A stretch of DNA of 64,000 nucleotides from the NCBI GenBank assembly GCA_048500355.1, contig JASNYD010000006.1:224211-288210 (forward strand). The letters are read 5' to 3'. Source of the stretch: Kofleriaceae bacterium. Its GTDB lineage: Bacteria > Myxococcota_A > Polyangia > Haliangiales > Haliangiaceae. The notes beneath the pieces are model-generated. The model did not search any database. It was not told where the DNA came from and saw only the letters and a program-made list of their open reading frames with translations. This document shows, piece by piece, positions 1 to 64,000 of this stretch. The translations under genes were made by a program, and so were the position numbers. Within the stretch, counting starts at the first letter, position 1. Each line of letters opens with the position of its first letter.

Positions 1-2428
1 CGACTTCAAGCCCGAGAACGTGCTGGTCGGCGCCGACGGCCGGGCGCGCGTGGTCGACTTCGGGCTGGTCGGGCTGCTCGCGCCCGAGCCCGTGTCCGGC
101 CCCGAGCCCGAGCCCGGACCCGAGCTCGCCGACGGCGACGGGCGCGACGGCGACGATCCCGGCGGGCTCACCCGCACCGGCGCGCTGGTCGGCACCCCGC
201 GCTACATGGCGCCCGAGCAACACGCGCGCCGGCCGGCCACCGCCCGCAGCGATCAGTTCGCCTTCTGCGTCGCGCTGTGGTCGGCGCTCGCCGGCGAGCC
301 ACCGTACCCGGTCGACTCGTACCGCGAGCTCGTGCTCGCCGTGCGCGACGGTCGCCGGCGCCCGCCGCCGCGCGACGCCCGCATGCCCGCCCACGTACGC
401 CGCGCGCTCGAGCGTGGCCTGGCGCCCGAGCCCTCCGTCCGTTTCCCGGACATGACCGCGCTCCTCGACCAGCTCGAGCGCGACCCGGCGGCGACGCGGC
501 GGCGCTGGTTCGCCGGCGTCGTCAGCGCGTCGGTGGTGGCCGGAGGTGTGGCGCTGGCCCTGGCGTGGAGCCCGACGCCGGCCGCCGGCCGCGACCGCGA
601 GCTCCTGTGCCGCGGCGGCGAGGCCCGCCTCGACGCCCTGGCCCCGCGCGCGACCCTCGACCGCGCCGTGGCGGCGCTGGCCGCGGTCGGCCTGCCCCGT
701 GGCGTGGCCGTCGCCGAGACCGTGCGCGCCCGCCTCGACGCCTACGCCGCGGCGTGGCTCGCGCAGCGGGGCGAGGCCTGCGCCGCGACCCGGCTGCTCG
801 GCGAGCAGTCCGAGGCCGTCATGGATCTGCGCATGACCTGCCTCGACCGCCGCGGCCGCGAGCTGGGCGCGCTCGCGGCCGAGATCGAGCGGGTCACGCC
901 GGCCGAGCTCGACCGCATGGTCCAGGCTACCTACCGGCTCACCCCGCTCGCGAGCTGCGAGGACGTCGCCGCGCTGCAGGCGCCGCTGCCGCCGCCCACC
1001 GACGCCGCCGCCCGCGCCGAGGTCGACGCGGTGGCCGGCGAGGTCGCGCGGGTGCGGGCGCTCCTCGACACCGGCCGCTTCGCGCAGGCGATCGAGGCCG
1101 GCCGGGCGCTGCGGCCGCGCGCCGAGGCCACCGCTCACCGCCCGACGCTCGCCGAGCTGTTGCAGGCGCTGGGCGACGCCGAGGCCCAGGCCGGCGAGAT
1201 CGCCGCGGCGCGGACCACCCTCGAGGCCGCGGCCTGGGCCGCCGAGGCCGGCCGCCACGACGCGGTGGCGGCCCGCGCCTGGACCGTCCTGGCGTTCGTC
1301 GCCGGCTATCTCGGCAGCGACGTCGACGACGGCATGCGCGCCGCGCGTCGCGCCGACGCCGCGATCCTGCGCATCAACGATCCGCCCGAGGCCCGGGGAC
1401 GCCTCGAGCTCAACCTCGGCGCGATCGCCTACGGGCGCGGCGACGGCTCGAAGGCGCTCGCCCACTGGCTCGACGCGCGCCGGCGGTGGGAGCAGGCGCT
1501 GGGCAGCGCCCACCCCGACGTCGCCCGCGTGCTCACCAACCTCGGCACGGCCTACGGCGACCTCGGACGCACCCACGACGCCGTCGCGGCCTATCAGCAG
1601 GCGATCGCGATCTGGACGGCGTCGATCGGCGATCGTCACCCGCTGGTGGGCGCCGCCCGCCACAACCTCGGCGTCCAGCTCCTGTGGAACGGCGATCCGC
1701 GCGCCGCCGAGGTCGAGCTCCGCCGCGCCCTCGCCAGCCTGGACGAGACGCTCGGCCCCGCGCACTCGACCGCGCTGGCGACCGTCGCCGATCTGGCGGC
1801 GGCGCTCCTCGAGCTCGACGGGCTCGACGAGGCCTGGCGGCTGCTCGAGCGCGCGCGCGCCGGGCAGGAGGCCGGCGGCGGCGTCCACCCCACGACCCTG
1901 TGCTTCCAGGCCGAGATCCTGCGGCGCCGCGGCCAGCTCGCCGAGGCCCGCGACCGCGCCGACCAGGCGCTCGCGATCGTGCGCGCGGGGGAGAGCGGTG
2001 GGCCGCGCTGGATGCCCGCAGGGACCGCGCTCGCCGCGCTGGCCGCGATCGAGATCGACGCCCGGCGGTTCGCGGTCGCCGAGGCCCACGCCCAGGCCGC
2101 GGTCGAGGACCTGGCGCGGACCTTCCCTGCGGACTCGCCCTGGCTGGCGGCGCCGCTGGTGCTCCTGGCCGAGGCCCGCCTCGGCCGCGGTCGCCACGCC
2201 CTCGCCGCGGCGGCGGTCGAGCGCGCCGCCACCATCCTGGCGCCCGGCCACCACCCCCGGATCGAGGCCCACGCCGCGCGGGTGCGCGCCGCGCTCGCCG
2301 CCGCCGCCGGGCAGCCCGAGCAGGCGCGCCTCGTCCTCGACCAGGCCCACGCGGCCCTGGTCGCCGATGGCCTCGGTGAGACCGAGGCTGCCCGCGCCCT
2401 CATCGCCGCCCGGGCCGCCCTGCGGTGA
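1..2428 (+). CDS. Ser/Thr protein kinase with long C-terminal TPR-repeat region (5' partial; gene starts upstream of window)
   Basis: Frame beginning at nt 2 reads DFKPENVLVGADGRARVVDFGL...GTPRYMAPEQ (kinase catalytic loop, DFG and APE motifs), followed by ~550 aa of TPR-like helical repeats; stop at 2426-2428. Confidence 0.85.
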   Translation, partial: DFKPENVLVGADGRARVVDFGLVGLLAPEPVSGPEPEPGPELADGDGRDGDDPGGLTRTGALVGTPRYMAPEQHARRPATARSDQFAFCVALWSALAGEPPYPVDSYRELVLAVRDGRRRPPPRDARMPAHVRRALERGLAPEPSVRFPDMTALLDQLERDPAATRRRWFAGVVSASVVAGGVALALAWSPTPAAGRDRELLCRGGEARLDALAPRATLDRAVAALAAVGLPRGVAVAETVRARLDAYAAAWLAQRGEACAATRLLGEQSEAVMDLRMTCLDRRGRELGALAAEIERVTPAELDRMVQATYRLTPLASCEDVAALQAPLPPPTDAAARAEVDAVAGEVARVRALLDTGRFAQAIEAGRALRPRAEATAHRPTLAELLQALGDAEAQAGEIAAARTTLEAAAWAAEAGRHDAVAARAWTVLAFVAGYLGSDVDDGMRAARRADAAILRINDPPEARGRLELNLGAIAYGRGDGSKALAHWLDARRRWEQALGSAHPDVARVLTNLGTAYGDLGRTHDAVAAYQQAIAIWTASIGDRHPLVGAARHNLGVQLLWNGDPRAAEVELRRALASLDETLGPAHSTALATVADLAAALLELDGLDEAWRLLERARAGQEAGGGVHPTTLCFQAEILRRRGQLAEARDRADQALAIVRAGESGGPRWMPAGTALAALAAIEIDARRFAVAEAHAQAAVEDLARTFPADSPWLAAPLVLLAEARLGRGRHALAAAAVERAATILAPGHHPRIEAHAARVRAALAAAAGQPEQARLVLDQAHAALVADGLGETEAARALIAARAALR

Positions 2429-2544
2429 CCGCGCCGCCGGCGCGCTGACGACGGGCCGGCGGCGCGACGACGACGCGTCGTCACCGCGCGCCCCGGCGCC
2501 GCCCAAGCTCGCGGATCGACGGGCCGTCGCCACCGGCACGCCGC

Positions 2545-3117
2545 GTGCTGAAGCGGCGGACCATGCAGCCAACGAGCCCGCACCAACCATCGTCCACCGT
2601 CCCCGGCGCCGACCGCGCCGCCAACCCGGCCCAGACCGTCGGCATCCTCCTCGCCGTCTGCGCGCTCGCGCTGGCGATCGGGATGTTCACGCGCTCGTGG
2701 GGCACGGCCAGCGAGGGCCGCGCCGAGATCGCGATCGGCCTCGTCGGCATCGAAGGCTGTCACGGCGGCGACTGCCGCGCGCTGGAGTGGAGCCGTGCCG
2801 GCCGGACCCTCGACCTCCCCGGTGACGTCACCGGGCTGCGCATCCCGGCCCTCCTGCTCGCCATCGCCGCGCTGGGCGCGGTCGGCACCGCCGCGGGCCT
2901 CGCGCTCAGCGGCCGCGTGCGATCGATCCCCGTCAAGCCGCTGGTCGGCGTCATCGCGACGGCCGCCGGGCTCCTGACCCTGTGGACGCTGCGCCTGGCG
3001 ACGTCGGACCGCGACGTCGACATCGGGCCCGGCTTCTCGGCCTTCCTCGCCGTCGGCGCGCTCGTCGCCGCCAGCGCCCTCCTCCGCACCAAGGTCCGCG
3101 CCCTCGCGGCCGCCTGA
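2545..3117 (+). CDS. hypothetical membrane protein (4 predicted TM segments)
   Basis: 190-aa ORF with ATG, hydrophobic stretches (ILLAVCALALAIGMF, ALLLAIAALGAVGTAAGLAL, LVGVIATAAGLLTLW, FSAFLAVGALVAASALL); no recognisable family. Confidence 0.4.
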   Translation: MLKRRTMQPTSPHQPSSTVPGADRAANPAQTVGILLAVCALALAIGMFTRSWGTASEGRAEIAIGLVGIEGCHGGDCRALEWSRAGRTLDLPGDVTGLRIPALLLAIAALGAVGTAAGLALSGRVRSIPVKPLVGVIATAAGLLTLWTLRLATSDRDVDIGPGFSAFLAVGALVAASALLRTKVRALAAA

Positions 3118-3142
3118 CTCACTCATCGAAAGGACCCCGACC

Positions 3143-3763
3143 ATGCTTCGCTCCCTCTTCGTCCTCGTCATCGCGACCCTCTCGTTCACCGGCGTCGCGC
3201 TCGCGCAGAAGGCGCCGCCCCCGCCGCTCCCCGCCGGGAGCTGCGCCAAGCGGAAGGACTGCGTCCGCCAGCCCACCTGCGCCGCCGGTCAGACCCTGGT
3301 GGCGCTCCCCGCCCACAGGTTCGTGTGTCGGGTGTCGTCGACCCAGGTCGAGGCCAAGGAGGCTCCACGCTGCGAGCGCGGCGCCCTCGTGGTCGCGGAG
3401 GGCTTCGACTACTGCGAGTGGACGGTCACCGACGACCCGTGGTGCGCGCGTCATGGCGGTCACAACGACTGGGCGTTCGCCGACGGCAAGTGCATCCGCC
3501 AGAAGGCCAACAAGCAGGTCGAGCAGGAGACCCAGAACATCCGCTGCGACGACGGCCTGAGCTACAACGCGACCGCCAAGCGCTGCACCGGCAAGCGCCG
3601 CCAGCACTTCTCGTTCCTGCCCACCGCCGGCGCCGCCTACACCGAGCAGGCGTGCGACGCCGTGCTGCCCGGCTCGACCTACCTGGCCGACTTCGCGGGC
3701 CGCGGCGACCAGTGCGTGAAGCTCGACGAGAGCACCACCTGGTTCCCGCCGACCTGGAACTGA
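3143..3763 (+). CDS. secreted cysteine-rich hypothetical protein
   Basis: ATG start, N-terminal signal peptide MLRSLFVLVIATLSFTGVALA, 14 Cys, non-repetitive composition unlike the spurious GC-frame ORFs; GGA-rich RBS-like sequence upstream. Confidence 0.5.
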   Translation: MLRSLFVLVIATLSFTGVALAQKAPPPPLPAGSCAKRKDCVRQPTCAAGQTLVALPAHRFVCRVSSTQVEAKEAPRCERGALVVAEGFDYCEWTVTDDPWCARHGGHNDWAFADGKCIRQKANKQVEQETQNIRCDDGLSYNATAKRCTGKRRQHFSFLPTAGAAYTEQACDAVLPGSTYLADFAGRGDQCVKLDESTTWFPPTWN

Positions 3764-3820
3764 CGCCGCCCCGGGCCGCTCGCCCGCCGCGCCGCTCTGC
3801 TACCTTGCGGTGATCCGGCC

Positions 3821-5395
3821 ATGAGCAAGCGCGATCTCGAAGCTCGCCTCGACCGTCAGGTGCGGCTGTGGCACGATCTGCGCGCCCTGGTCAGCCGCCT
3901 CGCCGCGGTCGCCGACCGCGCCACCTTCCTCGACGACGTGCTCGACACCCTGGTCGAGTCGCTGGGCGCCGATCGCGGCCTCATCCTCCTCACCGACGAC
4001 GCCGGCGAGGCCCACGCCATCAACGCGCGCGGCCGCGGGCGCGCGCTGCCGCCGGCGGAGCGCGACGAGATCAGCCGCACGATCGTCGCCGAGGTCCACC
4101 GCAGCGGGCGGCCGGTGCTGTGGGAGGTCGGCGCCGCGGGCAGCGACAGCCAGCTCTCGCTCGGCATCATGAGCGCGCTGGCCGCGCCGCTGCGACCGGC
4201 GCGGGGCGCGACCGCCGCCTTCACCCGCGGCGTGGTCTACGTCGACTTCCGCGAGGTCGACCGGGTGGTGGGCGAGCTCGAGCGGGCCTTCCTCGAGACC
4301 GCCGCCGATCTGGTCTCGGTGGTGCTCGAGCGCAACGAGGCGCTGGCCACGACCCGCGAGCAGCTCCGCGAGGCGCTGATCCGCGATCCCGCCCTGCCGC
4401 GGACCCCCGCGCTCGACGTGCTCCTGGCCCCGCCGTCGATGGCCCCGGTGCGGGCCGAGATCGAGGGCGCGGTCGCCAGCGACCTGCCCATCCTCATGCT
4501 GGGCGAGTCGGGCACCGGCAAGACCCTGCTCGCGCGAGCCATCGCCGAGGCCGGGGGCCGGGTCCCGATCGTGCGCGCGGTCCTCGGCATGTCCGACGAT
4601 CTCAACACGATCGCGTCGGAGCTGTTCGGCCACGAGCGCGGCGCGTTCTCGGGCGCGCTCGGCCGCCGCACCGGGTTGGTGGAGCACGCCGACGGCGGGA
4701 CCCTGATCCTCGACGAGATCCTCAACCTGCCCCTGCACGCCCAGCAGCTCCTGCTCGACTTCACGCAGTTCGGCGTCTTCCGTCCGCTCGGGCACGGCGA
4801 GGCTGCGCCCCGCCGCTCGCGGGTCCGCCTGATCTGCGCCACCAACGGCGACGTCCGCGCCGCGGTCCGCGCCGGTCGCTTCCGCGAGGACCTCTACTAC
4901 CGCATCGGCGCCATCACGATCACGGTGCCGCCGCTGCGCGACCGGCGCGAGGACGCGCCGTCCCTCGCCGAGGGCTACCTGCGCCGGATCGATCCCGATC
5001 GCGCCTGGGTGCTGTCGCTCGACGCCCGCCGCCGGCTGGCCGCGCCCGACCTGGCCTGGCCCGGCAACGTGCGGCAGCTCGAGGCGGCGGTCCACCGCGC
5101 CCGCGATCGCGCCCGCGCCCGCGGCCTCGACGGTCCCACCCTCGACCTGGCCTGCTTCGACGAGCGCTGGCTGCGCGGCGAGCCCGGCGCCGCCGGTCCC
5201 CCGGCCACCGGCGAGCTCCTCGACGAGTGGCAAGCCCTCGACGGCGATCGGGACCGCCTCGACGCCCGGGAGCGCGACCTCATCCTGCGCGCGCTGGCCG
5301 CCGCCGGTGGGGTGGTCGCCCACGCCGCCGCCGCGCTCGGCCTGCCGCGCACCACGCTCGCGAGCCGCATGCAGCGGCTCAAGATCAAGGCCTGA
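3821..5395 (+). CDS. sigma-54-dependent transcriptional activator (GAF sensor + AAA+ sigma54-interaction + Fis-type HTH)
   Basis: Walker A GESGTGKT, GAFSGA sigma54-contact motif, ELFGHERGAF, C-terminal HTH (LGLPRTTLASRMQRLKI); N-terminal GAF-like domain. Confidence 0.85.
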   Translation: MSKRDLEARLDRQVRLWHDLRALVSRLAAVADRATFLDDVLDTLVESLGADRGLILLTDDAGEAHAINARGRGRALPPAERDEISRTIVAEVHRSGRPVLWEVGAAGSDSQLSLGIMSALAAPLRPARGATAAFTRGVVYVDFREVDRVVGELERAFLETAADLVSVVLERNEALATTREQLREALIRDPALPRTPALDVLLAPPSMAPVRAEIEGAVASDLPILMLGESGTGKTLLARAIAEAGGRVPIVRAVLGMSDDLNTIASELFGHERGAFSGALGRRTGLVEHADGGTLILDEILNLPLHAQQLLLDFTQFGVFRPLGHGEAAPRRSRVRLICATNGDVRAAVRAGRFREDLYYRIGAITITVPPLRDRREDAPSLAEGYLRRIDPDRAWVLSLDARRRLAAPDLAWPGNVRQLEAAVHRARDRARARGLDGPTLDLACFDERWLRGEPGAAGPPATGELLDEWQALDGDRDRLDARERDLILRALAAAGGVVAHAAAALGLPRTTLASRMQRLKIKA

Positions 5396-5408
5396 GCGCG
5401 CCCGCGCG

Positions 5409-6242
5409 CTACTTCGCGGCGAGCGTCGCGTCCTCGACGATGACCGGGTACACGTAGCCGGCGCCGAAGTCCTTGTTCACGGCCAGGGTGCCGCGGACCA
5501 CGACGACGTCGCCGAGGGTGGCGGGCGGGGCGCTGGCCGCGGTGGTCACGGTCAGGTCGGCGGTGCCGTCGTGGACGTGGACCCAGTTGCGGCCCATGAT
5601 CCCGGCGTTGAACTTGACGACCTTGCCCCGGGCCACCACCGGCTTGCCGGCGAGCGCCGGCGCCCGGGCGAGGAGGGCGGCGATGGTCTGCCCGCCGGCG
5701 ACCGGGGCGATCGTCTCGGCGCTGGTCGGCGCCGTGGGCGGAGCATGCCCCGGCGCCGACGGGGTGGTGACCACCGCCGCGCCGGGCGCGCCGGCGCCCT
5801 CGACCGGCGGCAGCCCGGGCACGAAGTGGATGCGGGGGAAGGTCCGGCCCAGCGTGTTGCTGGTGAAGTCGGTCATGACCGTGCCGGTCACGAAGATCAC
5901 CTTGGCGCCGACCGCGAGCGGCGCCTCGGGCGCGGCCGCCCACGCCTCCTCGCCGCCGAGATCGAGGCGGGCGTAGGTGTAGCCGCCCGAGCTCATGGTC
6001 TCGAGCACGGTGCCGACGCGATCGCCGGGCGCGGTCGTGGGGGTGCCCGCGGCGTGCGGGGCCGGCGCGCTCGGCGGGACGACCGGCGCGCTCGGCCGCG
6101 CCGGCTGCGCGGCGACCGCGGGCAGGTCCTTGGCCGGGGGCAGCCCCTGCGGCGGCTCCTTGCTGCAGGCGGCCGCGAGGAGCCCGGCGGCGGTGGCCGC
6201 GATCAGGAACGGACGCGAGGCGAGCGGGGGGACGGGGCGCAT
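5409..6242 (-). CDS. hypothetical lipoprotein (two repeated OB-fold-like modules), last gene of cytochrome operon
   Basis: Start MRPVPPLASRPFLIAATAAGLLAAAC (lipobox LAAC) 24 nt downstream of the multiheme cytochrome stop; internal duplication (G(A)KV.FV.G/RG.V..FN.G....F); ORF-track frame extends further upstream but that overlaps the preceding gene. Confidence 0.6.
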   Translation of the reverse strand: MRPVPPLASRPFLIAATAAGLLAAACSKEPPQGLPPAKDLPAVAAQPARPSAPVVPPSAPAPHAAGTPTTAPGDRVGTVLETMSSGGYTYARLDLGGEEAWAAAPEAPLAVGAKVIFVTGTVMTDFTSNTLGRTFPRIHFVPGLPPVEGAGAPGAAVVTTPSAPGHAPPTAPTSAETIAPVAGGQTIAALLARAPALAGKPVVARGKVVKFNAGIMGRNWVHVHDGTADLTVTTAASAPPATLGDVVVVRGTLAVNKDFGAGYVYPVIVEDATLAAK

Positions 6243-6265
6243 CCCGCACATGTAGCACGACCAGG

Positions 6266-7900
6266 TCAGGGCACGGTCGCCCGCGCGCTGACCAGGCGGA
6301 GCGCCGACTCGACCGCCATCGCGTCGTAGTAGGTGACGAAGCGGCGCGTCTCGAACGCGTCGTAGGCACGGAGGTTGTCCGCCCACCGGTACCCGATGGG
6401 CTGGTACCAGAGCTCGACCTCGAACGTGAACGGCCCGGTCGCGTCCCCGATCCCGATCGCGTAGCGCACGCGATCGGCCCCCGCGCCGAAGTCGGGGTCG
6501 GCGAGCGCCGCGCCCTGGACGGCGACCTCGGGCGGCGCGGTCGGCTTGTCGAACCCGGCCGGCAGCAGGCGGTTGTCCTTGAGGTAGGTCACGGCGGTCA
6601 GGAGGCCGGTGGTGACCGCGCCGTCCGGACCGCCCAGGATCGCCTCGTAGATCTGGACCTGCTCGGGCGACGTGATCTCGGCGTGGTGCGGCTCGAAGCG
6701 CGACGGGTCGAGATCGTTGTCGTTGCCGTCGATCGCCCCGGTCGCCGCCAGGCCGCCCGACGCGAACACGACCCGGCCAGCACCATCGGTGACGGTCACG
6801 CGCAGCCAGACCCGCCGCGACGGGTAGGCCGTCGGCAGCTTGTGGCCGGCGAGGTTCTCGACCACGACCTCGGCGACGAGCCGGGCGCCGTCACGATCGA
6901 TCGTGGCGACGGTGACACGCGCGGCGTGCGCCTGCAGGAACTCGCGGGTGCGCGTGACCGCGGCGTCGAGCTCGAGCGGCGTGGCGACGACGCCGAGCTC
7001 GGATCGGTAGCGGTTGAGCACGGCCAGCATGAAGAAGTTGGCGCCGCGGAAGTCGTGACGCGACACCCGGGACCGAGGCGGCCCCAGGACCGAGGTGATC
7101 GGCGTCGGCACCCCCACCTCCGGCATGTGACAGGACTGGCAGCTCCGGGTGTCGCGGTAGGCGCTGTGCAGCCACTCCTCGTACGGCACCTGCTCCGGCA
7201 GCTCGCCGATCACCTCGCCGCCGGCGCCCAGGGCGTGGGTGTAGAGGCTGTGGCAGGTGGCGCACAGCTCCGAGCGCTGCACGTGAGGGGAGGTGGTCGG
7301 GACCGCGCCGGTCGCCGACGACATCACCCGGGCGTGGCCGCGCCCGACCTCGTACGGGCCGAACATGGGCCGGGCGCCGGCGCCGGCGCCGAGGACGAAC
7401 CCGCCGGTGAAGCTGGCGCGGTCGCCCAGCCGCTGGTCGGTGATCTGGTGACACAGGCTGCACGACACGCCATCGAGGGCCAGCGGGTCGGCGGAGGGCG
7501 GGACACCGTCGGGCCCGGCGGTGTGCGCGAACACCGACTGCGGCGCGCCCGCCCCCCGCGCGACGGCGTGCGCCATGGGCATGTGACACTTCGAGCACTC
7601 GTCCTCGATCGCGGCCTGCGCCGCGGGATGGTCGAGCACCTCGCGGCGGACCGCGGCGTGCCAGTACGGATCCCGCGCCGCGTTGGCCATCATCGAGGCG
7701 CGCCAGGCCGGGCCGAAGGAGATGTCCTCACCCGACGGCGTCACCAGCCCGTCGTGGCAGACCATGCACCGGGTCGCGAGCTCGAAGCGGGGGGGCGCCG
7801 CGGCGCCCGGCGCCGGCCCGTGCGCGCCCGGCGCCGGCGAGCTGCAGGCCACCATCAGGGCGAGCCCGATCGCGACCGACGTGGGAGGAAGCGTGGCCAT
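6266..7900 (-). CDS. multiheme c-type cytochrome (5 CxxCH haem-binding motifs)
   Basis: 544 aa with signal peptide; CMVCH, CSKCH, CSLCH, CATCH, CQSCH motifs. Confidence 0.85.
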   Translation of the reverse strand: MATLPPTSVAIGLALMVACSSPAPGAHGPAPGAAAPPRFELATRCMVCHDGLVTPSGEDISFGPAWRASMMANAARDPYWHAAVRREVLDHPAAQAAIEDECSKCHMPMAHAVARGAGAPQSVFAHTAGPDGVPPSADPLALDGVSCSLCHQITDQRLGDRASFTGGFVLGAGAGARPMFGPYEVGRGHARVMSSATGAVPTTSPHVQRSELCATCHSLYTHALGAGGEVIGELPEQVPYEEWLHSAYRDTRSCQSCHMPEVGVPTPITSVLGPPRSRVSRHDFRGANFFMLAVLNRYRSELGVVATPLELDAAVTRTREFLQAHAARVTVATIDRDGARLVAEVVVENLAGHKLPTAYPSRRVWLRVTVTDGAGRVVFASGGLAATGAIDGNDNDLDPSRFEPHHAEITSPEQVQIYEAILGGPDGAVTTGLLTAVTYLKDNRLLPAGFDKPTAPPEVAVQGAALADPDFGAGADRVRYAIGIGDATGPFTFEVELWYQPIGYRWADNLRAYDAFETRRFVTYYDAMAVESALRLVSARATVP

Positions 7901-7922
7901 GGGATCCTCGCGAAGCTGGTGG

Positions 7923-9041
7923 CTACCAGCCGGTCAGAAAGCCTCCGTCGTACCAGTCCCAGATCAGGTAGGTCATGACCTGGGTGGGGCGCTCGACGCG
8001 ATCGGTGACGGGTACGCGCACTCCGACGCTGGCCACCACGTGCTGGCGGGCGCTGAGCGTGACCTGGAGCTGGGGCACGACGTCGACGTCGAGCCGGGCG
8101 TCGTCGGCCACGGCGCGGGCCCCCAGGAGCTCCACCATCGGCGACCAGGCGCGACCGTGGCCGCCGTCGGCGAGCAGCCGCCGGCCGGCGACGGCGCGCG
8201 CGAACAGCTCGTCGGGGTGGTCGCGATCGATCGGGACGGCGCCGCCGAGCTGGAGCTGGAGGAACGTGCGCGCGGTGAGGAGCTGGCCGTAGGCGACGAA
8301 GGCCTCGACCACGGTCGCGCCGCCGCCGATCCCGCGCTCGGTGCTGCCGGTGGGGACCACGAGCTCGCCGGCGACGCTGACGATCGCGCCCCGGGGCAGG
8401 CTGTGAGCGAGCACGCGCTTGTAGGCGAACGCGAGGTCGCCGACGCCGCCGCGCCAGTCGCCGGTGGCGTCCTCCACGAGCGACACCGGGACCACGACCT
8501 CGACCTGGGCGCGCGCGCCGAGCCGCCGCGCGTAGACGAAGCGCGTGGTCACCGCGCCCTGATCGGCGATCACTCGCAGCGCCGCCTCGTCCTCGGGGAA
8601 GGCCTTGGAGGTCACCTGGGCGCGCGGCAGGTTGAGTTCGCCTCGCGGCCAGCCGTCCTCCACGCAGAAGGTGCGGACGTGGGTCACGATCCGCCGCAGC
8701 TCGTCCACGGTGAGGAGCTCGGCGAACGACGGCATCTGCCGGTCGAAGCCGCGGGCCGGACCGCCCCCGTGGGCGACGGCGATCCAGTCGTTGTCGGGCT
8801 CGCGGCTGGCGAAGCTGCAGTCGGTGAGGTCCGGTGGCTGGAGCGGCAGCGACGACGCCGCGGCCGCGCCCCCCCGACCATCGCTGCCGTGACACGCCGC
8901 GCAGGCCGCCTCGTACAGCTCGCGCCCGCTGCGAGCGGTCGCGGTGGCGGCGGTCCCCGCCACCCACGCCATCACGGCCGCGGCGGCAGCCAGGATCCGC
9001 AGCCCGCAAGCCGTGCGCGCCCGAACGCTGGTCGTGACCAT
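7923..9041 (-). CDS. cytochrome c domain protein (single CxxCH) with C-terminal domain of unknown function
   Basis: CAACHGSDGRG haem motif after a signal-like N-terminus; ATG (MVTTS...) chosen; ORF-track start at 9059 is a TTG; stop 23 nt before the multiheme cytochrome start (operon). Confidence 0.7.
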   Translation of the reverse strand: MVTTSVRARTACGLRILAAAAAVMAWVAGTAATATARSGRELYEAACAACHGSDGRGGAAAASSLPLQPPDLTDCSFASREPDNDWIAVAHGGGPARGFDRQMPSFAELLTVDELRRIVTHVRTFCVEDGWPRGELNLPRAQVTSKAFPEDEAALRVIADQGAVTTRFVYARRLGARAQVEVVVPVSLVEDATGDWRGGVGDLAFAYKRVLAHSLPRGAIVSVAGELVVPTGSTERGIGGGATVVEAFVAYGQLLTARTFLQLQLGGAVPIDRDHPDELFARAVAGRRLLADGGHGRAWSPMVELLGARAVADDARLDVDVVPQLQVTLSARQHVVASVGVRVPVTDRVERPTQVMTYLIWDWYDGGFLTGW

Positions 9042-9043
9042 GC

Positions 9044-9072
9044 CGGCGGGTCGTTGCAAGCCCAGCGCCAGC
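9044..9072 (-). promoter_or_regulatory. candidate sigma-54 (-24/-12) promoter element TGGCGC-N5-TTGCA upstream of the cytochrome operon
   Basis: Minus-strand sequence CTGGCGCTGGGCTTGCAACGACCCGCCGGCATG matches TGGCAC-N5-TTGCW at 10/11 positions, but lies very close to the start codon (TTGCA ends 13 nt before ATG). Confidence 0.25.
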
Positions 9073-9191
9073 GCGGCGCCGTGGCGGGCGGCCTCGTGGT
9101 CCGCCCCGACCGATCGGCGTGCGCGTCGGAGCTCACCGCGCGCGGCCCTTGCGGCGCCGCGCGGCGCGAAATGGTCGCCCCCCCGCTGGCG

Positions 9192-9761
9192 TCAGCGGAA
9201 GCGATGACCGACGTGGAGCGCGGGGAACACCATCCACGGCGAGCGCGCGAAGGTCGCGCCGTCCAGCGTGACGTCGCCGGCGCCGAGCGAGCGCCCCACC
9301 GCGAGCCAGGCCGTGGCGTAGAACCGCGCCGGCAGGTCGAGGCGCCAGCCGGCGTGGACATCGACGCTGACCTCGCGCGCGTCGTGCGCGAGCTGGGTGC
9401 CGTCACGAGTCACCGTGAAGCGGACGAGGCCGAGGCCGACGCCGACGAAGCCCCCACGCTGCTGCGGCGAGGCGAAGGCCTGCAGCTTGGCGCCGTAGCC
9501 GTGGAACGCGGCGGCGAAGCCGTCGTTGCCGTGGATGAAGCCGGGCACGTCGAGGGCGAACGCACCGAGATCGACGCGGAGGCGCCCGGCGCCCGCGCCG
9601 ACGTGGAGGGAGTAGCCGCCGAGCGCGTACGCCGTCGGGTCGACCTCGGCGTCGGCGCGGAGCCCGACGGGCGCGGCGGGCCCGCTCGCGGGATCGGCGG
9701 CCGGCGCGCCGGCGACCACCATGATGGCGGGGAGGGCGAGGGCGAGACCCTGGCGGGCCAT
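9192..9761 (-). CDS. small outer-membrane beta-barrel-like secreted protein (hypothetical)
   Basis: ATG at 9761 gives MARQGLALALPAIMVVAGAPAA signal peptide; alternating amphipathic beta-strand pattern; C-terminal ...HVGHRFR with terminal aromatic; the 546-aa ORF-track frame upstream of this ATG is Arg/Gly junk. Confidence 0.55.
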   Translation of the reverse strand: MARQGLALALPAIMVVAGAPAADPASGPAAPVGLRADAEVDPTAYALGGYSLHVGAGAGRLRVDLGAFALDVPGFIHGNDGFAAAFHGYGAKLQAFASPQQRGGFVGVGLGLVRFTVTRDGTQLAHDAREVSVDVHAGWRLDLPARFYATAWLAVGRSLGAGDVTLDGATFARSPWMVFPALHVGHRFR

Positions 9762-9890
9762 CCGGTGCGTGCAGGAGACGTGGTCCATGCCGTGACGGTG
9801 GGTCCACCTTGGGTCGCGACCGTTGACCCGGGGCGCCCCGAGGATTGACCTTTGACGCCAGCGCCCGGCCCGGGCGGCTAGACTGCCGCG

Positions 9891-10913
9891 ATGGCGCTCG
9901 AGGTCTCCGCCCGCGTCGCCGCGCTGATCATCGAGGCGGCGGTCGCCGCCGGGGCCAGCGCCCCGGCCCTGTGCGCGGCCAGCGGCTTCGACCGCGGCCG
10001 GGTGGACGACCCCGACGCCCGCGTCGCCATGGACCTGGTCGACCGGCTGTGGGAGGCCGCGGCCGACGCCACCGGCGACCCGTCGTTCGGCCTGCGCGCC
10101 GCCCTCGGCCTCCGCCCCGGCATGTTCGACGTGGTCGACTACGCGGTGCGGACGGCGCCCACCTTGCGCGTCGCGATCGAGCGCCTGGTCCGCTACGACC
10201 GGCTGGTCCGCGACGCCGGCGCACTGGGCCTGACCGTCGTGGGCGACCGCGCGCGGCTCGCCCACGCCCAGCGGCCGGCCGCCGCACCGTCCCGCCACGC
10301 CATCGAGTGCAAGCTGGCCAGCCTCCTGGTCATCGCCCGCCAGCTCACCGGCCGACCGCTGGTTGCCACCGCGGTCTCGTTCCGCCACCCGGCGCCGACC
10401 GACGTCGCCCTCCACGCCCGGGTGTTCGGCGTGGCCCCGTGCTTCGCCGCCGGCGACGACGCCCTCGAGCTGGACGCCGCCGAGCTCGACACCCCCTGCC
10501 CCGGCGCCGACCCGGCGCTGTGGCGCATCGTCGAGCGCCACGCCGAGGTCTTGCTCGCCGCCCGTCCGGCGCCGGCGCAGCTCACCGCGCGCGTCCGCCA
10601 CCACCTGACGGCCGTGCTCGCCGACGGCGGCGCCACGCTCGTCGCCACCGCCGCGCACCTGCGCCTGTCGGAGCGCAGCCTGCAGCGGCGCCTGGCCGGC
10701 GAGGGTGCGACGTTCGAGGCGCTCCTCGACGAGCTGCGCCGCGAGCTGGCCAGCCGCTACCTCGGCGATCGCGCGCTCGCCATCGGCGAGGTCGCCTACC
10801 TGCTCGGCTACTCCGAGCCCAGCGCGTTCCACCGCGCGTTCAAGCGCTGGACCGGGACCACGCCGGCCGACGCCCGGCGCCGCCAGCCGCCTACTGGATC
10901 GTCGAGTCGGTGA
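9891..10913 (+). CDS. AraC-family transcriptional regulator
   Basis: C-terminal AraC HTH signature (IGEVAYLLGYSEPSAFHRAFKRWTGTTPADAR). Confidence 0.85.
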   Translation: MALEVSARVAALIIEAAVAAGASAPALCAASGFDRGRVDDPDARVAMDLVDRLWEAAADATGDPSFGLRAALGLRPGMFDVVDYAVRTAPTLRVAIERLVRYDRLVRDAGALGLTVVGDRARLAHAQRPAAAPSRHAIECKLASLLVIARQLTGRPLVATAVSFRHPAPTDVALHARVFGVAPCFAAGDDALELDAAELDTPCPGADPALWRIVERHAEVLLAARPAPAQLTARVRHHLTAVLADGGATLVATAAHLRLSERSLQRRLAGEGATFEALLDELRRELASRYLGDRALAIGEVAYLLGYSEPSAFHRAFKRWTGTTPADARRRQPPTGSSSR

Positions 10914-11985
10914 CGACGATGGGCGTGTCGTCGTGGGCGGAGATCATCGGGTACTGCGTGTACCAGGAGCCGCCGAGGTTGCGGGTGATGACCGAGCGAT
11001 CGATCCGGATGTCGCCGGTGTGGTTGTTGGTGACGAAGAAGATCGCGCTGCCGTGCTGGACGACCTCGTTGTCGCGGATGGCGACCCCGCACAGCGAGAG
11101 CGTCATCTCGTTGCCGTCGTTGTAGATGGCGCCGCCGGAGCCGCCGCCCGGCGAGCTGCCCTGGGGCGGGTTGCCGCCGGTGCCGATGGCGCGGTTGTGC
11201 GAGAACAGGCTGTTGTAGATCGACCACGACACGCCGATGCTGCTGATGCCGCCGCCGTTGGAGCAGGTGTTGCCGAAGCCCTCGGCGCCGCCGAACGTCG
11301 TGTTGACGACGTAGACCGGCAGGTCCTGGTACTGGTCGAAGGCTCGGACGCCGGCGCCGCCGACGTCGGGACCGGTGTCGGCGCAGACGTTGCCGAAGAA
11401 GCGGGTGTTGACCAGCTTGAGGCGTCCACCGCGCGCCCAGATCGCGCCGCCGCCGTCGTACTCGGTCTCGCCCTTCGAGTTGCCGTCGATGAACGTGAGG
11501 TTCTGGACGGTGAGGCGAGGGTGATCCTGATCGTTGCAGTGCGACGTGGTCCAGCGTTGATCGGGATCGCAGGTGTTCATGTAGAGGATGCGGGTGCGAC
11601 CGCCGCCCGACAGCGTGACCTTGCCGCCGCCGTCGAGGACGATCTCGGGACCGGTGTCGTTGAAGATCTTGGCCGGCCGATCGAGCGTGATCGTCACCGG
11701 GTCGGGCCCGCAATCGAACGTGATCACGCCGCCGGCCGCCACCGCCGCGATCACCGCCTCGCCGGTGCAGCTCGCCGGCGTGCCGTCGCCGACCACGGTG
11801 CGGGGGCTGGCGACGCTGGCCGGCCCGGCCTCGCTCGGGACGCTGCAGGTGCCGTCGGGGTTGCCGGCGGGCGGCCCGTCCTCGGGATCGGTGAGCGGGT
11901 TGTCGATATCGACCCCGCCGTCGCCGCAGGCGGCGACGAGGACGGCAACCGCGATCAGGAGCGCAGGGCCGAGCGCACGCGACAT
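10891..11985 (-). CDS. lipoprotein with right-handed parallel beta-helix (pectate-lyase-like) repeats
   Basis: ATG at 11985: MSRALGPALLIAVAVLVAACGDGG (lipobox); repeated G-rich beta-helix rungs (NTRFFGN, NTTFGG, NSLFSHN, IRDNEVV, ITRNLGG); the rest of the 1573-aa ORF-track frame is antisense to the kinase gene and rejected. Confidence 0.7.
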   Translation of the reverse strand: MSRALGPALLIAVAVLVAACGDGGVDIDNPLTDPEDGPPAGNPDGTCSVPSEAGPASVASPRTVVGDGTPASCTGEAVIAAVAAGGVITFDCGPDPVTITLDRPAKIFNDTGPEIVLDGGGKVTLSGGGRTRILYMNTCDPDQRWTTSHCNDQDHPRLTVQNLTFIDGNSKGETEYDGGGAIWARGGRLKLVNTRFFGNVCADTGPDVGGAGVRAFDQYQDLPVYVVNTTFGGAEGFGNTCSNGGGISSIGVSWSIYNSLFSHNRAIGTGGNPPQGSSPGGGSGGAIYNDGNEMTLSLCGVAIRDNEVVQHGSAIFFVTNNHTGDIRIDRSVITRNLGGSWYTQYPMISAHDDTPIVVTDSTIQ

Positions 11986-12060
11986 GGCAGACCTCCCGGT
12001 CGCCGATTGTAGCCCGCGCCGCGCGCGGTCGGGGCGGTGTATCGTCGCGGATCGGGGGAC

Positions 12061-14637
12061 ATGAGCAGCCGCAAGCCCACCGACGATCCGCGCGCCGGCG
12101 GCGACACGCTGCCCGCGGGTGAGACGCCGCCGCGACCCGCGACGGCCGAGCTGCGGGCGGCGGCGACGCCCGCCACCGCCCCGCGGGTCGCGGCGCCGGC
12201 CGCGCTGGAGGAGGTCGACCCGTCCCGCTACCTGCGCCAGCAGGTCGTGGCCCGCGGCGGCATGGGCACGATCGTGGCAGCGCGGGATCGCCGGCTGGGC
12301 CGCACGATCGCCCTCAAGGAGCTTCACGTCGACCAGCCCGGGCTGCGCGCTCGCTTCGAGCGCGAGGCGCTGCTCACCGCGCGCCTCCAGCACCCGGCGA
12401 TCGTCAGCGTCCACGAGGCCGGTCGCTGGCCGGGCGGCGCGCCGTTCTTCGCGATGACGCTGGTCGCCGGTCGCTCGCTCGACGCCGCGATCGCGGCGGC
12501 GCCGACGCTCGCCGACCGCCTCGCCCTGCTCCCCCACGTCATCGCCGTCGCCGACGCCCTCGCCTACGCCCACGGCCAGCGCGTCATCCACCGCGACCTC
12601 AAGCCGCACAACGTGATGGTCGGCGACCTCGGCGAGACCGTGGTCATCGACTGGGGTCTGGGCAAGGACCTCGCCGACGACCCGCCGGGCGGCACGTCCG
12701 ACCTCGCCGACGGCTCGCAGGTGATGCCGGCCGGCCCCGGCGAGACCGTCGCCGGCGAGGTCCTGGGCACCCCGGCCTACATGCCGCCGGAGCAGGCCGC
12801 GGGGCTGCCCGTCGACGAGCGCGCCGACGTCTTCGCGATCGGCGCGATGCTCGACCACCTGCTCGCCGGGGCGACGCCCGACGTCACCTTCCACCCCCGC
12901 CGGCCGCCGGCCGAGCGGCTCGGCGTGCCCACGCCGCTGGCCGAGCGCCAGCCCGGCCTCCCGCCCGAGCTGCTGGCGATCGTCGCGCGCGCCACCGCGC
13001 GCGAGCCGGGGGAGCGCTACCGCACCGCGCGCGAGCTGGCCGAGGACCTGCGCCGCTTCCAGACCGGCCAGCTCGTCGGCGCCCACCGCTACTCGGCCGG
13101 GCAGCTCGTGCGGCGCTGGCTGGCCCGCCACCGTGCCGTGGTCACGCTCACGTCGGTGATGCTGGTCGCGGCGATCGTGCTGGGCGCGATCTCGGTGCGG
13201 CGGATCGTGCGCGCGCAGGCGGCCGCCGAGACGGCGCGCCGGCATGCCGAGACCAGCCGGACCGAGGCCCTCGCCCGCCGCGCCGACGCCGAGGAGCTGA
13301 TGAGCTTCATGCTCTTCGAGCTCAAGGACCGCCTGCAGCCGCTCAACCGCCTCGACCTGCTGGCGTCGGTGGCCCAGCGTGCCGCCCGCTACTACGAGGC
13401 GCGCCCCGAGGGCGACGACGAGCGCGACCGGCGCCTGCGCGCGGCCGTCCTGCGCAACCTCGGCGACGTCGTCGCGGCCCAGGGTGACAGCGCGGCGGCG
13501 CTCGCCGCGTATCGCGCCGCGCTGGCCCGCACCCGATCCCTGGCCGAGCTCCGCCCCGACGACGACGAGGTCATGCACGACCTCGCCGCCAGCCACAACC
13601 TGGTCGGCGACATGCAGCTCCAGCAAGGCGACCGTGCCGGCGCCCTGGCCTCGTACCGCGAGGGCCTGGCCGTCGCCGAGGCGACGCTCGCGCGCGTCCC
13701 GACCGGGCGCCGCGCCCGCCGCGACGTCACGGTCAGCCTCAACAAGCTCGGCGACGCCCTGCGCACCGGCGGCGCCGGCGCCGAGGCCGAGGCCGCCTAC
13801 CAGCGGGCGTACGAGCTGCGGCGGGCCCTGGCCGACGAGCATCCCGACGACCTCGAGGCCCAGCGCGATCTCGCGGTCAGCCACGAGAAGCTCGGCGGCG
13901 TGCTGCTCGCCCGCAAGGATCCCGGCGCCCTCGCCGCCTTCCACGCCAGCCTGGCCGTGCGCGAGCGCCTGGTCGCGCGCGCGCCCGACGACGCGCGGTG
14001 GCGGCGCGACCTGGCGCTGGGCCACGACAAGGTCGGCGACGCCCAGCTCCGCCAGGGCGACCGCGCCGGCGCCGCCGCGAGCGCGCGCGCGGCGCTGGTC
14101 CTGCGCGCCGCGCTGGCCGAGGAGGACCCGAGCAACACCACGCTGCAGCGCGAGCTGGCCGCCAACCACGACCGCGCCGGCGATCTCCTGTTCGAGCAGG
14201 GCGACGCCGCCGGCGCGCTGGTGGCGTACCGCCAGGCGATGGAGATCGCGGCCCGGCTCGCCGCGCGCGACCCCGCCAACGCCACCTGGCAGCGCGACCT
14301 CGAGGTGAGCCACAACAAGGTCGGCGACGCCCTGCTCGAGCGCGGCGACGGCGGCGCCGCCGCGGCCGCCTACAGCGCGGCGCTGGGGATCGCCGAGCGC
14401 CTGGCCGCCCGCGACCCCGCCAACGCCACCTGGCAGCGCGATCTGTGGGTCTGCCACTACAAGCTCGGCGACGCCCGGCTGGCCGCCGGACGGCGCGCCG
14501 AGGCCGAGCGCTCGTACCGCGCCGCGCTCGAGCTGGCGCAGGCCCTGGCCGCGCGCTCCCCGGACGACGCCGGCGCCCAGGAGGAGGCGGCGATCGTGCG
14601 CCAGACCCTGGCCGACTGCTGCGCGCCGCCGCGCTGA
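12061..14637 (+). CDS. Ser/Thr protein kinase with C-terminal TPR repeats
   Basis: Kinase motifs (GGMGTIVAARD...ALKEL, HRDLKPHNVMV, DWGLGK, GTPAYMPPEQ), one TM segment, then ~14 TPR-like repeats; ATG 12061 with G-rich RBS (alternative GTG 12037). Confidence 0.85.
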   Translation: MSSRKPTDDPRAGGDTLPAGETPPRPATAELRAAATPATAPRVAAPAALEEVDPSRYLRQQVVARGGMGTIVAARDRRLGRTIALKELHVDQPGLRARFEREALLTARLQHPAIVSVHEAGRWPGGAPFFAMTLVAGRSLDAAIAAAPTLADRLALLPHVIAVADALAYAHGQRVIHRDLKPHNVMVGDLGETVVIDWGLGKDLADDPPGGTSDLADGSQVMPAGPGETVAGEVLGTPAYMPPEQAAGLPVDERADVFAIGAMLDHLLAGATPDVTFHPRRPPAERLGVPTPLAERQPGLPPELLAIVARATAREPGERYRTARELAEDLRRFQTGQLVGAHRYSAGQLVRRWLARHRAVVTLTSVMLVAAIVLGAISVRRIVRAQAAAETARRHAETSRTEALARRADAEELMSFMLFELKDRLQPLNRLDLLASVAQRAARYYEARPEGDDERDRRLRAAVLRNLGDVVAAQGDSAAALAAYRAALARTRSLAELRPDDDEVMHDLAASHNLVGDMQLQQGDRAGALASYREGLAVAEATLARVPTGRRARRDVTVSLNKLGDALRTGGAGAEAEAAYQRAYELRRALADEHPDDLEAQRDLAVSHEKLGGVLLARKDPGALAAFHASLAVRERLVARAPDDARWRRDLALGHDKVGDAQLRQGDRAGAAASARAALVLRAALAEEDPSNTTLQRELAANHDRAGDLLFEQGDAAGALVAYRQAMEIAARLAARDPANATWQRDLEVSHNKVGDALLERGDGGAAAAAYSAALGIAERLAARDPANATWQRDLWVCHYKLGDARLAAGRRAEAERSYRAALELAQALAARSPDDAGAQEEAAIVRQTLADCCAPPR

Positions 14638-14657
14638 CGCGGCGAGGCCACCGGCGC

Positions 14658-15872
14658 TCAGATCCGATCCGGATCGTCGAGCAGGAAGGCGAGCGCGGCC
14701 GGGGCGCGGGCCGCCCACGCGGTCTCGTTGTGGGCGTGGCCCTCGCCCAGGACGTAGCGCAGCGAGGCGTCGAGGACCCAGCCCTTGCTCACGAGCAGGT
14801 CGCGCATGGCGGCGGTGGCGGCCATGCCGTCGTTGCTGGCGCCGGAGTCGCCGCTGTCGAGGTAGATCGTGAGCGGCTTGTCGGCGGCGGTCGCGGGGTC
14901 GGCGGCGACGAGCGCCGGCAGGTAGCCCTCGTCCCACCACAGCGACGGCGAGAACACGCCGCAGCGATCGAAGACGGTGGGGCGCTGCCAGCAGCCGTAC
15001 AGGCTGACCAGGCCGCCGAGCGACGAGCCGGCGAGCCCGACCCGGCCGGGCGCGACCCGGTAGGTGGCGGCGATGAACGGGCGCAGCTCGTCGGCCAGGA
15101 AGTCGAGGTAGGCGTCGGCGCCGCCGCCGCTGCCGATCGAGCCGTCGACGGTGGGCGTGTAGTCGTGGATGCGGCTGGCGGTGTTGTAGACGCCGACGAT
15201 GATCGCCTCGCGGATGCCGCCGCCGCCCGCCAGCGCGTCCATCGCCTCGTCGATGCGCCACTCGACGCCGCCGAAGGCGGTCGCGGCGTCGAACAGGTTC
15301 TGACCGTCGTGCATGAAGACCACCGGGTAGGTCTCGAGCGGGTTCTCGTCGTAACCGGGCGGCAGGTAGACCAGCACGTCGCGATCGTCGACGGCGGCGG
15401 CGGCGAAGCCGCGGTGGGCGACGATGCGGCCGCTGGAGGCGAAGAAGTGGGGGTAGACGTCGACGGTCGCGCCCGGCTGGGCCCGCCAGTTGGCGCCCGG
15501 CGCCCAGGTCGCGTCGTTGAAGAGCGGCTTCCACTCGAAGGCCGCGACCGCCGGGACCTCGCACACCCAGACGTTGCCGGTGGACCAGGTGCAGTCCTGG
15601 CCCTGGGTCCACGCCAGGCCGGCGCCGTCGCCGCGCACGCTGATCCGGTTGCCGAGCCCGGTGTCGTAGTGGACGCGCAGCGTGGTCACGCCGGGCGCGG
15701 CGTCGGGCCCGGCGCCGTCGGACCCGGCCGCGTCGAGCGGTGCCGGGGCGTCGAGCCCGCCGGCCCCGTCGGGCGAGGTCGCGTCGCCGCCGGCGTCGGG
15801 CGAGCCGTCACCACCGCCGCCGCAGGCGAAGGTGGTGGCGAGGAGCGTCAGCAGGGTGGCGAGCGCGCGCAT
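14658..15872 (-). CDS. alpha/beta-hydrolase esterase lipoprotein (putative-esterase / enterochelin-esterase-like fold) with N-terminal beta-sandwich domain
   Basis: Lipobox LATTFACGGGG; VVFMHDGQNLFD and nucleophile elbow GSSLGG; C-terminal GEGHAHNE. Confidence 0.8.
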   Translation of the reverse strand: MRALATLLTLLATTFACGGGGDGSPDAGGDATSPDGAGGLDAPAPLDAAGSDGAGPDAAPGVTTLRVHYDTGLGNRISVRGDGAGLAWTQGQDCTWSTGNVWVCEVPAVAAFEWKPLFNDATWAPGANWRAQPGATVDVYPHFFASSGRIVAHRGFAAAAVDDRDVLVYLPPGYDENPLETYPVVFMHDGQNLFDAATAFGGVEWRIDEAMDALAGGGGIREAIIVGVYNTASRIHDYTPTVDGSIGSGGGADAYLDFLADELRPFIAATYRVAPGRVGLAGSSLGGLVSLYGCWQRPTVFDRCGVFSPSLWWDEGYLPALVAADPATAADKPLTIYLDSGDSGASNDGMAATAAMRDLLVSKGWVLDASLRYVLGEGHAHNETAWAARAPAALAFLLDDPDRI

Positions 15873-15935
15873 CGGCGGAGGATATGCACGCCGGCCGGGG
15901 CCGGGTCGAGCCCGAACCGGCGGCGGCGACGACGA

Positions 15936-17177
15936 TCACGCGCCGGCCGGCAGCGCGTCGACGGCGCGCAGCGCGGCGTGGAGCGCGGCCCAGCGATCCT
16001 CGAGGTCGCCGGTGATGCCGATCGACATCCGCACCAGCCCCGGACCGATGCCGGCCAGCGCCAGCTCCTCGTCGGACAGCTCGCTCGAGGTCGAGCTCGC
16101 CGAGGCCGACATCAGGGTCTCGGCGTAGCCCAGGCTGACCGCCATGAACCCGAAGCGGTGCTGGTTCTGCAGCAGGTCCATGAAGCGATCGGCGCGGGCG
16201 CGGGTGCCGAGATCGAGGGTGAGCAGGCCGCCGAAGCCCTGGCCGGGGTTGAGCTGGCGCCGCATCAGCGCGTGCTGGGGGTGGCGGCGCAGGCCGGGGT
16301 AGGTGACGGCCACCCCCAGCTCGTCGAGGCGGCTGGCCAGGATCATGGCGCGGCGCGAGTGCTCGGCGATGCGCAGCGGCAGGTGGGGCAGCCGCATCGA
16401 GACCTCGAACGCCGTGCGCGGATCCATGGTCGGCCCGAGCAGCATCAGCGCGCCGGTGTGGAGATCCATCAGGCGGCCGATGAGGTCGGCCTTGCCCAGG
16501 ATCGCGCCGGCGACCAGATCCGAGGCGCCGTTGATGAACTTGGTCAGGCTGTGAACGACCACGTCGGCGCCGTGGCGTGCCGGCGTGATCATCACCGGGC
16601 AGAAGGTGTTGTCGACGACCAGGGCGGCGCCGTGGCGGTGCGCGAGGTCGGCCAGGGCCTGCAGATCGGCGACCTCGAGGGTCGGGTTGGAGACGGTCTC
16701 GGTGAACAGGACGCGGGTGCGCGGCGTGAACGCGGCTTCGACCGCGGCCAGGTCGGTGATGGGCACGAACGTGGTGCGGAGCCCGGCCTTGGCCGGCAGG
16801 AGCTCGCCGAGCAGGGCGTGGCTGCCGCCGTAGACCGCGCGCGACGCCACGACGTGGTCGCCGTGGTCGCAGAGCTGCATGATCGTCGCCGCCACCGCCG
16901 CGATGCCGCTGGCGCAGCAGTAGCCGCTCTCGGTGTCCTCGAGCGCGGCCAGCTCGCGGCCCAGGGTGTAGACCGTGGGGTTGAAGTGCCGGGCGTAGAG
17001 GAAGCACCCGTCGCGGTCGGCGGTGCGATGACCCGCGAACAGCTCGGGCATGGTCGCCGCCGCCATGACCGTGAACGTGGTCGAGGCCTCGATGCTGAGG
17101 TTGACCCCGCCGTGCTCGCCGAAGGTGTGCTTGGACCCGGCCAGGGCCCGGACCGGATCGAATCTCTCCTTCTCCAT
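15936..17177 (-). CDS. methionine gamma-lyase / Cys-Met-metabolism PLP-dependent enzyme
   Basis: ATG 17177 MEKERFDPVRAL...; PLP-lysine region VVHSLTKFINGASD; 413 aa; the 1859-aa ORF-track frame upstream is junk. Confidence 0.85.
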   Translation of the reverse strand: MEKERFDPVRALAGSKHTFGEHGGVNLSIEASTTFTVMAAATMPELFAGHRTADRDGCFLYARHFNPTVYTLGRELAALEDTESGYCCASGIAAVAATIMQLCDHGDHVVASRAVYGGSHALLGELLPAKAGLRTTFVPITDLAAVEAAFTPRTRVLFTETVSNPTLEVADLQALADLAHRHGAALVVDNTFCPVMITPARHGADVVVHSLTKFINGASDLVAGAILGKADLIGRLMDLHTGALMLLGPTMDPRTAFEVSMRLPHLPLRIAEHSRRAMILASRLDELGVAVTYPGLRRHPQHALMRRQLNPGQGFGGLLTLDLGTRARADRFMDLLQNQHRFGFMAVSLGYAETLMSASASSTSSELSDEELALAGIGPGLVRMSIGITGDLEDRWAALHAALRAVDALPAGA

Positions 17178-17201
17178 ACCGATCCGTATAGGATGCGGCC
17201 C

Positions 17202-17780
17202 ATGGCGAGTCAGCAGAATAGAATGCGGAACGAGCCCGGCCCGCGCCCGCTCGACCGCATCGATCGCGCCCTGGTGGCCGCCTTGCAGGAGGACGTTCGG
17301 CGCTCCAACAAGGAGCTGGCGGCGCGGGTCGGGCTGTCGCCGTCGGCCTGCCTGGAGCGGGTGCGCCGGCTCCACCGCGAGCGCGTGATCCGCGGCGCCT
17401 GGGCCGAGATCGAGCCGCGGGCCCTGGGCATCGGCCTCGAGGCGATGATCGCGGTCCGCCTGGCCCAGCACGCCCGCGCCGGCGTCGAGTCGTTCCGCGC
17501 CCACGTCCTCGGCCTGCGCGAGGTGGTGGCGGTCCACCACGTCGCCGGCCAGGTCGACTTCCTGGTCCAGGTCGCGGTCCGCGACGCCGGCCACCTCCGC
17601 GACCTGGCGCTCGACGCCTTCACCTCGCGGCCCGAGGTCGCCCGGCTCGAGACGTCGATCATCTACCAGTCGACGTGGAGCCCGCGCCTGCCCGACTTCC
17701 TCGACCCGCCGCCCGCCGCCGCGCCGTCGACGCGCGCGCTGGCGCCGCGCCGCGGCGGCCCCCGCCGCCACCGGCGGTGA
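17202..17780 (+). CDS. Lrp/AsnC-family transcriptional regulator
   Basis: LDRIDRALVAALQEDVRRSNKELAARVGLSPSACLERVRRL HTH plus RAM domain; divergent from the methionine gamma-lyase, start codons 25 nt apart. Confidence 0.85.
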   Translation: MASQQNRMRNEPGPRPLDRIDRALVAALQEDVRRSNKELAARVGLSPSACLERVRRLHRERVIRGAWAEIEPRALGIGLEAMIAVRLAQHARAGVESFRAHVLGLREVVAVHHVAGQVDFLVQVAVRDAGHLRDLALDAFTSRPEVARLETSIIYQSTWSPRLPDFLDPPPAAAPSTRALAPRRGGPRRHRR

Positions 17781-17813
17781 CACACGGCCGTCGCCCGGGG
17801 CTATCATCTCCCG

Positions 17814-19157
17814 ATGCTCCCCGCGCGCGGTCGGCTCGGGTCCTTCACGCTCGTCGTCGCGGCCCTCGCCGCCTGCGCCGAGGCCAAGCTCGCCCAGGAC
17901 GGGGACGCCGGCGGCGACGGGGACGGCGGCGGCGACGTCGACGCGCCCATCGTCGAGCCCCGCTGCGGCGACGGCAACGTCGATCCCGGCGAGGCCTGCG
18001 ACGACGGCAACCAGGTCGACACCGACGCCTGCACCAGCGCGTGCCAGGGCTGGCGCTACCGTGTCCCCGTCACCTTCACCGCGGCCGCCGCGGCCACCGG
18101 CGTCCCGGTCCTGATCGTCCTCGACGGCGCCAGCTTCGCCTACGACCACGCCGCGGCCGACGGCTCCGACCTGCGCGCCGACGCCGACGACGATCCCGCC
18201 AGCGGTTTCGGCCTGCCGCTCTGGCTCGAGCGCTGGACCCCGACCGGCGCCAGCTACCTGTGGGTGCGGGTGCCGGCGGTCAGCGCCGGCGCCAACACGA
18301 TCTGGCTCTACTACGGCTGGAGCGGCGACGCCCTGCCCTCGACCAGCGACTTCGCCGCGACCTTCCCCGACACCCTGCGCACCACCGGCAACCTGAGCCT
18401 CGGCGGTACGGTGAGCCACGACGCGGTCGTGATCGAGGCCGGCCACACCGTGACCGTGGCCCCGGGCGCGCCGCTGGTCATCACCGCGCCCTACGTGCGC
18501 ATCGACGGCGCGATCGCCGCCGATCACGCCGGGTACGCCGGCGGCGCCGGGCCCGCCCCGGGCGGCACGTCGACCACGGCCGGCGCCGGCGGCGGCGGCC
18601 ACGGCGGCGCCGGTGGCCGCGGCGGCCTCGACGGCGGCGACAGCCCGGGCGCCGGCGGCCTCGCCAGCGGCGACCTGTCGTCCGAGTCGATCGCGATGGG
18701 CTCGGGCGGCGGCACCACCGACAGCTCGCCGGTGGCGGGCCGCGGCGGGGGCGCGGTGCAGGTCGACGGCCGCCGCGTCGTCCTCGCCGGGACGATCGGC
18801 GCGCGCGGCGAGGTCGGCGGCTCGTCGGGCCGGTGCTCGGGCGGCGGCGCCGGCGGCGGCGTCCTGGTGCGGGCGTCGTCGATCGAGCTCACCGGCGCGA
18901 TCGCCGTCGACGGCGGCGCCGGCGGCAGCGGCACGAGCACGGCCAACGACGGCGGCGGCGGCGGCGGCGGCGGACGGATCAAGCTCCTCCACGGCGGCGC
19001 CCTGGTCGCGACCGGGACCACCACCGTCACCGGCGGCGCCGGCGGCCTCTACGGCGACGCCGGCAACGGCCAGCCCGGCTCGCCCGGCACGTTCTACACC
19101 GGCACCAGCAGCAGCCTGGCGCCGCTGCCGTCGATCGGCGCCGAGGAGACGCCGTAG
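17814..19157 (+). CDS. lipoprotein with Myxococcus cysteine-rich repeat and DUF2341-like domain, Gly-rich C-terminal half
   Basis: Lipobox LAACAEAK; CGDGNVDPGEACDDGNQVDTDACTSAC (myxo Cys-rich repeat); WRYRVPVTF...IWLYYGW (DUF2341 signature); long GGxGG low-complexity region. Confidence 0.75.
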   Translation: MLPARGRLGSFTLVVAALAACAEAKLAQDGDAGGDGDGGGDVDAPIVEPRCGDGNVDPGEACDDGNQVDTDACTSACQGWRYRVPVTFTAAAAATGVPVLIVLDGASFAYDHAAADGSDLRADADDDPASGFGLPLWLERWTPTGASYLWVRVPAVSAGANTIWLYYGWSGDALPSTSDFAATFPDTLRTTGNLSLGGTVSHDAVVIEAGHTVTVAPGAPLVITAPYVRIDGAIAADHAGYAGGAGPAPGGTSTTAGAGGGGHGGAGGRGGLDGGDSPGAGGLASGDLSSESIAMGSGGGTTDSSPVAGRGGGAVQVDGRRVVLAGTIGARGEVGGSSGRCSGGGAGGGVLVRASSIELTGAIAVDGGAGGSGTSTANDGGGGGGGGRIKLLHGGALVATGTTTVTGGAGGLYGDAGNGQPGSPGTFYTGTSSSLAPLPSIGAEETP

Positions 19158-19187
19158 CTCCCTGCCCGCCGGGTATCCTCCGCGGCC

Positions 19188-22656
<3,469 letters not shown>

Positions 22657-22781
22657 GGGCGGGCGGGTGACCGCGTGCCACCCGACGGCCGCGCTCCGCG
22701 CCCGCTGGTACCGGGTCGGCCACGACCGCGGCGATCTCGCCGCCTGCGCCGCGGCGGTGGCGGAGGGCTGATCGCCGCGCC

Positions 22782-23867
22782 TCAGGCCGCGGGGGCGGGG
22801 GCCGTGCCCGGCCGCGGCGCCGGCACCACGCCGTGGGCGATCATGCTCTCGGCCATGTCGATCACCATCTCGCGCAGCGACCGCGGCTGCCAGCCCAGGA
22901 CCTCGCGGGCTCGCGCGCTCGACAGATCCTGGCGCTTGCCGAGCTCCTGCACCGCCAGGCGCGCCGTGCGATCCCAGAGCGAGACCAGGCGCAGCACCCA
23001 GCCGGGCACCCGCCGCGTCGGCACCCGGAAGCCGCGGCTCCCGAGCTCGGCGTCGAGGATGCGGGCGATGTCCAGCATCGACGCGTGCTCGATGGCCACG
23101 ATGAAGCGCTGGCCGGCGGCGGCCGGGGTCGTCATCGCCGCCAGGTGGGCGGCGGCCACGTCGCGGACGTCGACCACCGCCCAGCCGATGTCGGGACAGC
23201 CCGGCAGCTCGCGGGCCAGGAGCTTGCGCACGACCTCGCCCGAGGTCGAGACGTCGGCGGCCAGGAGCGGCCCCAGCACCAGGCCGGGGTTGATCGTGCA
23301 CAGCTCGACGCGCTCGCCGGCGGGCAGGCCGGCCAGGTAGTCCCAGGCCGCGCGCTCGGCCAGGGTCTTGCTCTTCTCGTAGGCGCCGACCTCGGGGCCG
23401 AGCTGGGACCAGTCGCCCTCGTCGTAGACGCGGCTACCGTCGCGAGCGTGGCCGTAGACCACCGCGGCGACCGACGACGTCATGACCACGCGCGCCGCCC
23501 GGGCGGCGACCGCGGCGCGCAGCACGCGCAGGGCGCCGTCGCGGGCCGGCACGATCAGCTCGTCCTCGTGGCGCGGCGGCCGGGCCGGCAGCGGCGACGC
23601 GAGGTGGAGCACGAAGCGGCAGCCGCGCGCGGCGTCGGCCCAGCCGTCGTCGGCGGCGAGGTCGGCGGCGACCAGCTCGAGCCGATCCCCGACCTCGGCG
23701 TGGGCGGCCAGCACGGCGCGGGTGGCGTCGGCCCGGGCCAGCGAGCGGATCGTGCCCCGCACCCGGTAGCCGGCGGCGAGCAGGCGGACGATGGTGTGCT
23801 GGGCGATGAAGCCGGAGGCGCCGGTGACGAGGACGGTGGTGGTGGCGGGGTCGTGATCGAGGGACAT
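22782..23867 (-). CDS. NAD-dependent epimerase/dehydratase (extended SDR) family oxidoreductase
   Basis: VLVTGASGFIAQH Rossmann motif, YEKSK catalytic Tyr-Lys. Confidence 0.85.
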   Translation of the reverse strand: MSLDHDPATTTVLVTGASGFIAQHTIVRLLAAGYRVRGTIRSLARADATRAVLAAHAEVGDRLELVAADLAADDGWADAARGCRFVLHLASPLPARPPRHEDELIVPARDGALRVLRAAVAARAARVVMTSSVAAVVYGHARDGSRVYDEGDWSQLGPEVGAYEKSKTLAERAAWDYLAGLPAGERVELCTINPGLVLGPLLAADVSTSGEVVRKLLARELPGCPDIGWAVVDVRDVAAAHLAAMTTPAAAGQRFIVAIEHASMLDIARILDAELGSRGFRVPTRRVPGWVLRLVSLWDRTARLAVQELGKRQDLSSARAREVLGWQPRSLREMVIDMAESMIAHGVVPAPRPGTAPAPAA

Positions 23868-23900
23868 GGGGCTCCTGGGCCGGGCGGGCGGCCGGTTCGA

Positions 23901-23983
23901 GAGAACAGCGTTCTCTTATCTAAGAGACCGACGTTCTCTTGTCAAGCCAGGATCGACGACGTACTGTAAGAGAACGTACGTCG
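23901..23983 (+). promoter_or_regulatory. putative TetR operator: three AGAGAAC-containing palindromes in the SDR/TetR divergent intergenic region
   Basis: GAGAACAGCGTTCTC (perfect 6-3-6 palindrome, 23901-23915), AAGAGACCGACGTTCTCTT (imperfect palindrome), TAAGAGAACGTACG just upstream of the TetR ATG; AT-richer than surroundings. Confidence 0.5.
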
Positions 23984-23984
23984 C

Positions 23985-24698
23985 ATGCAGGCCCCCTCGT
24001 TCCAGCGCGCCCGCGAGCCCGAGCAGAAGGAGCAGCGCCGCCGGGCCCTGCTCGACGCCGCGGCCGCGCTGCTCGCCGACGGCGACCTGGAGGCGGTGAC
24101 GCTGTCGGCGATCGCGCGCGCGGTCGGGCTGGCCAAGTCGAACGTCTACCGCTACTTCGAGAGCCGCGAGGAGATCCTGCTCGAGCTGCTGGTCGACGAC
24201 GAGGTGGCGTGGGTGGGCGAGCTCGAGCAGGCGCTGGCCCCCCTGGCCGGCAGCGACGACGCCGACCAGGTGGCCGCGGTGGTCGCCGCCACGATCGCGC
24301 GCCGTCCGCTGACCTGCGAGCTGATCTCGGTGGTGGCGGCCGTCCTCGAGCGCAACCTGTCGGCGACCAGCGTGGCCGGCTTCAAGGCCCGCGTGCTCGA
24401 GGTCTCGCGCCGCATCCGCAACGCGCTCCACGCCGCGCTGCCGTCGCTGCCCCACGCCCACGCCGAGGCCCTGCTCCGCTACCTCCACGCCCTGGTGGCC
24501 GGGCTGTGGCCGATGGCGCACCCGGCGCCGCCGACGGCGAGCGTGCTCGCGCGGCCCGAGTTCCACGGGATGTGCTCGCAGTTCGACGTCGACCTGCGCG
24601 GCGCCCTGGCCGCGATGCTGCGCGGCCTGATGGCCCCCGCGGGTGCGACGACCCGCCGCGCGACGACCCGGCGGGCGCCGGCATCGCACCGGCGGTGA
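23985..24698 (+). CDS. TetR-family transcriptional regulator
   Basis: N-terminal TetR HTH (VTLSAIARAVGLAKSNVYRYFESREEIL). Confidence 0.85.
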   Translation: MQAPSFQRAREPEQKEQRRRALLDAAAALLADGDLEAVTLSAIARAVGLAKSNVYRYFESREEILLELLVDDEVAWVGELEQALAPLAGSDDADQVAAVVAATIARRPLTCELISVVAAVLERNLSATSVAGFKARVLEVSRRIRNALHAALPSLPHAHAEALLRYLHALVAGLWPMAHPAPPTASVLARPEFHGMCSQFDVDLRGALAAMLRGLMAPAGATTRRATTRRAPASHRR

Positions 24699-25996
24699 CC
24701 GACGACGACGACCGTCCACCCCTGGCGGCCCTGGCCCGCGGCTTCCGCAAGCGGACGCTGGTCACGACCCGCGTGATGGCGCGCCTGGGCCTGGCCATGG
24801 TCAAGAAGAACCTGAGCGCCGCCCAGCTCGACGCCGAGGTCGACGAGGACGACGCGGTCGCGGCCGCCCGCGAGCTGCTCGAGCAGCTCGACGGCCTCAA
24901 GGGCCTGACCATGAAGCTCGGCCAGATGCTCAGCTACACCGACAGCTCGCTGCCGCCCCGGGCGCGCCGGGTGCTGGGCCGGCTGCAGGCGGCGTCGCGG
25001 CCGGTCGACGGCGACGCCATCGCCGAGGTCATCCGGTCGGAGCTGGGCGGGGCGCCCGCCGACCTCTTCGCGCGCTTCGAGCCGCGGCCGTTCGCCGCGG
25101 CCTCGATCGGGCAGGTCCACCGCGCCGAGCTCGACGGCCGGGCGTGGGCGGTCAAGGTCCAGTACCCGGGGATCGAGGAGCTGCTGCGCGCCGACGTCGC
25201 GACCGTGGGCCGGCTGGCCCGCCTGGCCACGCTGCTCTCACCGCTCGACGGCCGGGGCCTGGTCGAGGAGCTGGCCGCGCGCGTGCTCGACGAGTGCGAC
25301 TACGTCCGCGAGGCGGACAATCAGGCGCGGTTCGGCGCGCTCCTCGCCGGCGACCCCGACCTGGTGGTGCCGGCGGTGCGCGCCGACCGCTCGACCCGGC
25401 GGGTGCTGACCACGGCGCTGTGCGACGGGCTCGACTTCGACGGCTTCGTCGCCGCCGCGCCCCAGGCCGCCCGCGACCGCGCCGGCGCGGCGATCTACCG
25501 CGCCTGTTTCGGCTCGCTGTTCGGCCACGGCGTCTACAACGCCGATCCGCACCCCGGCAACTACCGCTTCACCGCCGACGGCCGGGTCACGCTGCTCGAC
25601 TTCGGCTGCGTCAAGGAGTTCCCGCCGGACTTCATGGCCCGCTGGAAGCGGCTGGCCCGCGCCGTCCTCGCCGACGACCGCGCGGCGTTCCGGCAGGCCT
25701 GGCTCGACGCCGGCTTCGTCGGACGCGCCCGCGGCTTCGACTTCGATCACCAGCTCGCGGCCCTGCGCGTCCTCTACCGCCCGATGCTCGCCACCGAGCC
25801 CTTCCGCTTCACCCACGCCTACGTCGCCGAGGTCCACGATCGCCTCGCCTTCAGGAACGCGAACAAGCTGAAGCTGGCGATGCCGCCCGACTGGCTGTTC
25901 GTCAACCGCATGCAGTTCGGGCTGTTCTCCGTGCTCGCCCACCTCGGCGCCACGGTCCGCTACGATCGCATCTTCCGCGCCGCGCTGGACGCCTGA
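24695..25996 (+). CDS. ABC1/UbiB-family atypical protein kinase
   Basis: ABC1 domain motifs (AAASIGQVHRA, AVKVQYPGI, HADPHPGN, LDFG); GTG start overlaps the TetR stop (GTGA); alternative ATG at 24776. Confidence 0.8.
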   Translation: MTDDDDRPPLAALARGFRKRTLVTTRVMARLGLAMVKKNLSAAQLDAEVDEDDAVAAARELLEQLDGLKGLTMKLGQMLSYTDSSLPPRARRVLGRLQAASRPVDGDAIAEVIRSELGGAPADLFARFEPRPFAAASIGQVHRAELDGRAWAVKVQYPGIEELLRADVATVGRLARLATLLSPLDGRGLVEELAARVLDECDYVREADNQARFGALLAGDPDLVVPAVRADRSTRRVLTTALCDGLDFDGFVAAAPQAARDRAGAAIYRACFGSLFGHGVYNADPHPGNYRFTADGRVTLLDFGCVKEFPPDFMARWKRLARAVLADDRAAFRQAWLDAGFVGRARGFDFDHQLAALRVLYRPMLATEPFRFTHAYVAEVHDRLAFRNANKLKLAMPPDWLFVNRMQFGLFSVLAHLGATVRYDRIFRAALDA

Positions 25997-26022
25997 CCCG
26001 GCGCGGGCGATGCTGGGCGCGG

Positions 26023-27438
26023 ATGAGGGATCCGGCCCTGTACAACGAGGATCTGGCGCCGGTCCCGCCCGAGCGGCGGACCTGGCGCACCGGCAACATC
26101 GCCGCGCTGTGGGTGGGCATGGCGGTCTGCGTGCCGACCTACACCCTGGCCTCGGAGCGGGTCGCCGCCGGCATGAGCGCGTGGCAGGCGGTGTTCGTGA
26201 TCGCGCTGGCCAACCTGATCGTGCTGCTGCCGCTCATGGCCAACGGCCACCCCGGCACCAGGTACGGCATCCCGTTCCCGGTGGTGGTGCGGGCCTCGTT
26301 CGGCGTGCGCGGCGCCCAGCTCCCGGCCATCCTGCGCGCGCTGGTGGCGTGCGGCTGGTTCGGCATCCAGTGCTGGTTCGGCGGCCTCGGCCTGTGGGCC
26401 ACGGCGTCGGCGCTGGTGCCGTCGGTGTCGGTGCCCGACGTGACCGTGCTCGGCGCGCCGCTGGGGCCGCTCGTGTGGTTCTTCGTGTTCTGGCTGATCA
26501 CGCTCTACTTCATCTGGCGCGGCATGGAGTCGATCAAGTGGCTCGAGACCCTGGCCGCGCCCTTCCTGCTCCTGTGTGGCGTCGCCCTGCTCGGCTGGGC
26601 GATCGCGCGCGGCGGCGGCCTCGGCACGCTGATGGCCCAGCCCGCGACCCGCCCGCTCTCCGACACCTTCGCGGTCGCGCTGACCTCGGGCGTCTCGTTC
26701 TGGGCCACCCTCGCCCTCAACATCCCCGACTTCTCGCGCTACGCGCGCAGCCAGCGCGATCAGGTGCTCGGCCAGGCCCTCGCCATGCCGACGACGATGA
26801 CCCTGTTCGCGTTCATCGGCGTCGCCACCACCGCCGCCACCGTGCTGGTCTACGGCCAGGCCATCGCCTACCCCGATCAGCTCGTCACCCGCTTCGGCGA
26901 CCGGCTGGTGGTCGGCCTGTCGATGCTGGGCCTGGCGGTGGCGACGCTGTCGACCAACATCGCCGCCAACGTGGTGTCGCCGGCCAACGACTTCGCCAAC
27001 CTGGCGCCGGCGAAGATCAGCTACCGCGGCGGCGGCGTCATCACCGCGGTCATCGGCGTGCTCATCTGCCCGTGGCTGATCCTGCAGTCGGCCGGCAACT
27101 ACATCTTCATCTGGCTGGTCGGCTACGGCGTCCTCCTCGGCCCCATCGGCGCGATCATGATCGTCGACTACTTCGTCCTGCGCCGGCGCGAGCTCGACGT
27201 CGACGACCTCTACCGCCGCGGCGGCCGCTACGAGTACGCCAACGGCATCAACTGGCGCGCGATGATCGCCTTCGCCCTGGGCGTGGCGCCGTGCCTGCCC
27301 GGCTTCCTCGTCGCCGCGGCCGGCGCCGACCCGGCGAGCGTGCCGGCGCTCTTCAACCACCTCTACACCTGGGCCTGGTTCGTGTCGTCGGGGATCGCGG
27401 CGGCGGCCTACGCGGCGCTCATGCGCGGCCGGACGTGA
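26023..27438 (+). CDS. NCS1-family nucleobase:cation symporter (cytosine/purine/uracil/allantoin permease-like)
   Basis: 471 aa, 12 TM; conserved NCS1 regions (ERRTW..GNIAALWVGMAV, FGVRGAQLPAILRALVACGWFGIQ, NIPDFSRYA); same frame as the longer ORF-track fusion. Confidence 0.85.
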   Translation: MRDPALYNEDLAPVPPERRTWRTGNIAALWVGMAVCVPTYTLASERVAAGMSAWQAVFVIALANLIVLLPLMANGHPGTRYGIPFPVVVRASFGVRGAQLPAILRALVACGWFGIQCWFGGLGLWATASALVPSVSVPDVTVLGAPLGPLVWFFVFWLITLYFIWRGMESIKWLETLAAPFLLLCGVALLGWAIARGGGLGTLMAQPATRPLSDTFAVALTSGVSFWATLALNIPDFSRYARSQRDQVLGQALAMPTTMTLFAFIGVATTAATVLVYGQAIAYPDQLVTRFGDRLVVGLSMLGLAVATLSTNIAANVVSPANDFANLAPAKISYRGGGVITAVIGVLICPWLILQSAGNYIFIWLVGYGVLLGPIGAIMIVDYFVLRRRELDVDDLYRRGGRYEYANGINWRAMIAFALGVAPCLPGFLVAAAGADPASVPALFNHLYTWAWFVSSGIAAAAYAALMRGRT

Positions 27439-28226
27439 GCGCCCGGGCGCCGGCGGCCGGGACCGCGCTGGCCCTCGCCCTCGCGCTGGCCTCGGCGTGC
27501 GGCGCGCCGCCCCCCGAGCCCCTGCGCCGGCCCCGTCCCCGCGCCGAGCCGCCGCCCGACGCCGGCCCCGACGCCGCGCCGGCCGACGCCGCGCCCGACC
27601 TCCCCGCCGGGATCGTCGACGTGCGCGCGCTCGAGCCGAGCCTCGTGGTCGACCTGGTCTACGCCGGCCGCGACGGCTTCCTCGGCCGCCCGGCCGCCGG
27701 CTACCACGCCAGCGTCTGCTACCTGACCGAGGACGCCGCCCGCGCCCTGGCGCGCGCCCAGGCCCGGCTGCGCGCCGCCGGCCAGGCCCGCGGCCGCGCG
27801 CTGACGCTCCTGATCCTCGACTGCTACCGGCCGCCGCAGGCGGTCGCCGACTTCGTGCGCTGGGCCGGCGAGCCCGAGGACCCGGCCACCCGCGCCCGCT
27901 TCCACCCCACGCTGCCGCGGGCCGAGCTGGTCCGCGCCGGCTACATCGCGGCCGACAGCGGTCACACCCTCGCCACCGTCGTCGACCTGACGATCGCCGA
28001 GCAGCGCGACGGGCGGGCGGCGCCGCTGGATCTGGGCAGCCCGTTCGACTTCTTCGATCCCCGCTCCCACGCCGACGCCGCCGACCTCACCGCCGAGCAG
28101 CGGGCCGCGCGCCAGCTCCTGCGCGAGGTCATGGCCCCCGACTTCCGCCCCTACCGCAAGGAGTGGTGGCACTTCACGCTCGCCGACGAGCCGGCGCCGC
28201 GCCGCTACGACTTCGAGATCCGCTGA
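27435..28226 (+). CDS. D-alanyl-D-alanine dipeptidase (VanX/DdpX-like, peptidase M15D) lipoprotein
   Basis: Lipobox LALASACG; VanX-like SVCYLTEDAAR, LLILDCYRP, EWWHF motifs; GTG overlaps the permease stop (GTGA). Confidence 0.75.
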   Translation: MSARAPAAGTALALALALASACGAPPPEPLRRPRPRAEPPPDAGPDAAPADAAPDLPAGIVDVRALEPSLVVDLVYAGRDGFLGRPAAGYHASVCYLTEDAARALARAQARLRAAGQARGRALTLLILDCYRPPQAVADFVRWAGEPEDPATRARFHPTLPRAELVRAGYIAADSGHTLATVVDLTIAEQRDGRAAPLDLGSPFDFFDPRSHADAADLTAEQRAARQLLREVMAPDFRPYRKEWWHFTLADEPAPRRYDFEIR

Positions 28227-28260
28227 TCGCGGCCCGGCCGAGGAGCCCGGGCGCAGCGGT

Positions 28261-29727
28261 TCAGGGCGGGGCCGGCCCCAGGTCGAAGCGGTGGTTGGTG
28301 TTGGCGACGTCCCAGTCGGGGATGACGCGCTCCTCGAAGCTGATCGTGCCGCCGCTCGAGGTGTTGTGGAGGAACGTGAAGGGGCGGTCGGGCGCGGCGG
28401 CCTCGTTGACCACGACGTCCAGCTTGCCGTCGCCGTCGACGTCGCCGAGCTCGACCTCGAAGCCCTCGTAGCTGACGGCCGAGGTCCACGCCGCCGTGGT
28501 CTCGAAGCCGCCGCGGCTGAGGAAGACCCGGATCGGGGCGTCGTAGCCGGCGACCACCGCGTCGTCCCAGCCGTCGCCGTCGAGGTCGCCGCAGGCGAAG
28601 GCGCTGTAGCCCGGCCCGCTGCGCGCGGTCAGCCCGCCGGTGGTCGGGGCGTAGACGCCGTACGACGACGCGACGTGAGGGCGGCCGGGCTGGAGCTGGC
28701 AGCGGGTCGGGTTGTGCGGGAACTCGGCGCCGAGCACCGTGCCGCCATCGAGGGTGAAGTCGGTGGTGCTGGTGAGGCGGTGCAGCACCGTGCGCTCGTC
28801 GCCGAGCGCCGGCGTGGGGTTGAAGGCGACCAGGAGCTCGAGCGGCGGGACGCCGTCGACGTCGACCGTGACCACGCCGGCCACGGTCTCGCTGGTGAGC
28901 CGCGTCACCGCGAAGCTCGCGCCCTCGTTGCGGGCGATGAACAGGCCGGTGATGCCGGCGACGACCACGTCGAGGTCGCCGTCCCCGTCGACGTCCGCCC
29001 ACTCGATCCGATCGACCTGCCCGACCAGGTCGCCGGTGAGCGGCACCTCGTCGACGGTGAGCTGGCCCCCGGTGAGGCCGGTGGTGGTGCGGATGAGGAG
29101 CCCGCTGGCCGAGCCCTGCGGCTGGCGCGCCGCCGCCAGATCGGCGCGGGCGTCGCCGTTGGCGTGCCCCCAGCGCAGGTCGTAGACCCAGAACGGGTTG
29201 CCGAAGAGCTCGCGGGGCGAGAACGTCGTGCCGTCGAAGGCGCCGACCATGGCCCGGGCGTGGATGGCGGTGGCCAGGAGCTGCGAGCAGTGGCGCCCGC
29301 AGTGGACCTCGGCGGCGCGCACGCAGCCCTCGTCCCAGCCGGTCGTGCAGCAGCCCGGGCGCTGGGCGCACACGATCGCGGCGCACGGCTCGCTGGCGTC
29401 GGCGGCCGGCGCCGGCGCGCACAGCCGCGGATCCACGGCGACGGCGTCGGGGCTGGCGTCGGGCGCGAGGCCGTCGGGGGGCGCGTCACCGCTGGCGGCG
29501 TCGACCTCGTCGCCGACGCAGGTGCCGGCCAGCGCGCCGGCGCTGTCGCCGTAGCGGCGACCGCCGGGGCAGGTCGCGTCGGCGACGCTGCAGCGGCCGT
29601 CGGCCTCGCAGTAGCCGGTGCCGCCGGCCACCGCGCAGTCGGGATCGGTGCTGCACACGTAGGCGCCGGGGCGGCTCCCGCAGCCGAGGCCGGCCAGGAC
29701 GCTCAGGACCAGGAGGATCGCTCGCAC
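28261..29727 (-). CDS. FG-GAP/VCBS-repeat (integrin-alpha-like beta-propeller) lipoprotein with N-terminal Cys-rich module
   Basis: Lipobox LAGLGCGS; repeated DxDGDGxxD motifs (DVDGDGDLDVVVAG, GDLDGDGWDDAVVAG, GDVDGDGKLDVVVN). Confidence 0.8.
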   Translation of the reverse strand: MRAILLVLSVLAGLGCGSRPGAYVCSTDPDCAVAGGTGYCEADGRCSVADATCPGGRRYGDSAGALAGTCVGDEVDAASGDAPPDGLAPDASPDAVAVDPRLCAPAPAADASEPCAAIVCAQRPGCCTTGWDEGCVRAAEVHCGRHCSQLLATAIHARAMVGAFDGTTFSPRELFGNPFWVYDLRWGHANGDARADLAAARQPQGSASGLLIRTTTGLTGGQLTVDEVPLTGDLVGQVDRIEWADVDGDGDLDVVVAGITGLFIARNEGASFAVTRLTSETVAGVVTVDVDGVPPLELLVAFNPTPALGDERTVLHRLTSTTDFTLDGGTVLGAEFPHNPTRCQLQPGRPHVASSYGVYAPTTGGLTARSGPGYSAFACGDLDGDGWDDAVVAGYDAPIRVFLSRGGFETTAAWTSAVSYEGFEVELGDVDGDGKLDVVVNEAAAPDRPFTFLHNTSSGGTISFEERVIPDWDVANTNHRFDLGPAPP

Positions 29728-29861
29728 GCCGGCATCTTAGAACGGCGCCGGGGTCGACGTGGGCGCGCGACGCGCCCGGGCCGCGGTCAGGGCCGGCACG
29801 GTCCGGCAGACGCGCGAACTCCCTGGCGCCGGCCCGGCCACGCGCGACGGGCGCCTCGACG

Positions 29862-31823
29862 TCACGGCGGCGGATCGACCGCGCGCAGCTCGCGCGACGC
29901 CGAGGTCGCGGCGCCGGCGGCGGCGGTCACGTAGGCGCGCGACACGTCGTGCTCGTCGATGAGGCCGAGGATCCCGCCGTCCTCCCCCACCACCGGGACC
30001 GCGCGCAGGTCGCGCTCGAGCAGGAGGCGCGCGACCTCGCCGAGCGGCAGGGTGTGGGGCACCGACACCGGCGCCTGCATCACGTCGGCGGCGATCGCCC
30101 ACCGCGCGTCGTCGGCGGCGGCGATCTCGCGGGTGCCGGCCTCGGTGACCAGGCCGCGCAGGACGCCGTCGCCGTCGACCACCGGGAACACCGACTGCCC
30201 GGGCGCGTCGGCCAGCGCGCGCAGCACGACCTCGGCGCTGTCGTCGAGCGCGAGGGTGACCACCGGCCGGCCGTCGCCCAGGAGCTCGCCGGCGCGCAGG
30301 CGTTGCAGCCCGGTGCGGGCCCAGGTCGCCGCGTGGGCCGGCGACAGGCGCTGGCTCGCCACCTGCGAGCGGTAGAGGGCGAAGCGGCGCAGCGCCACGA
30401 AGGCGATGGCCTGGGCCAGCATCAGCGGCACCAGCAGGTCGTAGCTGCCGGTCATCTCGCACACCATGACCGTCGCCGCCAGCGGCACCTTGGCGATGCC
30501 GCCGTAGAACGTGGCCATGCCGACCAGGGCGAAGGCGCCGGGCGCCAGCCCCGGCACGTCGAACCAGGCGGTGGCGGCGTGGCCGATCGCGCCGCCGACC
30601 AGCGCGCCCAGGGCCAGCGACGGCGCGAAGTCGCCGGCCGAGCCGCCGCTGCCGATCGTGAGCGAGGTGGCGACCGCGCGCAGGGCCGCGGCCAGCAGCA
30701 GGATCAGCGCCGCGCCGGTGCCGGCGCCCAGGGCGTCGTCGCCGGTGATGGCGAGCTGCCCCGAGCCGTAGCCGCCGCCGAGCACGCTCAGGTGCGCGAG
30801 CGAGGCGTCGACCAGCCGCGGCGCCACCACCAGCACCAGCACCGCCAGCGCGCCCAGCGCCAGCGCGCCCAGCGCCGGCCGTGCCCACGCCGGGCCCGGC
30901 AGCCGCGCCGCCGCCGCCTCGACGCCGTGGAGCAGGCGCACGAACAGGAACGCGGCCATCGCCACCAGCACCGCGGTCGCGGCGTAGAACGGCAGGTGCT
31001 CCCACTGGAACGGATAGCGCGGCAGCGCGCCGAACATGGGCTCGGTCGACAGCAGCGTCGCCGACAGCGAGTACGCCACCACCGACGCCAGCACCGCCGG
31101 GATCAGCGCCTCCGACTCGAAGTCGTCGCGGTACAGCACCTCGATCGCGAGCAGCGCCGCCCCCAGCGGGGTGCGGAACACCGCCGACAGCCCGGCGGCG
31201 ACGCCGGCGATCATGAGCACCCGGCGCTCGCGCTCGGTGCCGGGCAAGAGCGAGCCGATCCAGGTGCCGATAGCGCCGCCGAGCTGCATCGTCGGGCCCT
31301 CGCGGCCGCCGGCGCCGCCGGCGGCGAGGGTGGCGATCGAGGCCAGCGGCTTGAGCAGGATGACCCGGCGGCGGATCGCCCCGCCGTGGTGGTGGAAAGC
31401 CGCGATCATCGCGTCGCCGCCGCCGCCGCGGATCTCGGGCGCGAAGCGCGACAGCAGGCCGGCCACCAGCGCGCCCAGGGCCGGGACCACGGCCACCAGG
31501 TACAGGCGCGGCGAGCCCTCGGTCACTGGCGGCACCTGCTCGCCGGCCGCGCGCAGGTGCGGGTACTCGATCGCGTGGTCGAGGATCAGGGCCTCGAGCT
31601 CGTCGAGCCCGACCAGGAACAGGCAGCCGGCGACGCCGACGGTGAGGCCGATGAGGATCGCCTGCAGGACCAGGCGGCCGACGAGCTGCAGCTCGAGCGG
31701 CGGCTCGTAGCCGACGACCGCGGCCAGGAGCGTCCGCACCGGCCGCAGCACGAACGCCGCCGCGTCATCGAACGACCAGCCCGACCCACGCGGCTCGCGC
31801 GGTGGCTCCGGCGTCTCCGCCAT
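29862..31823 (-). CDS. ClC-family voltage-gated chloride channel with C-terminal tandem CBS domains
   Basis: GREGP selectivity motif, GxFxP-like segments, multiple TM; two CBS domains at the C-terminus. Confidence 0.85.
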   Translation of the reverse strand: MAETPEPPREPRGSGWSFDDAAAFVLRPVRTLLAAVVGYEPPLELQLVGRLVLQAILIGLTVGVAGCLFLVGLDELEALILDHAIEYPHLRAAGEQVPPVTEGSPRLYLVAVVPALGALVAGLLSRFAPEIRGGGGDAMIAAFHHHGGAIRRRVILLKPLASIATLAAGGAGGREGPTMQLGGAIGTWIGSLLPGTERERRVLMIAGVAAGLSAVFRTPLGAALLAIEVLYRDDFESEALIPAVLASVVAYSLSATLLSTEPMFGALPRYPFQWEHLPFYAATAVLVAMAAFLFVRLLHGVEAAAARLPGPAWARPALGALALGALAVLVLVVAPRLVDASLAHLSVLGGGYGSGQLAITGDDALGAGTGAALILLLAAALRAVATSLTIGSGGSAGDFAPSLALGALVGGAIGHAATAWFDVPGLAPGAFALVGMATFYGGIAKVPLAATVMVCEMTGSYDLLVPLMLAQAIAFVALRRFALYRSQVASQRLSPAHAATWARTGLQRLRAGELLGDGRPVVTLALDDSAEVVLRALADAPGQSVFPVVDGDGVLRGLVTEAGTREIAAADDARWAIAADVMQAPVSVPHTLPLGEVARLLLERDLRAVPVVGEDGGILGLIDEHDVSRAYVTAAAGAATSASRELRAVDPPP

Positions 31824-31946
31824 CGCCCGACCCTATCACGCGCCGCGAAGCGGCTTCGCCCGCGGGTGCCACTCGCGCAACCCTTGCGCGTTCCGGACGG
31901 GCCACGACCTGCCCTCGCTGGCCCGCGCCTTGAAGGTCCTGGCGTC

Positions 31947-32420
31947 ATGTCGATCGCGCCGTTCCCCCACCACTACACCGTCCGCCTCGAAGATCGCCGG
32001 CTGGTGGCACCGCCGCGATCGCCCATCGCCGTCGGCTCGCCGCCCCAGTTCGGCGGCACCGACCGGGTGTGGAGCCCGGAGGACCTCCTGGTCGCCGCCG
32101 CCCTGGAGTGCCTGTGGACCACGTTCGAGGCCTACGCCCGCCACGACAAGCTCGAGGTCGAGTCGTGGGCCGGCACCGGCGAGGCCGTCCTCGACAAGGG
32201 CGCCGGCGGCCCGGTCTTCACCTCGATCACCCTCGCGGTCGAGCTGGCGGTGGCGCCGGCCGACGCCGAGCGCGCCCGCAAGCTCCTGGCCAAGGCCGAG
32301 AAGAACTGCATCATCTCGCGCGCGCTGAACGTCCCGGTCACGGTCACGGTCGAGACCCGCCCCGCCGGCGCCACGACGCCGGCGCTGGGCGTGCTGGGCG
32401 AGAACGACCTCTACGCCTGA
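31947..32420 (+). CDS. OsmC/Ohr-family peroxiredoxin-like protein
   Basis: 157 aa; OsmC fold signatures (SPEDLLVAALECLWTTF, AEKNCIISRAL); ATG with upstream GAAGG. Confidence 0.8.
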   Translation: MSIAPFPHHYTVRLEDRRLVAPPRSPIAVGSPPQFGGTDRVWSPEDLLVAAALECLWTTFEAYARHDKLEVESWAGTGEAVLDKGAGGPVFTSITLAVELAVAPADAERARKLLAKAEKNCIISRALNVPVTVTVETRPAGATTPALGVLGENDLYA

Positions 32421-32489
32421 TCCCTCCACGCCCACCGAGGTGAGGTGACCGGCGCTTCGACCCCTGCGACCCTGGCCGGGATGGCCCGG

Positions 32490-32831
32490 TCACGGCTCGA
32501 GGAACGGACAGCGCCGGAGCCCGGCCCGGGCCAGGGCCTCGGCGACCAGCGGCCCGCGCTCCGCCGGCGCGACCTGCATCAGGGTGGCCAGGAGGCGGGC
32601 CGCCTCCGGCGTCCGGATCCGTTCGGCGATCTCGCGCAGCGCCTCGACCCGGCGCAGCTCCGGCGGCAGGTGATCGCCGCCCTGGCCGGCCCGGCAGATC
32701 ATCTTCATGTCCGCGGTGAACGGATCGTCCGACGGCGAGGAGCACGCCGCGAGGCTCCCCGGTGCGAGGGCGACGAGGCCGACGAGGGCGACCGCGGGCC
32801 AGGAACGTCGCGCGACCATGGGCGGCATCAT
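32490..32831 (-). CDS. small hypothetical lipoprotein
   Basis: MMPPMVARRSWPAVALVGLVALAPGSLAACSSP lipoprotein signal; short, no family recognised. Confidence 0.35.
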   Translation of the reverse strand: MMPPMVARRSWPAVALVGLVALAPGSLAACSSPSDDPFTADMKMICRAGQGGDHLPPELRRVEALREIAERIRTPEAARLLATLMQVAPAERGPLVAEALARAGLRRCPFLEP

Positions 32832-33126
32832 AGGCCGTCGGGCGGCGCTGATCGAGGATGTACCGACGATGATCACGGGCGACGACCCGCTGGCCTTCGT
32901 CGCGCGGGTCGTCGAGCACGCCGGGCTGCGCGCCTGCCTGATCGGCGGTCACGCCGGTGGGGCTGAAGCTGATCGCCCACCGCGCGAAGGATCTGATCGA
33001 TCTCCGGAACCTGCTGGCGCTCCCCGCGCGCGACTGGAGCCACATCGAACGCTGGGCACGAGCGTGGCAGGTCGCAGACCGCCTGGTCGCGCTGCGGGCG
33101 AGCCCGGCCTGAGCCCGGCGCCGCGG

Positions 33127-34215
33127 TCAGCGCGGCGGGCCGCCGGCCTTCTCGAAGTCCCACGCGAAGGCGAGCAGGTCGCAGGGGCCGCCGTACTGGA
33201 CCTCGCCGTCGGCGCCGGTGCCGGTGCGCGCGCCGGTGCCGCGCCGGACGTCGCCGTCCCAGGCCAGGTCGGTGCGGGCCTGGAGCGCGACGACGCACAT
33301 CTCCTGGTCGCCGATGCCCCAGCCGACCTGGACGTCGCGCGGGTTGAGGAAGCCGCAGGTGAAGCGCACCCCGCGGGCGCCGGCGGCGCCGAGATCGAGC
33401 GGCGGATCGATCGCGACGCCGAAGTTCTCGCCGAAGCCGTCGTGGCGCATGATGACCTCGCCGTCGCGCGGACCGCCGGCGATCTCGAGCTGGGCGTAGC
33501 TGCCGAGGCCGTGGTAGTGCGACAGCACGTAGTGCAGCTCGTAGGCGAAGGGCCGGCCGAGCTGGATCTGGTGGGCCTCGTCGAGCAGGCACTCGACGGT
33601 GAACGACGAGCGCGCCATGGGATCGAGGGTGAGGTCGTGGTACTGGATGCGCGCCGGCGCCATCTTGGCTTGCACCTGCGCCGGCGGGATGGTGTGGATC
33701 TGCAGGTTCATCGTCGAGGTCACCGGCTCGGAGCTGGCGTTGAGCAGGTGGCTCGAGCCGATGATGCGGCTGTAGGGCGGGATGCGGATCGCGCTGCCCT
33801 CGGGCAGGGCCTGGGTCTCGGCCTCGGACTGGGTCGACAGCGCGAACAGGTAGCCGCCGACCACCGCGGCGTTGAGCTCGGCGAAGCCGTGGTCGCTGCA
33901 GCGCCAGGTGCCGTCGGGCAGCGGGTAGAGGTTGTCGGGCACGAAGAACCAGTTGGCGTGGTGGTAGGCGCCGCCGTTCTGCTCGGTGACCGCGTTGACC
34001 CAGAGCTCGGTCGGGTTGTCGAGGGTCCAGCTCTGGCAGGTGTCCTCGTCCTCGACCCCGCCCGGGATCGTGACCGTCGAGACGTCGCGGGCGAACGTGC
34101 ACGGCTCGCGGGTGGGGTCGCAGGGGCCGCCGTCGTCGCCGCCGCAGCCGGCGGCTGGCAGGGCGACGGCCAGGACCACGGACAGGGCGAGGCCGAACGT
34201 CGCGGGTGCGCGCAT
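33127..34215 (-). CDS. hypothetical lipoprotein (beta-rich, Cys-containing)
   Basis: ATG 34215 MRAPATFGLALSVVLAVALPAAGCGG lipobox; non-repetitive natural composition; frames upstream in the ORF track are junk. Confidence 0.6.
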   Translation of the reverse strand: MRAPATFGLALSVVLAVALPAAGCGGDDGGPCDPTREPCTFARDVSTVTIPGGVEDEDTCQSWTLDNPTELWVNAVTEQNGGAYHHANWFFVPDNLYPLPDGTWRCSDHGFAELNAAVVGGYLFALSTQSEAETQALPEGSAIRIPPYSRIIGSSHLLNASSEPVTSTMNLQIHTIPPAQVQAKMAPARIQYHDLTLDPMARSSFTVECLLDEAHQIQLGRPFAYELHYVLSHYHGLGSYAQLEIAGGPRDGEVIMRHDGFGENFGVAIDPPLDLGAAGARGVRFTCGFLNPRDVQVGWGIGDQEMCVVALQARTDLAWDGDVRRGTGARTGTGADGEVQYGGPCDLLAFAWDFEKAGGPPR

Positions 34216-34394
34216 GGTGACACCGTACCCCAACCGCCCCGGCTTCTCAGCAGAGATCCGCGCGAGTCCCGGCAGCAGCCGGTGATGCAGAAGGATCCCG
34301 GCGGGCTCGGGCACCGGCACGCACGGTTGCGCCCGGGACACAGCGCGACGAAGCACGCGCGCGCCGCCGTCGGGATCGATCGCGGCCGCCGCAG

Positions 34395-36179
34395 TCAGCC
34401 GCGCCGCGGCGGTCCGCCCGCGACCTGGGTCGGCTCGGCGTCGTCGAGATCGCGGAGGGCGGCGTCGACGGCGGCCTCGGTGGCGGCCGCCGACAGGCGG
34501 GCGGGCGGCGCCGGCGGCGGCACGGTCTTGCCCTTGGAGCGCGGCGGGGTGTCGGCGAGCGGCGGCAGGGTCGGGAGCGACGCCGGGCGCACGCGCCGCG
34601 GCGGCAGCTCGGCCTCGAGCGTGATCGCCGGCGGCTCGGGCTCGGGATCGGGCGCGGGCGCCGGCTCGCGAGCCTCGGGCAGCGCCGCCGCCGCGGCCGC
34701 CTCCTCGATCACGCCCGAGGTGCCGGGCGCCAGCGCCTCGATCACGATCTCGGGCTCGGACACCGCCGTGTCGGCGTCGGTGTCGAGCCGCAGCGGCGGC
34801 GCCGCCGCGACCTCGACCGCGGCGTCGGCCGCGAGCTCGACCGCGGCCGCGGCCACCGGCGGCGGCACGGTCGCGCGCCCGCGGGTGATGACCCCGGCGG
34901 CCGGCGCCAGCTCGTCGGCCACCGGCGGCGGCGCCGTCGCGCGCCCCCGGCTCGCGGGCACCGGCGCGGTCGCCGCGCCGCCCGGCCCCGTCCCGGCGCC
35001 CACCGCCGTCGCGTCGTCGAGCAGCCCGAGCGGCGCGAACACCTCGCGCTGCGCCGCCGGCAGGGCCTCGAGCTTGCCGACCAGCTCGGCCCGCGACAGG
35101 AAGATCTCCTCGCGGCGATCGCCGCCGAGCAGGCGCTTGAGCACCAGCTCGCGCGGCGACAGCGAGTGTGCCGCGATCTCGTGCACCACCGGCGCCATCA
35201 CCGCCACCAGGCGCTCGACCAGCACCGCCGGCTGCTCGTGGCTGGCCAGCGGCTTGCCGTCGAGGATCGCCGACACCAGGCCGGTGCGCGTGGCCCGCAG
35301 GCCGTCGACGGCGGCCTCCAGCTTGGCCGCCAGGCCGCGCAGTCCGGTCAGGTCGCGCTCGTCGGTGGGGAAGCTGCCGTCGGCCTCGCCCTTGCCGGCG
35401 CGTTCGACCGCCACGTCGCCGTCGCGGGCCACGGTGACGTCGAAGCCGGCGGCGCCGGCCTCGAGGCTGGCGCGCAGGCGCATCACGACCCCGCCGCCGG
35501 CCACGCTGGCCAGGGTCACGTGGTGCCGCCCCAGCTTGTGCGGCACGCGCTTGACCTCCTTCTTGAGCCAGCCCGCGGTCTCCGGCGCGTGGATCTCGAC
35601 GCCTTCGGCGAGCCGGTCGACCCGCAGCTCGCCGGCGAACAGCGAGCCGGCCGGGATCTCGAGGGCCAGCGTGGCCTCGAGCCCGAGCTCGGCGTGCTGG
35701 ATGAGGCGCGCCTCGTACCCGGCCCCGGCCCCGGCCCACTGCACGGTCACGGTCTCCTCGGCGCCCGGCAGGTCGTGGGTGGTGAGCAGCGCGCCCAGGG
35801 CCGACACGCAGCGCTCGCGCAGGCGCTGCAGCTCGGCGACGATCTGCTCCAGCTCCCCACCCTGCCCGCTGCGCACCCGGCCGAGCTCGCGCTGCACCGC
35901 GTCGGTGATGGCCCGGGCCACCGCCGCCGCTGCGCGGTTCACCGGGGCCTCGCCGTGGGACAGGGGCTCGGCGACCTGGAGGGCGGCGCGGCCGAAGGCC
36001 TCGACCTCGCGGGCGGCGTCCTCGGCGGCGCGCTCGCGCTGGGCCCGCCGGTCGCGGGCCTGGCTCAGGCCGGCGTCGGCGGACAGGACGGCGACGCCGA
36101 AGTCGATCGCGTCGCGCAGGAAGGCCAGGTAGTTGATCTCGAGCCTGGACTCGGTCGAATCACCGAAGAGATACCGCAT
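34395..36179 (-). CDS. hypothetical protein with Ala/Pro-rich C-terminal half containing an 11-aa tandem repeat
   Basis: ATG start MRYLFGDSTESRLEINYLAFL, 594 aa; RGRATAPPPVA / RGRATVPPPVA repeats; the N-terminal ~330 aa look globular. Confidence 0.5.
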   Translation of the reverse strand: MRYLFGDSTESRLEINYLAFLRDAIDFGVAVLSADAGLSQARDRRAQRERAAEDAAREVEAFGRAALQVAEPLSHGEAPVNRAAAAVARAITDAVQRELGRVRSGQGGELEQIVAELQRLRERCVSALGALLTTHDLPGAEETVTVQWAGAGAGYEARLIQHAELGLEATLALEIPAGSLFAGELRVDRLAEGVEIHAPETAGWLKKEVKRVPHKLGRHHVTLASVAGGGVVMRLRASLEAGAAGFDVTVARDGDVAVERAGKGEADGSFPTDERDLTGLRGLAAKLEAAVDGLRATRTGLVSAILDGKPLASHEQPAVLVERLVAVMAPVVHEIAAHSLSPRELVLKRLLGGDRREEIFLSRAELVGKLEALPAAQREVFAPLGLLDDATAVGAGTGPGGAATAPVPASRGRATAPPPVADELAPAAGVITRGRATVPPPVAAAAVELAADAAVEVAAAPPLRLDTDADTAVSEPEIVIEALAPGTSGVIEEAAAAAALPEAREPAPAPDPEPEPPAITLEAELPPRRVRPASLPTLPPLADTPPRSKGKTVPPPAPPARLSAAATEAAVDAALRDLDDAEPTQVAGGPPRRG

Positions 36180-36292
36180 GGAGTCACCTCCGCGGTCGAT
36201 GGTAACAGCCCGCCGGCGCTCCTCGCTCTCTGGCGGGGTTTCGGTAACCGCCGCTACGACGCTCGCACCGGCGTTGAGTATGCTGCGCGGTC

Positions 36293-38758
36293 ATGACCGC
36301 ACCTACCCCGATCCTCCCCGCGCGCGCCCGGGTCGTCGTGATCGGCGGCGGCATCATCGGCTGCTCGGTCGCCTACCACCTCGCGCACATGGGGTGGCGG
36401 GACGTGGTCGTGATCGAGCGCGACCGCCTGACCTCGGGCACGACCTGGCACGCGGCCGGCCTCATCGTCACCTTCGGCTCGACCTCGGCGACCTCGACCG
36501 AGCTGCGCACCTACACCCGCGATCTCTACGCGCGGCTGCCGGCCGAGACCGGGCAGGCCACCGGCTTCAAGCCGGTGGGCTTCATCGAGGTCGCGGCCGA
36601 CGCCGACCGGCTCGAGGAGTACCGCCGGGTGTCGGCCTTCAACCGCCTGCACGGGGTCGACGTCCACGAGCTGTCGCCGGCCGAGGTCGGCGCGCTGTTC
36701 CCGCTGGCCCGCACCGACGATCTGCTGGCCGGCTTCTACGTCAAGGAGGACGGCCGCGCCGATCCGGTCGACGTCACGATGGCCCTGGCCCGCGGCGCCC
36801 GCATGCAGGGCGCGACGATCGTCGAGGGCGTGACCGTCACCGGCGTCACCCGCCGCCGCGGCGCGGTCACCGGCGTCACCACCAGCCACGGCGAGGTCGA
36901 GGCCGAGTACGTCGTCAACTGCGCCGGCATGTGGGCGCGGCAGCTCGGCGCGCGCTCCGGCGTCACGATCCCGCTGCAGGCCGCCGAGCACTACTACCTC
37001 ATCACCGAGAAGATCCCGGGGCTGTCGCCGACGTGGCCGGTGCTCGAGGACCCGGGCTCTTGCGGCTACTTCCGCGAGGAGGTGGGCGGCCTCATGATCG
37101 GCCTGTTCGAGCCGGTGTGCGCGCCGTGGCAGGTCGGCGGCGTCCCCGACGACTTCTCGTTCGGCGAGCTGCCTCCCGACTGGGAGCGCATGGCGCCCTA
37201 CGTCGAGCAGGCGATGCGGCGGGTGCCGATCACGCTCGAGACCGGCGTGAAGAAGTTCTTCTGCGGCCCCGAGAGCTTCACCGCCGACCTGCGGCCGGTG
37301 GTGGGCGAGGCGCCCGAGCTCCGCAACTACTTCGTCGCCGCCGGCCTCAACTCGATCGGCATCCTCACCGGCGGCGGGCTCGGGCGCGTCGTCGCCCACT
37401 GGATCATCCACGGCCGCCCCGACGTCGACGTCACGGCGATGAACATCGACCGCCTCCACCCCTACCAGGCCACGCCCGAGTACCGGCGGACGCGCACGGT
37501 CGAGTCGCTGGGGATGGTCTACCAGTGCCACTACCCGACCCGCACGATGCAGACCGCGCGCGGCGCCCGGGTCTCGCCGCTGCACGACCGGCTGGCGGCG
37601 CGCGGCGCGCACTTCCGCGACGTCAGCGGCTGGGAGGGCGCCGACTGGTACGCGCCGCCCGGCGTCACCGTCCCGCCCGAGCGCCTGTCGTGGGGCCGCC
37701 AGCACTGGTTCCCGTGGTGGCAGGCCGAGCACGAGGCCGCGCGCCAGGGCGTGATCGTGATGGACATGTCGTTCATGTCGAAGTTCCTGGTCGAGGGTCG
37801 CGACGCCGGGCCGCTGCTCGACTACCTGTCGGCCAACCACGTCGACGGCGACGCCGGCCAGCTCACCTACACCCAGTGGCTCAACGCCGGCGGCACCCTC
37901 GAGGCCGACCTGACCGTGACCAAGCTCGACGACGAGCGGTTCTGGGTGGTGGCCTCCGACACCGCCCACCGCCACGTCCTGACCTGGATGCGCCGCCACG
38001 CCGGCGATCGCCACGCCTTCGTCGCCGACCAGACCGCGGCCTACGCCCAGCTCAACGTCCAGGGCCCGCGCGCGCGCGAGCTCCTGGCCGCGGTCACCGA
38101 CGCCGACGTCAGCGACGCCGCGTTCCCCTTCCGCGGCGCGCGCGAGCTCGCCCTCGGCTTCGCCCGCGTCCTGTGCATCCGCATCACCTACCTGGGCGAG
38201 CTCGGCTACGAGCTCTACATCCCGACCGAGCAGGCGACCCACGTCTACGATCGCCTGGTCGCCGCCGGCGCCGCGCTCGGCCTGCGCCACGCCGGGCTCA
38301 AGGCCCTGGCCAGCCTGCGCCTGGAGAAGGGCTACCGCGACTACGGCCACGACATCGACAACACCGACACCGTGCTCGAGGCCGGCCTCGGCTTCGCCGT
38401 CGACCTGAAGAAGCCGGGCGGCTTCCTCGGCAAGGAGGCGGTGGTGGCGCAGAAGGCCGCCGGCCCGCTGCGCCGGCGCCTGCTCCAGCTCCTGCTCCGC
38501 GATCCCGAGCCGCTCATGTTCCACGCCGAGGTCGTCCGCCGCGACGGCCACCCGGTCGGCTACGTGCGCGCCGCGTCGTACGGCTTCACCCTGGGCGGCG
38601 CGGTGGGGCTGGCGATGATCGACGGCGGCGGCGCCGTCATCGACCAGGCCTGGATCGACGCCGGGACCTGGGAGGTCGAGATCGCCGATCGCCGCTACCC
38701 GGCGACCGCCTCGCTGCGGCCGCTCTACGACCCGCGCAACGAGCGCATCCGCATGTGA
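36293..38758 (+). CDS. dimethylglycine/sarcosine dehydrogenase-like protein (FAD-dependent oxidoreductase fused to GcvT-type aminomethyltransferase/folate-binding domain)
   Basis: VVVIGGGIIGCSVAYHL FAD Rossmann, HAAGLI, C-terminal GcvT-like domain (YLGELGYELYIP, LRLEKGY). Confidence 0.85.
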   Translation: MTAPTPILPARARVVVIGGGIIGCSVAYHLAHMGWRDVVVIERDRLTSGTTWHAAGLIVTFGSTSATSTELRTYTRDLYARLPAETGQATGFKPVGFIEVAADADRLEEYRRVSAFNRLHGVDVHELSPAEVGALFPLARTDDLLAGFYVKEDGRADPVDVTMALARGARMQGATIVEGVTVTGVTRRRGAVTGVTTSHGEVEAEYVVNCAGMWARQLGARSGVTIPLQAAEHYYLITEKIPGLSPTWPVLEDPGSCGYFREEVGGLMIGLFEPVCAPWQVGGVPDDFSFGELPPDWERMAPYVEQAMRRVPITLETGVKKFFCGPESFTADLRPVVGEAPELRNYFVAAGLNSIGILTGGGLGRVVAHWIIHGRPDVDVTAMNIDRLHPYQATPEYRRTRTVESLGMVYQCHYPTRTMQTARGARVSPLHDRLAARGAHFRDVSGWEGADWYAPPGVTVPPERLSWGRQHWFPWWQAEHEAARQGVIVMDMSFMSKFLVEGRDAGPLLDYLSANHVDGDAGQLTYTQWLNAGGTLEADLTVTKLDDERFWVVASDTAHRHVLTWMRRHAGDRHAFVADQTAAYAQLNVQGPRARELLAAVTDADVSDAAFPFRGARELALGFARVLCIRITYLGELGYELYIPTEQATHVYDRLVAAGAALGLRHAGLKALASLRLEKGYRDYGHDIDNTDTVLEAGLGFAVDLKKPGGFLGKEAVVAQKAAGPLRRRLLQLLLRDPEPLMFHAEVVRRDGHPVGYVRAASYGFTLGGAVGLAMIDGGGAVIDQAWIDAGTWEVEIADRRYPATASLRPLYDPRNERIRM

Positions 38759-38832
38759 TCGCGGCGCCGCGCCCGGGCGCCGCGGCCGCGCCGGCCCTGT
38801 GAGATCCCGGGCTTGCGGCGGCAGCGCAGGCG

Positions 38833-38859
38833 GTCACAAGAGCGTCACGCGCCTGTCAC
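38833..38859 (+). promoter_or_regulatory. Pho-box-like element: three GTCAC direct repeats with 11-bp periodicity upstream of the PhoB-like regulator gene
   Basis: GGTCACAAGAGCGTCACGCGCCTGTCACC; repeat starts at 38833, 38844, 38855 (exact 11-nt spacing), 25-50 nt upstream of ATG 38884. Confidence 0.4.
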
Positions 38860-38883
38860 CGCGGCCGTGCTACGGCTTCGGTC

Positions 38884-39585
38884 ATGCTCGGTCTCTGCCT
38901 CATCATCGAAGACGAGGTCGACCTCGCGACGACGCTCGAGTACAACCTCACCCGCGAGGGCTACCAGGTGCGCGTCGCCCACAGCGGTCGCGCCGGGCTC
39001 GACCTCGCCCTCACCGAGCCCACGCCCGACGTGATCGTGCTCGACCTGATGCTCCCGGACCTGTCGGGCACCGAGGTCTGCCGCCGCCTGCGCGAGCACG
39101 AGCGCACCCGCGACATCCCGATCGTCATGTGCACGGCCAAGGGCAGCGAGATCGACCGGGTGGTCGGCTTCGAGGTCGGCGCCGACGACTACGTGGTCAA
39201 GCCCTACAGCGTGCGCGAGGTCGTGCTCCGCATCCGCGCCCTGCTCCGCCGCGCCCAGAAGTCGGAGACCGAGCCCGAGACCCTGCGCTTCGGCCGGCTG
39301 CGGGTGGATCGTGAGGCCCACCGCGCCTGGGTCGACGAGGACGAGGTGGCGCTGACCGCGCTCGAGTTCCGCCTGCTCTACAACTTCCTGTCGCGCAAGG
39401 GCCGGGTCCAGACCCGCGAGACGCTCCTGTCGGACGTCTGGGGCATCGACGCCGACGTCACCACCCGCACCGTCGACACCCACGTCAAGCGCCTGCGCGA
39501 GAAGCTCGGCGACGCCGGCCAGTACATCGAGACCCTGCGCGGCGTCGGCTACCGCTTCCGCGATCAGCCGGACGAGGCGGCCTGA
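38884..39585 (+). CDS. OmpR/PhoB-family response regulator (likely phosphate regulon regulator)
   Basis: Receiver domain (DLMLPD), winged-helix C-terminus (LTALEFRLLYNF, RTVDTHVKRLREKL, GVGYRF); genomic context with the sensor kinase and pstSCAB. Confidence 0.9.
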   Translation: MLGLCLIIEDEVDLATTLEYNLTREGYQVRVAHSGRAGLDLALTEPTPDVIVLDLMLPDLSGTEVCRRLREHERTRDIPIVMCTAKGSEIDRVVGFEVGADDYVVKPYSVREVVLRIRALLRRAQKSETEPETLRFGRLRVDREAHRAWVDEDEVALTALEFRLLYNFLSRKGRVQTRETLLSDVWGIDADVTTRTVDTHVKRLREKLGDAGQYIETLRGVGYRFRDQPDEAA

Positions 39586-39652
39586 GCGCGCCGACGTGAT
39601 CTCGCGCCGGCCCGGGCGGCGCGCGGCGGGCTAGGGCAGACTGGGGGGCGAG

Positions 39653-41485
39653 ATGAACCTCGGCATCGGCTCGAAGCTGTTCCTGGCCTCGGTCGGCGTC
39701 ATCGTCGTGGTCGAGGCCACGGCCGCCGTGGTGCTGCGCGCCGAGGTCCGCAAGACGCTCGAGGCGACGACGATCGCCGACCTGGTCCGCCAGGCCGAGA
39801 GCGCGCGCATCAGCCTGGAGAAGACGCCGGACCTCGACGGCGCCGCCGGCCAGGCCCTGGCCCTGCGCCTGGCCCAGGCCACCGGCGCCGAGGTCGAGGT
39901 CTTCGACGCCGAGGGCCGCGTCCTCGCCGACACCCACCCCGGCAGCATCGGCGACGTCCTGTCGCTGCCCGAGGTCGCGGCCGCCCTCGATCCCGAGCGC
40001 CGCGGCGGCAGCGCCCGGCGCGGCGGCCGCATCCTGGTGGCCCGCCCCTTCCGCTACGGCGACGGCGCCGGCGTGGTGCGGCTGGCCGCCACCCGCGAGG
40101 AGATCGAGCGCGCCTACGATCGGCTGTGGGTGCTGCTCTCGATCGGCGCCGGCATCGGGCTGGCGGTCGCGGTCGGCATGACGCTCGTCGCCACCACCCT
40201 CATCCGCCGCTCGTTGCGCCGCCTCGCCGCCGCGGCCGGCCAGGTCGCCGCCGGCGGCCCCCACCGGGTCGAGGTCGCCGCCCACGGCGAGATCGGGGAG
40301 GTCGGCGACTTCATCAACCGCATGGCCGACGACGCCGAGCGCACGGTGCGGGCGCTGGTGGCCGAGCGCGCGCTCCTGGGCTCGGTGCTCGACGGCATGA
40401 GCCAGGGCGTGATCGCCCTCGACGCCGACCGCCGCATGACCCTCATCAACCCGGCGGCGCGCGAGATGCTCGACCTGGGCGGCGTCCCCCTGGGCGAGGC
40501 CTTCATCGATCAGGTGCGCAACCCGGCGGTGCTCGCCCTGGTCGAGCGCGCCGACGCCGGCGGCAGCGCCGAGCTCACGACCGCCGCCGGCACCCGGATC
40601 GCGGCCCGGGTCGCGCCCCAGCGCGGCAGCCGCGGTTGCATCCTGGTGCTCGAGGACGTGACCGCGGTGCGCCGGCTGGAGACCATCCGCCGCGACTTCG
40701 TGGCCAACGTCAGCCACGAGCTGCGCACGCCGGTCAGCGTGATCCGCGCCAACGCCGAGACCCTGCTGTCCGGCGCCAAGGACGACCCCGCGTTCGCCGG
40801 CCGCCTGATCGACGGCCTGCACCGCAACGCCGAGCGCCTGGCCCGCATCCTCGCCGATCTCCTCGACCTGTCGCGGCTCGAGGCCGGGCAGTACCGGCTG
40901 GAGCCGGCGCCGGCCGCGCTGGCCGCCGCCGCCCAGCAGGCGGCGAGCGCGCTCGAGATCAAGGCCACCGCCCGCGAGGTCGCCGTGGTCGTCGAGCTCG
41001 CGCCCGAGCTGCGGGCGCTGGCCGACGCCAAGGCCCTCGACCAGATCCTCGTCAACCTGATCGACAACGCGATCAAGTACACGCGCGCGCGCGGCCACGT
41101 CTGGATCCGCGGCCGGGTCCGCGGCGAGCGGGTGCGGCTCGAGGTCGCCGACGACGGGCCCGGCATCGCCGCCCACCACCGCGAGCGCATCTTCGAGCGC
41201 TTCTACCGCGTCGACCCCGGGCGGGCCCGCGACGTCGGCGGCACCGGCCTCGGCCTGTCGATCGTCAAGCACCTGGTCGAGTCCATGGGCGGCGCGGTGG
41301 GCGTCGAGGGCCACGACCCCGGGGGCACGGTGTTCTGGGTCGAGCTGCCGCGGGCGCCGGCGGCCGCGCCGCCCGCCGCCCCGCCGCCCGCCGCCCCGCC
41401 CGCCGACGCCACCGACCCCGCCGACCCGGCCGCCGACCCGCCCGCCGACCCGCCCGCCGACCCGCCCGCCGGGCAAACGGAGTAA
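39653..41485 (+). CDS. sensor histidine kinase (PhoR-like: TM-HAMP-PAS-HisKA-HATPase)
   Basis: H-box [14 protein letters not shown] boxes ([26 protein letters not shown]); Pro/Ala/Asp-rich C-terminal tail. Confidence 0.9.
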
Positions 41486-41494
41486 CGTCGGCCC

Positions 41495-42348
41495 ATGCGC
41501 ACCCGCCCGTCCACGCCCGCGGTCGCCGCGGCCCTGGCCCTGGCCGCGCTCGTCGCCTGCCAGGGCGGCGGCAAGCAGGCGGCGCCCGTCGCCCGGTCGT
41601 CCGACGCCACCCCCGCGCCACCGCCGGGGGACGGCGACGCCGCCGCGCCCGCGCTGACCGCGGTCGACCGCGGCGCCGAGGCCCGCGCCGTGTTCGCCAC
41701 CTGGAACGCGGCCGACGCCGTGACCCGGCTCCACGCCGAGGCCCACCCTCGCTTCCGCCAGAGCGTGAAGCTCGACGAGCTCGAGATCTTCCACGGCGAC
41801 TTCACCGCGCTGCTCGGCCGCTTCGTCGAGGTGACGACCACCACCAACCTGCGGCGGCAGGCGCCCGACGGGACGATCGAGGACATGGTCTTCGGCGAGG
41901 CCCGCTTCGAGCGCGGGCCGGCCGCGTACGAGCTGGTGCTGGTCGAGGACGGCGGCGTGCTCCGCCTCCACAACTTCAAGCTCGACGTGCCGCGCGCGTC
42001 CCGGCCGCCGGTCGATCGCGCCGCCGGCCGCGCCGTCGCCCGCGCCGCCGCCGACGCCGTCCTCGCCGCCGACTACCCGGCCCTCGACGCCCTCAGCCTG
42101 CCGCGCATCCGCGCCGGTCGCACGCCCGACGACACCGCGGTGCTGAAGCAGCGCCTGGCCGAGCTCGGCGGCCGCGCCCGCCTCGAGCTGGTCGCCGACA
42201 AGGAGTGCGGCGAGCTCCAGCACTGCATGGACTACCGCGCCGTCGGCGGCAAGGGCGGCGCCGCCCTCACGATCTGGGTCTCGGCCCCGCTCGGCCGCTG
42301 GCGGGTCAACCACTGGAGCTTCACCCCCGACGAGGACCGGAGGACACC

Positions 42349-42352
<4 letters not shown>
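41495..42352 (+). CDS. hypothetical lipoprotein
   Basis: [25 protein letters not shown] lipobox; 285 aa. Confidence 0.6.
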
Positions 42353-43458
<1,106 letters not shown>

Positions 43459-43527
43459 GGCGCCCCGGATCCCGCCGATCGCGCCCGGGAATCGCAAGCA
43501 TTCCAGGCACTCCGGGCGCGCAGCGAT

Positions 43528-43580
43528 GTGTCGCATCGCCGTGACCTGGCTGTCACACAGGCTCCCTAGGGTGCCTGTCG
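43528..43580 (+). promoter_or_regulatory. candidate Pho box / PhoB-binding region upstream of pstS
   Basis: TGTCGC...GTGACCTGGCTGTCACAC...CTGTCG immediately 5' of pstS ATG; TGTCAC-type half-sites and GTGAC/GTCAC inverted pair; spacing less regular than the element before the regulator gene. Confidence 0.3.
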
Positions 43581-44597
43581 ATGCGTCGCACCGCTGTCAC
43601 GCTCACCCTCCTGGTGTCGGCCCTGGCCGTCGCCGCCTCCGGCTGCTCCAAGCGCAAGGCCAAGGGCGGCACGATCAAGATCGACGGCTCGAGCACGGTC
43701 TTCCCGCTGTCGGCGGCGGTCGCCGAGACCTTCGCCAAGCAGCGCGGCGGCGACGCCTCGGTCGGCGCGTCGGGCACCGGCGGCGGCTTCAAGAAGTTCT
43801 GCCGCGGCGAGATCGACATCGCCGGCGCCTCGCGCCCCATCAAGGCGACGGAGGTCGAGGAGTGCAAGAAGGCCGGGATCGAGTGGATCGAGCTGCCGGT
43901 CGCCTACGACGGCCTGGCGGTGGTGGTGCACCCCAAGAACGACTGGGTCGACCACTTCACCGTCGACGAGCTCAAGAGGATCTGGCAGCCCGAGGCCCAG
44001 GGCAAGATCACGAGCTGGTCGCAGGTCCGCGACGGCTGGCCCGACCGTCCGCTGCGCCTGGCCGGCGCCGGCGTCGACTCCGGCACCTACGACTACTTCA
44101 CCCAGGCCATCGTCGGCAAGGAGCACTCCAGCCGCGGTGACTTCGCCCAGAGCGAGGACGACAACACCCTGGTCCAGGCGGTCTCCGGCGACGAGAACAC
44201 GATGGCGTTCTTCGGCTACGCCTACTACGCCGAGAACAAGGACAAGCTGAAGGTCGTCCCCATCGAGGACGGCAACCCCGACAACGGCGCCGGCCCGATC
44301 GCCCCCAGCCCCCAGACCGTGGTCGACGGCACCTACCAGCCGCTGTCGCGGCCGATCTTCATCTACGTCTCGGTCAACGCCGCCAGGAAGCCCGAGGTCG
44401 ACAAGTTCATCGGCTTCTACCTCGCGCAGTCGACCGAGCTCGCGGCCAAGGTCGGCTACGTCGGCCTGCCGGCCAAGGTGGTCGAGCTGGCCACGGGCCG
44501 GTACCAGGCCCGCACGACCGGGTCGATCTTCCGCGGCGGCTCGATGGTGGGCGTGACCCTGGAGAAGCTGCTGGCCGCCGAGGGTGGCGGTGGCTGA
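43581..44597 (+). CDS. pstS: phosphate ABC transporter substrate-binding lipoprotein
   Basis: Lipobox AASGCSK; PstS family motifs ([24 protein letters not shown]). Confidence 0.9.
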
Positions 44598-45544
44598 TGT
44601 CCGCCCCCGCACCTGAGGTAGCCTTGCCGGCGGTGGCCGCCCGGACCCGTGCCCAGCGTGCGAGCGGCCCGGGCGAGCGCGTCATCGAGCTCGGCCTGGC
44701 CGCCTGCAGCGCGGTGTCGATCGTGGTCACGGTCGGCATCGTGCTGGTGCTGGTGTTCGAGGCCGCCGAGTTCTTCCGCGCGATCCCGCTGACGAAGTTC
44801 TTCGGCGACACCGAGTGGACGCCGCTGTTCAAGGACAACCAGCACTTCGGCATCTGGCCGCTGGTGATGGGCACGCTCGTGACCTCGGCCATCGCCATGG
44901 CGGTGGCCCTGCCCTTCGGCCTGCTGGCCGCGATCTACCTGTCCGAGTACGCGGCGCCGCGCACCCGGCGCATGCTCAAGCCGGCGCTCGAGCTGCTGGC
45001 CGGCGTGCCCACGATCGTCTATGGCTACTTCGCGCTGACGGTGCTGACGCCGTTCCTGCAGCAGTTCATCCCCGGCCTGGCCGGCGGCAACATGCTGTCC
45101 CCCGGCATCGTCATGGGCATCATGATCATCCCGATGGTGTCGTCGCTGGCCGAGGACGCCATCTACGCCGTGCCCGACAGCCTGCGCGAGGGCGCGCTCG
45201 GCCTCGGCGCCGGCAAGCTGCCGACGATCCTGCGCGTGGTGGTGCCGTCGGCGTGGTCGGGCATCGCCGCCGCCATGACCCTGGCGGTGTCGCGCGCGAT
45301 CGGCGAGACGATGATCGTCGCGATCGCCGCCGGCAACCAGGCCAAGTTCACGACCGACCCGCGCGAGCCGGCGGAGACCATGACCGCCTACATCGTCAAC
45401 ATCTCCAAGGGCGACATCCCCAACGGCACGCTCGAGTACCGCACGATCTTCGCGGTCGGCCTGGTGCTGTTCGCGATGACGCTGATCATGAACCTCATCA
45501 CCTACCGCCTGTCGCGCAAGCTGCGCGCGCAGAGCCGGGCGTGA
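44597..45544 (+). CDS. pstC: phosphate ABC transporter permease
   Basis: ATG overlaps pstS stop (ATGA-type coupling); EAA-loop permease; 6 TM. Confidence 0.9.
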
Positions 45545-45554
45545 GGCGCGCGCC

Positions 45555-46439
45555 ATGAAGCCGGTCCCCCCCCCCATCGACATCAGCGGTCGCCGCGAGG
45601 GCGTGTGGTTCGAGCGCGGCTTCGTGTGGGTGTGCCGGGTCGCCATCGTCCTGCCGCTGGTCACCCTGGTCTGGCTCCTGGGCGGCGTGATCGCCCGCGG
45701 CCTCGGCCGCATCGACCTCGGCTTCCTGCTCGACGCCCCGTCCCAGCTCGACGCCACCACCGGCGGCATCTGGCCGGCGCTGATGGGCAGCCTGTGGCTC
45801 ATCGTCATCACCGCCGCGGTGTCGCTGCCGGTCGGGGTCGGGGCCGCGCTCTACCTCGAGGAGTACGGCAAGCGGACCCGGCTGGGCACGGTGGTCGAGA
45901 TCGCGATCGCCAACCTCGCCGGCGTGCCGTCGATCATCTACGGCATGCTGGGCCTGGGCCTGTTCGTGCGCTGGATGGCGCTGGGCGAGACCGTCATCGC
46001 CGGCGCCCTGACCCTGGCCCTGCTGGTGCTGCCGGTGGTGATCATGTCGTCGCGGGAGGCCCTGCGCACGGTCAAGGACTCGCTGCGCGAGGCCGCGCTC
46101 GGCCTGGGCGCCACCCGCTGGCAGACCACCCGCCACGTCGTCCTGCCCATGGCCATCCCCGGCATCCTGACCGGCGCCATCCTCGCGATCTCCCGGGCCA
46201 TCGGCGAGACCGCGCCGCTGGTGGTGGTGGGCGCGGTCGCCTTCATCCTCTACGCCCCCGACGGGCTCGACGCCGAGTACACGGCCCTGCCCATGCAGAT
46301 CTTCCAGTGGACGTCCAACCCCCGGCGCGAGTTCCTGACCAACGCCGCGGCCGGCATCGTGGTCCTGATGTTCACGCTGTTCCTGCTCAATTCGGTCGCC
46401 ATCCTGTTGCGCAACCGCTTCCAGAAACGCATGTACTAG
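45555..46439 (+). CDS. pstA: phosphate ABC transporter permease
   Basis: PstA-type permease, [13 protein letters not shown] region. Confidence 0.9.
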
Positions 46440-46446
46440 GGTCCTC

Positions 46447-47238
<792 letters not shown>

Positions 47239-47321
47239 TCCCGGACCGACCCGCGCGCACGCTCCCGGAGACGTTGCGGTCCCGTCACCGGGCCGTCATC
47301 TGGTGAGACGATGCTGCCACC

Positions 47322-48620
47322 GTGCCGACCCCGAAGCGCGTCGCGTTCGCAGCCCTCCTGACACACGTCGTCGCCACCGGCGGCCTCGCCGCCGCCCAGC
47401 CCGCGGGCCCCGCCGATCCCGACGAGGCCAGCCCCGCCGACCTCGCCGCTGGTGCCCCCGCCACCCCCGAGGGCGACCCGCCCGCCGACGGCGAGGAGGT
47501 CGAGGCCGAGGAGGTGGGCGAGCCGATCATCGATCGCGGCGAGCCCCGGGCCGAGGCCGGCTTCGACAAGGGCTTCTTCATCAAGAGCGCCGACGGCAAG
47601 TACAGCATGACGGTGACCGGGCGCGTCCACCCCTACTACAGCCTCGACCGCCGCACCGGGCCCGTCGACTACCGTCAGGCCTTCGAGGTGCGGCGCGCCC
47701 GCCTGGTCTTCGACGGCGACGTCCACGGCGATCACCTCGGCTACAAGCTGCAGATCGACTTCGGGCGCGGCGTGGTGACGCTCAAGGACTTCCACTTCGA
47801 CCTGGCGCTGGCCGACCAGGTCTGGCTGCGCGTCGGCCAGTGGAAGCGGCCGTTCTCGCGCCAGCACATCACCTCGAGCGGCCGCCAGGAGCTGACCGAC
47901 CGCGCGATCACCGACAAGGCCTTCGGCGCCGGCCGCGACGTCGGCCTCGCGCTGCGCAACGACTACGAGAAGTCGCCCGATCTCGAGTGGACCGTGGGCG
48001 TGTTCAACGGCACCGGCGACGCCGCCCGCCTGACCGGCACGGTCGAGGTCGACCCGGTCACCGGCGAGGGCACGATCACCGGCGGCGGACTGTCCAACGT
48101 GCCGACGACCTTCCGGCCGGCCGTCATCGGCCGCGTCGGCCTCAACGGCGGCAAGATCAAGGGCTACAGCGAGGCCGACCTCGAGGGCGGCGGCCTGCGC
48201 TGGGGCGCGGCGGCCAGCGTGTGGCTCGAGGGCGATCTCGACGAGAACGACGCGTCCAACCAGAAGGTCGAGCTCGACTACGTGGTCAAGCACTCCGGCT
48301 TCACCACCACCGGCGGCTTCTACGGCATGACCGCGCAGACCGCGGCCCAGACCTTCTCCAGCCAGGAGCTGGCCTTCGTCGGCTTCCACCTCCAGGCCGG
48401 CTACATGGTCACGCCCCGCGTCCAGCTCGCCGCCCGCTACGCGCTGGTCGACGCCCGGCTCGACGACAGCAAGGACCAGCAGGAGCTGGCGCTCGGCGGC
48501 AGCTTCTACGGCCACAAGCACGACGCCAAGCTGGCGGCGGCGCTGCGGCTGTTCAAGAACGGCGACGCCGGCTTCGGCGACGCGATCCTGCTCGAGGTGT
48601 CGAGCAACGTCGGCTGGTAG
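47322..48620 (+). CDS. outer-membrane porin, putative phosphate-selective (OprO/OprP-like), paralog 1
   Basis: Signal peptide, acidic Pro/Asp/Glu linker, beta-barrel-like alternating pattern; immediately downstream of pstSCAB. Confidence 0.65.
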   Translation: MPTPKRVAFAALLTHVVATGGLAAAQPAGPADPDEASPADLAAGAPATPEGDPPADGEEVEAEEVGEPIIDRGEPRAEAGFDKGFFIKSADGKYSMTVTGRVHPYYSLDRRTGPVDYRQAFEVRRARLVFDGDVHGDHLGYKLQIDFGRGVVTLKDFHFDLALADQVWLRVGQWKRPFSRQHITSSGRQELTDRAITDKAFGAGRDVGLALRNDYEKSPDLEWTVGVFNGTGDAARLTGTVEVDPVTGEGTITGGGLSNVPTTFRPAVIGRVGLNGGKIKGYSEADLEGGGLRWGAAASVWLEGDLDENDASNQKVELDYVVKHSGFTTTGGFYGMTAQTAAQTFSSQELAFVGFHLQAGYMVTPRVQLAARYALVDARLDDSKDQQELALGGSFYGHKHDAKLAAALRLFKNGDAGFGDAILLEVSSNVGW

Positions 48621-48684
48621 CCGGGGCCGGGCGCCCGGTGGCTCGCCGGCCCCCGACCCGACCGTATCTGTCTATGATGCCGGG

Positions 48685-50001
48685 ATGGGGCCCCCTCTGT
48701 CGCCACGCCCGCCCGCCGTCACCGCCGCGCTCGCCGTCGCCCTCGGGTTGACGCTCCTCGCCGACGCCGGCCTCGCCCGGGCCCAGCCCGCCGACGAGGA
48801 CGAGGCCTCGCCCGCCGATCTCGGCGAGCCCGACGCCGACCCCGGCGGCGACGCGGCCGGGGAGGACGAGGAGGTCGAGGCCGAGGAGATCGGCGGCCCC
48901 GAGATCGATCGCGGCGAGGGCGTGACCGAGGTCGGCTTCGCCGACGGCTTCTTCATCAAGGCCGCCGGCGGCAAGTACACGCTGCGCCTGAGCGGCGGCG
49001 TGCAGCCGGCCGCCACCCTGACCCGGACCACCGGCCCCAGGGACTGGACCGGCGCGTTCTCGGTCCGGCGCGCCCGCCTCGCCCTCGACGGCAACCTCCA
49101 CGGCAAGGCCCTGCGCTACGGCCTCCAGCTCGACGCCGGCGGCGGCGTGGTCTCGGCCCAGGATCTCTACCTCGACGTCGCGCTGGGCCAGCGGCTGTGG
49201 CTGCGCGCCGGCCAGTGGAAGCGGCCGTTCTCGCGCCAGCAGCTCACGCCCTATCAGCGCCTCGAGCTCGGCGAGCGCGCGATCACCGACGCCGTCTTCG
49301 GCGCCGGCCGCGATCTCGGCGTCGCCGTGCACAACGACCCCGGGCGCGCGTCCGGCCTGGAGTGGGCGGTGGGCGTGTTCAACGGCACCGGCGCGGCGCC
49401 GTGGCTCGGCGGCACGGTCGCGACCGATCCGGCGACCGGGGCCGGGACGATCACCGGCGGCGGCTTCACCAACGTCCCGCGCGAGCTGGCGCCGGCGGTG
49501 GTCGCGCGCGTCGGTCTCGCCGAGGGCGGCGACGGCTACAGCGAGGCCGACCTCGAGGGCGGGCCCCTGCGCTGGGGCGTCGCGGCCAGCGCCTGGCTCG
49601 AGGGCGACCTCGATCGCGACGACGCCTCGAGCCAGCGGGTCCAGCTCGACTACCACGTCAAGGTCGCCGGCTTCGCCTCCACCGGCGGCTTCTACGGCAT
49701 GACCCGCCAGACCGGCGCCCAGCCGTTCTCGACCCAGGAGCTGGCCGCGGTCGGCTTCCACCTCCAGGTCGGCTACCTGGTCGCGCCCCGGCTCCACCTC
49801 GCGGCCCGCTACGCGCTGATCGACGCTCGCCCGGCCGCCGGCGCCGCCGCCGCCGACCAGCACGAGCTCGCGCTCGGCGGCACGTACCACGGCCACGGCC
49901 ACCAGGCCAAGGTCACCGCCAGCGTCCGCCTCGTCAAGACCGGCGACGCCAGCCTGACCGACCTCGTGCTGTTCGAGCTGCTCGGCTTCGTCGGCTGGTA
50001 G
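48685..50001 (+). CDS. outer-membrane porin, putative phosphate-selective (OprO/OprP-like), paralog 2
   Basis: ~50% identical to the preceding gene over full length (shared GFFIK, WLRAGQWKRPFSRQ, WAVGVFNGTG, GFHLQ.GY, ARYAL.DAR, LELLGFVGW). Confidence 0.65.
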   Translation: MGPPLSPRPPAVTAALAVALGLTLLADAGLARAQPADEDEASPADLGEPDADPGGDAAGEDEEVEAEEIGGPEIDRGEGVTEVGFADGFFIKAAGGKYTLRLSGGVQPAATLTRTTGPRDWTGAFSVRRARLALDGNLHGKALRYGLQLDAGGGVVSAQDLYLDVALGQRLWLRAGQWKRPFSRQQLTPYQRLELGERAITDAVFGAGRDLGVAVHNDPGRASGLEWAVGVFNGTGAAPWLGGTVATDPATGAGTITGGGFTNVPRELAPAVVARVGLAEGGDGYSEADLEGGPLRWGVAASAWLEGDLDRDDASSQRVQLDYHVKVAGFASTGGFYGMTRQTGAQPFSTQELAAVGFHLQVGYLVAPRLHLAARYALIDARPAAGAAAADQHELALGGTYHGHGHQAKVTASVRLVKTGDASLTDLVLFELLGFVGW

Positions 50002-50026
50002 CCACGGCGCGGGCGGGGCGGGCCTC

Positions 50027-50050
50027 GCGCGCGTCCCATGGGACACGCGC
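50027..50050 (+). terminator. GC-rich hairpin after the porin pair (possible intrinsic terminator, no U-tract)
   Basis: GCGCGTCCC-ATG-GGGAC(A)CGCGC stem-loop ~25 nt after the stop of the second porin. Confidence 0.25.
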
Positions 50051-50152
50051 CGGGGCCGCGGCCGGCGGCGGCCGCCGCGCCAGGCGCTCCGCGAGGTTGC
50101 CGCGGGGCGGGGCCGGGGCCGACGTGGTCCCGGGCTTGCTCTGACCGGGCGC

Positions 50153-51631
50153 ATGAAGCCGTCATCCCCGCACCTCCCCCACCTGCTCGCGATCGCCCTC
50201 CCCTTGCTCGGCCTGGCCGCCGGCTGTCTCGGCGCCGAGGACGAGCTCCTCGCCGAGGACGACCTCGGCACCGAGGCGGCCGCCCTGGTCTCGCCCCAGG
50301 TCGCCGGCCTGTCCTCGAGCGGCGTCCCCGATCCCATGGCCGCGGTCGACGGCGACCTCGCCACCGGGACCACGGTCGACAGCGCGGTCGGCAACTGCCC
50401 GCTCTACAACAGCGGCCCGTTCATCAAGCTGAACGCCGGGCACTGCCTGTTCACCCCGACCGGCACGACCTTCTTCGGCTGGGCGATGGTCAAGCTGCGG
50501 GTCGGCAACGGCGGCGACGTCGATCTCGTCGAGCTGAGGCTGACCCACGATCGCACCGGCTCGACCGCGAGCCCCGCGCCCCAGACGCTGGTCTACACCT
50601 CGTGGGACGGCAAGGCCTTCAGCGCGCGGGGCGCCTTCACCGCGTCGACCACGCGGACGACCTCGACGATCCGCCTCGTGCCGCCGACCCGGCCCGCGCC
50701 CTACGTCTGGGTCGTCCTCGGCAAGTCGACGGTGTCGGCGGCGGCGCCGGCCGGGCCGACCCTGCGCTGGTTCGAGCTGGCGGCGACCCACCTCGCGCCG
50801 CCCGCCGGCCTGACCGCGCGCGCGGTGTCGGCGACCGCGATCGACCTGAGCTGGGCCGACACCTCGACCGCCGAGACCGGCTTCGAGGTCTTCGTGCAGC
50901 CGGCGGGCGGCGCCTGGCGCAGCCTCGGCCTCGATCCGGGCGGCGCCAACCAGACCTCCGAGCGCATCACCGGCCTCGCCCCCAGCACGACCTACGCCTT
51001 CCAGCTCCGCGCCCGCAGCGGCACGACCTCCTCGCGCCCCAGCAACACGGCGTCGGCGACGACGCCGGCCGGGCCGCCCGGGCGCCTCGCCCTCGTCAAC
51101 AACTCCCAGGTCGACGTCCTCCAGGTCCTGTTCGACGGCGTCGCCCGCGCGCCCAGCCAGGTCGTCGGCAACCAGGGCCTGTTCGACCTCCCGGCCGGCA
51201 CCTACCGCGTGGTCGCGGCGCTCGGCTTCGGCGCTGGCGCCGGCATCGCCGCCGGCGCCGGGGTGTGCGACGCGAGCTGGACCGTCACCGTGGCGTCGGG
51301 CCAGACGGCGACCCTGAGCGTGGCGCCGCTCACCGCCGGCCAGGTGCTCACCCACTGCGGCCCGGCGGCCGACTACGGTCAGGGCGGCTACACCGATTCG
51401 AGCGGCTACCACACGGTCGCGCTGCGCTTCCACGCCAGCGGCGCCTTCGACTACTGGCACGACGACGTCCGCCAGCCGTCGGGCACGATCACCAGCACCA
51501 CGTTCAACCCGCCGTGGCTGACCTTCACGCTCTCCACCGGCGACGTCCTCACGATGGGCTGGCCCTACGGCACCCTCGACGTCCGCGTCGGCACCGCGCC
51601 GGTCCGCCTCCTCCGCGCCACGCCGTGGTGA
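50153..51631 (+). CDS. lipoprotein with fibronectin type III domain (hypothetical)
   Basis: Lipobox LLGLAAGC; FN3-like segment (PPAGLTARAVSATAIDLSWADTSTAETGFEVFVQ...TTYAFQLRARS). Confidence 0.65.
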   Translation: MKPSSPHLPHLLAIALPLLGLAAGCLGAEDELLAEDDLGTEAAALVSPQVAGLSSSGVPDPMAAVDGDLATGTTVDSAVGNCPLYNSGPFIKLNAGHCLFTPTGTTFFGWAMVKLRVGNGGDVDLVELRLTHDRTGSTASPAPQTLVYTSWDGKAFSARGAFTASTTRTTSTIRLVPPTRPAPYVWVVLGKSTVSAAAPAGPTLRWFELAATHLAPPAGLTARAVSATAIDLSWADTSTAETGFEVFVQPAGGAWRSLGLDPGGANQTSERITGLAPSTTYAFQLRARSGTTSSRPSNTASATTPAGPPGRLALVNNSQVDVLQVLFDGVARAPSQVVGNQGLFDLPAGTYRVVAALGFGAGAGIAAGAGVCDASWTVTVASGQTATLSVAPLTAGQVLTHCGPAADYGQGGYTDSSGYHTVALRFHASGAFDYWHDDVRQPSGTITSTTFNPPWLTFTLSTGDVLTMGWPYGTLDVRVGTAPVRLLRATPW

Positions 51632-51737
51632 GCCGGTGGCTGCGTGGCCTGGGTGGAGCTGTCGCCAGGGTGACCTGCCCGATCCTGCCGGTACGGTCGA
51701 TGGCGGCGCGCGCATCCGATGCGCTAGGGTCAACGTC

Positions 51738-52190
51738 ATGTCGATGAACGGGGAGCTCCGCCTGATTCCGCCCGAGCTCATGGATCAGTTGGACGACGAG
51801 GATGTGGTCGACGGCCTGATGGATGGTGACGGGCTCTCCGTCGGCAAGGCGTGGAACGGCTTGCACTACCTCTATTGCGGCGACGGGACGGCGGGCGAGA
51901 GCGCGATCAGCGGTGGCATTCCCCTCGACCATGGCGACACCGGCTACGGGCCGCCGCAGTACCTGACGCCGGACGAGGTCGCGGCCTACGCGCGCGAGCT
52001 CGAAACGCTGACCGATGAGAGGCTCCGCGACGCATACGATGCGAAGGAGATGGAGCAGGAGAGCGTCTATCCGGGTGGCTGGGACGACCCGTCCAATCTG
52101 GAGTGGCTCCTCACAGAAGCGCGCAAGGTGCGCGAGTTCTATCGCGAGGCGTCGGCGAAGGGCGCGGGGGTATTGCAGTTCCTCGCGTAG
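51738..52190 (+). CDS. DUF1877 (YfbM-like) family protein
   Basis: 150 aa; resembles YfbM family (MSMNGELRLIPPELMDQL...LHYLY); noticeably lower GC than flanking genes. Confidence 0.65.
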   Translation: MSMNGELRLIPPELMDQLDDEDVVDGLMDGDGLSVGKAWNGLHYLYCGDGTAGESAISGGIPLDHGDTGYGPPQYLTPDEVAAYARELETLTDERLRDAYDAKEMEQESVYPGGWDDPSNLEWLLTEARKVREFYREASAKGAGVLQFLA

Positions 52191-52475
52191 TCGCTCTGCC
52201 TCGGCGAGAAGGTCGGGCTCCTCGCCGACGCGCGGCTCTGCCCCTGGACTGCGCCAAGTACCTCGCCGAGGAGGGCGACCGCCAGCACCTTCTTCGATCG
52301 TCGGGCGTGGCACGGGTCGTCCGTGTCGTCGCTTCGCGCCCGGTCGGCCTGGGGTGTCTGGTCCCCACGATGCCCTTCGTGTCACCCTGGTCGACGAAGC
52401 CGCGGGGATCACGCGGCCAGGCCCGCCGACAAGCCGCCGGCGACACCCCGGCGGGCGGGCGGATCGCGACACGGG

Positions 52476-53348
52476 CTACCCTTGCGCGTCCACGGCCTGC
52501 ACCGGAGCGCCGACGAGAATCGGTGCCATCAGGTCTTCCAGGCGCCGCCGCCGCTCTCCTGCGACGGGCGTCAGCGCCGTCTCGATCGACTCCGTCAGCT
52601 GGATGTACGTCAGCTCGCCCACCCGATCGACCCGGGCCGGCTCGACCTCCGCCTTGACGCGCGCCAGCCCGCCGATGGCCTCGAGGTGGCCGTCGTGGAG
52701 GTAGGTCCCCCAGCGCGGATGCCGGGCGTACCTGCGACCGATGAACTTGAACCACTCCGCGGCCAGGCTGGTCTGCTTCCGGAACCCTGCGGGCAGCCCG
52801 AGGTCGACGTCGCCCTGGGGCGTGTCGAGGATCAGGTTCATGAGCCACGTGTCGCAGATGGCCAGGTCGTACGTTGGCCACGCCCCGAGGATCGCGTGCA
52901 GCACACCCAGCTCCGTCACCAGCTCGTGCATCAGCTCGATCCAGGCAGCGAACGACTTGCCCGGCGGCAGCTCCGCCGATCGACACGTGACTCGCAGCTG
53001 GAAGGGCTCGTTCCATTCCTCTCGCGAGCGATCGAGGTTGAGCATGACCCTGGTGAAGTTCCCGTCCCCCCTCGCACGGTTCATGTAGAGGCGGCTCAGC
53101 TTGTCGGACCGCAGCCCCTCCAGGATCGGCGCCGAGCCATTCTTCCCTCCCACGCGGACCGACCTCCGGTCGTCTCGCTTGTGCAGCCCCGAGTACGACG
53201 CCCACCACGGGATCCATGGCCACCGCTTGTCGACCAGGAGGTCGGCGACGCGCTGCGCTCGGTCCGGGTCGACCCACACGGCCTTCTCGAAGAACGCCAC
53301 GAGACCGGCATGAGGAAACTGGCTGTTGATGCTCGGTTGCCGTGCCAC
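52476..53348 (-). CDS. Trp-rich 290-aa protein, tandem paralog 1 of 4 (putative immunity protein of the upstream secreted toxin-like protein)
   Basis: GTG start preceded by GGAGTAGGA; MARQPSINSQFPHAGLVAFFEKAVWVDPDRAQRVADLLVDKRWPWIPWWASYSG...; natural amino-acid composition, whereas all other frames are Arg/Pro/Gly junk; no signal peptide. Confidence 0.7.
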   Translation of the reverse strand: MARQPSINSQFPHAGLVAFFEKAVWVDPDRAQRVADLLVDKRWPWIPWWASYSGLHKRDDRRSVRVGGKNGSAPILEGLRSDKLSRLYMNRARGDGNFTRVMLNLDRSREEWNEPFQLRVTCRSAELPPGKSFAAWIELMHELVTELGVLHAILGAWPTYDLAICDTWLMNLILDTPQGDVDLGLPAGFRKQTSLAAEWFKFIGRRYARHPRWGTYLHDGHLEAIGGLARVKAEVEPARVDRVGELTYIQLTESIETALTPVAGERRRRLEDLMAPILVGAPVQAVDAQG

Positions 53349-53694
53349 GCGACATCCTACTCCGAGAGGTCGACCACGAGCGCTGTGTGAACCCCACCTG
53401 GCTGGTGACGCCGCGCTCGCCACGACCTCGCCATCACTGATCGCGACCAGCCGTTCGGGCTTGGATGTCGACGGAGGGGATGGCAGCTCGGATCGCGTCG
53501 CTCCAGGCCGAGATGGCGACCAGGGAGCGCGACGCCGTCGCGCGAACCTGGATCGCCCCGGTCGGCCTGGGGTGTCTGGTCCCCTCGATGCCCTTCGTGT
53601 CACCCTGGTCGACGAAGCCGCGGGGATCACGCGGCCCAGGCCCGCCGACAAGCCGCCGGCGACACCCCGGCGGGCGGGCGGATCGCGACACGGG

Positions 53695-54567
53695 CTACCC
53701 TTGCGCGTCCACGGCCTGCACCGGGGCGCCGACGAGAATCGGTGCCATCAGGTCTTCCAGGCGTCGCCGCCGCTCTCCTGCGACGGGCGTCAGCGCCGTC
53801 TCGATCGACTCCGTCAGCTGGATGTACGTCAGCTCGCCCACCCGATCGACCCGGGCCGGCTCGACCTCCGCCTTGACGCGCGCCAGCCCGCCGATGGCCT
53901 CGAGGTGGCCGTCGTGGAGGTAGGTCCCCCAGCGCGGATGCCGGGCGTACCTGCGACCGATGAACTTGAACCACTCCGCGGCCAGGCTGGTCTGCTTCCG
54001 GAACCCTGCGGGCAGCCCGAGGTCGACGTCGCCCTGGGGCGTGTCGAGGATCAGGTTCATGAGCCACGTGTCGCAGATGGCCAGGTCGTACGTTGGCCAC
54101 GCCCCGAGGATCGCGTGCAGCACACCCAGCTCCGTCACCAGCTCGTGCATCAGCTCGATCCAGGCAGCGAACGACTTGCCCGGCGGCAGCTCCGCCGATC
54201 GACACGTGACTCGCAGCTGGAAGGGCTCGTTCCATTCCTCTCGCGAGCGATCGAGGTTGAGCATGACCCTGGTGAAGTTCCCGTCCCCCCTCGCACGGTT
54301 CATGTAGAGGCGGCTCAGCTTGTCGGACCGCAGCCCCTCCAGGATCGGCGCCGAGCCATTCTTCCCTCCCACGCGGACCGACCTCCGGTCGTCTCGCTTG
54401 TGCAGCCCCGAGTACGACGCCCACCACGGGATCCATGGCCACCGCTTGTCGACCAGGAGGTCGGCGACGCGCTGCGCTCGGTCCGGGTCGACCCACACGG
54501 CCTTCTCGAAGAACGCCACGAGACCGGCATGAGGAAACTGGCTGTTGATGCTCGGTTGCCGTGCCAC
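53695..54567 (-). CDS. Trp-rich 290-aa protein, tandem paralog 2 of 4 (putative immunity protein)
   Basis: Identical or near-identical to paralog 1; same GTG/RBS context. Confidence 0.7.
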   Translation of the reverse strand: MARQPSINSQFPHAGLVAFFEKAVWVDPDRAQRVADLLVDKRWPWIPWWASYSGLHKRDDRRSVRVGGKNGSAPILEGLRSDKLSRLYMNRARGDGNFTRVMLNLDRSREEWNEPFQLRVTCRSAELPPGKSFAAWIELMHELVTELGVLHAILGAWPTYDLAICDTWLMNLILDTPQGDVDLGLPAGFRKQTSLAAEWFKFIGRRYARHPRWGTYLHDGHLEAIGGLARVKAEVEPARVDRVGELTYIQLTESIETALTPVAGERRRRLEDLMAPILVGAPVQAVDAQG

Positions 54568-54922
54568 GCGACATCCTACTCCGAGAGGTCGACCACGAGC
54601 GCTGTGTGAACCCCACCTGGCTGGTGACGCCGCGCTCGCCACGACCTCGCCATCACTGATCGCGACCAGCCGTTCGGGCTTGGATGTCGACGGAGGGGAT
54701 GGCAGCTCGGATCGCGTCGCTCCAGGCCGAGATGGCGACCAGGGCGGCCAACGGAGCGCGACGCCGTCGCGCGAACCTGGATCGCCCCGGTCGGCCTGGG
54801 GTGTCTGGTCCCCTCGATGCCCTTCGTGTCACCCTGGTCGACGAAGCCGCGGGGATCACGCGGCCAGGCCCGCCGACAAGCCGCCGGCGACACCCCGGCG
54901 GGCGGGCGGATCGCGACACGGG

Positions 54923-55795
54923 CTACCCTTGCGCGTCCACGGCCTGCACCGGAGCGCCGACGAGAATCGGTGCCATCAGGTCTTCCAGGCGCCGCCGCCG
55001 CTCTCCTGCGACGGGCGTCAGCGCCGTCTCGATCGACTCCGTCAGCTGGATGTACGTCAGCTCGCCCACCCGATCGACCCGGGCCGGCTCGACCTCCGCC
55101 TTGACGCGCGCCAGCCCGCCGATGGCCTCGAGGTGGCCGTCGTGGAGGTAGGTCCCCCAGCGCGGATGCCGGGCGTACCTGCGACCGATGAACTTGAACC
55201 ACTCCGCGGCCAGGCTGGTCTGCTTCCGGAACCCTGCGGGCAGCCCGAGGTCGACGTCGCCCTGGGGCGTGTCGAGGATCAGGTTCATGAGCCACGTGTC
55301 GCAGATGGCCAGGTCGTACGTTGGCCACGCCCCGAGGATCGCGTGCAGCACACCCAGCTCCGTCACCAGCTCGTGCATCAGCTCGATCCAGGCAGCGAAC
55401 GACTTGCCCGGCGGCAGCTCCGCCGATCGACACGTGACTCGCAGCTCGTACGGTTCGCTCCATTGCTCCTTCGTAGGATCGAGGTCGAGTGCGACCCTGG
55501 TGAAGTTCCCGTCCCCCCTCGCACGGTTCATGTAGAGGGTACCCATCTTGTCGGACCGCAGCCCCTCCAGGATCGGCGCCGAGCCATTCTTCCCTCCCAC
55601 GCGGACCGACCTCCGGTCGTCTCGCTTGTGCAGCCCCGAGTACGACGCCCACCACGGGATCCATGGCCACCGCTTGTCGACCAGGAGGTCGGCGACGCGC
55701 TGCGCTCGGTCCGGGTCGACCCACACGGCCTTCTCGAAGAACGCCACGAGACCGGCATGAGGAAACTGGCTGTTGATGCTCGGTTGCCGTGCCAC
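54923..55795 (-). CDS. Trp-rich 290-aa protein, tandem paralog 3 of 4 (mosaic variant; putative immunity protein)
   Basis: Same frame and length; central segment KMGTLYMNRARGDGNFTRVALDLDPTKEQWSEPYELRV differs from KLSRLYMNRARGDGNFTRVMLNLDRSREEWNEPFQLRV in the other copies. Confidence 0.7.
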   Translation of the reverse strand: MARQPSINSQFPHAGLVAFFEKAVWVDPDRAQRVADLLVDKRWPWIPWWASYSGLHKRDDRRSVRVGGKNGSAPILEGLRSDKMGTLYMNRARGDGNFTRVALDLDPTKEQWSEPYELRVTCRSAELPPGKSFAAWIELMHELVTELGVLHAILGAWPTYDLAICDTWLMNLILDTPQGDVDLGLPAGFRKQTSLAAEWFKFIGRRYARHPRWGTYLHDGHLEAIGGLARVKAEVEPARVDRVGELTYIQLTESIETALTPVAGERRRRLEDLMAPILVGAPVQAVDAQG

Positions 55796-56141
55796 GCGAC
55801 ATCCTACTCCGAGAGGTCGACCACGAGCGCTGTGTGAACCCCACCTGGCTGGTGACGCCGCGCTCGCCACGACCTCGCCATCACTGATCGCGACCAGCCG
55901 TTCGGGCTTGGATGTCGACGGAGGGGATGGCAGCTCGGATCGCGTCGCTCCAGGCCGAGATGGCGACCAGGGAGCGCGACGCCGTCGCGCGAACCTGGAT
56001 CGCCCCGGTCGGCCTGGGGTGTCTGGTCCCCTCGATGCCCTTCGTGTCACCCTGGTCGACGAAGCCGCGGGGATCACGCGGCCCAGGCCCGCCGACAAGC
56101 CGCCGGCGACACCCCGGCGGGCGGGCGGATCGCGACACGGG

Positions 56142-57014
56142 CTACCCTTGCGCGTCCACGGCCTGCACCGGGGCGCCGACGAGAATCGGTGCCATCAGGT
56201 CTTCCAGGCGTCGCCGCCGCTCTCCTGCGACGGGCGTCAGCGCCGTCTCGATCGACTCCGTCAGCTGGATGTACGTCAGCTCGCCCACCCGATCGACCCG
56301 GGCCGGCTCGACCTCCGCCTTGACGCGCGCCAGCCCGCCGATGGCCTCGAGGTGGCCGTCGTGGAGGTAGGTCCCCCAGCGCGGATGCCGGGCGTACCTG
56401 CGACCGATGAACTTGAACCACTTGGCCGCGAGGCTGGTCTGCTTCTGGAACCCTGCGGGCAGCCCGAGGTCGACGTCGCCCTGGGGCGTGTCGAGGATCA
56501 GGTTCATGAGCCACGTGTCGCAGATGGCCAGGTCGTACGTTGGCCACGCCCCGAGGATCGCGTGCAGCACACCCAGCTCCGTCACCAGCTCGTGCATCAG
56601 CTCGATCCAGGCAGCGAACGACTTGCCCGGCGGCAGCTCCGCCGATCGACACGTGACTCGCAGCTGGAAGGGCTCGTTCCATTCCTCTCGCGAGCGATCG
56701 AGGTTGAGCATGACGCTGGTGAAGTCGCCGTCCCCCCTCGCACGGTTCATGTCGAGGCGGCTCAGCTTGTCGGACCGCAGCCCCTCCAGGATCGGCGCCG
56801 AGCCATTCTTCCCTCCCACGCGGACCGACCTCCGGTCGTCTCGCTTGTGCAGCCCCGAGTACGACGCCCACCACGGGATCCATGGCCACCGCTTGTCGAC
56901 CAGGAGGTCGGCGACGCGCTGCGCCCGGTCCGGGTCGACCCACACGGCCTTCTCGAAGAACGCCACGAGACCGGCATGAGGAAACTGGCTGTTGATGCTC
57001 GGCTGCCGTGCCAC
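56142..57014 (-). CDS. Trp-rich 290-aa protein, tandem paralog 4 of 4 (putative immunity protein), translationally coupled to upstream gene
   Basis: GTG 8 nt after the TAG stop of the 734-aa gene, which fixes the start codon choice for all copies; a few substitutions (LSRLDM, GDFTSV, FQKQ, AAKWF). Confidence 0.7.
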   Translation of the reverse strand: MARQPSINSQFPHAGLVAFFEKAVWVDPDRAQRVADLLVDKRWPWIPWWASYSGLHKRDDRRSVRVGGKNGSAPILEGLRSDKLSRLDMNRARGDGDFTSVMLNLDRSREEWNEPFQLRVTCRSAELPPGKSFAAWIELMHELVTELGVLHAILGAWPTYDLAICDTWLMNLILDTPQGDVDLGLPAGFQKQTSLAAKWFKFIGRRYARHPRWGTYLHDGHLEAIGGLARVKAEVEPARVDRVGELTYIQLTESIETALTPVAGERRRRLEDLMAPILVGAPVQAVDAQG

Positions 57015-57022
57015 GCGAGATC

Positions 57023-59227
57023 CTACTCCGAGAGGTCGACCACGAAGTCCTTGAACAGCTTCCCCGCCGGCGGACAGTACTCGTAGACGCGCAGCTCCGG
57101 CTTGAGTTCGGCGGTCTGGCTGGCCTCGTCGAAGCAAGGGCGCAACACCTCGAGGTTGCCGGTCAGCTCGTCGCGCCTCTTCTTCCCGCGAAGTGCGTTC
57201 ACGATCTCCCGGATGCCGTCTTCGATCTGCACCTTCCCCAGCTTCCTGGCATCCTCGTTGTTCGGCTTGATCTCGACGACGTAGCAGACGTTCCCGTCCA
57301 CGCGGATGCAGTCGACACGGCGATTGCCATAGGTGAGCTCGCTCCTGGTGCACTTGCTCGAGTCGCCCTGGATGCGCCTGTGCTCCTGCTTGCCGACCTC
57401 GATCTGGGCTCGGACCTCCGGATCGTTGGCGCCGTTGAGCTCGTCGTTCAAGAGGCTCGCGAGGCTGCTGAGCCGACGCTTGACGCTGTCGCGCGCCTTG
57501 GTCGCAGCCTCGCGGATGTCATCGTCCTCGGCCTTCATGAGGCGCTCGGCGTGGCCGATGAGGGCCAGGCCGCTCGTGTTGATGTTCCCCCACTGGGGTC
57601 GGACGCGGTCGCGCATCCGGTCCGCGATCTCTCGTAGCTGCGCGGCGTGGGCGTCACCCTCCGCGTAGTCCCCGGGCGACTCGGGGATCGAGCAGAAGAG
57701 CTGCCGGACGTTCCGCGTGTCCTCGACGTACCAGCGACGGAGCTCCTTGATGCCATCGTCCCACCTCCGCAGCTCCGAGCGGAGCTGCGCCAGGTCGGCG
57801 GTGGCGCCCTTGAGCGCGGCCTGCAGCTGCTCGATCGCGGCCTTGGCGATCGGTCCGTCCTCGCCCATCGCGATCTTCTCGCAGTCCCGCTGCGCGATCT
57901 CGCGCGCCTTCTTCCAGTACTCGAAGGTGCTCTCGGCGGCGGTGCGGTACTTCCCGGTGAGGCTCGACCACTGTCCTTCGGAAGGTGCGAACCGCTGGGT
58001 CTCCGAGCGCGCACGCTCCATCGTCGCATGCTGCTCGTTGGTCTTCGCCAGGCCCGCGATGATCGGCTGAGCAAGAGACTTCGCTTGCAGCTTGATGTGC
58101 TCGATGCCCTTGGTGTCGTTCTTCTCGACGTAGCGGCGAACCAGGTCGGAGAGTCGCTGCGATGCCTCCTGACAGCGCTTGGGGGCGTTGTCGGCGAGGA
58201 ACTGGGCCTCCTTGAGCACGCGGAGCGGCTTCAGGGCCTCCCGCGCGGCGCGGACGTTGTTGCGCCACACCTCGAGCCGGCGCTTGGCCTCCCCGTCGTT
58301 GCCCTTGACGCGGTCGAGCTGTTCGAGGAGGCGGTCGATCTCGTTCAGCTTGCCGTCCGCCCGGGCGATGTCGGAGGCGTCGCTGTCGCCCGCGAGACCA
58401 TCGAGGCTCGACGCCATCTCGCCGAGCTGGCGGTCGAGCTGCTCGTAGACCATCTCGATGCCCCTCTTGCCCTCGTAGAGCTTCCTCATCGCATCCTCGA
58501 CCAGCGGGTTGCGCTCCTCCCGGGCGAGGTTGCCGCAGACGTCGTCGCGCTTCACCTGCTCCGACTGCTTGACGGTGTGCTCGTACATCGTGCGGGCAGA
58601 GGTGACGAGGTTGTTGCGGACGTCGCTCCACCTACCATCGCTGTACGAGAAGTCGTCGGCGCGATCGTACCAGGTGTACATCTCGTTCTTGGTCCGCTCG
58701 GCCTGCTCCATCGCCTCCTTGCCCACTCGGCCAAACTCGCGCGCGAGCTTGGGCACCTCGTCGACGCCGCGCGGGTCCGGACTGTCGGTGTAGGTCTTCA
58801 TCCGCGAGGTCAGCTCGCGCACCGCCTGCTCGCACTTCCTGGGCCACTCATCGACCTTGCGGTGGCCGTTCTTGAGCTCGCGCAGGTAGCCAGCGGCGTC
58901 CTTGTAGCGGCTGGCGATGTCCGGGTAGGACTCGCCCATGCGGCGGGCGTCGGAGTCGTCGTCGGCCTGGTTCTTGAGGTCGCGTGCCTTCTCGGAGACA
59001 CGCCCGGCGTAGTCGATGGTGCGGTCGAGGTCCGACGTGCTCGAGTCACCGGGCACGTCGCGCAGCTCGCTGGCGATATCGGAGAGCAGACGCTCGATCT
59101 CCTCGCGGAGCTGGCGGCGCTTCGACTCATCGGCCCGGACCGGGCCTCCGGACGCCAGCGCCACTACGCCGAGAGCCAAGGCGGCGAGCTGGATGCGGTG
59201 CACACCGCGCTGCTGTCTCTTCGTCAT
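57023..59227 (-). CDS. Sec-secreted 734-aa coiled-coil protein with C-terminal PD-(D/E)xK-like nuclease motif (putative polymorphic toxin / bacteriocin-like effector)
   Basis: ATG 59227 with GGAGG 7 nt upstream; signal peptide MTKRQQRGVHRIQLAALALGVVALASGGPVRA; ~600 aa of charged heptad-like helical sequence; C-terminal ~100 aa with RVDCIRVDGNVCYVVEIKPNN (D...EIK); lower GC than the genome. Confidence 0.75.
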   Translation of the reverse strand: MTKRQQRGVHRIQLAALALGVVALASGGPVRADESKRRQLREEIERLLSDIASELRDVPGDSSTSDLDRTIDYAGRVSEKARDLKNQADDDSDARRMGESYPDIASRYKDAAGYLRELKNGHRKVDEWPRKCEQAVRELTSRMKTYTDSPDPRGVDEVPKLAREFGRVGKEAMEQAERTKNEMYTWYDRADDFSYSDGRWSDVRNNLVTSARTMYEHTVKQSEQVKRDDVCGNLAREERNPLVEDAMRKLYEGKRGIEMVYEQLDRQLGEMASSLDGLAGDSDASDIARADGKLNEIDRLLEQLDRVKGNDGEAKRRLEVWRNNVRAAREALKPLRVLKEAQFLADNAPKRCQEASQRLSDLVRRYVEKNDTKGIEHIKLQAKSLAQPIIAGLAKTNEQHATMERARSETQRFAPSEGQWSSLTGKYRTAAESTFEYWKKAREIAQRDCEKIAMGEDGPIAKAAIEQLQAALKGATADLAQLRSELRRWDDGIKELRRWYVEDTRNVRQLFCSIPESPGDYAEGDAHAAQLREIADRMRDRVRPQWGNINTSGLALIGHAERLMKAEDDDIREAATKARDSVKRRLSSLASLLNDELNGANDPEVRAQIEVGKQEHRRIQGDSSKCTRSELTYGNRRVDCIRVDGNVCYVVEIKPNNEDARKLGKVQIEDGIREIVNALRGKKRRDELTGNLEVLRPCFDEASQTAELKPELRVYEYCPPAGKLFKDFVVDLSE

Positions 59228-59267
59228 CTGGAACCTCCACGCCTCGGTCGAGTAGAAGCACCGCAGC

Positions 59268-59340
59268 TTCTGGTCACTTTATCGCCGAGTTCGACATCTT
59301 GGTCAATCGCCATGACGGCGGTTTGACCGCGTCTGTGACC
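59268..59340 (-). promoter_or_regulatory. nested inverted repeats in the promoter region of the toxin-like operon (possible operator)
   Basis: CTGGTCAC...TTGGTCAA-N16-TTGACC...GTGACC, 40-110 nt upstream of ATG 59227 on the minus strand, in a low-GC noncoding stretch. Confidence 0.25.
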
Positions 59341-59871
59341 TCCTCATTCCGCGGACGAACTTTGCCACCCTGCATGCGCGGGCAAGGTGTCAGAGTCGAG
59401 GGCTATCGCGGCGAGGCGACCGTGCGGAATCTCGATCGCCATCGTGTCGTGGGTGTTCGTCGCCTCGGCGTGCATGGTGTCCTCGACGGGGTTCACGTCG
59501 ACGGACGACGAGCCCGATCGGTTCGTCTGATTCACCGGCCGTCGTTTGGTGTGATGTTCATGAGGCCCGGGCTCACGCACGAGACTACTCGCGAGCTGCC
59601 GCTGGCCGTATGATCAATCCCAGGATCGCCATTGACAGCCCGGTCTGCGAGGTGTCGGTGACGCGGAATCTGGGCCAGCCGGCGGGGACCGAAGGGCCTG
59701 CCCGTGGCGCTGCCGGCGCTGCCCCGCGCCCGCCGCACCACCGACACCGGGCTCGCGCCGGGCCTTGGGCCCACAATTGTCGTCGGTGGGCGACCTTCGC
59801 TGACGAAGAAAGATAGACCGACGCCGGGGCGGAGGCGTCGACAGGGGCACCAACACCTGGAGGCCCCGTCC

Positions 59872-61626
59872 ATGCTGCGTCGACCGATCGCCCGGTTCCT
59901 GTCCCGCTCGCTCCTCATGATGTCGCTGGCCCAGCTCGCCGTGGGCTGTAACCAGCGCGCCGCCGATCGCGCCGGCGCCATCGGCCGCGCCAGCGACACC
60001 GGCGGCACCGCCGCCGGCACCGGGGTCCCCGGTGACACCACGACCGCGGTGGTCGTCGACTCCACCGCGTCCGACCGGCCCGCGGAGGAGCGCCGCAAGG
60101 CCGAGGCCAGCCAGACCACCGCCCCGCACGCGGCGCCGACCGGCGCCACCGGCGTGGGGGCCGGCGGCGCCGCCACCGGAGGCGCGCTCGCGGCGGCGCC
60201 CATGTACCGCGGCGGCAAGGGCCGCGGCGCGCCGGCCGCCGACGGTCAGTCGGGCGAGGGCTACAAGCACTACGGCGCCAACGCCTGGACCGACACCACC
60301 CGCGACCACCTGTCGACCTTCGCCGCCGACGTCGACACCGCCAGCTACACGATCGCCCGCCGCAAGCTGACCGAGGGCAGCCTGCCGCCCGCCGCCGCGG
60401 TCCGGGTCGAGGAGTTCGTCAACTACTTCCGCTACGGCTACCCGGCGCCGACCGGCGGCCAGCCCTTCGCCGTGCACCTGGACGCCGCGCCGTCGCCGTT
60501 CAACCCCGGCCGCCACGTCCTGCGGGTCGGCGTCACCACCCGGACCAAGAGCATCGCCGAGCGCAAGAAGGCCAACCTGGTCTTCCTGGTCGATGTCTCG
60601 GGCTCGATGCACGCGCCCGACAAGCTCGAGCTGGCCAAGCGCTCGCTGCGCATCCTGGTCGACAACCTCAAGGACGGCGACACCGTCGCGCTCGTGACCT
60701 ACGCCGGCTCGACCCGGGTGGTGCTGCCGGCCACCGGCCTCGAGCACAAGGGCCGCATCGTCAGCGCGATCGAGGACCTGACCGCCGGCGGCTCGACCGC
60801 GATGGGCTCGGGCCTCGAGCTGGCCTACCAGGAGGCGATGAAGGGCCTGGGCCCCGACGCCGAGAGCCGCGTGCTGGTGCTGTCCGACGGCGACGCCAAC
60901 GTCGGCGCGACCTCGCACCGCGAGCTCCTCGACCGCATCGCCGGCAAGGTCAAGGAGGGGGTGACCCTGTCGACGATCGGCTTCGGCATGGGCAACTACA
61001 AGGACGAGATGATGGAGCAGCTCGCCAACAAGGGGAACGGCAACAACTACTACATCGACGGCCTGTCGCAGGCGAAGCGGGTCTTCGCCGAGCAGCTCGG
61101 CTCGACGCTCGAGGTCGTGGCCCAGGACGTCAAGCTCCAGGTCGACTTCGATCCCGGCCAGGTCGCGCGCTACCGCCTGGTCGGCTACGAGAACCGCGAC
61201 ATCGCCGACGACAGCTTCCGCGACGACAAGGTCGACGCCGGCGAGATCGGCGCCGGCCACCAGGTGACCGCGCTCTACGAGCTCGAGCTGACCCGCGACG
61301 CCGACAAGCGGCGGCCGCTGGTCACCGTCCGCGTCCGCCACAAGGCGCCCAAGGGCACCCGCGCCGAGGAGGCGGCCTTCGCCTTCGCCCCCGCCAGCCT
61401 CGCCCCGAGCTTCGCCGCCGCCTCCGCCGACCTCCGCTTCGCGTTCGCCACCGCCGCCTTCGCCGACGTCCTGCGCGGCGCCGAGGACGCCGAGCACTGG
61501 AGCCTGGCCGAGATCGGCAAGCTGGCCGCCGCCGCCGCCGGCGACGACGCCGACCGCAAGGAGCTGGTGAGCCTGGTCGAGCGGGCGCGCGCCCTGCGCG
61601 GCGGCCAGGCGACCCTGGCGAGGTAG
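59872..61626 (+). CDS. von Willebrand factor type A domain lipoprotein (YfbK-like vWA/DUF3520 family)
   Basis: Lipobox LAVGCNQ; MIDAS motif DVSGSM...S..T; YfbK-like N-terminal region (VDTASYTI, VRVEEFVNYF). Confidence 0.8.
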   Translation: MLRRPIARFLSRSLLMMSLAQLAVGCNQRAADRAGAIGRASDTGGTAAGTGVPGDTTTAVVVDSTASDRPAEERRKAEASQTTAPHAAPTGATGVGAGGAATGGALAAAPMYRGGKGRGAPAADGQSGEGYKHYGANAWTDTTRDHLSTFAADVDTASYTIARRKLTEGSLPPAAAVRVEEFVNYFRYGYPAPTGGQPFAVHLDAAPSPFNPGRHVLRVGVTTRTKSIAERKKANLVFLVDVSGSMHAPDKLELAKRSLRILVDNLKDGDTVALVTYAGSTRVVLPATGLEHKGRIVSAIEDLTAGGSTAMGSGLELAYQEAMKGLGPDAESRVLVLSDGDANVGATSHRELLDRIAGKVKEGVTLSTIGFGMGNYKDEMMEQLANKGNGNNYYIDGLSQAKRVFAEQLGSTLEVVAQDVKLQVDFDPGQVARYRLVGYENRDIADDSFRDDKVDAGEIGAGHQVTALYELELTRDADKRRPLVTVRVRHKAPKGTRAEEAAFAFAPASLAPSFAAASADLRFAFATAAFADVLRGAEDAEHWSLAEIGKLAAAAAGDDADRKELVSLVERARALRGGQATLAR

Positions 61627-61674
61627 GCGTCCTGCCCCCGCGCCGGCGGCGCCCGCGCGGGGTATGCTCGGCCC

Positions 61675-62838
61675 ATGCGAGCGACTCCCGCGCTCCTCGC
61701 CGCCTGCGTCGCCGCCTGCGGCTTCGACCCGGTGGGAGGCGGCGACGACGACGGCGGCCCCGGCGACGCCCGCGACGCCCCCGGCGACGACGACGCCGAC
61801 CCCGGCGACGGCCCGCCCGCGGTCGACGCCACCGACGGCATGACGGTGGACGCGCGGCCGTCGCGCAAGCGACGCCTCACGATCGACGGCGCCCTCGTCC
61901 TCGGCAACCACACCGACTTCCCGCTGTGGGTCGAGGTCGTCGACCCCGCCGGCCTCGGCGCGCGGGCCCAGGCCGACGGCAGCGACATCTACTTCACGAC
62001 CCCGGGCGGCGTCGTCCTCGTCCACGAGCTGCAGCGCTACGTCAGCGCCGAGGGCCGGCTCGAGGCGTGGGTCAAGCTGCCGACCCTGACCGCGGGGGCG
62101 GCGGCGGCGATCGACCTCCACTACGGCGACCCGGCGCTGGCGCCCGCGCCCACGCCGACCGCGGTGTGGAGCAACGCCTTCCACGCCGTATGGCACCTCG
62201 ACGCCGCGTCGCCGGCCACCCAGCCCGACGCCACCGGCATGCGTAACGCCACCGCCAGCGGCGGGATGAGCGCGACCGACGTCGTCGCCGGCCGGCTGGG
62301 CCGCGGCCTGCGCTTCGACGGCGACGACGATCAGCTCGCGTTCACCAGCGGCTTCCTCGGCGCCGGCCCCCATACGATCTCGGCCTGGGTCGACCAGCGC
62401 GCCACCACCAACAACGACGCCCTGGTCGTCCTCGGCGACCCCGCCTGCTTCCAGTCGCGCTGGCTGCACACCCGGTTCGATCAGGGCACGATCGCCAGCG
62501 GCTTCTACTGCAGCGACTGGCCGAACTCGACCGTGGACATCCAGGGCGACGGCTGGGTGCTGCTGCACTGGGTCTACGACGGCAACACCTCCGGCGCGCT
62601 GTTCGTCGATGGCGTGCGCGTCGCCGGTCCGTTCACGTACCCCAGCGCGGCGGTCACGGTGGGCACCGACGGCTACATCGGGAACGCGCCGTCCGGGTTC
62701 GGCCAGAACATGGGCCTGAACGCGACGCTCGACGAGGTGCGCCTCGCGCGCGCCGCGCGGTCGGCGGGGTGGATCGCGACCGAGTACGCCAACCAGAGCT
62801 CGCCGGCCACCTTCTACACCCTCGGCCCCGAGGAGTAG
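61675..62838 (+). CDS. DUF2341 + LamG (concanavalin-A-like lectin) domain lipoprotein
   Basis: Lipobox VAACGFD; DUF2341 signature (RRLTIDGALVLGNHTDFPLWVEV...IYFT); LamG-like C-terminus (LDEVRLA). Confidence 0.75.
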   Translation: MRATPALLAACVAACGFDPVGGGDDDGGPGDARDAPGDDDADPGDGPPAVDATDGMTVDARPSRKRRLTIDGALVLGNHTDFPLWVEVVDPAGLGARAQADGSDIYFTTPGGVVLVHELQRYVSAEGRLEAWVKLPTLTAGAAAAIDLHYGDPALAPAPTPTAVWSNAFHAVWHLDAASPATQPDATGMRNATASGGMSATDVVAGRLGRGLRFDGDDDQLAFTSGFLGAGPHTISAWVDQRATTNNDALVVLGDPACFQSRWLHTRFDQGTIASGFYCSDWPNSTVDIQGDGWVLLHWVYDGNTSGALFVDGVRVAGPFTYPSAAVTVGTDGYIGNAPSGFGQNMGLNATLDEVRLARAARSAGWIATEYANQSSPATFYTLGPEE

Positions 62839-62844
62839 GCGGGC

Positions 62845-64000
62845 TCACGGGGCGCGGCGGCGCAAGCCGACGCCCAGGGCGAGGGCGAGCGCGACCCAGG
62901 CGGCGGCCAGGGGCACGGCGATGGCGGCGGCGGCGATCCCGGCCACGGCCAGGCCGCGGAAGAGCCAGGCCGAGGCGAAGTCGCCGAAGCGGTAGACCAG
63001 GGTGTCGATCAGGTTCTTGGCCTTGTACTTGTCCTCGCGCGAGACGGCGGTGAACAGGAGCTCGCGCGCCGGCCGGGACAGGGCGTGGGTCGCGGCGCGG
63101 CTGCCCGCCGACACCGCGGTCGCCACGCCCAGGGTCGGCGACGCCCCGAGGGCCAGCGCGCCCGCGCCCTGGGCCACGGGCAGGATCGCCAGCACCACGC
63201 CGGCGCCGAGCCAGCGCAGGAGCCGCGCGGTGAGGAGGCCCTGGATCAGGATCGTCGCCGCCCCGGTCCACAGCTCGACCTCGGCGAAGAACGCGGTGCG
63301 GGCCGCGCGGTCGGGGAGCGCCGCCTTCACGATCTCGGCCTGGCGCAGGTAGACGAACGTGGCGAGGCAGGCCGCGCACAGGGCGTAGGCGGCGATGCCG
63401 AGCAGGTAGGGCGAGCGGGCGACGCCGGCGAACCCGCCCAGGGCGTGGCCGCCGACCGGCGCGTCCTCCACCGCCGGCGCCGCCGGCGCCGCCGACGCGG
63501 CCGGAGCGGCCGACGACAGGCGGCGCGCCGCGCGGTCGAGCGCGCGCGCGCTCCACACCGCGGCCTCGAGCGTGAGCGCGCCCAGCACCAGGAGCGCCGC
63601 CGGCTCGACGTGCTCGACGAGCAGCCGGGTCAGCGCCGGCCCGGCCAGCGCCCCGGCGGTGCCGCCGGCGGCGATGGGGCCGAACAGGCGCCGCCCCTGC
63701 TCGGGGCGGGAGAGGTCGGCGCACAGGCTCCAGAACACCGACACCACGAACAGGTTGAAGACCGACAGCCAGACGTAGAAGACGCGGCCGACCGCGACCG
63801 GCGCCACCTCGCGCTCGACGAGCAACGCGAACCCCAGGAGCTGGAGCGCGAAGGCGCGGTAGACCAGCGGCACGAAGCGCCCCCGCGGCAGCCGCGCCAC
63901 CAGCGCCCCCCACGGCGGCGCGACGGCGATCATCACGATGAAGGTCGCGGTGAACAGCCACGGGATGAACGCCGGGTCGCCGTCGAGGACCAGGGCGTCG
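62845..64000 (-). CDS. MFS/TLC-like polytopic membrane transporter (C-terminal part; gene starts beyond window end)
   Basis: Frame is open to nt 64000 (DALVLDGDPAFIPWLFTATFIVMIAV...); >=10 TM segments; stop at 62845. Confidence 0.6.
   Translation of the reverse strand, partial: DALVLDGDPAFIPWLFTATFIVMIAVAPPWGALVARLPRGRFVPLVYRAFALQLLGFALLVEREVAPVAVGRVFYVWLSVFNLFVVSVFWSLCADLSRPEQGRRLFGPIAAGGTAGALAGPALTRLLVEHVEPAALLVLGALTLEAAVWSARALDRAARRLSSAAPAASAAPAAPAVEDAPVGGHALGGFAGVARSPYLLGIAAYALCAACLATFVYLRQAEIVKAALPDRAARTAFFAEVELWTGAATILIQGLLTARLLRWLGAGVVLAILPVAQGAGALALGASPTLGVATAVSAGSRAATHALSRPARELLFTAVSREDKYKAKNLIDTLVYRFGDFASAWLFRGLAVAGIAAAAIAVPLAAAWVALALALGVGLRRRAP

What the first reader, a model, noticed from the sequence alone, without database searches (positions are those of the whole stretch)
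57026..57420. C-terminal ~110 aa of the secreted protein carry a PD-(D/E)xK-like motif (RVDCIRVDGNVCYVVEIKPNN)
The spacing D-x(9)-E-I-K after a hydrophobic beta-strand is the canonical restriction-endonuclease-fold catalytic core. The long coiled-coil N-terminal region would then be a delivery or receptor-binding scaffold, as in colicin/pyocin-type and other polymorphic toxins. The domain is small and not obviously any named Tox-REase family, so it may be a novel variant.
Basis: inference. Interest (0 to 1): 0.6.

Follow-up and report, generated by a model that had tools for sequence, protein, structure and literature searches.

The report
Secreted nuclease toxin with immunity genes
The end of this secreted myxobacterial protein is a DNA/RNA-cutting toxin domain, a divergent relative of a named toxin family; it sits on a previously undescribed rod-like carrier and is followed by four copies of a previously undescribed protective gene, so it is an ordinary kind of bacterial weapon in an unusual package.

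Summary
The motif is real. RVDCIRVDGNVCYVVEIKPNN is aa 637-657 of a 734-aa protein (57023-59227, minus strand).

The conserved catalytic set is H616, E630, D639, E652 and K654. This gives D-x12-E-x-K, not D-x9. D644 is not conserved.

The domain is not family-less. It is a divergent branch of Tox-REase-9 (PF15650). It scores below Pfam's cut-off and has Gly in place of the family's Tyr, but close relatives pass the cut-off.

The protein shows the sequence hallmarks of a polymorphic toxin:
- a Sec signal peptide;
- two homologous ~210-aa helical modules plus a linker;
- C-terminal modules swapped between otherwise ~95-100% identical N-termini;
- a cytoplasmic 290-aa partner gene immediately downstream in the 10 related loci where the nuclease domain is recognisable.

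In this window that partner gene is present four times in tandem.

The carrier modules and the immunity family have no Pfam or NCBIfam match. Nothing resembles colicins. How the toxin is delivered is unknown.

Verdict: a known kind of system in a new variant, of moderate interest.

The parts
57023..59227 (-). Toxin gene, 734 aa plus stop. Identical to MBE7454361.1 / HS111_37570, 'hypothetical protein', Kofleriaceae bacterium MAG.
   Evidence: ORF list; translation; identical protein in public data; 49 relatives, most of them full-length (715-765 aa).
59132..59227 (-). Sec-type signal peptide, aa 1-32. Predicted cleavage after VRA. There is no lipobox Cys.
   Evidence: Read directly from the sequence. 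Equivalent signal peptides followed by an acidic A|DDESDR-like start in 25 of 26 relatives inspected. pLDDT below 50 for aa 1-8 and 24-31.
58493..59131 (-). Helical module R1, aa 33-245, with conserved Cys pair C132/C231.
   Evidence: hhalign R1 vs R2: probability 99.8%, E 3.6e-30, 202 columns. Long helices in the AF2 model. Invariant Cys.
57848..58492 (-). Helical module R2, aa 246-460, a duplicate of R1, with Cys pair C352/C449.
   Evidence: Relatives carry 0, 1 or 2 such modules.
57443..57847 (-). Helical linker or 'pre-toxin' region R3, aa 461-595, with C512. It varies together with the toxin variant.
   Evidence: Not related to R1/R2 by hhalign. Detected in most members of all three length classes of the family. 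Identity between toxin variants collapses from about aa 340-460 onward.
57026..57442 (-). PD-(D/E)xK nuclease toxin domain, aa 596-734, a divergent Tox-REase-9. Key residues: G612/H616 (helix 1), E630 (strand 1), D639 (strand 2), E652 and K654-P655 (strand 3), Q667. Conserved Cys: 626, 640, 648, 698, 718.
57257..57319 (-). It forms strands 2 and 3 of the core.
56142..57014 (-). Immunity-like gene, copy 1 (290 aa, GTG start 8 nt after the toxin stop codon, no signal peptide). The toxin's last codons supply a Shine-Dalgarno-like GGAGTAGGA.
   Evidence: A homologue lies directly downstream of the toxin domain in L001-L007 and L010-L011; L009 and the first L008 locus keep only a C-terminal immunity match. 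64 homologues, none with a precomputed Pfam domain. Pfam and NCBIfam give no hit for the window protein.
54923..55795 (-). Immunity-like gene, copy 2 (94% aa identity to copy 1). It carries a divergent mosaic patch in codons 84-117.
53695..54567 (-). Immunity-like gene, copy 3 (98% aa identity to copy 1).
52476..53348 (-). Immunity-like gene, copy 4 (protein identical to copy 3).
   Evidence: Repeat units of 1219/1228/1219 nt.

Best explanation
The gene at 57023-59227 (-) most likely encodes a Sec-exported, probably disulfide-bonded polymorphic toxin of a family so far seen only in uncultured Myxococcota (Kofleriaceae/Haliangiales) and unnamed metagenomic contigs.

Its layout is: signal peptide, two homologous ~210-aa helical modules, a helical linker, and a ~140-aa PD-(D/E)xK nuclease domain.

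The nuclease domain is a divergent branch of Tox-REase-9. Its conserved set is H616 on the first helix, E630, D639, and E652-x-K654. By my own recollection this has the same layout as the His-containing two-metal sites of Cas4/RecB-like nucleases and bunyavirus cap-snatching endonucleases. From that I infer a Mn2+/Mg2+-dependent phosphodiesterase that kills by cutting nucleic acid, most likely DNA, in cells that lack the matching immunity protein.

The 290-aa cytoplasmic protein encoded 8 nt downstream, present here in four tandem copies, is inferred to bind and block the nuclease.

What is shown (computationally): the fold, the conserved residues, homology to Tox-REase-9, the modular architecture, C-terminal module swapping, and toxin/immunity gene linkage.

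What is inferred: nuclease activity and substrate, export and disulfide bonding, neutralisation by the downstream protein, and an antibacterial role.

What is unknown: how the protein crosses the producer's outer membrane and how it enters a target cell.

For: Sequence. Sub-threshold Pfam hits go to Tox-REase-9, Herpes_UL24 and Cas4. 25 of 29 aligned relatives hit PF15650. Profile-found relatives pass the cut-off: 32.4, 37.5 and 34.8 against 27.3 bits. The Zhang et al. 2012 motifs GxxxH, E, D and E[LIF]KP are present. These residues are near-invariant in 173 relatives.

Polymorphic-toxin behaviour. P0041 and P0052 are 100% identical over aa ~80-320 (at least 92% over ~40-340) and 8-40% (mostly ~20%) identical after aa 460. 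P0040 and P0026 show the same pattern: mostly 90-100% identical over aa ~40-320, then 8-38% after aa 460. An orphan C-terminal fragment with its own immunity gene occurs in L001.

Immunity linkage. An immunity homologue lies directly downstream of the toxin domain in the 10 related loci where that domain is recognisable; two variant loci keep only its C-terminal ~75 aa. The window protein has no signal peptide.

Export. Signal peptides occur in 25 of 26 relatives inspected, and the mature window protein has 10 invariant Cys.

Independence from neighbours. Flanking genes differ between loci, so the pair behaves as a self-contained cassette.
Against: No activity, toxicity or secretion data exist; every piece of evidence is computational.

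The window sequence itself is below Pfam's Tox-REase-9 cut-off. It has Gly671 where most relatives have the Tyr of the QxxxY / YxxE motif (120 Y against 37 G of 173). Activity or specificity may therefore differ.

No secretion-system, lysis or receptor genes were seen among the larger ORFs scanned by Pfam in the window.

The N-terminal region has no informative structural match, so the 'delivery scaffold' role is only inferred.

The substrate (DNA or RNA) cannot be decided from the fold: by my own knowledge PD-(D/E)xK toxins include tRNases, and the Foldseek hits include RNA endonucleases.

Confidence: 0.8

Rival explanations
1. It is a secreted 'housekeeping' or predatory nuclease paired with an intracellular inhibitor, in the manner of barnase/barstar or NucA/NuiA. 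The enzyme would degrade extracellular or prey nucleic acid for nutrients, possibly phosphate. The inhibitor would only protect the producer before export. There would be no delivery into rival cells.
For: The protein has a Sec signal peptide and no recognisable translocation or receptor domain. In this window the cassette lies next to a PhoR-like kinase, pstSCAB and two phosphate-selective porins. Myxobacteria are predators (established knowledge; reviewed in PMC10433427, listed).
Against: The phosphate-uptake neighbourhood is not conserved in the other loci examined. The C-terminal module is swapped between otherwise near-identical N-termini, and the downstream partner's similarity to the window protein falls as the toxin variant diverges. 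Orphan toxin-fragment plus immunity cassettes exist, and immunity genes form an array here. These are signatures of inter-strain conflict, not of a digestive enzyme.
Confidence: 0.12
2. The domain has the REase fold but acts on RNA (a tRNase or rRNase), or it is a structure-specific rather than a general DNase.
For: The Foldseek hits after the first (3fov) are mostly bunyavirus cap-snatching RNA endonucleases, which by my own recollection share the H...D...ExK layout. By my own knowledge, some PD-(D/E)xK CdiA-CT toxins are tRNases. TseV3, another PD-(D/E)xK effector, cuts only splayed-arm DNA (PMC9635880). Loss of the QxxxY Tyr in this subfamily could alter substrate handling.
Confidence: 0.25
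3. The domain is a degenerate, catalytically inactive remnant, and the protein's real role is structural: a helical periplasmic or surface protein.
For: The score is sub-threshold against the Pfam model. The Tyr of the family signature is replaced by Gly.
Against: All five core residues (H616, E630, D639, E652, K654) are intact and near-invariant across 173 relatives. 37 relatives share the Gly, so it is a subfamily trait and not decay. An immunity-like gene is kept next to the toxin domain in the 10 related loci where that domain is recognisable, and it is amplified here.
Confidence: 0.05

Closest known systems
Tox-REase-9 (Pfam PF15650; Zhang, de Souza, Anantharaman, Iyer & Aravind 2012, PMC3482391)
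   Same: It has the restriction-endonuclease fold. The signature motifs GxxxH, E, D and E-[LIF]-K-P are all present. Relatives of the window domain pass the Pfam cut-off. A Sec signal peptide with no other leader falls in the paper's 'T2SS/Sec-dependent' export class.
   Different: The window sequence scores 18.2-18.6 bits against a cut-off of 27.3. The Tyr of the final motif is Gly671 in this subfamily. The described partners are absent: no Imm54 hit in 26 immunity homologues, and no RHS, HINT or LXG. Myxococcota is not among the lineages listed in 2012. Five extra conserved Cys are present.
Cas4 / RecB-family and Exo5/MGME1-type PD-(D/E)xK nucleases; bunyavirus cap-snatching endonucleases
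   Same: They are among the best structural matches, and Cas4 gives a weak Pfam hit. By my own recollection they share the layout of a helix-borne His or acidic residue plus D...(D/E)xK. Most relatives have a QxxxY-like motif after strand 3.
   Different: Sequence identity is 10-18%. By my own knowledge the arrangement of Cys differs from the Cas4 Fe-S cluster. The domain here is a small stand-alone module at the end of an exported protein and is paired with an immunity gene.
TseV/TsiV: T6SS VRR-Nuc PD-(D/E)xK effectors with DUF3396 immunity proteins (Hespanhol et al. 2022, PMC9635880)
   Same: Both pair a PD-(D/E)xK nuclease effector with a ~270-380-aa cytoplasmic immunity protein, and the immunity gene is often duplicated in tandem. 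Twelve of 26 immunity homologues here give weak hits to PF11876 (TsiV); in the five shown individually the hit falls on the same conserved RHPRWGTYL..H..AIGG stretch.
   Different: All TsiV hits are below the cut-off (best E 0.0016; 11-14 bits vs 25 in the members listed) and cover only ~34 residues. The window copy itself gives none. A profile search of PDB sequences found no significant match: one hit, a lipase, at E 0.57. The toxin is Sec-exported, with no PAAR/VgrG and no T6SS genes nearby, and its nuclease belongs to a different PD-(D/E)xK branch.
MafB-type polymorphic toxins: signal peptide plus a lineage-specific constant N-terminal domain plus a variable C-terminal toxin (Zhang et al. 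2012)
   Same: The logic is the same: a signal peptide, a lineage-restricted conserved N-terminal region, a polymorphic C-terminus, and an immunity gene downstream.
   Different: The N-terminal domain is unrelated. Here it is a duplicated ~210-aa all-helical module present in 0, 1 or 2 copies. No MafA-like partner gene was seen.
SitA lipoprotein toxins of Myxococcus (outer-membrane exchange; PMC5562445, PMC8546572)
   Same: Both are myxobacterial polymorphic toxins with an N-terminal export signal, an N-terminal 'escort' region, a C-terminal toxin that is often a nuclease, and a downstream immunity gene.
   Different: SitA proteins are lipoproteins. Here there is no lipobox Cys after the signal peptide. 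No sequence similarity was detected, and the family occurs in Kofleriaceae/Haliangiales MAGs.
Nuclease colicins / S-type pyocins
   Same: Both have a C-terminal nuclease neutralised by a downstream immunity protein, with an elongated helical region upstream.

Membership tests
PD-(D/E)xK (restriction-endonuclease-fold) superfamily | alpha-beta-beta-beta-alpha-beta core topology | tested here: met
   The AF2 model (pLDDT 86.8) gives H16-34, E41-46, E49-57, E60-68, H71-92, H103-111, E121-128. The same elements appear in the full-length model.
PD-(D/E)xK (restriction-endonuclease-fold) superfamily | Conserved Asp on strand 2 and (D/E)xK on strand 3 | tested here: met
   D639 falls in strand 49-57 and E652/K654 in strand 60-68 (model numbering +587). 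They are conserved in 169, 171 and 171 of 173 relatives.
PD-(D/E)xK (restriction-endonuclease-fold) superfamily | Structural similarity to solved members | tested here: met
PD-(D/E)xK (restriction-endonuclease-fold) superfamily | Metal-dependent phosphodiesterase activity | not testable with these tools
   This needs a biochemical assay.
Tox-REase-9 (PF15650) | Score at or above Pfam's gathering cut-off (27.3 bits) | tested here: not met
   The window domain scores 18.6 and 18.2 bits. Relatives P0073, P0081 and P0119 score 32.4, 37.5 and 34.8 bits. 25 of 29 aligned members hit the family at E<=0.01, best 4.9e-9. Homology is therefore transitive; the window sequence itself does not pass.
Tox-REase-9 (PF15650) | Signature motifs GxxxH, E, D, ELKP (Zhang et al. 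2012) | tested here: met
   G612-KQE-H616, E630, D639 and E652-I-K654-P655 are present and near-invariant in the family.
Tox-REase-9 (PF15650) | Signature motif YxxE | tested here: not met
   If, as I infer, this motif lies in the helix after strand 3, the window has G671-I-R-E674. At that position 120 of 173 relatives have Tyr and 37 have Gly. The placement of the motif is my own inference from the alignment.
Tox-REase-9 (PF15650) | Associated immunity family Imm54 | tested here: not met
   No Imm54 hit in 26 immunity homologues at E<=1. The window immunity protein has no Pfam or NCBIfam hit.
Polymorphic toxin system (sensu Zhang/Aravind 2012) | N-terminal export/trafficking region with a C-terminal toxin domain | tested here: met
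   Signal peptide, helical modules, then the nuclease domain.
Polymorphic toxin system (sensu Zhang/Aravind 2012) | Conserved N-terminus with variable, recombining C-terminus | tested here: met
   P0041 and P0052 are 100% identical over aa ~80-320, then 8-40% identical after aa 460. P0040 and P0026 behave likewise. At least five C-terminal variants were seen.
Polymorphic toxin system (sensu Zhang/Aravind 2012) | Immunity gene immediately downstream; orphan toxin/immunity cassettes | tested here: met
   An immunity homologue lies directly downstream of the toxin domain in the 10 related loci where that domain is recognisable (L001-L007, L009-L011). L009 and the first L008 locus keep only the C-terminal ~75 aa of the match. 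L001 holds an orphan 194-aa C-terminal fragment plus an immunity gene.
Polymorphic toxin system (sensu Zhang/Aravind 2012) | Toxicity neutralised specifically by the cognate immunity protein | not testable with these tools
   This needs co-expression and competition assays.
Nuclease colicin / S-pyocin | No signal peptide, lysis-protein release, T-R-C domain organisation | tested here: not met
SitA outer-membrane-exchange toxins | Lipoprotein signal peptide with lipobox Cys | tested here: not met
   The predicted cleavage region is ...ASGGPVRA|DESK with no Cys. Apart from P0118, which has a Cys just before its predicted cleavage site, the relatives inspected also lack one.
TsiV (PF11876 / DUF3396) immunity family | Score at or above Pfam's cut-off (25 bits) over the domain | tested here: inconclusive
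   12 of 26 homologues give weak hits, best E 0.0016. In the five shown individually the scores are 11-14 bits, always at profile positions ~164-197. The window copy gives none. The profile search of PDB sequences found no significant match.

The most novel reading that the evidence does not exclude
The toxin belongs to an undescribed, self-contained delivery family. Members are Sec-exported, probably disulfide-stapled rods built from 0, 1 or 2 copies of a ~210-aa spectrin-like helical module, and almost all members recovered here carry a Tox-REase-9-like nuclease. They pair with a new two-part immunity family: a variable N-terminal part, and a conserved C-terminal part that may be distantly related to TsiV. 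If the helical modules mediate a new route of surface display or target-cell entry in Myxococcota, this would be a new trafficking class of polymorphic toxin. The four-copy immunity array with a localised mosaic patch would then be a snapshot of immunity specificity diversifying.
Probability: 0.3. Interest if true: 0.6.

Novelty: new variant of a known kind. Interest (0 to 1): 0.4.

Why it matters
The toxin domain itself adds little: PD-(D/E)xK nuclease toxins are common, and this one is traceable to Tox-REase-9.

Three other things are worth recording.

(1) An un-annotated modular helical carrier. It is found in all three length classes of the family, as 0, 1 or 2 modules. How it delivers the toxin is unknown.

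(2) An un-annotated immunity family of about 290 aa. Its conserved C-terminal motif gives only a faint TsiV-like signal.

(3) A four-copy immunity array in which one copy differs almost only by non-synonymous changes within codons 84-117. That patch is a ready-made candidate for the toxin-binding specificity surface.

All the proteins involved are 'hypothetical' in public records, so the analysis supplies a function for a family of several hundred metagenomic proteins.

Tried and rejected
- Sequence search of the PDB with the toxin domain found only a chance hit to an enkurin-domain protein, E 0.2. The same search with the immunity profile found only a lipase, E 0.57.
- The first genome-collection scan, using the single protein, found nothing. 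The alignment-based scan worked.
- I looked for toxin-gene remnants in the ~350-nt spacers between immunity copies. Only the last 31 nt of the toxin gene, which include the ribosome-binding site, are repeated. The rest of each spacer remains unexplained.
- I tested whether the third helical region (aa 461-600) is another copy of the repeat. It is not.
- I looked for colicin-like or other informative structural matches to the N-terminal region. Only generic spectrin, plakin and designed helical bundles came up.
- The AFDB Foldseek library was unavailable.
- The contig look-up for the identical immunity protein failed. Cluster membership then identified the source MAG.
- Taxon names for the shorter (270-aa and 500-aa) relatives could not be obtained.
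- The promoter/terminator scan was uninformative.
- I considered a Tat signal, a lipoprotein signal and a T7SS WXG/LXG leader. I rejected them from the N-terminal sequence and because the WXG100 hit was only marginal, E 0.066.
Full report
OBSERVATION

The window is 74% G+C. The ORF 57023..59227 on the minus strand encodes a 734-aa protein. The flagged peptide RVDCIRVDGNVCYVVEIKPNN is aa 637-657, which is window 57257-57319 and lies inside the stated interval.

The bare pattern D-x(7-12)-E-x-K is not statistically remarkable. It occurs 3 times in this protein, against 2.2 +/- 1.7 in shuffles. The motif therefore had to be validated by conservation and by fold.

The conserved Asp is D639, giving D-x12-E652-x-K654. 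D644 is D in only 53 of 173 relatives.

THE C-TERMINAL DOMAIN

Pfam gives only sub-threshold hits, and all three are PD-(D/E)xK families: Tox-REase-9 (18.6 bits against a cut-off of 27.3), Herpes_UL24 and Cas4.

Homology searches recovered:
- 11 close relatives of the domain;
- 49 relatives of the N-terminal region, most of them full-length;
- 175 cluster representatives at E<=1e-3 in a profile search of 1.84 billion proteins.

Several of those representatives pass the Tox-REase-9 cut-off: 32.4, 37.5 and 34.8 bits. Of 29 aligned family members, 25 hit PF15650, best E 4.9e-9.

Zhang et al. 2012 define Tox-REase-9 by the motifs GxxxH, E, D, ELKP and YxxE. The window has G612xxxH616, E630, D639 and E652-I-K654-P655. 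In place of the Tyr it has G671-x-x-E674. That position is Tyr in 120 of 173 relatives and Gly in 37.

An AlphaFold2 model of aa 588-734, built on a 29-sequence alignment, has pLDDT 86.8 and pTM 0.79. Its order of elements is a-b-b-b-a-a-b-b, with D639 on strand 2 and E652/K654 on strand 3.

Conclusion: the REase-fold reading is correct. The domain is a divergent branch of a named family and not a family-less novelty.

THE REST OF THE PROTEIN

The N-terminus, MTKRQQRGVHRIQLAALALGVVALASGGPVRA|DESK, looks like a Sec signal peptide with no lipobox. Of 26 relatives inspected across all length classes, 25 have an equivalent signal, mostly followed by an acidic 'ADDESDR'-like start. The other, P0142, appears 5'-truncated.

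The mature window protein has 10 Cys (132, 231, 352, 449, 512, 626, 640, 648, 698, 718). All are invariant across the 41 aligned full-length relatives. Most relatives inspected also have an even number, assuming signal-peptide cleavage. This fits disulfide bonding outside the cytoplasm, but that is an inference.

Residues 33-245 and 246-460 are homologous to each other: hhalign probability 99.8%, E 3.6e-30. Residues 461-600 are a distinct helical linker.

HMMs of the three regions show that the toxin-domain family comes in three length classes:
- ~270-300 aa: linker plus nuclease;
- ~480-520 aa: one module, linker, nuclease;
- ~715-735 aa: two modules, linker, nuclease.

Neither the helical modules nor the linker has a Pfam or NCBIfam match.

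POLYMORPHIC-TOXIN BEHAVIOUR

Full-length relatives carry at least five C-terminal variants. All keep the D-C...C-x-x-x-E-[FI]-K-P core.

P0041 and P0052 are 100% identical over aa ~80-320 (at least 92% over ~40-340). They are about 35-70% identical over aa 340-450, and 8-40% (mostly about 20%) identical beyond aa 460. P0040 and P0026 behave the same way. This is the recombinational replacement of C-terminal modules that defines polymorphic toxins.

In the 10 related loci where the nuclease domain is recognisable, the toxin gene is immediately followed by a homologue of the 290-aa protein encoded 8 nt downstream of the window toxin. This set includes a locus with the toxin ORF split in two (L002) and an orphan 194-aa C-terminal fragment (L001). 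With the more divergent toxin variants (L009 and the first L008 locus), only the C-terminal ~75 aa of the immunity protein remain recognisable. This suggests a variable N-terminal part joined to a conserved C-terminal part.

The immunity family has 64 homologues. It has no signal peptide, no Pfam or NCBIfam match and no solved relative. Twelve of 26 members give faint, positionally consistent hits to PF11876 (TsiV), best E 0.0016. TsiV is the DUF3396 immunity protein of the VRR-Nuc PD-(D/E)xK T6SS effectors (PMC9635880). I treat this as a lead only.

LOCAL CONTEXT

The source is a Kofleriaceae MAG. The toxin is HS111_37570 (MBE7454361.1) and the immunity gene is HS111_37565. Both are annotated as 'hypothetical protein'. 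Related loci come from Kofleriaceae, Haliangiales and 'delta proteobacterium' MAGs.

The flanking genes are:
- a PhoR-like kinase, pstSCAB, two phosphate porins, an fn3 protein and a DUF1877 protein on one side;
- a VWA/YfbK protein, a LamG/DUF2341 protein and a transporter on the other.

No T5SS, T6SS or T7SS genes, lysis genes or mobile-element genes were seen among the larger ORFs scanned. The flanks differ in other loci, so the toxin-immunity pair is a self-contained cassette.

Among the loci examined, only this window has the immunity gene in four tandem copies. The repeat units are 1219, 1228 and 1219 nt, and amino-acid identity to copy 1 is 100, 94, 98 and 98%. Each unit keeps the last 31 nt of the toxin gene, which contain the Shine-Dalgarno-like GGAGTAGGA.

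Copy 2 differs from copy 4 by 12 non-synonymous and 2 synonymous codon changes, all within codons 84-117.

MECHANISM AND RIVALS

Best explanation (confidence 0.8): this is a Sec-exported polymorphic nuclease toxin whose cognate cytoplasmic immunity protein blocks the nuclease.

The chemistry is inferred from the fold and the residues: a two-metal PD-(D/E)xK phosphodiesterase, probably acting on DNA. The delivery route is unknown.

Rivals:
- A scavenging or predatory secreted nuclease with a self-protecting inhibitor (0.12). The module swapping, the orphan cassettes and the immunity array argue against it.
- An RNA or structure-specific substrate (0.25). This is compatible with the main model.
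- An inactive remnant (0.05). The near-invariant catalytic set argues against it.

COMPARISON AND NOVELTY

The protein works like a Tox-REase-type polymorphic toxin. It is homologous to Tox-REase-9 but fails two membership criteria, the Pfam cut-off and the Tyr of the last motif. It also lacks that family's described partners (Imm54, RHS, HINT, LXG).

It is not colicin-like, because it has a signal peptide and a different nuclease type. It is not SitA-like, because it has no lipobox. Its logic is closest to the MafB-type toxins: a signal peptide, a lineage-specific constant region and a variable C-terminus.

The carrier modules and the immunity family appear undescribed: they have no Pfam or NCBIfam match, and the one paper found that mentions Tox-REase-9 lists different partners for it.

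I rate the system a new variant of a known kind, with interest 0.4.

Noticed in passing
window 52476-57014 (-): There are four tandem copies of the 290-aa immunity-like gene, in units of 1219/1228/1219 nt. The other loci examined each have one copy next to the toxin. Copies 3 and 4 encode identical proteins, and copy 1 differs from them at 5 residues. Copy 2 differs from copy 4 by 12 non-synonymous and 2 synonymous codon changes, all in codons 84-117. This is a mosaic patch that could be the toxin-recognition surface.
   Followed up: partly
window 55796-56141, 54568-54922, 53349-53694 (-): The ~350-nt spacers between immunity copies are near-identical and very G+C-rich. They share only their last 31 nt with the toxin's 3' end. 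Alternate copies differ by a 1-nt and a 9-nt indel, giving an A-B-A-B pattern that suggests duplication of a two-unit block. What the spacers encode, if anything, is unexplained.
   Followed up: partly
window 56142-57014 (-) and homologues P0209-P0271: The immunity family has an invariant C-terminal motif (R209-H-P-R-W-G-T-Y-L...H221..A-I-G-G227). This motif remains recognisable next to divergent toxin variants. It gives faint hits to Pfam TsiV (PF11876) in 12 of 26 members.
   Followed up: partly
P0061-P0207 (relatives): The toxin family exists in three length classes (~280, ~500 and ~725 aa), made of 0, 1 or 2 copies of the same ~210-aa helical module. Most members inspected have an even number of Cys in the mature protein.
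   Followed up: yes
window 51636-52190 (+): A DUF1877 (YfbM-like) gene converges on the end of the immunity array (E 1e-28). Whether it has any link to the cassette is unknown.
   Followed up: no
window 47322-50001 (+): Two adjacent paralogous phosphate-selective porin O/P genes lie here, with DNA repeat families at 71-83% identity and 1372-1381 nt spacing. They sit downstream of genes with PstS-, permease- and ABC-ATPase-type domains (pstSCAB-like) and a histidine kinase I take to be PhoR-like.
   Followed up: partly
L008 (Kofleriaceae MAG_26 contig) 79-2969 and 10001-11896; also P0026 (HS111_17840): Single genomes carry several paralogous toxins of this family with different C-terminal variants. 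The source MAG of the window has at least one more (P0026), and L008 has two on one contig.
   Followed up: partly
L002 6229-8420: In one related locus the toxin is split into a 587-aa ORF and a 139-aa ORF, just upstream of the nuclease domain. This is either a frameshifted pseudogene or an assembly error.
   Followed up: no
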